NCBI RefSeq assembly: GCF_947623445.1
Contig: NC_135248.1
Span: 2,662,977 to 2,726,976, forward strand
Reading direction: 5' to 3'
Length of the DNA: 64,000 bases
Origin: Clavelina lepadiformis
Lineage: Eukaryota
Part shown: one piece after another, positions 1 through 64,000 of the stretch
How the letters are laid out: every line of letters starts with the position of its first letter
Position numbering within the stretch: the stretch's first letter is position 1
Made by a program: the position numbers and the translations under genes
The notes under the pieces: model-generated
Databases searched by the model: none
What the model was told of the DNA's origin: nothing
What the model saw: only the letters and a program-made list of their open reading frames with translations

Positions 1-214
1 AGTTGTTGTTTGTTTTATTATCGGGTTGGGCGATTGCTCCATAGCATAGTGCAGCTTCTAAAGACTATACCTGTTCAATAATAACAATAAGTCATGTGTA
101 TAATGATGGCAGTGATAAGTAAATCTCTCAGGTTACAATATTACACGCATTCCATAAGCATGTCGTATACTAGTGAGTGGTAACTTAGTGCTAATAATTA
201 CGTAATGATCTTAC

Positions 215-350
215 AGTAATGACGAAGCTGGAATATCTCAACCTAAACAGCACTGAGTTAAATTCGGAGACTTTCCTCCACCTTAAGAAGAAGCTGCCCA
301 ATCTTCTTGAAGTTGACATCAACTACACAGACGCCCTCGCAGAACTCTAA
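215..350 (+). CDS. Possible terminal coding exon of an upstream gene. Tail reads ...LEYLNLNSTELNSETFLHLKKKLPNLLEVDINYTDALAEL, stop TAA at 348-350.
   Basis: Acceptor-like ttcttacag at ~214. Open frame ending at a stop. Leu-rich-repeat-like periodicity. No homolog recognised. Confidence 0.25.
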
Positions 351-359
351 TGCTGATGG

Positions 360-450
360 CCAACCCGTCGCTATGAGGTCACTACTGCTTTGACGTCACT
401 ACTTTCTGCGTGCCCCGTGTTGACGTTTTTCTTGACGTGACGTCGAGGTT
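360..450. promoter_or_regulatory. Cluster of TGACG / TGACGTCA (CRE/ATF-like) motifs.
   Basis: Motifs ttgacgtcact, ttgacgttttt and ttgacgtgacgtcga lie within ~90 bp, seen directly in the sequence. Function is inferred only. Confidence 0.2.
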
Positions 451-2109
451 GCAGACCGATTAGACCAGTCAGCGCGCGAGGCATAAAAGAGTTGGATTTC
501 TTGCGTTTTTTGTGACATGGTTTCAGCGATTTTTAAATTAACGATTTAAGTGTTTCCTTCGTCGCATTCCCCGTGTCGTATTTTCGTATTTTCTGCCAAA
601 TGTCAATAAATTCTTGCCCAAAGCAGTGTTGTCACCCATCACACACCTGCATGACTCGAACTGTTATCATGATGCTGTCTTTGCAAAGGCGGCCGTTTGA
701 GATGAATGCCTTTTGCGAATCTCGTACCAAATTTAATAGCAACGTATTTAGGAACCTTATAGCAGAATTTTTATTGTTCGTCTTTAAAACACGGGCCGGG
801 TTTTGACTGCGTTTTTGTCTTTGATTAAGCACCGGCATTTTTCTTTTATTTGAAACTGTAAATTGACCCCTTTTGAATTTTTAAACGTCATTTCGCTTCT
901 TAATTATTTGTGAGTGTTGAATTGCTTTTATCTGTCCTTTCGTTGCTCGCGTTTTTATCAATTACAACCCTTGCAGCCGACGAGATATTCAACCGAAAGC
1001 GAAATTTGCACCGCACCTTAGCTCGAAACATTCTCCCGCGCAGTTATTTATTAATGTTATGATGTGTCGATGTATTCCGGTTTGCTGTTGTCTACGTTTT
1101 TCGATTCAAGTTTGTCTAAAGTTGTTCTTTTCTGGTTTGTCGTCAACCGCGCTTTTCGATGCTGGTGAAATTTTTAAAGCAGTGTTGTGATTAGCAATAC
1201 GTGTGTAAATAAGCAGTATACAATTCCAGTGTTTATTACACAGATGCTTGCGGATTTTTCAAAAATTATTTAATTTTTTTACCAAATAAAGCGATCATGT
1301 TTCACAAACAATGAAATAACTCGTCATTACTTGTTCCGTTAAAATTACGCAATTTTTTGTATTTGTTTCTCGATTTCGCTCGGCTTAACAATCACTCAGT
1401 TAATTTTGAATTACCAAGTACATATTCCAACCACCCTACTACGATTCGATTTGGCATATCCAGTCTACTACGTAGTTAACTGGTTGTAAATTTGTAAAAG
1501 GTACTCGCTCGTTTGGCTTTTTACAACCTATTTTGCATTGATTGGAATCCGTTGTCGATTTGGTCAGACGCGACAGCATTGAGTAATTACGTGCATTTTA
1601 TTGGTTGCCATGTTTTTCTCGTTTGTCATTTTAATTTCTCAATCATAACATAATTTGATCTAAGCAAAGCCTCGGATGATTCGACCCGTAAACTTTTTTA
1701 TAAAAACAAGCCACTTATTGCTGCTACGTATCCTCTGTCTATGCTTTAAATCCGGCGACATTTCATCAATACTAAAATAATCTTTCATCGAACCCAGCTG
1801 CACTACTTAAAAAGCAAAGGAACAAAAGTTATGTCACAGTGTACCGTTAAACCCTGCCTTGCATTTCAATTTTAATTGTCAACGTTTTCCTACCGGACAA
1901 CAGAATCATCCGTTTGTCATTTACTTTTGTTGTCATCGTTCGTTAACTTTTGATTCTTTGACATTCGCTAAGAACGAAAAAAATTCTGTAAAAATTTTGA
2001 ATGTCATTCGTGATTTTTCATTTCAGAGTGCATTTGCTGCTTTTCGTAAAAACTGACCGTTTAACGAAGAAAAATTTACAAAGATCGTATTTTGGATTAA
2101 TTGTCGTTA

Positions 2110-2420
2110 CTTCCTGTGGAGCTTTTCAAAGGTTTTCAAACTTTGCGCAAATAAAATCGGAAATTTGAGTTCGGATGATCACGATTGCTGTTAGTCAGCT
2201 AGCCGGAGGCATAAGAAGTGATTTGATGGCTATCCCATCCTCTCAGATTACTTCGGCAACATATCTTTCATCTAAAACGGGGTTTTCAAGCTGAGAAGTG
2301 GGTGAATAAGCCAAAAGTCCTCACAGCGAAGTTACGAGTGGGACAGAAATAGCGGAAAACATCGTCAAATCACGGATATCAAGCACGACAATCGAGCCTT
2401 TAAACATAGAGCCGCAGGCT
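2110..2420. repeat. Upstream module A, first of three related copies. Contains gagcttttcaaaggttttcaaactttg ... aatagcggaaaacatcgtcaaatcacgg ... agccgcag.
   Basis: Similar blocks recur at ~8215-8450 and ~8890-9100. All three lie 5' of the duplicated WxxW genes. Confidence 0.5.
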
Positions 2421-2761
2421 ACGACATTCAGACGAATGTGATATCTATACCCAGCATTAGATATAAATGAGTGTTGTAAATTATGACGCACCTTGGTACA
2501 AGGACACACAGCACTGTGCCTGGCGTCTGATGGTGTAAAAATCTTACGGTAGTTATTAGAAAACAAAATGATTCGATAGTGCAAGATGTAGGTAAGCTGG
2601 GCACAGAAATACGTATAATAGACTTGGCAGGATAGTTTAACTTTAGTAAGTTCATTAATCAATTACAGGTACACCAAAAACTCGATTTGTATAACGATTT
2701 TAAACTGATTTTTAAAGCGTAAGTTATTTGTTGGGAGTTACCGCCAGGCGGCTGCATCGAA

Positions 2762-2816
2762 ATGAAATTAATAGCAACGTTAGTCGTGACTACGATTCTC
2801 ATGCACGTGTCAGAAG
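2762..2816 (+). CDS. Copy 1 exon 1. Encodes signal peptide MKLIATLVVTTILMHVSE(G).
   Basis: ATG followed by a hydrophobic core. Donor G|GTGAGC, phase 1. Confidence 0.7.
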
Positions 2817-5800
2817 GTGAGCTCGCAAAATGTTCATATGAGCATCATTACTTACTCCAATAGCCTACTTGCAATTTGTAAATCTTACCGATTCTTCGCT
2901 TCATAAAGGTCCTGTTCTAATTAAAGAACGATAACATCAGCAAATGCAGTGTTGTTTGACATCAAGTTACAAACATTACTGATCAACCAAAACTAGTGTT
3001 CGTTTGACCACAAGACCTTTTGCAAACGTAATGTCTTGAAAACTGTGTATAATGTATCTGTATTTCTTACAGCTTGTCATGCGTATGAACATGGTGCTAG
3101 AAAAAGAAGACAGACAGAGGCTGAAGAAAGCAGCAGCAGTTACGAGTTAGGATACGATGCCGACGCATTGATCACATTTTTCACGTCGTGCATGTCTTCT
3201 ACAAGTGCTATTGCTATGGATTGGTACAGCGTCACAGACTGGGCAATCGTGGATTCTAACTGGTTTTATTATTCTGATAACGCTGACTGCTTTGGGTAAT
3301 TGCAACACGTCCGCAACGCTTAGCTTGCGGCTAGGTGATATAGCTAATAAGCTTACACAAATTAATTCGTCCTTTTGCTTTATGTTTGTAGTAATGGTGT
3401 AATTACTTGCACAATGACACTGTAGCATTGTACGCCAAGGTGCGTTTTTCTTTATTTTTTTACACTTCTTTCATTTCACGCGTTTCTTTTCACAGAGAAG
3501 AAGAAAGCAATGAAACACTTTGCTGGTTATCAAGGGTAGATGATTTTCTGGTTGAACAAATGGGCGATTACCTAAAAGATTGCATTAATCAGTTCGCCTT
3601 GGATTCCAACGATACTTCGTATGATGTGCAAACAAGCGGTAAATGTAAAGTCATGCATGTAGGTTTTCGTATAACTTATTCATCGAACGCACATCAAATT
3701 AAATGAATACGGATTGAAAAAACTTGTCTTTGAAAAATCAGATGATATTAACTGTTTCAATCGCAATCTCTTCTATAGAGACGTCGGAAAGAAAGAAACG
3801 ACAGCTACCTCCACCTCAACCGGCAACACTTCCGGGAACTTTCCCTCCACTTCCTGGTCGTCTACCCCCGCCTCCCGGAGCACCTCCTCCTGTTGGTGGT
3901 GGTCGTGATTCCCGATGTCCGGAGTTTGCAAGACGTGATTACAGCAATCAGCTTCTCCGCGACGTCCCTTTGGGATTTCGGAAACCACCACCACCCCTTC
4001 GACGACCACCTCTTCCACGAAGAGCAAGAAGAGAAGCGGAGGAGGAAGGTTTTAACATCACATCTGTGGTTGATTTCGTGGACAGCTACACAGTCTGCAG
4101 GTACAGCAGTGTAAAGCAACATCTTTTTCTCTTACTTTTGACGTAAGACAGCAAGTTAATCTATTACATAAATAAACCACTTGTGAGGCTTAAAATTTAA
4201 ACGCGAATGATTTTCATAACATACGCTAGACCAGTGCTCTTCAACCTTTTTGTCAACGCGGAACCTCTCATGTACTTTCGCGTTTGTCACGGAACCCCAC
4301 TAACAAAAGTTTAGAAGTTACAAATTGCTTGGTCAGAAAATAAAATATTTCGTTATTACACAAGTCTGTACTCTCTACTCAGTCTGCTTGTACTTTTGTG
4401 ATCTGTACATCGGCAACATCCTATGAGTGTGATGCAACAATAACGTTCTTGTTAACAGCAAGTGGCGTAACAAATATATCAATGTTTTATTGGGTTGTTG
4501 ACTGCACTCAACTTCTTGTTTAACAAACTGGCCTACTTGGAGTATGAATGCGGTACAGTAATCTGAAAAAAATCGGAATGACGCATCAAAATGCTGAAGC
4601 AAGAAATCAATTTCCCTAAATAAACGAGGAACCCTCGCGGAACCCTGAAAACTCACGGAACCCCACTACATGGTTCTCGGAACCCTTAGGTTCCGCGGAA
4701 CCCCTGTTGAAGAGCACTGCGCTAGACCAAATTTAGACGTTCAGGTTTCACACAACTGTTATCCCGTCTTAACTTACTATTTAAATTGAAACAAAAAAAT
4801 ACAACAACTTGCTGTTAACAGTGAATGTGAGCGATACACCGGGGAAGAACCGACTGGATGTTATGCGATCAGGTTTGACCAGCTCACCAGGTTCGGGTCA
4901 AACTTAAAAGGACCAATCCAGCGAGCAAACGCAAGATACGCTGGGGGTGAGTATCACTAAGAATAACAGATGAACATTTTCAGTTGCACCAGTTCCTTTA
5001 TGGACTATGTGATTTAAATATGATTAAAACAGGAAGTGACGTTGTGGGAAAATGCCAAGGGAGCGTCCACTGGACCGAGTGGTTCAACACGGACAACCCA
5101 AATGAAGGTCTCGGTGATGTCGAGTCTCTTTCCACGATCCAGACCCGTTACAGGAACAACATCTGCGTCACGCCTTCCGGGATTCAAGCAAGGTTGGCTC
5201 AAAGCAACCAGTCGTATGGTCGTGGGAACAATTTGCTGGATTTATCACCAACCACAGGGCTAAGTTGTTTGAACAGAGATCAAAGCAACAGTATTTGCCA
5301 AGACTACAGAGTCAGATTTTGTTGTCCAGGTAAACGGCATGTTGCCGATATAAATGTGCTGTGCTGTTCGCTAATACAACGTAAATTTTATAGATCGTAT
5401 GTAACGAAACTATGTCGTAGAACACTTTGTTGCAAATAGTCAAACCTATTCGCAGTTACCTTGTTCCATGCATAAAAACTTTGTTATTGAAGAAATGCGT
5501 TTACTGACTATGCCATTTCTTCTTTAGATTACGTTGGAGAGTGTCCACTACGTCATGGTTGGTCCAAGTACTTTGACGAGTCCGATCCCATACGTCGTTT
5601 TGGAGAGTTCGAAGTCTTATCTGAAATAAGGAGAAAGAATCCAGGATCTGTATGTACCTCGCCAACGGCTGTTGGTGCAAAGTTGCTTTCTGGCCAACCG
5701 TACTTAGCTGGAGGCGAGAGTCTTCAGTTGGATCCTTCTTCTGGACTTGTGTGTTTCAGTGCATTTCAGAGCGACAGAAGATGCAACGACTACAAAGTTA

Positions 5801-6554
5801 GATTTTGTTGTCCAGGTACATACGTTTTTGCTCTGTTCGCAGTTGTTACGTCACTGCAATGCATAACTTAATTGATATCTTTACTTTCTCATTCATTTTT
5901 AAGAATTCTTTATTTCTAGTTGCTATGTTTTTTGTTGCATATAGTTACATTCTCATATGCACAGATACCATTGGAAAATGTGAACATGGTCACAAATGGA
6001 CCAGATGGCAAGATACGATGTGGAGATACGGAGATGATGAAACATTTAAGAAGTTAGTTAGTGAGCGGGGCCTAGGATGCGAGTCGACTCCCAGCGCAAT
6101 CCAAGCTCAAGTTTCCGGAACTCGAAAACCTTACATTAGTGGAGGTGACACGTTATACATCTCTCCGAGTCTGGGTCTCTTCTGTTTAAATGGACAACAA
6201 TCTGATGATAAAAAGTGCAAAAACTATCGGGTTCGGTTTTGTTGCCAGCTGCCACCCAAACGCCTCCATCCGCCAACTAACCGTCCACCAACAACAACCG
6301 GAGGACGTGAAGAGAACCAAACAGGTCAGCGTCCCACGGATAATAATGGGGGTAACAACCAGATGCAACCGAATACTGGCCGCCAACCATCGAGGCCAAC
6401 CGGTGGCAATGCGGGAAATATCGGAGGTGGCAATAGGAGACAACCGAATAACGGTCGTCAACCTCCCAGGTTAATCGGTGGCAACACCAACAGGCCCAAC
6501 CCGTTTGGTGGCGGGCGAGGGCCCTCAATCGGACCGGGGCCTGGTAGAGGTTGA
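2762..6554 (+). CDS. Gene span of WxxW-domain secreted precursor, copy 1, in 8 coding exons. Architecture: signal peptide, propeptide with RKRR / RKKR / RRARR dibasic sites, Pro-rich linker, 3 x WxxW-type 6-Cys domains, Gly/Arg/Asn/Pro-rich tail.
   Basis: Exons at 2762-2816, 3073-3295, 3496-3668, 3779-4100, 4822-4946, 5032-5329, 5528-5815 and 5965-6554. Splice sites are GT..AG and the phases are consistent. The whole gene is duplicated at 9409-12785. Confidence 0.75.
3073..3295 (+). CDS. Copy 1 exon 2. Propeptide reads ACHAYEHGARKRRQTEAEESSSSYELGYDADALITFFTSC...DWYSVTDWAIVDSNWFYYSDNADCFG.
   Basis: Acceptor tatttcttacag, donor GG|GTAATT. Contains an RKRR furin-type site. Conserved in copy 2. 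Confidence 0.7.
3496..3668 (+). CDS. Copy 1 exon 3. Reads EEESNETLCWLSRVDDFLVEQMGDYLKDCINQFALDSNDTSYDVQTSGKCKVMHVGF.
   Basis: Acceptor ttttcacag. A phase-1 donor C|GTATAAC is shared by both copies. It is required to enter exon 4 in the frame that shows synonymous substitutions between the copies. Confidence 0.55.
3779..4100 (+). CDS. Copy 1 exon 4. Pro-rich linker reads (Q)TSERKKRQLPPPQPATLPGTFPPLPGRLPPPPGAPPPVGGGRDSRCPEFARRDYSNQLLRDVPLGFRKPPPPLRRPPLPRRARREAEEEGFNITSVVDFVDSYTVC.
   Basis: All three forward frames are open here. This frame is chosen for two reasons: the copy 1 versus copy 2 differences CTC/CTT, TTG/TTA and CGG/CGA are all synonymous in it, and only it connects in phase to exons 5 and 6. 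The antisense ORFs at 3773-4027 and 3862-4122 are artefacts. Confidence 0.65.
4232..4719. mobile_element. hAT-like MITE (488 bp) inserted in intron 4 of copy 1. Absent from copy 2.
   Basis: 14-15 bp terminal inverted repeats: CAGTGCTCTTCAAC(C) on the left, GTTGAAGAGCACTG on the right. Perfect 8-bp target-site duplication CGCTAGAC at 4224-4231 and 4720-4727. Internal (C)GGAACC repeats. No coding capacity. Confidence 0.7.
4822..4946 (+). CDS. Copy 1 exon 5. Reads SECERYTGEEPTGCYAIRFDQLTRFGSNLKGPIQRANARYAGG.
   Basis: Acceptor ttaacag, donor G|GTGAGT. Nearly identical to copy 2 at 10978-11092. Confidence 0.6.
5032..5329 (+). CDS. Copy 1 exon 6, WxxW-type domain 1. Reads GSDVVGKCQGSVHWTEWFNTDNPNEGLGDVESLSTIQTRYRNNICVTPSGIQARLAQSNQSYGRGNNLLDLSPTTGLSCLNRDQSNSICQDYRVRFCCP.
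   Basis: W-x-x-W followed by GD/E, and a 6-Cys spacing ending ...C-x-D/N-Y-[KR]-V-R-F-C-C. This resembles the Mucin2_WxxW family, recognised from memory. Acceptor taaaacag, donor CCAG|GTAAAC. Confidence 0.7.
5528..5815 (+). CDS. Copy 1 exon 7, WxxW-type domain 2. Reads DYVGECPLRHGWSKYFDESDPIRRFGEFEVLSEIRRKNPGSVCTSPTAVGAKLLSGQPYLAGGESLQLDPSSGLVCFSAFQSDRRCNDYKVRFCCP.
   Basis: Acceptor ttctttag, donor CCAG|GTACAT. Same Cys framework as domain 1. Confidence 0.7.
5965..6554 (+). CDS. Copy 1 exon 8, WxxW-type domain 3 plus low-complexity tail. Reads DTIGKCEHGHKWTRWQDTMWRYGDDE...CKNYRVRFCCQLPPKRLHPPTNRPPTTTGGREENQTGQRPTDNNGGNNQMQPNTGRQPSRPTGGNAGNIGGGNRRQPNNGRQPPRLIGGNTNRPNPFGGGRGPSIGPGPGRG*.
   Basis: Acceptor tatgcacag, stop TGA at 6552-6554. 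ORF-track entry 5805-6554 begins inside the intron. Minus-strand ORFs over the tail are artefacts. Confidence 0.7.
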
Positions 6555-8214
6555 GTGAACAAAGCGGACATACTGTGAATAACCACAAATTTTGCTTGTG
6601 CCTGGTAAAGGGAAAGAAGCGGTACATGACTAGTCACCAAACTTTTGTTTGCATTTATATCTTGTTTTGTCAACCAAGATTAATTAGCTTGACAATGTAA
6701 TGTTTTGTATAAACTGTGGCTTTGAACTTTGCTCTATCATATCAACGACTGCATATGGGTATAATAGATCTATGTTTAGAAAAACATGTTTATGTTTATA
6801 TGCTGAGATATTAGATATTATTATTTGCTCAATGTAAACGAACCACCAGCGTCAACAAAAGTTATGAGTAGTTTTATGCGATGAGATCATATTTATTACA
6901 GTGTTTATAATTATTGTTGGTAAAATCAATGCAGTTTGAACGCCTTATATATTTGAAAAATATCTTTTTAATACATTCCATAGCTTTTATAAAGGTTTTC
7001 TTATAACATTTCTGTATAGAATTTGCTCTGTAAAGGTTAAATTTTTTGTTCATTTTTCACGTTAATGTTATTTTATTAAACTACGTAAACACGCCTCGTA
7101 GTTTACTCAAGTTTTTTTTGTTTTTTAACAAATTTTCCAAAGTTTTTTATTCTTGCTTAATGTTTTTGGAAACAAAACACATCAGTGTCGGTAACGTTTT
7201 CGTAGAACTGTTAAATTTTTTGTTGTCGATATTTGTTATTGTTGTTGATGATTTTCTTTGTTATAAATACTTGATAATCGTAATTATCTCACGTTGTTTG
7301 CGTCTATGACAGCATATTCAGTATCAGATAAGAATATATTTGCCAGCGTGACTATACTCAGCAAAAGCTTTTAAACGAAACACTGTGTCCAGAGTAGATT
7401 TGCGTTTTATTTACGGAAATAACAAAACAAAGTTTTAGGAAAATATATCTAACTTAAATACTTGGAATTGTGATTTAAGGCTTTCTTGTTTTATTGTCTA
7501 GTTTACTGTTAAAAGTTTCTGTTTTCAAAATTTAAACATCGCCTACGTGAAAACAACTTATGATAGGCCGATACAACTCGCAAAAGATTTTTCGGTTATT
7601 TTTATTCTATACGAAATTCCTTATATTTAAAACAAGTTACAAGCATAAATATAAATGCAGAAAGATTTTTAAAGCAAACTATTATTCAGCCTGATAACTT
7701 TCAACTCTTTTTGTTCATATTTCACAGATCAATGACTAAGGCTTACGCAGCATTTGTGAGCCATTGCGATAGCTGCATTGTTGACCAATAATTTACCTAT
7801 TGTGTTCTAATGTCTATGTTACAAAAATGGGTGTTTTATTAGTGTTTTATCCAGATTGTTTGTTAAACTATAAGTGGTCAGGTATTAAGCGTATGCATTA
7901 AAATTTCGTCCACGCCTCTAATCGTGGTGTAGCTCGCTAAGACTGTGAGTCTTTTCTAGATATTTTAGGACCAAATCTACTTCGGCGGATTGACGTAAAA
8001 AATGCATTTCAAAACATGTTTAAGACTTTAAAACATCTTCAAAAGGTTTGTCATGTACTTTCCTAAATACTATTTTATGCGAACTATACAGCTTCACTTG
8101 CTGACCTCATTTTATAATAGTTACCTAAATATGTTTTGGGAAAAGAATATTTACAAAAATCATGCCTTGCTTGATTTATCTGACGTCATCAACAACCGTT
8201 ACATAAATTCCGGT

Positions 8215-8450
8215 TGAGCTTTTCAAAGGTTTCCAGACTTTGAATAAAGTTGGAAATTTTGAAATTGGTTGATCGTGATGGTTTGTCTGCCATAAAAGCA
8301 AGTTTTCTAAGCTTGGTGCGTGATTAATAAGTAGAAGTCATCACAGTAAAGTACTGGACAAGATAATAGCGGAAGAATCGTCAAATCCCGACCAAATAGA
8401 TTACGATAGCAAGCCCATGAACTGCGCTCGCACAAGCCGCAGAATTGTCA
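8215..8450. repeat. Upstream module B. Related to 2110-2420. Carries the motif aatagcggaagaatcgtcaaatcccga and agccgcag.
   Basis: Visible sequence similarity to modules A and C. Confidence 0.45.
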
Positions 8451-8889
8451 CGCTGACGATTATGGATGTGAGAGTTTATAAAATATGATGCACATCAATT
8501 CTAATAAAGATACCTTCAAAGTTTTACTGCTCTCTGGGGGTGTGAAAATCTTTCGTTTAATTATTTCACAAAAAAATGGCAAGTAGCAAAATACAGCATA
8601 GAAATACGGAATATTTTGTACGATTGATGGTTGAATCTTAATCTATCAATTATATTTGCACTAATAATTCGTTTTGTATTGCCAGTTACAAAGCTCTAAT
8701 TATCGTCCATTAACTTCTATGGTAGCCATGACGCTCGCTTCAAAAGAAATTATTTCATCGGTCATGTATATACATGATTCTTGTATTTGCATGTCGTTGC
8801 AGAAGTCAATCGTTTGCTCATTTCATGGAATTACTTTTTTCTCAAGATCATATTCTGCATTGTGTAATATCTACAAGCGTTGCATTATT

Positions 8890-9100
8890 TCCGGTGAAGC
8901 TTTTTAAATTTTACGAAAATAAAATGGAAGGCTTTCGTTAACGGGCTTTCTGAGCTGAGAAAAAAGTTAAAAATGCCTTAGTCATCGCTGCGAAGGTAAA
9001 TACGAGACCACAATAGCGGAAACGTGGTCATATCACGGTAACTCATGAAAACAAACTTTTGGCACAGAGCCGCAGGTCATAATTCTCCCACAAATATACG
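8890..9100. repeat. Upstream module C. Related to 2280-2420. Carries the motif aatagcggaaacgtggtcatatcacgg and agccgcaggt.
   Basis: Visible sequence similarity. Lies ~300 bp 5' of the copy 2 start codon. Confidence 0.45.
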
Positions 9101-9408
9101 GCATCGTATGTTTGAATAAGTGTTTATACGAAATATGACGAACCTTAACAGGCTATATATCTAATGATTGCTTCCAGGTTTGTACCAATTTTCAAATGGT
9201 GCGAAAATCTTACGGTCATTTGTTAAAAGTCAGTTTGTTTTAAGCAACACTTTGGCGTAGACGTAGGCAAGGCACAAAGTTCGGGAATATATTTTCCTCA
9301 AAAGACTATTCGTTGTTTCGGCAATTCAGTTTTACGTATTTTGAAGACTGGGTATAGTAAAATAAGCAATAAAATATTGGGTATACTCTATTGGAACGGT
9401 GTATCAAT

Positions 9409-12400
9409 ATGCAATTAATAGTAATGCTGTTTTTGACTACAGTTTTCAGTCATTTGTCGAAAGGTAAGCATTTATTTAGATAAAGCCTTTACTTTCTTCA
9501 CCAAGTTTTAAGTTATGTCTTCCCAATGCTTAGTCTTTATACTGTGAGCTACGGTGAGGTATTGTCAGCATATACGTTGTTACTTGACGCCGAAAGTAGT
9601 TACAAGTTACAAACATTACTGACAAAACAAAGGTCGTGCATATGTTTTGTAGTCGACTTTGAGAGTTTATTATATCTTCAATATCTTTAACAGCTTGTCA
9701 CTCACCCGAGCATGGTGCTAGAAAAAGAAGACAGACAGAGGCTGATGAAAGCAGCAGCAGTTACGAGTTAGGATACGATGCCGACGCATTGATCACATTT
9801 TTCACGTCGTGCATGTCTTCTACAAGTGCTATTGCTATGGATTGGTACAGCGTCACAGACTGGGCAATCGTGGATTCTAACTGGTTTTACTATTCCGAAA
9901 ATGAAGATTGCTTTGGGTAATTGCCACTCGTACGCAATGTTTGGCTTCAGGCTGTATGACACAGCTACAGCACCTACTGTATCAGTTTGTTTTGTCCAAT
10001 TATACAATAGATATAAGCCTACCAACGATATGCTTGCAAAAGAATTGACGTTCCTACTATGACATAAATATGCTTGTGACGTATTTTTCTTTGCATAAGT
10101 TTTCCAACTGATTATGGTGTGTTTCTTTTCACAGGGAAGAAGAAAGCAATGAAACACTTTGCTGGTTATCAAGGGTAGATGAATTTCTGGTTGAGCAAAT
10201 GGGCGATTACCTAAAAGATTGCATTAATCAGTTCGCCTTGGATTCCAACGACACTTCGTATGTTGTGCAAACAAGCGGTAAATGTAAAGTCATGCATGTA
10301 AGCTTTCGTATAACTTATTCATCGAACGCACATCAAATTAAATGAATACGGATTGAAAAAAAACTAGTCATTAAAAAAACAGAAAATATAAATAAATCTG
10401 CTTCAATCGAAAGTTTTGCTGCAGAAACAACGAGCAGGAAGAAACGACAGCTACCTCCACCTCAACCGGCAACACTTCCGGGAGCTCTCCCTCCACTTCC
10501 TGGTCGTCTACCCCCGCCTCCCGGAGCACCTCCTCCTGTTGGTGGTGGTAATGATTCCCGATGTCCGGAGTTTGCAAGACGTGATTACAGCAATCAGCTT
10601 CTTCGCGACGTCCCTTTAGGATTTCGAAAACCACCACCACCCCTTCGACGACCACCTCTTCCACGAAGAGCAAGAAGAGAAGCGGAGGAGGAAGGTTTTA
10701 ACATCACAACTGTGGTTGACTTCGTGGACAGCTACACAGTCTGCAGGTGATACGTTTCATTTTTGTTGTTGAAGGTTATAGACAGCAAGTTTCTTATAAG
10801 TTTGTAATGTGAAGCAAGACGCTTTACACTATCAAATTATTACGCAATAGTTGAAAACTTGCAATAATGAGACGTAATTCAAATCTTCTATTCTCATACA
10901 TTTGTTACAGCATAAATCGAGAGACAATTAAAATATAAATAAAATTATAACAACCTGCTGTTAACAGTGAATGTGAGCGATACACTGGGGAAGAACCGAC
11001 TGGATGTTATGCGATCAGGTTTGACCAGCTCACCAGGTTCGGGTCAAACTTAAAAGGACCAATCCAGCGAGCAAACGCAAGATACGCTGGGGGTGAGTAT
11101 CACTAAGAATAACAGATGAACATTTTCAGTTGCACCAGTTCCTTTATGGACTATGTGATTTAAATATGATTAAAACAGGAAGTGACGTTGTGGGAAAATG
11201 CCAAGGGAGCGTCCACTGGACCGAGTGGTTCAACACGGACAACCCAAATGAAGGTCTCGGTGATGTCGAGTCGCTTTCCACGATCCAGACCCGTTACAGG
11301 AACAACATCTGCGTCACGCCGTCCGGGATTCAAGCAAGGTTGGCTCAAAGCAACCAGTCGTATGGTCGTGGGAACAATTTGCTGGATTTATCACCAACCA
11401 CAGGGCTAAGTTGTTTGAACAGAGATCAAAGCAACGGTATTTGCCAAGACTACAGAGTCAGATTTTGTTGTCCAGGTATGTTCAACAAGTCTTTAATATT
11501 AGTTTATTTGCTGAGCTTTACGCTTGCACAACAAATTTTTTGTTGATCAAATAAGATAATAACACTACCTTTTACAATGATCTTAAACTTTTTGTACATA
11601 TCAACAGCATTGTTTTTCACAACACTTGTTTTGTCAAAATTTGTAATAGGCCTAAAGTTGTAGTTGCTGTTACTCTGTTTCTCTCATAAAAACTAGGCTA
11701 TGTCATTTTTCTTTAGATTACGTTGGAGAGTGTCCACTACGTCATGGTTGGTCCGAGTACTTTGACGAGTCCGATCCCAAAAAACGCTCAGGAGAATTCG
11801 AAGTCTTATCTGAAATAAGGAGAAAGAATCCAGGATCTGTGTGTAGCTCTCCGACGGCTGTTGGTGCAAAGTTGCTTACTGGCCAACCGTACTTAGCTGG
11901 AGGCGAAAGTCTTCAGTTGGTTCCTTCTTCTGGACTTGTGTGTCTCAGTGCATTTCAAAGTGACGGAAGATGCAACGACTACAAAGTTAGATTTTGTTGT
12001 CCAGGTACATAAAGTTCTGTTCTCTTTCTAGTTGGTATAAATAACAAGTAACGAAGTTGTTCACAGAGTTGTTACAGAGTTCACAAAGTTGTTACAGTTG
12101 TTACAGAGTTCACAGAGTTGTTACATTACTGCTATTGCCTACAAACCAAACCATTCTTGTTTGATATTATTAACTTTTTACTTGTATTCAGTAAGCTACT
12201 TGATATTACAATAGTTTCAATGTGTTTGTTGCATGTAGTTACATTCTCATATGCACAGATACCATTGGAAAATGTGAACATGGTCACAAATGGACTAAAT
12301 GGCAAGATACGACGCGGAGTTACGGAGATGACGAGAGATTGAAGACGTTAATTAAGGAGAACAGCTTGGGATGCGAGTCGACTCCCAGCGCAATCCAAGC

Positions 12401-12785
12401 TCAAGTTTCCGGAACTCGAAAACCTTACATTAGTGGAGGTGACACGTTATACATCTCTCCGAGTCTGGGTCTCTTCTGTTTAAATGGACAACAATCTGAT
12501 GATAAAAAGTGCAAAAACTACCGGGTTCGGTTTTGTTGCCAGCTGCCACCTAAACGCCTCCATCCGCCAACTAACCGTCCACCAACAACAATCGCAGGAC
12601 GCGAAGAGAACCAAACAGGTCAGCGTACCCCCGAAACTAATGGAGGTGAGGAGAAAAAGCCAACGAATAATGGTCGTCAACCATCGAGGCCTACCAGCGG
12701 CAACAACAGCAACAGGCCCGACCCGTTTGGTGGCGGACGAGGTCCCCCAAGCAGACCGGGACGTGGCAGAGGTGATCGGTCATAA
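9409..12785 (+). CDS. Gene span of WxxW-domain secreted precursor, copy 2, a tandem paralog with the same 8-exon structure. Signal peptide MQLIVMLFLTTVFSHLSK(G). Same dibasic sites. The C-terminal tail is shorter and diverged.
   Basis: Exons at 9409-9463, 9694-9916, 10135-10307, 10415-10746, 10978-11092, 11179-11475, 11717-12004 and 12259-12785. Exons are >90% identical to copy 1. Introns are far more diverged. Confidence 0.75.
12050..12125. repeat. Minisatellite of ~4 tandem copies of a ~17-bp unit, GTTACAGAGTTCACA(A/G)AGTT. Lies in intron 7 of copy 2 only.
   Basis: Direct tandem repetition seen in the sequence. Absent at the equivalent copy 1 position. Confidence 0.6.
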
Positions 12786-14100
12786 TGGACAAATTGTGAA
12801 GAAATACAGAACTTTTGTAATGGAGTTTGCTTGTGACAGGCAAAAGGAAAAAGCGGCAAGTTACTTTTTTACATATGCCTTCTACATTGTTAATAAAGAA
12901 AAGTTAAAAAACCAACTAATTGTTGATGTTTTTTAAAATCAAGCGATATAGGCCTATGCACTTTGCTGTACTGTATTATGTTAATCACTAAATGTTAGAA
13001 ATAGATAAACATTCTTTGTTTATGAACATTTTTGTTTTATAAATGAAATAACATTCCACGTTTAAACGATGGAGAAAACTATAAATAGCAAGCATTATCA
13101 CACATCGTAAACCACCAACTTCAAACAACTTAAGTGTTTTACACCTATTTTATGTACTACTGTACTCAGAATCAATCGAGTCTGAACAACATGCATTGGA
13201 ACAAAAGTTTCTTTATTAGGCCTCATTGCTTTTGAGAAGTTTATGAGAAGCATGCAATGTGTAAAGTCCAATTCTTGTCTGTGTTTACGTTTAGTCTTCT
13301 TCTATTTACTTAAGGCCTCATTATCCAAACTCATTTTATTCTTATGTTGAAATTTCTTAGAAACCTATTTAGCAATATATATCGGCTTCTATGTAAATGC
13401 ATGATTTTTTATTGTTGATATTTTCTTATTATATTATATACAGATACCGTATTACATAGTTGATTGATGCTGTTTGTATCAATCAAATATTTAAGTAAGT
13501 TAGATATGAAGAGTGTGTGACTGAACGTGGCAAATTTTTTTATAAAACCTTCAATCAACGGTCGATTTAAGCGCAACAATGTTTTAAAATTTTGCTTTTT
13601 TGTGAAGTTTTAATGTTATTGAAATCAGACTTAATTCATTCTATGCACAGCACATGCGCATATACAATGCATTTACAGAGACATTTCCGAGAACGAGACA
13701 TTTTCTAGAACGCTATGATGTATCATTGTTTCCATGACACTACAAAATATGACTTATTGCAAGACAAACTGCACTTTCCACGCATGCTGCAGAAACAATT
13801 TCAAATGCTTTTGATATTTATGTTTTTAATTTTCAATATCACAAAATTTGGCAAAGTGCTCGTCTACAATCTGCTACCTCACATGCTGGCATTCATTTGC
13901 ATAGCTATACCATGTTAGAGAAATACTCTCTTGCGCTTGTGACTTGTTCCGTTCAACCTGTTGTAAAACAATAGAAACAAAACGAATCTACCACAATCAC
14001 GCTTCGACGAAAGGTAATCCACACAGAGCAAGGAGTGATAAAATTTTACCGCTTCTTTTAAAAACTTTGAATTAGCTCAAAGTTGTAAAATAATAACAAG

Positions 14101-14118
14101 GGTCATTTGCAAATGACC
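14101..14118. promoter_or_regulatory. Perfect 18-bp palindrome GGTCATTTGCAAATGACC, ~140 bp upstream of the Ly6-CCP-VWA start codon.
   Basis: Seen in the sequence. It has two inverted GGTCA half-sites around an octamer-like ATTTGCAAAT core. Binding of any factor is not shown. Confidence 0.25.
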
Positions 14119-14255
14119 GCTATGACGAGGAGGTAGAGCAACTAATATGCCCAAAGCTCGAGACAAAACGTCAGGTCAGTTTGCTTTATAGGTTCAGTTA
14201 AGATAGAGTTGTTTCAGCAATCAATGGTTGAATTGTATAGAAGGTGCAGATAAAA

Positions 14256-17200
14256 ATGGGTGTATACATTTTCTTGCCTATTTTCATGTTGATGTTGATT
14301 CATGGGAGAAGAATTTCAGGTGGAAATATAAATATGACAATTTTGTATGAGATTAAGCAGATATTACCAGAAGATTTTGCTTTTCAAACTTGGCCAATAT
14401 CTTTCTGCGACAGGTTTGAACTGTTGGGGATGTAGTGACGCCCATACCAACAAAGAATGTCTCCTGGCAGGAAGCATAGTTCACTGTAAAGACGATCACG
14501 TCAGTGGCAAAATTTTATAAACAGATTTCGAGCATTTCAAGATATTACAAACTAGCCTATATGTTATACTATAACTTACAAGTTACGTCAGAGGTGAAGG
14601 GAGAAGTATCAATCAAGAAGTTTCATTTCAAAAATTCACAATTTTCTTGTTTACAGTCAATCTGCGAAGATCAAGTGAGACAAGGAGAGTACGGTTACGT
14701 CATAGAAAAACGATGCAAACAAAGGGAGTCCTGCTATTTAAATGTTGTGCAGGTGAGTGGTGTCAAAGTGCAAATAAAGTTTTCTCAAAAATCGTTCATA
14801 TGTAGTAGGGGTAATGCAGAATTTTCAAAACCTGCCCTTCCTTTGGCAGAAGACCCGTAGCCTAAGTTGTAGCTAACTGAAACAACAACTGGGTGAGTTA
14901 TGTAGGTTTCCTTATTGCTTTATGACGACTCAGCAAAGTGTCTTCGCTTCAGAACACTCGATCAGCTTTCCATATACAATGCAATTTGAAATCTCCTACC
15001 TCGAAATGCACCTGTTGCTGCGACTCTGATCTTTGTAATGTTCAACTCCTGGCTTGCTGGAATGAAATAAAACAGTTTGATCCACGGTGTAAGTTTTTGT
15101 TAAAAACCAATTCAACTAATAAAACTTTGTTAGATAGTGGGCCTACGTGCTGACACGTTTGTCACTTACTGAAAATACGGTACAATTTTGCTGAAAACCG
15201 CAAAACACTGTATATACCGTATGATGTATGTAATTGTAATACATTCGTTGTTTTTTCACCAATCAATAATTAATTAATCAATCAATCAAGATGGATGGAA
15301 AAGTGAAATGACAAAAACCACTAGCTCCATTAGACAAATATGAGTATATCCCACTTGTAAACAAGAATGTCTCTCATTGTGCAACTCACACTTATTTCTG
15401 ATGATGACATTTTAAAATCCTGTCTTTCTTATAGTACCTAAACCCACTTGCAAGATGCGACCAAAAGTACCGGATCACGCCAACATGCAATGTACGGGAA
15501 ATCTACATCCCGGAACAAAATGTAAATTTGAATGTCATGATGGATATTTCTTGGCCGGGTCGCCGACGACAACATGCTGTGAGTACAGTAATAAAATAAT
15601 CTCACTTTTTACCTTTGTATAGGCATAAAACTACATCATATTCCCACTATAGTAATTTGTTTTCATTTTTTATTACTTTATTGTAATGCTTTTGGACTTA
15701 TTCTAAACGATCAAACTAATTCTCGGAGTCGAAAAGTTATGTTGTAGCCTACAACTGAGTATCAACCATTGAGAGTAACAATCGGTTATTTTAGTGCGAA
15801 ACTTGACTTGGGACAAAAAGGAACCTGAATGCATCATATTAAAATGTTCACATAAAATGAACTTTCTGAAGAACGGAAATGCGACTTGCTCGGAAAGAAG
15901 GAGCCATAGGAGTCGGTGCGAGTAAGTTGGTTTGTATCATCCGAGCAGTAGTTGGGAATCAGTAAAAAACATTAGATTATAGGTATAGCATTAAATGACC
16001 CTAAAGTAACAAAATCGATACAAAAACTTGAAATTAGGTACACATGCCGTAAAAATTTCATGCTTGTGGGACATAAATACACTCTGTGTACTGACGCTGG
16101 CAGAAACAACGGTACCGTGGCATGGACGTCTCCCGTGCCTTACTGTAAACGTAAGTACATCAGCCCTTTAACTTTATTGCTGAAGTGACTTGTTTAGGGA
16201 ACAAGTGACTCGGTATAGGAAAATGGTTAGATCGATGGAATTCCGATAGGCCAGCCCGTGTTTAATGCTTATAGTGGCGCTACTGCTGTAATGCCCCAAG
16301 GCTAGGCATTACCGACGCCTGCTTCTGTTCAATATAATCGTCATGATGAACATTTTAAAATTCGGACAATCTATGCTTACGATATAAAAATAAATAAATA
16401 ACAAAAAACGAAAATGAGTGTGTTTATCAGAACTCGCACAAACACTTGCTCGGCAACCGAGCCTCGACCGGTTAGGAATCGTGGCCGAGTTCAAGTCGTG
16501 TAAAAACTTCCCTCAGTTCAAGAATAAGATTATAATACCAAGCCAAACGAATACCGGTCTTGTTTAGACCGTGGTTGCTCGATTCTGATCTTGTTTTCAG
16601 CAATCAGTTGTCCGGAACAAGTTAAAATTACGAACGGAGAGATGGTCTGCTCAAGAAAGTTTAAGATAGGATCTGTGTGCAGTTTCCGATGCGAACCTGG
16701 CTACGATTTATATCCTAAGGACGCCTCGAGCAATAGATGCGCTAGATCCGGTGCCTGGAGCTCACCAACGCCTTGTTGCACACGTCAGTGAACTAAACAT
16801 TTTTTTTTCTAATCTGCTTTTTCTTTTTCCTCGAATTGCTTGGCCCTTTTTCAGCGCCTTGTCCTCCTAACGTGGTGATGGATTTCATTGTGGTCATGGA
16901 TTCTTCTTCATCCGTAGGTGAAGAAAACTGGATGAAAATGAAAAAGTTTGTCAGAAGCTTTTTAAAGTAAGCGTTTCATCAGTCTTAATTGCATCGCTCT
17001 TTTATCACATTATGTCATTTTAAAAATGTATACCCTATCCTATGGCCTATACAGTAGTTTTGATTGATCGTAAGTTATTGGCTTTTTTTCTTTTTAAAAA
17101 GTTTCTTTTATTTGTTGTTTAAACTTTTAGCGATTTCACAGCGGGAAAAAACGCAGCTCAATACGGGGTTTTCAGATACAACAAATTTGCTGACACGACC

Positions 17201-18390
17201 ACACAGGTGTAAGCTTATTGATACGCTGCTGCAGTAGTCTCTAAGTCTAGTGAATACGTTTTGCCACTAAGTTTAACATAAAACATGTCCAGTAGCCTAA
17301 GTCAGATTAAGTTGACAAGCCAATATGTACAATATTATGGACAAAGTTTCATGCAATTTTTTGGTAACATTTATTTATATAAACTAACAAATGCTGTTTT
17401 ATATCACCTTTGGTAGATATTACTTACTGACCACCCAAACAACAAAAATGAATTTCTGGAAGCCTATGACAGAATTCCTTACGGTGGATCCGGTATAACC
17501 ACATTGTAGCTTTCAACATTTTGCACGAATAAAGAGATAATTTACAACCAAAACTTTGTTGCAATAATTATTGCAAAATATCACCAAAATGAGCAGGTAT
17601 TACCGACTGAGCTACTTTATTTATATCGTTATGCAGGTACTGGAACTGATAACGCTCTCAATCATACTGTGGATGTTCTATTGAAAGTTGGTAATCGACC
17701 AGAAGCTAGGGATGTTGTTCTTCTGATAACGGATGGCGTCGCCCATGATGACGTAACAATCCCTGCAAGACGATTGCGAAAAACGGGATCATTGGTTGGA
17801 ATTAAGATTTACTTCTCTGTCTTCTATTTATTCTCGTTGTTTCGTTAAAGATAAAATATGCGGATGCTATTACTACTGCCTGCCAAAGGCAGAATTTTTT
17901 TTTATATCAGTTAAGATAAACTTTGTAATAACTCTAGTCTCGTCCTGTCCATGGTTTATTCTAGCTCACCTTTCTCTGAAGTGTCTATTATCATAACTGT
18001 GGTCCAGCTGTTATAGGTTTATTACGATTGATATGAACTACTTTTACGGAACAATTTCAATGCGGCATAGTCAATAAATTGTATTACATTGGAGCTGTTA
18101 TAACTTTGCGCTAAAATATGATATCAATGAAAACTTCTGCAGCATCAAAAGAAAAAGTCACCAAACGTCTTCATTCATATCAGGTGTATGTGCTTCCTGT
18201 TATGCCACAAACGGGTTGGATCGATTTACAGCAGATCGAGGACATTGTGGGTCCTGGTAACGATCGAAGGATAATCAAAGCTGCACTTGGACATGGTTTT
18301 GAAGCTTTGAATGTGAAGTTTGCGAAGGAAATCAGCGAGATTTTGTGCAGTGAACCATGCTATGACCCTTTCACGGAAAACACTGACTAA
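14256..18390 (+). CDS. Gene span of a secreted Ly6/uPAR + 3x sushi(CCP) + VWA protein in 13 exons. Signal peptide [17 protein letters not shown]. The Ly6 domain runs [28 protein letters not shown] / [32 protein letters not shown] / ...[20 protein letters not shown]. The three CCP domains follow. The VWA domain carries [17 protein letters not shown] ... [11 protein letters not shown] ... [25 protein letters not shown].
   Basis: Exons at 14256-14319, 14414-14499, 14657-14752, 14952-15088, 15435-15578, 15795-15921, 16038-16150, 16601-16783, 16855-16966, 17131-17206, 17417-17492, 17637-17794 and 18184-18390. All junctions phase correctly, including a phase-1 exon bridging Ly6 to CCP1. Motifs recognised: Ly6/uPAR CCxxDLCN, sushi C..C..W..P.C, VWA MIDAS DxSxS, stop TAA at 18388. 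Confidence 0.7.
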
Positions 18391-19509
18391 AAACATTTCT
18401 AGGTGTTCCATTGTTTTTGTAATAATAATGATAATAGTCTTTCAATAAAAGATGTATTCGAAGTATTTAAAATGCTTGACGGTCCAAAGCTTAACTGTTG
18501 TATATTGGTTTGTTATGCAAAGCTGACGTTTTTTTATTGAGCTTAATCTTGTGAACTGAAGCAGTTTTGAAAATCACCAAGGGTTCAAGGTTTACAGAAA
18601 AAATGCATTAACTCGAAGCAGACGAGCCGATCTTCCGCCCACAAACAAAATATTTTGAAATCACACACAGCAAGACAAGGCTTAACGCTTAAACTATAGA
18701 AAATCGATTCCAAGAGCGCTGGTTATTTTTACTAAAATATAATGTGTTCAGCTGTTACGATGAACTAGTTGCTATTTGTGATAAAAAGTGAAACCTCCGG
18801 TTCTCGGCCATCTCTCTCTTTTAAGTTAATAGTGAATATATTCAGGGGTTTATGTTGAAGAAAACAACTCTGTCAATTACTGTAGGCTAAAATGCTGAAC
18901 TTCTGATGAAAAGGAAAATCAGGACAACGGTCATGTATTTCGCAAAACATGTCATCTAAAATTATATTCAACGCTAGGAACAAAGTTAATAAAATACAGC
19001 ACACACAGAATTAAGACACAATATCAAAAGTACAAATTAGTTTCAAGCCAAAAACAGCGTCCTAATGTACAACCAAATTTCAATACATTACCAGTTAGGA
19101 ATAAACGTGTAGACTGCAATCAACATGCGATATAAAGGTCTGACACTTACTAGTTATCAGAAAATCACTCAAAATAACTCTCGCCAACGAAGATTCACCA
19201 CAAAAAATGATTTATTTTAGTTAAAATTATATAGCTACAACAGAATGATGGAAAAACTTTGTCTATTTCACCAGAAACAACTGTCCACTTGTCATTGTCA
19301 GGATTATAACATTCGATGAGCTTTAAAACTTCTTTACCGACCCTGTTCAATCATGCATGAAATCAATATGAAAAGTATTTGCGACTCGAGGACTTTTGTC
19401 CTGGTGTCAGCAAAAGTCAACACACAAAAGTGAAAATGTTTGTAATAATACTGTAAACAACTATGACAGAAGCAAATTGGCGCGCGTTTAAATTAATGTA
19501 ACTTACCCT

Positions 19510-19680
19510 TCGACCACATATATCTTTCTTTGTATGACACAAGCTGAGTGGGAACTTCTTGCGACATTCATGCCACTCACTCTGGTCCATTTGTTCGCAG
19601 TGACGTCATATTTTTCAACACTCGTTTCCGCTTGTTCGTCAGATTGACCTCTTGTTTGCAAAACCACAATTAAAACAAGA
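19510..19680 (-). CDS. Isolated Kelch-repeat-like exon. Reads ...GQSDEQAETSVEKYDVTANKWTRVSGMNVARSSHSACVIQRKIYVVEG. The rest of the gene was not found.
   Basis: Minus-strand donor GG|GTAAGT at ~19510. Kelch consensus: YD...N.W..V..M...R..H....IYV. Part of ORF 19503-19727. Confidence 0.3.
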
Positions 19681-21262
19681 AGTATTTGCTGAAACTGTAG
19701 TGCGGCTACCGTTAACCTTAACCTCAACCGTCTTGGTGTCGGTGGACCCTTACAATGGCATCAGTGGATATGAGGATCACGTGGTTTTTTAAGTATAGGC
19801 GAAATTAGCTTTCAGATTCCCGTACTGCCTATAGGTATCAGATTATGAAAAATACCATTATCATACCACATATCAGATACCATTACATCATTTCTTGCAA
19901 AAGACCAAAAGTGTCTTCTAGTTATTGATTGAAGTTTATGAATTTATTTTTTGATAAACACTTCAACTGTCGATTGATATTTGGAAACTTACTCTGAATA
20001 ACTTCGTGTGAACACTCCTTTTAGTATGTTGCCAGGTTGTTTTCCTGCATCCGTTGTGATAAGAAGTTGTTAATGGAAATGCCCCATTGTTAACCTTAAA
20101 ACTGATTATTATTTATCTATGTTTCAATGTGGCAGCATTAGGTATATGTATCTCCCATTGTTTAAACTTTGTTTTTACCCGTTGCACCTGCTACGACTCG
20201 CCGCGTTTTTCTTGTGGAACATTTTATCTCCCATCTCCTCATGTATATAAGCTCGCACTTTTCCCAGCGAGCAGACTTAGTAGAGCAAATACTTGAAATC
20301 AACAGATGAGTTGTCTAAGCTAGCCATGGTGATTGTAAATCAATAGACATCTTATAACGAGTAGTATTGCTTATGTTCTTGGTTATTCCTATTATTGAGA
20401 AAGTGTACAGCACCTATAATAAAAACTTTGTTATACAAAATGTTATAATATAGTTACCTAAACCAAATCTAAATCTATCTTCTAATCTAAATCTAACTTC
20501 AACAAAACCTTAAAATTAAAATCAACTTTTTGCATACCCATTCTCCTAACTAACCGAACCGACTGTCCTTATCATAACAACAGGCTGCGTGATGTACATA
20601 CGGTGAAATAGTCACCTCGAAATTTAAACATTGTATTTGTAAATGCGTTCAAGTCTTAGATATGGTTACTCAGCAAAATGTATTTGGTTAAATTCCAATA
20701 TCGTATGTCCAGGTGACAAAACGATGTTGAAATAATGAAACTACATTACCCTCGAATGCTGCAATGCTGCAAGCCTGGGGCAGAATTCGCTTGATTTACT
20801 TAGAACTAGGTTTAGTGAAATGTCATCAGTCATCTTTACTTTAATGTTATCAGTATGATAACTGACTGTGGTAGGCTAGTGGTTTTATAGTGATACCATG
20901 GCTACTATTGTTATAGCTTATATAGTCCTTACTCAGTTGGGTATCTACCCATTGTCATATTACGCTTTTGTACCACACTTATAAAAGCCTTCAAAATTTG
21001 ACGTCAAAAGAATTCATAAATCAATTTAACCTTTTTGTAACTACACCAAAGTAATAAGATTTTATATTACCATATTTTATGTTGACATATTTTACCATAC
21101 CGTACAAATATCTAAATGACTGTAATAGCTGATATATTGTACCTAGCTAGTAACTATAATAAGCTACCACTTTATTGTGTGACATTGCATAAACTAAAGA
21201 TTTTTTTTTTCAGTGTAAAGTCCGTAAATGAATTCTGTAATTGCTTAGTAGGCAGTGGAGTA

Positions 21263-21808
21263 ATGTCTGCAATTGTTATTAGTGAATCGGATTTGAAAAA
21301 TCCTTTGCTAGAACATTTCACTCCATTGCAAAGTTCAACGTTGCAACAAGACTGTTTGTATAATTTTTCTCCACGAAAACGCGTTCTGGATAGCGTGAAG
21401 ACAGCAAACTATGCAGTACCGGTTAAGAAGACAAAATGTCCCAAACTACATTCAAACACTGAAAACACATTGCTTGCGAGAAATGGGGCAAAATTGAAAA
21501 ATCCTTTTTTGTCTCAGAGTTCAAAACTTTCTGTTTCTGGGAAACTTGGTATTGATAGAAAGCAGCTGAAAAACTGTAACTTAACAAGTACAACTTCAAC
21601 ATTAAGCATAAGTCCCAATTTGTTTGGTACAAGTCCTCTTTCACTTTCATCAAAATTGTTACGTACTTCGTCACTTTTATTATTACCTTCATCGACTTCC
21701 AGTGTTCAACTTTGTCAAAATATAAACAGCAGAAGCCGATCACAATCTATCCATGATGAAAGTGCCCAGCAAGTTACTCTGGCAAACACAGAAAATGTTT
21801 TAAAAGAG
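21263..21808 (+). CDS. TEP1: TEP1 first coding exon. Begins MSAIVISESDLKNPLLEHFTPLQSS..., Ser-rich.
   Basis: ATG follows the tttttttttcag acceptor of a 5'UTR intron. Donor GAG|GTATTG. The N-terminal part of ORF 21116-21850 is probably intron/UTR. Confidence 0.5.
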
Positions 21809-24800
21809 GTATTGTGTTTCGATTCTTCTAAATTAGACATTTATTGTTGACAACTTATAAAACAGTTTTTTAAAATTTGATGTTATTGTTGTATTTGTTG
21901 CGTAACATTACTTACAATGTGCAGCCTATAGGCTATAGATATTGATGATATATATAGATATATTGTATAGATACATAAAATTAAAAATACTTGTTTTGTT
22001 TTAGGTGGAGATTGTTATAAATGAAAAGTATAACAAAACAAAGCTCGACTTTTTTAATTCTGGATGCAATTACAAACCTGAAGTTCTAGTTACATTCCCG
22101 AAAATAAACGGTTATGACCAGGCTTCAGATCCACACCTTACTAAAATAGATCAAATAAAGGTGACACATGTTGTTTTTTTATTATCTTAGAATAGCTTTA
22201 TATCATACGTATGGAGAATTTTTTGTTTGCCAATGTTTGATTCTGTATATATATGCACATTGAATGGAGGTTTGAATGACACTTCTGACGCCATGTTATG
22301 AATACTTAATATGGTTTCTTGACGGTAGCTGTTCTCCATGGTTCCTATGTACAACAGTTTTATATGAGCTGGCTCAATCAAATGACATTCAAAAGCGATA
22401 CAAGTGCAAGCATCTAATTGCATGTTGTTTATGTGAATATCCTTCACATTTTATATTAATTATTCATATTATTAGTAAGCTGGGTTGGAAGTTACCCTGA
22501 TTTGTCATGTGCATGATATTATCTATAGTATGCAAAGAATATTTTTTTTCAGAATTTGTGTTTTTGATGCCTATTTGACAGAAAACAAAATCATTGGTTG
22601 ATGCTTTACTTTGCAGATTGAGCTGATTGATTGTGTGTGCTCATCACTTTTAAACTCACCAGACTTTAAAAAATGCAGCGACCCAACACACATAACCATC
22701 AAAGAATTGAGCAAAAAAATTGCACGCGTTGACCCTGAGTTCATTTTAAAAGTAAGTTTCTGTCGTAGAGTTTTTTTATCTAAGCATGCCATTGTCAAGT
22801 TAAAACCGACTTCTATTAATATTTCTGCATATAGCTTTTATATTTTTAATGTGGAAATATTTTTTTGGGATATTGTTTCTTGAAAAATTTATTTAATTTT
22901 AAGTTGCGGTACATTTATAGACTGTTTTTATCAGGTTGCATTATATACACGTCAAGATCTAAACATTAGGACCACTGCAAATTTTCTCTTGGCTCTTGCA
23001 ACTTACTTTGTGGAATGTCGACCGTATCTGAAAAAGTATTTCAACTCTTGCATACAACTTCCATCAGATTGGATTGTTGTGGCTGAAATTTATCAGGTAA
23101 TTTCATTATATATATATATAATGTGTATATTATCATTGTATGGATGCAATACGAAAGTGAATTGATTTATACAGTTATAACTTCAGTTAGCTGCATTCTA
23201 TCGATGAATTCATGGAAATATATCTGTGTTTCAATTTATTTTGATATGATTTCATCTCAAAATCTGATATCAGTCGATTTAAGAAAGCTTGATAACTTTG
23301 TTTGAAGAGTTGCTTTGCCAGTGGCAAAAAATCGGTCCCGGCAGCTTTGCGTAAAGTCATGACAGAAAAATTTAAAGACTTCAGTCATTTTCAACTAGGT
23401 AAGTATATATTTGCAGTGGGAGCAGTTTGATATGTTTTGGAAATTTTGTAGTATATTATATACAATCTAATAAAGGCGCTTATTATCGAAGTTGTATTTA
23501 TCGATACAACAAAAAAAGAAATATGAATAAAAAGGAATGTCATTTAATGTGATGTTTGGGTTTGTTTGCTTTCGCAAAGTTTATCGAACCTTGGGAAAAT
23601 TTGAATTCATGTGCCAGGAGATAGTAAATTATTGTGCAACGAAATTATATATTGTTTTGAGCTGATATAAGGTTAGCTACAAAACAAAATTATTGTGTGA
23701 CGCCCTTGGAAAATTAAAACGACCCACAGTTTGAGAACCACTGGCCTAAGCCAAACTTTCAAAGCACCAGTGTATGAGTATTGAGTAGTAGATGCTGTTG
23801 TTACAACAGCTAATTTTGCTTGAATTATTTAGTAGTATTGTTGTTATTGATTGACTCTCACTATTTTTCAGCAAAATACAACAAAGACTCAGCAAAGAAG
23901 GCGAGAAAAAAGAAAGTAAACGCCTTAAAAAACGAAATGAAAGTAAGCACACAAATAGCGGACACCTATTCATTATGTAATGATAACCACTGTTATTTGC
24001 ATTGTTCATTGCTCATGTTGGAACTCCCTTGTATAATCTTGCCTGTTTTTGGTTGTGGTTATAATTCAGCAAATTAACAATGGTTAGGTATTCATGCCAT
24101 TCAGTCAAAGCATGTTATTAGCGCCTTGCGCACTTAACACGATTTAAATTTCCTGTTGCAGTCTTGTGTCGGTTAAATTTATCATTTTATCAAACTAGCA
24201 TATTATTCAGGTTTTAAGTGACAGCTCGTGATTAAAAAACGTGTTGATGTAGTTATTCATTAAATAAAAGCCAACGTTTCCACCTTTGCAGAGAAAGCAA
24301 GTATCAAAGTCATCATCTTCTGGCACTGATTCTGAGTCTGACAGCGATTCAAATGAAGAAGTGGTTGCCATGGAGACAGAAGTTGTTCCCGATGAAGAAG
24401 AGAAGGTTAACCAGAGCGTGATGTCTTTCACCCTGAAGCAATTGATTCGTCAGCTCCACATCACCAAACCTGGTTATCATGTCATGTGCTTGATTGGAAA
24501 AAAGTAAGCGTTTCAATGCTGTTGGAAAGTGTTGGAGAATACCAGGAGCATGGTGCTGTTATGTTGTACGATAAATCAGTCAAACAAGTATTTAAGATTT
24601 GAAAGAGTTGATTAAACGGTTTTACTTTTAATTTTACTTTTCATTCTTTTTCCAGTATTTGTGTGATAGTATCAATAAATATGTTTTCAAGGTATCCAAG
24701 TGACATGGATTCGTTTTATCGAAGCGGTCTCGAAGGTACATGGGATGCTGCGCGGTCAGGCACTCGTATGAAGTTGCCGGTACCAGAGACTTGGGAGACT

Positions 24801-27800
24801 CAGGTGTCGGCAAGAGGAAACAATGCTAAAGTTTGGGAGGAGTTGTTAGGTCAAGATGATCAATTGTTCACTTAATGTTATGTAATAAGTTAATAACGCA
24901 AAATAAAAATGTATAATTGTCAATTACACCAAACTTTTGCCACTTTTTTCTAATTTTGCCTCCATAAATATTCACCGTTGGATATCAGATGTTTTTAGAT
25001 AATTTCCAACAGCATTGTGCACATTTAAAATAATGTAAAAACTAAGCAATGAAACATTCTAATGGGTTGCATTTGTATAACTGTGCTTCATGCATTCTCA
25101 CAGACCACAATGCTTTACCATTCATGGCCATGCTTCGAAACATTAGGAACTTGATCAAAGCCAACATAAGTGAGAAACACCACAAGCAGGTTCTTAACAA
25201 ACTTCGCAGTGAGGTAATGTTTTCATTTTCAATTGATCGTTTTTTATTGCGTTGGCAGTTTATTGTGTTAAAATTCGGATTTTAACAGATCCGTCGAACT
25301 TTCTTGCTCAAAATGAACTAAAATACATAAAAATGTATTCTAGAAAGCCGTTGCTCGAAGTCGACAGTTTCCTGTAAGTTTCTTTTCCGCATATGCTGTG
25401 TTGGATGAGTTGGAAAAAGATATTGAACAGCAAAGTGGGTGAAAATGCTTAAACCTGGGTGTTTTTTACTTAAATTTAAATGGTTTGACATACAGTCAGA
25501 CGTCGTTAACCCGGACAACTCTGTTGCGTCATAAAATGTCGGTTTAGCTAGATATCCGTATTATCGGAAAGCGAAAAATCAATCAATCTTGCAAATGCAG
25601 CATCGTGTTCGAAAAGCAGTATAATAAAATTCATAGGAAGAAATCCGTTTCCAACAGTTTTGTGTCGGATAACGGGGATTCTGGTTGTTCGGGGTTCGGA
25701 TTGACGAGGTCTCACTGTATATATTTAAAACATTCAAATACGCAGTTGTTATGGAAACTATATTTATGGAAAGCTGTTATGTTTTGAATTGAATAGCAAA
25801 TTGTTGGGAGTTATGACTCATATGCTGAATGAACTTAAGAGCCAGCTTATTTAGACTATCCTTTAGACTGATTTTAGTGTATATATATATATATATAATA
25901 AGTATGCAACTGCACTGTGAAGCAGAAATTGCTTTTGTCAGCGAGTATTCATTGTCACATTTTTCACGTACATTAGAACTCTACAAGCAGAAAGGCGTCA
26001 AAGCACTTCTCTCAAAAGGTCTGCAGGAAGTTTATAAAAAGAGAACCTACGGGTCTTTGCAGTGTTCAAAGTCAGCTGAAGAGAAGAAAATCGATACAAT
26101 TCGACGTCAGCTGCACAAAAAATATGACAAGTATGATATATTAATAAATAATACATTGCATTTGTGTCTCAATGCTTCAAATCTCATCTTCAAAACGATA
26201 TTGCCCCTTTCTGCCCTTCCATTTGGGTTTCATACTGTCGGCAATTACATGTGCAGTGAAAGCTCGTTAACTAAAAGCGGAAGAGATCGGTTAAGTTACT
26301 TCAGTTTATCTGAAGCCGGTTAATAGTTGTCAGGATGAGTGAAGCCGTTTTGTGTCAAGCATAATAAGGTAGCGGACTCCCACTGTCTTTAATATTCTTT
26401 ATACTTGGTTTATTGTATTGTTGCTGTGTAAATGTAGCATAACAATCAGTTCCATTTCTAATTTTGTCATGAGTAGATTTATGTCCCTATGTGCAATTGT
26501 GCATTAAGTAATTGTTTAGAACGTTATAACGATTTGCCAATGTATGTCAGGCAATGTTGCAATAAGAGTGTGTGTACAGCTTTTTTTTTCTTGTATGCAC
26601 AACTATAACGGTACTGTTTGTTGTTGGAATGTATGTTAACTCTGACTGTGTGTTAAGCACGCGCTGGTTATATTTGTTGTAAACGTAGACATATTAGGAA
26701 TTTATCACAAATTTAATACTTTGTAAAAATATTTCAGGCCATATCAATTTGATGCCGTCATACTACAAAGATATAGAAAAGCTCTCAACCGTGCCGTGGA
26801 GCTCGCGGCTTCATCCAACGTGGCTCCAATCAGGGGCCACACCCTACTTCTTTGTGAGGCATCAGACAGCATGAGCCAGCCCTGTAACAGTGCTAAATCT
26901 GTTGGTAAGTGATATATGCTAAAATTCATGCACTGATTACATGCTCAGGAGACCTGGATGTTTGGTTACAAAATGCTTCATTATGCTGCCTATGCTACAT
27001 TTATTGTGAATGTTGTAAATGATTTGGTGCTGGCATGAATGTGTTTTGTCAAGGGTCCAAACGCACTAAAATGGAAGTTGCCATATTGTTTGGATTGATG
27101 TGTGCATATGCTTGCGAAAAGTTCACATTCATAATGTATATAACCTCAGAAACCTATCAAATCGTAGAACTGGAAAAAAATGGTATGTAGTTTGCCAATT
27201 ATGTTAATAATAATCTAAGATTATTTGCTTGATATTACAATAATGTAGTCCTTCTCAATTCTTTTTTAAACAGAATCAGTGCAGATTGTGTCCACATCAT
27301 AAAAGTTTGTTTATCATTTTACAGGCATTTTGGAAAATTTAAACAGTCTTTTAAAACTGAGTGAGTCTCTAAGAGAAATGGCATTCCAGGAAAGTCACAC
27401 GAGCGATGATTCTGTCCCATTCCAATACCTCCACAAATCCTTGGTAGATTTTATCTACTACGACAATCTGGTTCATTTGTCCAGTGTTATGTCACATGGA
27501 GGTCAATCTAAGATGGAAGACTTTCTAGCAAAGCAAGTTTAAATTTAACTTAAAGTGGGGATGAGACCAGTTTTGCATCAACTTCTTTGACTGTATATTG
27601 TTTATATATTCAAAATCGTTCATGATAAGCTAATATTTCATTCACAAGGAACCTCAGCATTCTAAAGTTTAGTGTAGCATTGATGCAGCTTAAGGTGAAC
27701 TTTGCATAGAACATTTTTACCTTTTTAACTATAGGTACAGAGACCAAATGAATGCCAAACTTATGTATTTTGATATCAATCTCTCGGGAGGCAGAAGCAG

Positions 27801-30800
27801 ATTGACAATGAGTGAATCGTCTTCTAGAAATGTGAAGGTGATGACTTAAGTTAAAAATATTTTTTTTCATGGCAATTTTCTGCTTTTTATTTGCGACTAT
27901 TTTCTATATACCGGTACTTTTTATTTCAAAATTTTATTTTAAGTTTTAATTATCCTATTCTTTTACATGATAACATTTATGTTGTCATAATTATTCTAGT
28001 TTTAATTAAAATTAATGATATCTGGTAATTTATGCGACTTGCTGATTGTTTTCGGAGCCAGATATCTGGTTACAGTGACCAGATCTTGAGGTACATAGCT
28101 GAAGGAGGTGGAAGAAACCAGCTGTCATATGTTGAAAATATCGATAGAACCAAGAAGCTGTTCGTTGAAGATCTGGACCTGCCTTCTTTGAATGCAGTTC
28201 CCAGAATAATTTTGCACGCAAAGGCAGCACTCAATGTGAAAGTGTTTATCTCATCTACTTTGAAAGGTTGATAACAACTTGGAATCTAGTTCTTTTTTTT
28301 CTAATCGAAGTTGCTTTATTCCAAGCTTTATTGGAACTTATCAAAATAACTTGTATCACAATTCCATGGGCACTCATATTTGTGTACTAGTCCCCACATA
28401 TGTTGTTCTTGTTTAAAAGATATGCATGGTGAAAGGGACATGCTAGTCAGGTATGTCTTCCCTGAACTTCGGAGGCGTGCGCTCCCGTTGAATATTGAGA
28501 TATCCGAATGTGACTTACGCTGGGGAGTCACCACAGATCATTATCAAAGCGTCAAAGTTTGCTTGGATGAGGTGAAGCGTTCTCAACTATTCGTAGGTAA
28601 GGCCCTTTCTGTGGGTAATTAAGTGTTTATTACATATTTGTGAAATATCCACTAATTGTAAGTGTTTAAAAAGTGTTTTTACTGCAACTGTATATTTTAA
28701 AGTCAACTTTTAAATTTCCATCGGTCACCTTTTAATTATGACAGAAGTTTTTGAAGTTTGTTTTCAAAGTGAAGGCCGGTGAGCTTTTATTTTGCTTTAA
28801 TATTCATTGTGTGAGCAGTTTATTTTTAAAAGGATTTTGCTCAGATGTGTTGAAACACCAATTTAAAATGTGATTATCATTCTGATAATAATCCGACCAC
28901 AAATAATAAATTTTTTAATGAGAAATGATGGAAGCAAATAATAATAATATTGATTTATTGGATTTTGATGTGACCCGACCTCGTTTGTATACTTTGTGTT
29001 TTTATTGCATCTTATTTCTTTTTTGTTTTGTCCGTTTCTGCCACGAACAACACTGGCACCAGGTGGCACACAAGAGTGTATTATTAACCAGCCAACCGAT
29101 TCAGCAACTTTTCATGTTCAATTGTTTTTGCCACAGGTCTACTAGGTACTCGATATGGTTGGGTTCCAAAGGCAGCCGACTTACCGCAGGATGGAGAATT
29201 TGCTTGGATACATGACTTACCGGACAAAAGGTCTATCACTGAATTGGAAATGCTTCAGGTAAGAACTGGCGGAAACCGATTCTGTATAGTTCAAACCATT
29301 CACTTTTTTATCTTGCTATTAACATAAATCAGTGCTGAAAAATTGAAACTATTGAAAATTGGAATAGCAATTATTTATTGAAATAACTAAAAAAGCAAAT
29401 TAGCTCATTTTATTTCTGTGCATTAAATATTCTTTTCTTTCAAAAAAAATAATTCCAAAAATTATCGAAACTTTTCGGTTCCAGTGACGTTAAATTTTGT
29501 TTTGTTTAAAACTATTTGTATTTTATTCTATCATCGATTTTCTGCTCAGGGAGCTTTGCAAAACAAAAGTGAGATGAAGGAAAGAGCTTTCTTTTACATT
29601 AGAGATGGGATCAGTCTGGATCAAAACATTCCAAAGAAATTCCAGGATGACTTTGTGGAAACAAATAGCAAAAATATCAAGAAGCTGCAGGTTTGTTCAA
29701 ATTATCAAAAACTGTGTTGTATTTTGATGTGCATTTTTGTCAGTTTTGTGACCTTTAGAAAGTGACCTTTTCAAAACCTCTCAGTTAAAATGGTTCAAAT
29801 AAATTAGGTTTTGTGGATAAATTTTGTAAGGATCTTTTAACTGTTTCTTGCATGGCCTTTTTGATCAAAATTGAGCACGTGCTGCATATAATGTAAATCT
29901 TAAGCTACCCTTTTCAAATTTCTGCTTTGTTGTATTCTTTTTATTGGCAAAATAAAGAAAATCATTTGCTTCAGAATTTGAAGTCTCTCATCCTGAAATC
30001 TGGATTTCCAGTTTACAATAATTATCCTTGTAAGTGGGGCGGTAAAATCAACAACTTGCCTGCAGTAGCTGGATTGGACTTGCTGGCTGAAAAAATTCTC
30101 AATGATCTGTGGCAAGGCATCAAAAATTATGTGGTAGAACATGATCCAGACGAAACACGAGACACAGATGACAAATATCAAAAGGTAGTTTAGACTAATT
30201 AATCTATTGATATATTAAAGATTTTTAACGCTCCGGTACAACTATTGTTTGACGTTTGTTGTGATTCTGTGTTCAGTCATATAATTAAGATGCATCTGAT
30301 CATTTTGAATTATTAACTTCTCACACCTTGTTCCATGAATCTTCTTGTAATACAAATTCGCAAATACATTTAGGCTATTTCCATGCACAAAGACAGTTTT
30401 AAGCTCCATGCTGATAGTTTTGTCGCTCGACAACGTTTGCTCGATTCAACTTTACAAAAACTTCAATCGACTGAAGCGACGCGACAAGGTGGAAAGCTTT
30501 TTGCATTAGTCGGGGAGCCGGGCACAGGGAAAACTTCTTTTCTTTCTGCACTTGCTCAGCAATGTGGTTTGAGAAAACATTGGTTAGTCTTTAACATTTA
30601 ACAACGGTTTTGTGATGTTTGGCAAAAATGTTATGACAATCTTGGTACAGCATAACATTTGTCATGTTGTTTTGATAATCACGATTTCATAAATCTATAA
30701 CTTTTGTTTTAATTATCTTTATCTACTTTTGATAGTGTTACTTTGGTCCATGGTGTCGGAAACGGAGCTGTTTTGTCAAATGATTTACATTTTCTATTAA

Positions 30801-33800
30801 ATGGATTTTCTTACCAGCTCTCAGCGTTGGTTGACACTGAAGGTGTGTTTGACCTTTTTAAAATTGTTGTCATATTCAGTCATGAGACAATTTGTCAGTC
30901 TAAGTAGGAAGACAATAACGACATAAGTTTTGGTTAGGTTAATTGATTTGTTATGACATTTGGTTTGCCAAAACCTTAATGTGCTGGAAATTAACACTTT
31001 TACTGTTTTCAATGCTAAGCTGCCTGATTTTATCCACAGTTTCGCAACGTTGTTATTTCAGAAAGCACTCTACCGTTAACCCTTGACGAAGCGTTGAGCA
31101 CATTTTGGAATTACGTTAAGTTGGTCACAAAGAGACACCAGATGACCATTTACATGTTCATTGACAACCTTGATGCACTGAATGAGTCGCTTCAGGTTGA
31201 AATATTTGTTCCTTTATATCATTAACCAACTACAGTACTTGACAGTATTATACAGACCTTGCCTAATCTTTTTTTACGTTAAATTTAGCTCAAAATTATA
31301 TTTTTTAACTAAAACAGTGGATTCCTGAAGTTTTGCCATCGAATGTTGTACTTGTGGCGAGTTGTCTGAAAGGATTCTCTGCTCACAATGTTCTTGCATT
31401 GAGAAAAGACACCACCATTCTTCCTTGCCCACTGCTTGGCTTAAGGTAACATCTTTGTGTTTCTGTGAATGCCTGAGAACAATCCAAGTTCTTTGCTATA
31501 AGCTTATTGGAATTGGACATACATTTACACTAACTGACGTAGGAAATATTATAACGGTTCAGATATTTTTGATGTTTATTTTTTTGTCACGCCCAATAAG
31601 TTTCGAAATGCAATTTATATTGGTTTAACATCCATCAACTTAAATATGTTGTTATTTTATCATTTCTAGAGATAAAAGCGCAGTTGTTGAAAAAACTCTT
31701 TCAAAGTATGGCAAGACCCTTGATTCAAAGCATTTCAGCAACCGACTGCAAACTTTGGTTTTAAAACGGGAATCGGCCAACCCTTTGTACCTCGCGACCG
31801 CTTGTCAGTACCTAAGGTAATCTCTTACATCTTGCATTACTTACACTACATCTTACATTACTTTTGTACTTCATGCACATGATGTGTGACACCTGAAAAA
31901 ATTTTTCACCAGGTATTTTGCCAGTTTTGCTTCCCTCGGTTTAACTTTGTCTTCATTGCCGCAAGATCTACCAAATATCTTGCAGCTTTGGTTGAATGAA
32001 ACTGAAAAGTACATCACATCATTAGGTTTTCCAATGTTGCCATCTTTGGCTTTGATGATCATCTACTGTTCTAAAACAGGAATTGTAGAAGAGGAACTGT
32101 TTAAAATATTGAAATTTTGGATTGCTGTATTCGGGTGAAAATATAGATATGGTTCGAAATAGTTAAAATGTAGGAAACCTGTTTCTTAAACACTTGTATT
32201 TCTATACAAAATAAGACAATGTTGATTTAACTACTGTGAATGAAAAGCTTATCAGGTATTAATTATTGACATATTGTGTTCAATTAAAATTTTAAAAAGC
32301 TGATCTGTTATTTTAGTCTCTTTATTTTTAACTGTTGTTTTTGCAGTGAGGTCAAAAAAGATGTGAATGTTTTGAATCGAGCGACTTTTCAACACATGCT
32401 CCATTTACTCTCTATCTTCTTATCCGAAGTTGCTTATGACGGCATAACTAAGCTTACATTTGCTCATTCTGTACACGCTGAAGCTATTTGTAAAAGGTGA
32501 TACTGACATAATAAAATGCATGCTTTTCTTAGCTTATGATAACAACTTGCAAAGATATTTTACTACCTTAAGTAATTTACTCATTGATATTAAAATAAGC
32601 TTAGCGTCACAATAACCAATTTTAATTCCGTATTTTTGTGTGTTTTTATATTTCCGCTTATTTCAGTTTTCAGTTTATGCATCAATATACATGCAATACA
32701 TTGATAGCACACGTTTATGTGCAGATACAAGGTTGGAAAGATGTTTGAGTGTTGCAATAAAATGGTCGCTACTTTCCACATGAATCATTTGTTGTCTGCT
32801 CAAGGATTTTCGACGCTGATGACGTCATCACTTCTCAATTTACCAAACTACATTGCACAAGCAAGTAAGTACTGCAAGATGAAATTATGGAATGTCTCGG
32901 AAACAAACAGCTATGTTTGTGTGAGCCGTGTGCTGTGTTTTTCTGGATTGATTTTTAATGTTGCGTCTACTTGATCCCTCTCTTGAAATCCATTTTGAAA
33001 TTGTTTTTATTTTTTTAACCACATCCTGAACAACTGTCGGCTGCATCAGTGGCACTGCTCCTTTAACTTGGCACTGAGGTGTTTTGCTCTAGCATTAGTT
33101 CATAATACTTTGCATGCAAATAAATTATTTACATTACATTGACAGTTAGAAGCTGTGGAATGCTACATGTAAATTGACTATTAAGTTGAAAGCTTGAAAA
33201 GCGATACAGAAATTATTCCTCCCATTAACCTATGTTTTGAAGAATGACATGATCCGGTTGTGAATTATGTCAGTTCCTATGTAATTTGTTGTGTTTGCAA
33301 CAGATGACAACAGCACATTGCTCCAGCTCCTCTCAAATTTTGACTTCATTGAAGCAAAGTGCAGATCAGGTCAAACTGCTCACCTTGTCAAAGATTATTT
33401 GTTGATCGAGCCACCAGCAAAAGCAATTAAAAGCGGAAAAGACTCGAAATGGTTTGTTTTCTCTACCATGTTGTTGAGCTCATTTGGGGCATCAAAAGAT
33501 GAATATCAGAACACTTAGTAGCATCCATATGGGGCATACATGAATTCACACTGTTATAATTACCACAGGGATCTGCATTCCTCTTGCCAAGAGTTCCAGT
33601 CTCTCCTATCATCCAACCTCCATATCCTCCAAGAACATCCGTCATTTCTCTCCCAATTTGCTCTCAACTCTTCGTCTGAATTTTCAGAAATCATTAGAAG
33701 CAAATTAGGTTAGTCTGGTCAGAGTTAGTTAGATTAAGTAGTGTTGCTTTTTATATAACCCCTCTTATAACCGTATTTTATTAATTATTTTCTGGTTACT

Positions 33801-36800
33801 TGCCACAGAGCTCGGATCATCAGCTTTAGATGGCTTTTATTTGATGGAGTCCTTGGATGAAAATTATAGCACAGTCCGTTCAACACAACCAAGTAGTTTG
33901 TCGAATTCTTCAGTCACTTGTGTTGCTGTTTCTCCCAGGTAGGTTTGGTTGTTTGGGAGCTAAATTTTTTGTTTAAGAAAAGCATTTTCTGTGAAGTTTC
34001 GTAAAATATTGTGTTAGCAATTGTAAGAAAATGTTTGAACGGGTTCTGTTAGAAAACAAAACAAAACCCAAGAATCCTGTGAATTAATCTTCAGAAGTTT
34101 ACAGGAAATTCTGAACTCAATAATAACACCTTTTCATTTGATACATCCACAATTTAAATTTAATTCTAATTTCTAACCAGAAATTCTCTTAACGTTGCTT
34201 TGAAAATTCAGCTTTTGCCTGTAATTGCTTTATGTATTTTAATGCACAAACAATTCGTAAATTAACAGAGAAGAAACTGTTGCATGTGCTACAAGAAGCA
34301 GAGTCATTCACATATTTGATGTGCAAAAATCCCAAACTATTCACCAGTTGCAGGCGAAAGCAGCTGTGTCCATTTTGTATTTCATATCTAGGAGAATTCT
34401 TATGTCTGGCCATGCCAATGGTCAGATAATGATTTGGGACGTTACAGGTATGACAGGTTTTCTATTTAACAAAGCTACGTTCATTTTTCATGCCATATTC
34501 ATTATTCACATTAAAAACAGTGAAGAATGCATCTTTCAGATGTGTTTCGGAATGTTGGCAACTGTAAAGTATTCAAATGATACTCAGTAGAGTCCAAAGC
34601 TTTTTATGTGCAGCTGTATAAAGCAGGTTGCATTGATAACTTAAGGTTAACCCAAAAACGTCTGCGCATAAAATGAGTGTTGAATTCGAGGACCAAGTAT
34701 TTATCATAATTCTATATTTTGTGTAAAGAGAAGGTGTAAGTTTACCATAAATATACATCACGTCACTTTCAGATGGTCTTTGTTTGTTTCATCTACAACA
34801 ACACATGAAAATTGTAACTGGCGTCTGCTTGAGCAAACCACATCTGTCGATGGTGACTGTGGCACACGACAAGAAGCTTGTCTTGTGGAAACTATCAGGA
34901 AATAAGCAAGTTCATGGCGTCCCCATAAAGGTCTCCTTTGCACAAGCGATTGCAACAGATAACGTCATCCCCACCTGTGTCGAGTTTCATCCTACCTTGA
35001 TGAGGGTCGCGGTCGGATTATGGGATGCGACGATCCGCATCTGGGATCTTGCAACTGGGAAGCGTGTTGCTGTCTTGAGAGGAAGCTCATCTTCTGTGAG
35101 TATTTGTGACTTGTGTGAATTTTTTAACTTATTTCTGCTCTTTACTGGTAAGTAGTGACACACCGTTAAGGAAATCTGGTTTTAATGACTAAATAATACA
35201 ACTAAATTTTTTCCAAGTTGTCTGTGCGTTAAATAAATTGTTAATAAACGAACACATCAGATTTGATTTGAAATGTTACTGGTATATATAAGGTCTCATT
35301 TTCCGTCAGCTTGTTCTATGAGTACTTGTTCAAAAAAAGATTACTTCTTAAATAACTTAGCACCTAACAGCAGAACGGAGCAATGAATTCGAAAAATACG
35401 AAGCTTACATTCCAAATACTTTGTGAAACAACAGAAATTTCTTCTGCAGGTCACTTCGTTAAAATATTCGCTGTGTGAGGCTTACATCGTGTCCACCTCG
35501 TTGCATTGTGATGTAGTCAGCATATGGTCATCAGAGTCTGGCAATTTAGTAGGTAATTTTGGTGCAAACGGAACCAACTGGATGAACACGCTTGACCTGA
35601 TACCAAAGGATGACGTTGTGGTGGCCGGAGGTAAAGGAGGCAGTAGTCAGTTTGACGGGATTGTCAAAGTATGGAGGAGCACTCTGGGAAAAAGAAACGG
35701 AACTTTATCTACTTCGACTAGTGTAAGACTCTATGCGAAATTTTATTTATGTTATATAATTTAAATATTCCAAAACGGAACTTCAGATATTTTAAAACAA
35801 TGCTCATAAACCAATGATGTTGGGTTTTGACCTATGACCTTTGCAATATATTGCTATTGTTTCAAGGTGGGAAACGCTCTGTGCTGTGCGTTTAATGGAG
35901 ACTGTTCAATGGTTGCCGTCGGTTACCACGAGAAGACGTTGGCAGTGTACAATACTTCCACCATGCAGCTTAATTTCAAGGGAGCCATCCACAGTGATGC
36001 AATAAGGTAGATTTCATGTTTGAATAAGACTGAAGAGATATTGATCTGAACATATTAAAAAATTAGTGTTTCCTGTTAACTGAAAATATTGCCATATGCA
36101 GACATTTGTAATCTGAATGGGCCACTTCATTCACCGACTTATTTTTCAATGAATTTGTAGCAGATGTCTTACAATCTTGTCTTATTATGCACAGTAACTT
36201 TAAATTTACACCTCCCTTTTCATACCTCAAATAATTATATATGCAAAAAAATAAACTTATATCTTATTGATAATTATTTATATGAATTCAACCGATGCTG
36301 GTTTCCTCTTTATTGCAGATGTCTATGTTGGCTTGAAATGACAGAGAATGAGAGCTTGAAAAGTTACGTGGTTTCAGGTTCAGACGACTGCTCGTTGAAG
36401 GTGTTTCAACCTGGAAAGAGTGAAGGTTTAGCTACATGCAAGGGTCACACTGGTAAGATGGGATGGAAAATTTATTCTTTGACTGAGGAAAGTCTGAAAC
36501 TTGGCGATGATTTCTCAAGCTCCAGTTACCGAGCTTGCGTGTGTGCATATTTTTGATAGATGCTTTGCTTTGTATTTTTACATGATCTTGCTCGAATTTG
36601 GGACTGTTCACCACAACCACTTAACAGGGGTAAACATCATTTATGTCTTGGCAAAGGGCATTACAACAGTAGCTCTTCTCGGTATTGATTATGGGATCGC
36701 ATCATTGCTAACCTAACGCTCTAATCACTCTGCTACTGCTCGTGCCGACATGTGCAAAATGTTGGCATGTTGCAATTTTTGCCAAAATGTCTTGCTTGTT

Positions 36801-49320: not shown

Positions 49321-49736
49321 TGTGACGATTACGTCACGAATCACGAGTTGTTTTTGACATGTTTGGAATTTAATTTGGGATATTGGAATTCATTTGTTTA
49401 CCAGAGTTGAGTTTTCCTTAATGACGTCAGATAATTTCCTCGCTTGAACTAGCTTGCCACATATATATATACTGTTGTAATGTTTACGATCTTCCCTTTT
49501 CCCTTTTACCGTTTCACGTGTTACTGAGCGCGATGTAACATTCAGCAAGATTCGCCCGAAGGCAAAAGCCTTCGTGTCCTATAATAAACAAAATGAGACT
49601 TTATAATTTAGTAATGTACATAGACAGAATTTAAGAAGCAAACAGCATTATCAAACCGTTCAAGAAATGACAACCATCTCATCGAGTGAGCAGAAAAACA
49701 AGATATCAATTCAACCATCATCGATTTCTTTGTCAT
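49321..49736. repeat. 3' terminal direct repeat (LTR-like).
   Basis: See 48259-48675. ORF-track entries 48127-48348 and 49222-49410 share the identical tail ...DDYVTNHELFLTCLEFNLGYWNSFVYQS because they read through this repeat. Confidence 0.6.
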
Positions 49737-51325
49737 ACACCAATACTCGAGTTGACCATAGTAGGCTATTTTAAGCGATGGTGTCGAAGTATTTGTCTTT
49801 AAGTTGAAAAGTCTTTGCATCACCGCAGGAGTTCCATTTATAGAGCTTGTCCACGAATCCACGTGCTCAACAGCCTGTTGCAACGATAAACTGGAATGTA
49901 GATGCTGGGTTTTTGGACATCAAACTTGGACCACATAGTAAGGAGGCAGACACTCAAGCCAACGACTTTATAAAGCAAAAAGCATGGACGTCATTCTAAT
50001 TGCAATCACAACCTAGGAAGAACTAAACCACGAGAAAAACAAGTGTAGCTCGAACAGGTCTATGTAACGATTTGTCTCAGACATCAAAGAATTGACACTG
50101 AACCACAAGCCAGTACCTTTTCTACGGCATTTGATCTTATTTCTGCGTGGTTTCTATTGTTGTTTCTGTTATTTTACCTACCATCTAATCTATATTTAAC
50201 TTTAATTAAACTTTAAATGGCTAAAATCAATTTATTGTATACCTAATCTCCTAACAAAACCCCCCCTATCTTTATCAACAAACTGCGTAACATTTTCAGT
50301 GAAATAAACACTTTCATTCATTAACTGGCAGTGTAAGAGCATCAGGCTGCAAATTTTAACAGTAGAGTTTAGACTTTTCAATGTAATTGCTGTAAGCAGT
50401 TTGGTAATATGTCCACTTATTGCAGAATTGATGCAATTGGATTGTTAGAATGTCTTGTTGCTTTGTCAAACGGGAAGTCTAATTATGTTACTCCCTACGT
50501 CATACATTAACTCACAGAGGCTTGACCATTTGACTGAAGACGTTTACATATCATTGTTTTATTAATTTATAAGTAATAGTTGCAGGAAAATTCAATCTCA
50601 TAATCCCTTAGTATTTGTAGGACAAAAACTAAGGTTCCGATATAGCGCAAATAAATTTCATTTTGGGTAGAGCTTGTAGAAAGCCTTTCATCAGTCGCAA
50701 CGAATTTTCGTCTTGGTTGTTTTAAGCGTTTCGTTTGGACTTTTCCATTTTCTCCAAATAATGCTTTCACCAAAAACTCCAGAACGAAGCCAGACTCCGA
50801 TCAATGCAGAGTAAAAGCAGTTATTGAACCACCTGCCTCCACTTCCACCGCCGTAATTCGTTGCACAGTTTAAATTACTGCAAACGCAGTATAACTTGAA
50901 AACAGCCTGTAACAGGTCTACAGTTTACCATTTGTATTACGTTAATAACATAATATAACTTACAAAATATTTTATTTCAATTTATTGTAGGCCTATAGTA
51001 ATATATAGCTATGAGATTCTGTAAAACTAAAAAGTTGAACGCAGTTTTCCTGTCACATGTTGTTCTAATGGTCCCTATCTGGCGTAGAAAAAGAATGACC
51101 GTTGTGTCAATGAATTAAATTACCCCTGTATTTCACTATAACTATTTATACGAAAGCAGCAGCAGAATGTTCTGAAGTTTAACAATGATAAAATAGGAGC
51201 TATCGTAAAACAATTTTTGAGAAAAACTTATTAACTTTATCGCCCAGCAAAAGTTTCTTGCTTTAGCACAGATAATTAGCAAAACCCATGAACGTCTATA
51301 AAGTTTAAACGGCAACGCTCTATAG

Positions 51326-51637
51326 CAGTGATTCCCAACCGCGGCTCCAAGCTAGCCTTCTTGCGGCTCTCATTGACCCCTGAAAGTCCCACAAAAAATA
51401 TAAAAATCTTCTTATAATAATTAGGGCAATTACTTTTTGACTTGTCAAAAAAAAGTCAAAAATTGGTCAAAATTTGTGTGATTTGTGTTATTTTTCTTGT
51501 TAGTGTTGCTATTCGTTGGGACATGCTTTCATGCTTTAAAATTTTCGTTATAATTATTTGAGTGTTTTCATGCGGCTCCATACGCACTCTGAAGTTTGAA
51601 ATTCGGCTCCGACACCAAAAGAGGTTGGGAACCACTG
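51326..51637. mobile_element. hAT-like MITE (312 bp). Its termini are related to those of the element at 4232-4719.
   Basis: TIRs CAGTGATTCCCAACC and GGTTGGGAACCACTG (14 of 15 positions match). Perfect 8-bp TSD CTCTATAG at 51318-51325 and 51638-51645. Internal GCGGCTCC repeats. Confidence 0.65.
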
Positions 51638-52507
51638 CTCTATAGGGTTTGTGTTGACGTCCTAATGTTGCATGTCTGCCGCACTCCATGCTGGCTTCGC
51701 TCGCTATTGCGAGACACTCGGTTTAGTTATTTATTTAGTCTTTATATTTATAAGATATCCATGACTTCACCTTGGCAAACAAATGCGCACATGCTATTCT
51801 GCATACGACCTGTGCACAAAAACAAAACTTCTTACTTATATTGATGATTGGCTGGTTGCAAAACATTATGAGCGTGTTGTTGAACAATGCTGGCCTAGGG
51901 CTAGAAATCCGTGATCTTAAATAAGGGTTCTTCGGCAATTATATCCAGAAAAAAGTTACGAGCGAGCGTACCGGCAATTGTGTTCAACGACTGATGAATA
52001 CCGTAGTTTGCCTGCGAACTGCTCTGCTATAGGCTATACAGCTTTTTATGTTTGTGTTAGTCTATGTATTGTCACTACAGGGAAGGGATTGAGCTATGAA
52101 AATCAAGTTACAAACCTTTGGACCTAAACCTCATATTGGAAAGTGTCACTCACGACCCACAGTAGCACAAGACTTGCACCAAGCCAAGTTTTGTTACGTT
52201 CACGACAATTTCTGTAGTTATAATAAATAAACAAAGCAAAGTTGGTTATTTGAACACTAATTTATACAAACAAACTAAGAATTAAGGCTTTTGTGATCAT
52301 TGTTAAAAAAATTGTGTCTTTGCATGCATGATTTCACATAAAAAACTGTTACACATTCCAATCAAGTAGGGTATAATACTATGTTGCATACTTGTGGTAT
52401 TCAAACTACCTAAATCATAGCTTTATTGCTCACTGCATTATGGTTAATATAAGTCCTCTGAGGCAAGATCTAAGATTAGGTTATATAGCTATGTATAGGC
52501 TAATGTT

Positions 52508-54564
52508 TTGCTATACATAGTATCACTGACATTGTGTTCGAGTATGGGAAAAGATGCTGAAAGCCTTTATTCTTCTATGACGCATATACAACAATACATA
52601 ACGAAATATGGAGAATTGGGCAATGCTCATATGGTGGAATATTTCACTAAGGATCACTGGAATAATCTCTTGCCACAGGATCTGAGAACTGACTTAATGA
52701 AACTCAGTGTGGATCAATTATACACTTTGCCACTTGAGCTGAGTTGCAGTAATGTTAAAAACTTTGAAAAAGATCCAAAAGCAACTGTATCTATAGGGAA
52801 AACTTTATTAAGTTTCATTCAAGAATCTAAAGTTTGTCACTTGGGAGCACAGGATATTTTGACGAACATAAATGACCTGAAATCAGCATTGAATTACACG
52901 CGTACTGGGCAAATGGACAAGCAACTGGCAAATGTGAAGTCAAAAGAATATATGTGCCAAAAGAAAGCACACGAAATCACAGAAATGTCACCAGTGATAG
53001 ATGCCCTGTGCTGTCACTGCAACACATCAAAAGTGTTGGATGTTGGCTCAGGTAGAGGCTACTTGAGCACTTTCTTGTCCTTGCGATATCAATTAGATGT
53101 GACTGCTGTTGATTGCACTGAAAATAACACAATTAGTGCCAGTCTCCGAGCAGAGAAATTTTTTAAGTACTGGAATAAGCGTTTAAGTGGAAAGAAAAAT
53201 ATATCACAGGCCTCTGTGACTGAAGTAACCACCAGTCAAAGACCATCTGCCGCAGTGCCCAGTTTCAAATCAGCTTACGTCTCTTGTGACACTGAACTAG
53301 TTGATTTACAACCATCGGATACTGACATAACACACGGATGCGTCATTGTTGGACTTCACACGTGTGGAGATTTAGCGTCAACAATCACCGAACTGTTTGT
53401 GAAACATTCGTTCATCAAAGGCTTATGTGTTGTTGGTTGTTGCTATCATCACCTTACCGAAAAGTATGATCAGACTGAGCACGAAAGAGGTATAGATGCA
53501 TTATGATGATATACAGACATATCCTATACATTATGAGTGTATTGTGTATGTATCTTTTAGTTAAACATATTTCTGAAACAGTAAACACCATATGCACATA
53601 CATAGATCAAAACCCATCTTAAAATTGACATAGTTGTGTCACAGGAGGTTACATGCTTTTATATGTCAAACTTTTTACGTCATAGTTTTTTTAGTTGTGA
53701 TGTTGGGTTAATGGGTTGTACCAATAATATCAAATACCTCCCAAAACAATATGATATTTCTCAACTAAACATACTAACAATATACATGTGTAAATATTTT
53801 ATATATATATACTGGAATATAAGTAATATTTACCATGTTATTTCAGTTGGCTTTCCACTTTCGTCTTACTTGAAAAATCAGCATGTGCATTTGGGGAGAA
53901 ATATACGAATGGTTGGTTTAAAAGCACCGGAAAAAGTGGCCGTGTCGGATATTGCTCAAATGAGTAACAGTTCTGAAAGGTTAACATTGATTTTTTATTA
54001 CGTACAAAAACTTAAGTACCTTACCGTCTTTTGCCACTTCTACTGTATTTAAATAATGTTACTTTTATGTTTTGCGTGAAAATGTAATTTTTGCTTTCTT
54101 CACATAATGTGACATTTTAAGTCTTTTATAACCGATGTGTTTATTGTTTATCTGATAGGTCACTCTTTTATCGAGCAATTTTAACAGTGATTTTGCAAGA
54201 AGAGTTTCTAATGGATATTAGTCGTAAAGATATTTGCATTGGAAAAGTCTTTTCAAAATCAAAAAGCTTCATTGATTATGTACAACGCTCAGTAAAAAAG
54301 CTCAACCTTAACTGTGACAAGCTAAGTGATGAGAGAATAATGGATTACTTACACAAATTCCAACCTCGTTTTAAAGAGATCATCGCCTTCGCCATGATGA
54401 GACAATTTTTGGCGCCTGCTATTGAAGCATTGATTGTTCTTGACAAACTTTGTTACTTATTGGAAAGTGCCGAGTCCTTCAATATTTCGCAGTGTCATGT
54501 TTCTGAAATTTTCAATCCTATAAAATCTCCACGAAGATATGCAATTGTTGCTTTCAAATCGTAG
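52508..54564 (+). CDS. METTL25: METTL25-like (Methyltransf_32-type) putative methyltransferase in 3 coding exons: 52508-53489, 53847-53979, 54159-54564. The true start may be an internal Met such as MGKDAESL... or MTHIQQY....
   Basis: Motifs VLDVGSGRGYLSTFLSLRY, GLHTCGDLAS and VGCCYHHLTE, then GFPLSSYLKNQHVHLGRNIRM and SLFYRAILTVILQEEFLMDISRKDICIGKVFSKSKSFIDYVQRSVKKL. These resemble human METTL25 (C12orf26), recalled from memory. The junctions phase correctly (G|GTATAG with ag|TT..., AG|GTTAAC with ag|GTCACTC). Confidence 0.65.
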
Positions 54565-55070
54565 CAGTATCTGTTTTTCATTGCACAATTGAACATGTTT
54601 ATCTTCGCGCCCAATACAGTATATTAACTTCATCAAAGGAGTATGCTTAGCACAGAAACAAAACCAACACTATTGGAATAAACTATCACTATAACGAAAT
54701 AAGACCACGATCACTAAGTACGGTAAAATTAGAAAACTTATTGCTTTTGATGGAATTATTTTGGCAATTTTGAACTTATTACAGTGATGATGTTGTTCTG
54801 TCAATGATATAAGAAAATGTTGCTATTATTGTTTATTCTGCAAGTTATGTCCTGACGCCATTATTTATATTTTATCTTTTTACTGATTTTACCGATTTGA
54901 TTCATTATCACTGAAATATTTATCATACATATGGTTTAAGACTATGTTGAAAGTTGATTTTAAATTTTCGTCACAGTTTTTACAACATTTTTAATGATAC
55001 GTTTTGTGATGTGCTACTGAGCTAAATATATGATGATGTTTTGATCATATACCTCCTATGGTATTGTGCA

Positions 55071-57540
55071 ATGAAGATTGTCACTTGGAATATAAATGGT
55101 ATTCGGGCAACCAAAAAATCATTTAAAGAGATTTTAGAAAAGACAAATGCAGATGTGCTCTGTTTGCAAGAGACGAAGATAACAAGTTTGTTTGTCTTTT
55201 CTATCAATTTGTATAACACAGATTTCCTGTTCATAAACACGGTTTAACTTTTCAATACCGGTTAAGTTAGATATGTGTAGGAAATGAAATCACAGTGAAC
55301 TTATTGCCATTTGTGAACGCTCATATCATATTTAGGAGATCAGCTTGAAAGTGAAATAGCCATAATTGATGGATACAACTCCTATTTTAGCTTTTCCGAA
55401 GTTCGATCTGGTTATTCTGGTAAGAACATGTATTTCAATATCTTGCCAGATCAATATTTCACCTGGAGCAAACACTTGTGTTGCTTACCATAGGAGTCGC
55501 AGTCTATTGCAAAGATATTTACACCCCCATATCAGCCCAAGCTGGATTAAGTAACCTTTATGAATCAAAATCTGGCAAAGGAGCAGTCGGGTGCTATGGA
55601 AAATTAACCACAATATTCACACAAGATCGCTTAAAGGACCTTGACAGGGAAGGGAGAACGCTTATTACACAGTTTGAATTAAGGTTCGTATGTGATGTTT
55701 TAACCAATAAAAAGTGTTTGCAAAATCAATTAACACAAATATTGATGAGATAGAGGTTAAAGCTGTAATAAATTGGTAAACATCATGGACATGAATTATA
55801 CCATCAACTTTTCTCCATTCTTTGTATTGTTTTGATTTGGCAAAGTATTTGTTTTTGAACAAATCTCATTACGAATTTCTTGACATATCACATAAGGAGT
55901 TCCAAGAATGAAACCTGCAAACTGACTCTGATCAATGTTTATTGCCCAAGAGCTGATCCAGAGAAGGAAGAGCGTAAAATCTTCAAACTCGACTTTTACA
56001 AAGCATTGGAAGAAAGAGCAAAAGCTCTGATTGAAAGTGGCAGGTTTGTCATCTTTGTCTTAATCTTAAGGCAAGAACAATGGTTCTATAGTGACAATTG
56101 AGAAATATTCACATTTTTGCAGCTTTGTGTGCATTGTTGGTGATATTAACACTTCTCACAAAGAAATTGATCACTGTGATCCAAATGACCCGGTAAGTGC
56201 CTCAATAATATGCTTAATCGAAATAAACAGAGCAATACAATACAATAAGCTCATTTATGATTCAGTGAGATGGGCCAGACAAATTAATCTTCCAGGGCTT
56301 AGTTTGGTAACCCCTGAGGTACAGTAAAGCAGAGGTGAATTCAACGCACCATTTTTCTTCAAAATGATTCTAAATTAAAAGACGTGCTTTATGGCTACGT
56401 TTTTTGTTTGGAGTCAACAAAATGGACGATCACTTACCAGAAAATATTGTAATTATTTGATGCTGTGTTAATTACTTTGCCTATGTACTTATTTTGCCTC
56501 TGCAAGTTGCAGCGAACCAGTTGGTTTCTTTGGGATTTGAAAGAAATCCAATAACTTTTTGTTGACCTGAAATTAGAACTTTGAATAGGTTGTATATAAC
56601 TTGCAATAAAACTATACTTTTCTACCAAGTTTTGTTGTTGCAGATTGTCTTCTATGATAATCCATGCCGGGTGTGGTTGGATTCTTTTCTATATAAAAAT
56701 GGTGACTACAAAGACATAGCGGCAGAAGTATCAGACACACGTAATCAGATTCTTGGACTGTTTGTTGATTCATTTCGATACTTTTATCCAAACAAACAGA
56801 ACATGTTTACATGTTGGTGTACTACAAGCAGAGCACGTGAAACTAATTATGGCACCAGGATCGATTACATTTTCTGCGACACAAAATTAGTTCCAAGATT
56901 AAAATCATGTGAAATACTGACTGAGGTTTACGGCTCTGACCATTGTCCAGTTGAAGCTGATGTTGAAGCAGAAGTAGTTGGAGCTAAAATCTGTCCAGTC
57001 CTCTGTAGTTGTTACATGCCTGAATTCGCTGGTAGACAGCGGAAAATATCACATTTTGTCCAGAAAATGCAAACGGTACCTTCAAAAACCTCTACTTCAG
57101 AGACAAGCTTAACTAAAAAGCGTTTGCTTAATGAAAGCCGTCCTGTCGGTAATCTCAAAAATGTAAAGAAGAGAAAAACTGGACAGTCAACATTGACAAG
57201 TTTCATAAAAAATAAAGAAGTTAATAGCACCAAAAACAATAAAGTTGAAGAGAAAGTTGTGCCAGCTATGCATAAATCAGATGTTAAACCTTCGAACACA
57301 AATTCAAAAGTTGGAAAACCCAGTGATTCAAAAGCATCACAGTTTTGGAAATCAGTTTTGAAGGGACCTGAACCACCACCATTGTGTGCAGGCCACAGTG
57401 AGCCATCTGTTTTGCGTACTGTAAAAAAGGACGGGCCTAATCTAGGGCAAAAGTTTTACTGTTGTGGAAGGCCTGATGGCCATTCTTCAAACCCAGAAGC
57501 AAGATGTCAATTTTTTGTGTGGGTAAAGAACAAAAAATAA
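55071..57540 (+). CDS. APEX2: APEX2-like AP endonuclease 2 in 6 exons. ExoIII-family nuclease domain plus a C-terminal GRF-type zinc finger.
   Basis: Exons at 55071-55185, 55336-55419, 55494-55683, 55897-56043, 56123-56192 and 56644-57540. Matches to human APEX2, recalled from memory: MKIVTWNINGIRAT...LCLQETKIT; DGYNSYFSFSEVRSGYSG; TLINVYCP; VGDINTSH; GSDHCPVEA; LPEFAG; C-terminal CAGHSEPSVLRTVKKDGPNLGQKFYCCGRP...CQFFVW GRF zinc finger. Stop TAA at 57538. Confidence 0.8.
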
Positions 57541-57804
57541 AGAAGAAAATGCATCAAATTACTTTTCTGTCATCGTAGATAATTGACATGGTGTTACTAT
57601 AAATAAAATTAAAGTTTTCTGCACACTTTACTGTTTTATTGATTATGACCATAAAGGCTGAATTTGGTTAGTGCAAAAAAGGTGTAGTTTGTTATGTAAT
57701 TATGACATTTTCCAATTATCACTGTATTCCCCCTTTTTTCAGTGCTGACTTGTAGGTTAGGTGACCTTTCTGGCAGGTCAACAAATCAAATTTAATTTAG
57801 ACAA

Positions 57805-60800
57805 ATGGAGAAGCAGTATTTTGAAGTATGGGATTATGTGATATTTTCAGTTTGTCTTCTAAGTTCACTTGCTATCGGAATATACCATGCTTTTGCAGGC
57901 GGCCAACAAACCACCACCAACGAATTTCTTATGGCAGATAGGTATGTCTCCCTTCTGCTAACTTGTTTGAAATGTGAAAATATTTCATGTTAATCCAAAT
58001 TTACTTTACATCACAGGAGAATGAACTACGCCCCGGTGTCACTTTCGCTTCTGGTAACTATTATGTCCGCTATCACTGTTCTTGGGGTACCATCTGAAGT
58101 ATTTCAACACGGCACAAGCTACGGAATGTTTTCATTTTCTTATTTCATTTTCATTCCGATTGTTGCACATGGATTAGTCCCTGTCTTCTACGACATGAAA
58201 ATTACATCCGTCTATGAAGTTAGTTCCTACCTTTGTTGAATAGGACATTATTTTTATGCTTATTCCTGTTAATGATGTTTTTCCTTATCGGTAAAAGATT
58301 TTAAAGATAACCTCTTTTTAATAGTATCTTGGCCGTCGTTTCTCAAGGGTTGTTCGCCTCTGTGCGACGGTGGCTTATATGGTGATGATGATTACATATA
58401 TGGGAGTTGTGCTTTACACGCCTGCCCTGGCTATAAATGCAGGTTTGTGTGGTTTGCTGTCGTATATATTTTCTCTACGTAACAAATTTATGTTTTTTAC
58501 AAGATCACCATGCAATGAAAAATAGAAATTCTAATGCTGGGTTCTGTTTCTTCATTGCAGTTACGGACTTAAATGTGTGGGTATCAGTAGTTGGACTTTG
58601 TGTAATATGCACCATCTACACAGGACTGGGTGGGCTGAAGGCAGTAATATGGACTGACGTGTTTCAGGTATCATGCCAAATTGTCATGTGTTGCATTATA
58701 AGAATTGCTTTTTGTTGAGAAATGGGTGTTTTACTGATAGATGATATCACTGACATTAATTGTTATTACTGCATATTGGCTTAGCTTATGGTTACCCATT
58801 TACAGCTAGATCATTTATTTTTAAGGCAATTGTGATGCTGCTGGCACAGATAGTTGTAATCTTTATTGGGAGCAGTAAATCAGGCGGTTTCAGCACCATC
58901 TTCAAGCTAGCTGCGGAATCTGGGAAACTAGCACCCCTGAAGCAAGTATTGTTGTATATGGTAATGGAATTATATACCATTATACCTATGCCATTGGGTT
59001 TCTTCACATGCCATGCATTGCATGTTCATTAAGTGACATTTCTTATCTTATGACACAACAGCAGATTTAATGACCCTTTTTTGCAGTTTTAACCCATCGC
59101 CTCTGGTCGCCCATACATTTTGGGCCCTGACTTTCGGTGGTACGTTTTTATGCATGGGAATATATGGCGTAAACCAGACAGCCGTGCAACGAGTAATTAG
59201 CTGCAAATCTAAAAGACACGCTCAAATGTAGGCAAACTTGACATGACTTTTCATCTTGAAGAATCTTTTTTTTCCAGCTGATACTGTTGGTTGAAGCTTT
59301 GCACATAATATTACGCATATAAGTTTTTACTTCATTTGTGGTAGTTGCTCCTGATACTTTTATACAATTTTTCCCAGCACTGTTTACCTCAACTTCCCCC
59401 TACTCCAGCTAGTGATGGTCATTGCCTGTGTCCTGGGTTTGGTGATGTTTGCAGAGTACAGGTGCAACAACCCGCTTGCGTACGGTGCTAAATCAGATCA
59501 ACTTCTTCTGTACTACGTCATGAATGTGTTGGGTGATTATCCTGGGATTCCTGGACTCTTCGTTGCGTGTCTCTTTTGTGCATCATTGAGGTGAACTGGA
59601 AATTTTCTGAAATTGCTTTCTACACTACACTTTCTACTTTTCACACTGTGTTGTATGATACAATCAATGGCAGCTTGTTAACTCAACTCTGTATTACTCC
59701 AATCAGCCATTGGTCTTCCCTAAACTCTTGCATGATAATATCGTTAATGCTACACCGATTTTGGAAAACTTGAAGTAATTTAATTGATCCGTTTAGCTTC
59801 CAGTTAACGAAGAGAATGAGCTTCCATTGTTTTCATTTATCTCAGACGTGGTCTTCAATCTTAAACTCATTTATACTTTGCAGCACCATTTCATCCTGCT
59901 TTAGTTCATTGTCAACCGTGGCATTAAGGGACATCATCCAGCCCAATATTAACCTCTCAGACCGGTAATGTTTGTTCCTAGTTATCTAACTAAAAATCGC
60001 TATCATTTGAAGACAGATTGCATATTGCAAGTTAATAGGTCATAAATAACTAAGTAAATAGTAAGTACAGTAGTAGAATTTTGTAAAATAATGCATAATA
60101 GAGGGTTGGAAGTAACAAGTTCTTTCTCATCACGTACTGTACATGGTCATTATATTTGCTTAGGGCTGCAACGTTTCTTTCCAAATGTCTCATTCTCTTT
60201 TTTGGTTTATTGTGTTTCTTGATGGCGCTTGTTGCTTCACAGCTGGACAGTGTTTTGAAAGCTGCATTGAGCATTCTTGGGATTATGGGTGGTAAGGGTA
60301 GTGTTTTAAACTGTGATTATCAAAGCTATGTTTTTTTTACACATGGTAAAACATGATAAAATACATTTTAACATAATAATGGTCTGCACAAGCAGACAGT
60401 TCAAAAGGTTTCCTAAGTAAACCATGCTGAATGCTTTTGCTGAAGTTGTTGTCTGTATCGTGGTCTTGCTGTACAACAGGACCAATGCTAAGCCTCTTTA
60501 TTCTTGGAATGTTTTGTCGTTACATTAATTCGACCGGAGCATTGAGTGGATTTCTGGTATCAAGTGCTATTGCATTCTGGATAGGCTTTGGTGGTCTTGC
60601 CTACAGGATGGGTGTCCCAAGGATGCCTTCACCACCTATTCTTGACCATGTAAGAAATAAACTGAAGAAGTTAATTGTTCCAAACTTTTTTGTTAGTTAT
60701 TTGTAAACAAATTTACTGGTATAGACCGGTTTATAACTCTTGCTTTTGAACCTGTCTTGTATGCTTATCTAGTGAAGTTGTAAGATGCGCTGGCGACACT

Positions 60801-61543
60801 ATTACTCTCACTGTATCTTGGTATAATTATAGCGCCGAATTACTTGTAATGTGGTAGCTTTACAGTGAAAGTAAAACTTAATTCCATAACTTTTTAGAGT
60901 TGTGCACCTTTGACAAATTACACGAGCACAGTGACATCTGCTATCGTTGACCAAACAACTGATGCTGATTTATTGGTAAAATTATTTCCTACGACTTTTA
61001 CGTTTATGTTTTATTGACTCCCTTCTGTGATACGTTTATGTAAATTTCAGCATTCACTTACGATTCATGATTTTTTTAGTTGGTTATGTAATAACTGACT
61101 GTACTATTATAGCTACTTCTAATGTGACATGTGTTGGGTATTTGCAGGTGCCTGCAGTCAATACGTACTACGATGGAATCAACATTGTGTATAAATTGTC
61201 TTACATGTGGTACAGTGGCATGAGTGTGCTTGTCTCCTTTGTGGTGGCATCGTTTGTGTCATTGGTGACAGGTATTTTGTCGATTTCAATTTCGTGATAT
61301 TAACCTGTGTCTTTCTGTAACTACCAACCAAGTATAATTTATTGAAAATTTTGCAATGAATACAAAATCTCGTAATTAGAAACCTATTTTCAACACAAAG
61401 GTCGCGAAGAAATCCTTGATGAAGAAGCCTTGCATCCCCTTTTTCGTGCCGGTGGTTACTTTGGCCCAAAGACAAATCAACCAAACAAGGAGGAATTGAT
61501 ATCTTTAGAAACAAAAATATCAACTCCTGGTATTACAACATGA
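57805..61543 (+). CDS. SLC5-family sodium:solute symporter (SLC5A8 / SLC5A6-like) in 13 exons.
   Basis: Exons at 57805-57941, 58010-58218, 58325-58442, 58561-58667, 58826-58945, 59087-59227, 59378-59590, 59884-59964, 60164-60291, 60480-60649, 60898-60975, 61148-61271 and 61401-61543. Colinear with the human SMCT1 pattern, recalled from memory: ...YLGRRFS...; [11 protein letters not shown]; [25 protein letters not shown]; [16 protein letters not shown]; [22 protein letters not shown]; [28 protein letters not shown]. Stop TGA at ~61541. Confidence 0.75.
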
Positions 61544-62870
61544 GTGTCAAACATTTGGTACCATCTAATGTGCAGCTTTGATTTTGTAAAGCCTTCCATT
61601 AAACATTACTGTGATTTAGAAGTTCCACTTGTTACTTTCCTAAATTATGTACACCATGCATTCTGCGTTCCGGCTAATTGTGCATTATCCGCTACAGAAG
61701 TTCAAAAAATACCATCTAAATCTAGGTTATATATACACCATTACACATTATTGAGCCAAAGCAACCTATATGCTTGCTAATTGTTTTTCTACCTTTCTAT
61801 TGTGCCTCATTACCTAACCTTGTGTTGCTTTTTTGTTTACCTTAAATGTGTGTTGATGCTGTGAGTGCTACACATCAGAGGTACTTATAACCTTGAAAGA
61901 CGTGAACACTGTATAAAGTTGTGCAGCCTAATGAAGTCTGGCAGTCATACCTCGGAGAAAAAACTACTGATGTTTATAAAAGATAATTGTTTATCTGTTG
62001 TGTTGGTAATGAAATACATTACGCTAAAACTGAGCGGTCTTGTAATATGGTGCTCACTGGTTGAAACCTCTCTGCATTTTACTACTTTTAACAAGTTACG
62101 TTCAGCATACATAACAAAACTGCTGCACTGTCACAGCTGTGTTGTATACTAAAAATGCAACTCAATTTTATGAGAGTTTTGTAACAAACTCTGCCTATTC
62201 ATGTGATGAAGTTATTTTTTGACATTCCTATTAATCTGTTTTTAAGGAGATTTCAGGGACCAAAACGGTCTTAAATTTCATACTTTTGCATTGACATTAA
62301 ACAGCTAGTCTTTAAAGTTGCGGTCGCCAAACCTTAAAAACACTGCACATAATGATCCTGCCCAGAATTTTAGTAATTCAGCAGTTGCAAATTAAAATTT
62401 CATCAAGTTGCATGGAGCGCATATAGTACGGCCGATTGTAAAAACCAAAAAAAAAACTCAAATTTCCTCAAAGAAATAAGCGCAAGTGACAAACATTGAA
62501 TATGATGTGGAATATTTTTAATAGTATGATTAATACCAGATTCTAAACAAGTTCGCAATAGATAATATGCAAAACCAGGGCACAGAAGATATAGTGGTTA
62601 GCTAAAAGAGCTTCAAAAAAACCATGACAGTATGAGTGAAATCATAAAAACAGTTTGCAGCAAAATGGTACAATTACCTAACATCAACATTAACGGCTGC
62701 TGTTAGCCAATAACTAGCATTGGCATAGGCAATGTCACAAAATGAATACAACAAATGGTTTACATGCAAACCAGTCAAATACTTGAGTTCAAATACCTCA
62801 GTTCCAGAACACAATAAAACTACTTAGATTTTAAGCATTTTTCAAGTTGAAAGATTGAAATTCATGATGC

Positions 62871-63071
62871 TCACACATTAAAAATATAAGATCCTAGTTG
62901 TGGGGACAATTTACAGCAAATAACTGACGTAATAGATGTTGAATACTCGCTGCACATTTTCTTAAAACAATTAATTAATATTCCATATTCTCTGGTGGCT
63001 GCTTTAACTTTTGGTAAGACCTTTCTGTCATAAGGCGACGAATTTCTTTTAAAAGTGATTTCATTGTGCAA
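62871..63071 (-). other. Unassigned minus-strand ORF (66 aa). No recognisable domain. Possibly an exon of a gene extending beyond the window.
   Basis: Taken from the ORF track only. No splice-site or homology support found. Confidence 0.1.
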
Positions 63072-64000
63072 CTTTTGGTCCAGTTCAACAAGTAATGAAA
63101 TCTTCTACTATCAATCTGAAAAACAAACAGTACCTAAAAGTATAGGAAACAATTGCATTACTGATAAGGACAGCTGTGTGTGTATGCAATGTATATAACT
63201 GGCTTCAGTAATAAGAAAAACATTGGAAAGTTTACCTTAACAAACTTACTTAAAACTTTGGTGATTTGGGTAGATTTTACATGTAGTTACTTTGACTTAA
63301 AAAGCCAAATTGACCTGAATTATTTCTCCTGCCTATCCCTCATATATTAGGTGGTGAATCAATATTACAATACATTCACAGCTACTACTATTAATGAACA
63401 TTAATACGATACTCCATGCTAGCCATTACCCTGATGCAGATGTTTCAAAAAAAAACAGTAGACTAATAAAATCTTTCTTGTCAATCAAGAACTCCCATCC
63501 TTCTAATAACTGAAATATACCCAATCTCACATAAGTACAAACAAGCAATAGCATAGCCAGTACTATACAGCACAGGTGTAACCAATTCAGTTTTTTTCAA
63601 ACTTGAGTCGAGTCATGCCAAGTGGCTGTCTGACGGGGTGAGGAGTCTACCGAATCAGACTTTTTGTATTTCGTCCAAAACTGAATTTTCGGCATTTAAA
63701 GAAACCAAGCTCTGTCGGCCAAATTGCCATATTTTCAATTTGTAACCGTTTGTATCATGGACGTGAACTAATTAATGCCTACCAACTGTGGTTTATAATC
63801 ATCAAGAAAAGCGGAAGATAAAACAGCATACACTTAGTAGCGAGATACTTAGTAAAAAATCTTGCAATTACTTACGTGACCTGTTGCTGAAACAAACGGT
63901 AAGTTAACTTTAGTGTTGAATTTTACTTCTGGTGCAACCTTGGGATATTTTTCTCCACAGTGTAAGACAAGTTGGTATATCCTTCCTTCAAATACTGTCT

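Follow-up and report, generated by a model that had tools for sequence, protein, structure and literature searches.

Three related 5' modules at a tandem pair of WxxW-domain genes in Clavelina lepadiformis are probably paralogous promoter, leader and first-exon copies

Two tandem genes for WxxW-domain proteins, LOC143471206 (gene 1) and LOC143471207 (gene 2), are located in a 64-kb window of the genome of the ascidian Clavelina lepadiformis (the whole stretch of DNA analyzed here, 64,000 nucleotides) and are preceded by three related modules, M1, M2 and M3, of ~600-700 bases, comprising an upstream region, a presumed leader and a signal-peptide first exon or its relic. Judging from the sequence, these modules are probably paralogous promoter, 5'UTR and exon-1 units, the ordinary result of gene duplication. 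Nine conserved blocks follow each other in identical order in all three modules, in a series that starts ~640 nt upstream, includes a TATA-like element and reaches the ATG and the signal-peptide exon 1, and each module is placed and oriented alike with respect to a WxxW gene or an exon-1 relic. Because the similarity is unbroken over these ~640 nt and continues in the coding first exon, the module appears to represent the whole 5' end of the gene. The genes and modules are arranged as follows:

2762..6554, + strand: coding sequence of gene 1, 8 exons, encoding a protein that is secreted and carries three Mucin2_WxxW domains (PF13330, E 1e-54)
9409..12785, + strand: coding sequence of gene 2, 8 exons, 659 aa, the model matching the 659-aa annotated protein
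2100..2816, + strand: M1, the 5' module of gene 1, with upstream blocks A-E, a TATA-like element, blocks F-H and exon 1 (from alignments and the gene model)
2462-2468, + strand: TATA-like element of M1, TATAAAT
2762-2816, + strand: coding exon 1 of M1, MKLIATLVVTTILMHVSE, with a phase-1 GT donor
8186..8866, + strand: M2, the extra tandem module copy, with a 681-nt period, all blocks A-H and a dead exon-1 equivalent
8477-8483, + strand: TATAAAA of M2, canonical
8744-8805, + strand: exon-1 equivalent of M2, dead, its length changed by 7 nt, with AAG in place of ATG (8744-8746) and TC in place of the GT donor (8806-8807)
8867..9463, + strand: M3, the 5' module of gene 2, with block A degenerate and blocks B-H present
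9125-9131, + strand: TATA-like element of M3, TATACGA
9409-9463, + strand: coding exon 1 of M3, MQLIVMLFLTTVFSHLSK, with a GT donor

The gene 1 model is 99% identical to XP_076825717.1, and RefSeq (XP_076825717/8) and, independently, the annotation of GCA_961645235.1 (CAK proteins) both use exon 1 of M1 and of M3 and both start gene 2 at the M3 exon. As read from the sequence, the TATA-like elements lie 269-300 nt 5' of the ATG or, in M2, of its relic; their assignment and the boundaries between promoter and leader are putative. A first-pass annotation of this DNA had described one module 5' of gene 1 and two 5' of gene 2, an arrangement that blastn and alignments confirm and that occurs nowhere else in the window. 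The ends that it gave to the modules (~2430, 8460 and 9110) proved too early, as the similarity runs ~350 nt further, passing three additional blocks before it reaches the ATG and exon 1. Its alternative of a separate untranslated 5' exon is not indicated, the similarity being continuous into the coding first exon.

The modules are strongly diverged, with pairwise identities of 53-60% (40-47% differences). In blastn, M1 and M2 match at 59% over 430 nt (E 7e-12) and at 78% over 76 nt (E 4e-10), and M1 and M3 at 60% over 306 nt (E 5e-11) and at 70% over 74 nt. The direct match between M2 and M3 spans only 40 nt (E 3e-4), yet all blocks are collinear; of the three pairs, M2 and M3 are the most diverged even though they adjoin each other. 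Sensitive blastn with each module yielded no further copies in the 64-kb window, nor were any found in the extra ~11 kb of the other assembly (~85 kb examined altogether). A scan of a sequence collection with the block D pattern returned a single metagenome match, which is attributed to chance because its flanks lack similarity. The following blocks, all on the + strand, could be delineated in the three modules:

Block A: M1 2119-2145; M2 8216-8242 (25/27); M3 8897-8923 (degenerate); contains a CAAAG/CTTTG inverted pair
Block D, AATAGCGGAA..GTCAAATCACG: M1 2348..2374; M2 8365-8390; M3 9012-9037; strongest of the islands common to all three, including 10 nt of exact identity
Block E, AGCCGCAG: M1 2410..2417; M2 8435-8442; M3 9068-9075; exact in all three
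Block F, AWWTATGAYGMAC: M1 2479..2491; M2 8481-8493; M3 9131-9143; directly 3' of the TATA-like element
Block G, GGTGYRAAAATCTTWCG: M1 2532..2548; M2 8539-8555; M3 9198-9214
Block H, GCAYARARWTMSGKA: M1 2601..2615; M2 8596-8610; M3 9272-9286

Block A, with the 27-nt sequence GAGCTTTTCAAAGGTTT(T/C)CA(A/G)ACTTTG, had been presented at first pass as an island common to the three modules, in a form that missed one T. The match at 25 of 27 positions is limited to M1 and M2, whereas the degenerate copy in M3 is 66% identical and retains only AGCTTTTTAAA and the following AATAAAATGGAA. The shared core proposed in the same annotation corresponds to block D, where the longest run identical in all three modules (10 nt, permutation P=0.015) is found. 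The combined core AATAGCGGAA-N(5-6)-GTCAWATCMCG occurs three times in the 64-kb window vs 0.00 expected, although the second half in M3 is GTGGTCATATCACG, with two mismatches. The third proposed motif, block E, is indeed exact in all modules (starting at 2410, 8435 and 9068), and each of its three plus-strand matches in the window is within a module. Block G likewise occurs three times, vs 0.01 expected. The spacing, described as matching, agrees within about 10-20 nt from block B on, but the distance from block A to block B is 163 nt in M1, 87 nt in M2 and 49 nt in M3. A coding reading of the blocks was rejected because the differences in spacing between them are not multiples of three. The ATG common to the copies of block F opens reading frames of 15, 33 and 9 codons, a length that is not conserved. 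Some of the blocks contain candidate transcription factor cores: GGAA, possibly ETS-like, in blocks D and H; CAAAG, possibly TCF/Sox-like, in block A; TGACG, possibly bZIP-like, in block F; and a GTGNNA half-site in block G that may be T-box-like.

The first-pass proposal that the islands are candidate cis-regulatory sites gains support, as they look constrained. Columns conserved in all three modules occur in clusters (P=0.003 for the sum of squared run lengths), and only 2 of the 28 allelic substitutions in M1, which are concentrated at 2570-2720, affect three-way invariant columns vs 8 expected (binomial P=0.006), in tests that rest on three paralogues and two alleles and have low power. 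The modules align over 300-430 nt, whereas intron interiors are unalignable, and the lone SNP within an M3 block falls on a degenerate position of block G. Taken at the sequence level, cis-regulatory constraint on the islands would thus have moderate support. The allelic divergence of M2 and M3 is low (3 differences in 1250 nt), but this is no argument for constraint, since divergence varies from patch to patch throughout the region.

M2 differs from the other two modules in its 3' part. It is a 681-nt tandem duplicate of the whole 5' unit, extends ~60 nt into intron 1 and is situated directly 5' of M3, in agreement with the first-pass view that the modules were copied along with the gene and partly re-duplicated. 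The copy is also present in the second assembly (99.9%). No consensus splice donor was found on reading the sequence between 8510 and 8868, and M2 is unable to supply a coding first exon because its exon equivalent has neither a start codon nor a splice donor. The first-pass annotation mentioned neither this dead exon nor the fact that divergence of the modules exceeds that of the gene bodies. M2 may be a slowly decaying relic, or else a redundant upstream element, enhancer-like or a second promoter, that could still work for gene 2 because all of its blocks have been kept despite the dead exon.

The gene bodies present a different picture. Exons 2-8 of the two genes are 89-99% identical, with dS of ~0.105 (range 0.03-0.25), vs ~0.85 for exon 1; intron 5 is 100% and intron 3 87% identical, and outside such tracts the intron interiors are mostly unalignable. 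Near-identical tracts that contain introns, with low dS, are thus found beside strongly diverged DNA, and the identity of one tract is 98.7% in the present haplotype vs 95.8% in the other assembly. The likeness of exons 2-8 is ascribed to patchy (mosaic) gene conversion, whereas the modules and exon 1 retain the old divergence. Ectopic conversion was considered as a source of the M1 polymorphism and rejected: agreement of the variant alleles with M2 or M3 does not exceed the chance level, so M1 displays no sign of recent ectopic conversion.

Under the preferred reading, M1, M3 and also M2 would derive from the 5' end of one gene, with its proximal upstream region, a presumed leader of ~270-300 nt and the signal-peptide exon. 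The nine blocks, kept in order and roughly in spacing, would be transcription factor and core-promoter sites giving both genes the same expression, and M1 and M3 would be the working promoters of genes 1 and 2, respectively. Set against this explanation, the module identity of 53-60% is only somewhat above that of some intron stretches, and short ectopic conversions could also produce islands.

The synteny in Ciona intestinalis is the same, with a PH_21 gene followed by two WxxW genes whose copies are diverged, so the two-gene arrangement may predate the split of Clavelina and Ciona. At this orthologous locus, no module blocks were found upstream of either WxxW gene, which is weak evidence because Ciona is very distant, and no upstream similarity was detected between Ciona's own two paralogues. 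A second protein search yielded no tunicate closer than Ciona, no literature on the Ciona orthologue was found, and exact-protein look-ups for transcripts returned only genome contigs. A bolder version of the history, possible but doubtful, is that the two-gene arrangement is older than the Clavelina-Ciona split, that continuing conversion has homogenized the coding exons, and that the nine blocks are the sole surviving trace of an ancient promoter, selected in all three copies, with M2, its exon dead but its set of blocks complete, recruited for gene 2 as a shadow enhancer or an additional start site.

Among the competing explanations, the one that survives best, albeit an unlikely one, holds that the modules are old duplicated flanking DNA in which the islands are chance survivors or short patches of ectopic conversion with no regulatory function, M2 being a dead by-product. 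Gene conversion is clearly active and patchy at the locus, module identity is low overall, the M2 exon is dead, the blocks have left no trace in Ciona, and intron 1 contains an island of a quality similar to that of the module islands (2963-2998 / 9603-9638). Against it stand the nine blocks in the same order in 3/3 copies next to mostly unalignable intron interiors, the clustering and the SNP depletion of conserved columns and, as regards conversion patches, the allelic variants of M1, which do not favor the M2 or M3 sequence.

Far less probable is a variable-first-exon array, in which M2 and M3 would provide alternative first exons of gene 2 with their own promoters and common exons 2-8, or, as a variant, an untranslated 5' exon or RNA. 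Two promoter-like modules do stand in tandem 5' of one gene body, and M2 retains a canonical TATAAAA and all blocks, but the M2 exon-1 equivalent lacks the ATG and GT donor, no consensus donor was seen between 8510 and 8868, and neither annotation begins gene 2 at M2. For the RNA variant, there was no Rfam match for the modules at E<=1, and no conserved RNA fold was found, the consensus folding at a negligible -8.45 kcal/mol over 376 columns with a covariation term of -0.21. It is equally hard to credit that the modules belong to a genome-wide transposable element or SINE/MITE family placed upstream of the genes by chance: although repeats account for 43.9% of one assembly of the species (PMC10950049), the 64 kb contain just three copies, all gene-positioned, the extra DNA of the other assembly contains none (the repeat check raised at first pass being negative over the ~85 kb covered, the window and that extra DNA), no terminal inverted or long terminal repeats (TIR/LTR) and no tRNA-like part were found in them, their similarity extends into the coding exon and intron 1, and the sole metagenome pattern match is a chance one.

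With the modules read as paralogous 5' ends, the locus offers a natural footprint, drawn from three copies, of the regulatory DNA of a gene that encodes a secreted WxxW (mucin-type domain) protein in this colonial ascidian. Its nine short candidate sites are open to reporter assays by electroporation, a routine method in ascidians. The locus would also be a tidy case of a known pattern, in which conversion keeps coding exons alike while promoters and the first exon diverge and an incomplete tandem duplication creates an orphan promoter. The value of the finding lies chiefly in mapping likely regulatory sites, and current understanding is left unchanged.

The closest parallels are found in paralogous promoters after tandem duplication, where the upstream region, leader and first exon are copied with the gene and short collinear blocks persist in diverged flanks; here, unlike in those systems, there is a third copy of the 5' end alone. 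Another parallel is the concerted evolution that gene conversion imposes on tandem duplicates but not on their flanks, classically represented by the primate globin duplicates. Similarly, the gene bodies at this locus are a mosaic of about 89-100% identical tracts, including introns 3 and 5, while differences amount to ~30-47% in exon 1 and the upstream DNA; the tracts here, however, stop within tens of bases of exon borders at exons 2, 7 and 8, and Ciona has the same two-gene arrangement with diverged copies. The variable-first-exon gene clusters, such as UGT1A and the clustered protocadherins, share with this locus the tandem promoter and first-exon units 5' of shared downstream exons, but here there are two units only and the upstream one, M2, lacks a start codon and splice donor. 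Finally, M2 would resemble shadow enhancers and tandem duplicated promoters in being a redundant proximal module that retains every block ~650 nt 5' of the presumed working copy, and would differ from them in that it may be a decaying relic.

The three related upstream stretches described in the first-pass annotation were confirmed by three-way alignment and by blastn at sensitive settings, with each module as query and the whole window as target, which returned no fourth copy. M1 matches M2 at 59% identity over 430 nt (E 7e-12) and 78% over 76 nt (E 4e-10), and M3 at 60% over 306 nt (E 5e-11) and 70% over 74 nt, while M2 and M3 are detected directly by blastn only over 40 nt (E 3e-4), with every block collinear. 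Over the ungapped three-way columns of the module core, identity is 59% for M1-M2, 60% for M1-M3 and 53% for M2-M3. Nine short conserved blocks follow one another in identical order in all modules; a TATA-like element, read from the sequence, lies just 5' of block F, at a distance of 269-300 nt before the ATG or the position matching it, and each module leads into exon 1 (M1, M3) or a homologous relic of it (M2).

Conserved blocks, TATA-like elements and first exons of the three modules (window coordinates, forward strand)
Block A, AGCTTTTYAAA: M1 2120, M2 8217, M3 8898
Block B, TTTYNRAGCT: M1 2283, M2 8304, M3 8947
Block C, AGTCMTCRC: M1 2316, M2 8336, M3 8980
Block D1, AATAGCGGAA: M1 2348, M2 8365, M3 9012
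Block D2, GTCAWATCMCG: M1 2364, M2 8380, M3 9027
Block E, AGCCGCAG: M1 2410, M2 8435, M3 9068
Block F, AWWTATGAYGMAC: M1 2479, M2 8481, M3 9131
Block G, GGTGYRAAAATCTTWCG: M1 2532, M2 8539, M3 9198
Block H, GCAYARARWTMSGKA: M1 2601, M2 8596, M3 9272
TATA-like element: M1 TATAAAT, 2462-2468; M2 TATAAAA, 8477-8483; M3 TATACGA, 9125-9131
Exon 1, M1: ATG at 2762, end ...GAAG/GTGAGC
Exon 1, M3: ATG at 9409, end ...AAAG/GTAAGC
Exon 1 equivalent, M2: AAG at 8744-8746 in place of ATG, end ...GAAG/TCAATC, 7-nt length change

The window contains three matches to the core pattern AATAGCGGAA-N(5-6)-GTCAWATCMCG (0.00 expected) and likewise three to block G (0.01 expected). Several details of the first description needed adjustment: the first island is real, with a length of 27 nt (one T was missing from the transcription), and is common to M1 and M2 at 25 of 27 positions but degenerate in M3; the core is present in all three modules, with two mismatches in its second half in M3; the matching spacing holds from block B onward but not before it; and the similarity runs ~350 nt beyond the 3' limits originally assigned.

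The duplicated WxxW genes are likewise real, the gene models and the match to LOC143471207 giving a head-to-tail tandem pair in this tunicate genome. Gene 1, downstream of M1 (CDS 2762-6554, 8 exons, spliced model), encodes a protein with an N-terminal signal peptide, three Pfam Mucin2_WxxW domains (PF13330, E 1e-54) and a Pro/Gly/Asn-rich tail; gene 2, downstream of M3 (CDS 9409-12785, 8 exons), corresponds to LOC143471207 (659 aa). M1 and M3 are contiguous with the annotated first exons, and the modules are thus the genes' own 5' ends, not the separate untranslated 5' exon once suggested; what stands of that interpretation is the duplication of the modules with the genes and a modest signal of constraint. 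M1 and M3 would be the proximal promoters and leaders of the two genes, with the positions of TATA and transcription start inferred. Blocks A-E, at about -50 to -340 relative to the TATA-like element, are probable transcription-factor sites that would give both paralogues the same tissue-specific expression, and blocks F-H, located at the presumed start or downstream of it, are possible elements of the core promoter or leader. Candidate motifs, as we take them to be, are GGAA (ETS-like) cores in D and H, a GTGNNA T-box-like half-site in G, inverted CAAAG cores in A and a TGACG core in F.

Other readings of the modules fared less well. Repeats make up 43.9% of one C. lepadiformis assembly (PMC10950049). 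The placement and orientation of the modules and their continuation into the exon nevertheless weigh heavily against a repeat family, and within the sequence searched they are not one: no further copy was found in the window or in ~21 kb of additional sequence from a second assembly (of a 210-Mb genome), which speaks against a transposable element within that scope, and the modules contain no detectable terminal inverted repeats, long terminal repeats or tRNA-like part. Coding sequence was rejected on block-to-block distances that differ by 1-3 nt among copies. As for a structured RNA, folding the three cores together gives a negligible consensus structure (-8.45 kcal/mol over 376 columns, covariation term -0.21), and no Rfam match was found at E<=1. 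A pattern scan of a metagenome collection gave one contig, a chance match lacking flanking similarity.

Four lines of evidence make a modest case that the conserved blocks are under constraint. The modules align over 300-430 nt, whereas intron similarity comes in patches of at most 100 nt, once the tracts continuous with exons are set aside (introns 3 and 5, plus the 3' ~100 nt of intron 7). Under column permutation, positions identical in all three modules cluster more than expected (P=0.003 for the sum of squared run lengths, P=0.015 for the longest run, 10), although alignment methods clump matches and short ectopic conversions could also produce islands. Between the two assemblies M1 carries 28 substitutions, concentrated in 2570-2720, with 2 in three-way invariant columns versus 8 expected (binomial P=0.006); blocks A, D, E, F and G are free of them. 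M3 has two allelic differences, one of which falls within a block: it hits a degenerate site in block G and gives this site the M1 state. These tests draw on three paralogues and two alleles. M2 and M3 together (8250-9500) show only 3 allelic differences in 1250 nt versus 2-4.6% in the flanks, which is unusable as evidence of constraint given how unevenly divergence is spread over the entire region: the leader part of M1 (2500-2750) has 20 differences in 250 nt (8%). The blocks were not found upstream of the Ciona genes, which carries little weight at such evolutionary distance.

Comparison of the genes (3061-6409 versus 9682-12703) gives a mosaic. Exons 2-8 are 89-99% identical (NG86 dS 0.03-0.25, mean 0.105), versus 69% for exon 1 (dS ~0.85, an estimate based on few sites). 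Among the introns, identity is 100% in intron 5 and 87% in intron 3; intron 7 aligns over the 3' ~100 nt beside exon 8, and inside introns 1, 2, 4 and 6 there is essentially no alignable sequence. Such a mosaic is read as the signature of gene conversion homogenising the coding part, with the 5' end beyond its reach. The process seems to be still under way, the tract 4795-5332/10941-11478 being 98.7% identical in this haplotype versus 95.8% in the other assembly. The modules were indeed carried along with the duplication, as first proposed, but their divergence is much older than that of the exons, as follows from homogenised exons and a 5' end that escaped. The three module distances describe a star-shaped tree in which M1 has the shortest branch, the adjacent M2 and M3 being the most different pair. 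In Ciona intestinalis (AP043573.1, 1202615-1226515) a PH_21-domain gene is followed by two tandem WxxW genes, in the same synteny as in Clavelina; exon identity between those copies is only ~60-67%, and their upstream regions show no similarity to each other, so the duplication may be ancient, with concerted evolution in Clavelina, or independent.

Further features of the genes and their surroundings were recorded.
2963-2998 and 9603-9638: isolated conserved island in intron 1 of both genes, 83-90% identical, including 20 nt in exact agreement (CAAGTTACAAACATTACTGA), where the first introns otherwise cannot be aligned; possibly a regulatory element of the intron
4226-4725: ~500-nt MITE-like insertion, bounded by 20-nt terminal inverted repeats (90%), in intron 4 of gene 1, missing in the gene 2 intron, found in the other assembly, no second copy within the window
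12047-12124: short tandem array in intron 7 of gene 2, units of AGTTGTTAC / AGAGTTCAC type
48259-48672 and 49321-49737: direct repeat of ~415 nt (96% identity between its copies, which lie ~1 kb apart); no ORF is obvious

The spacer between the WxxW genes also differs in the other assembly. There, ~10.7 kb missing from the window (at ~7380; L001 14511-23795 / L002 1-7356, two stretches of that assembly) contains a 623-aa zona-pellucida-domain gene on the minus strand. The difference is explained either by a structural variant, present in one individual and absent from the other, or by the assemblies themselves. A ~500-nt copy of exon 7, intron 7 and exon 8 of gene 1 (L002 7666-8169; 93% to window 5561-6079) sits as an insertion ~600 nt upstream of M2, with the same ~92-nt stretch (window ~7592-7683) on both flanks; the annotation of that assembly makes it a 161-aa WxxW gene. 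The spacer seems prone to partial duplications.

M2 continues for ~60 nt of sequence like the beginning of intron 1, after which M3 follows directly, with a period of 681 nt; M2 and M3 together are thus a tandem duplication of the complete 5' end of gene 2 or its ancestor. An assembly artefact is ruled out, both copies being present at 99.7-99.9% identity in the other assembly, GCA_961645235.1, which is independent and comes from another individual. With AAG for ATG, TC at the donor and a 7-nt length change, the exon of M2 is dead, and M2 is unable to provide a coding first exon; downstream of its TATA no consensus splice donor can be seen. All nine blocks are nonetheless kept, block A better than in M3, which leaves M2 as either a leftover still to decay or a redundant element serving gene 2 in an enhancer-like way or as a second promoter. 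That M2 is active we consider possible, though somewhat less likely than not.

The locus thus combines paralogous promoter retention with partial tandem duplication in a gene pair under concerted evolution. It offers nine candidate sites ready for reporter assays and a clean example of exon-centred gene conversion from which promoters escape. The likeness of M2 and M3 to variable-first-exon clusters is superficial, since the usable first exon per unit that defines such clusters is missing here; the arrangement of M2 could be of the shadow-enhancer type. Known kinds of genome organisation cover the locus fully, and the instance itself is new and undescribed.
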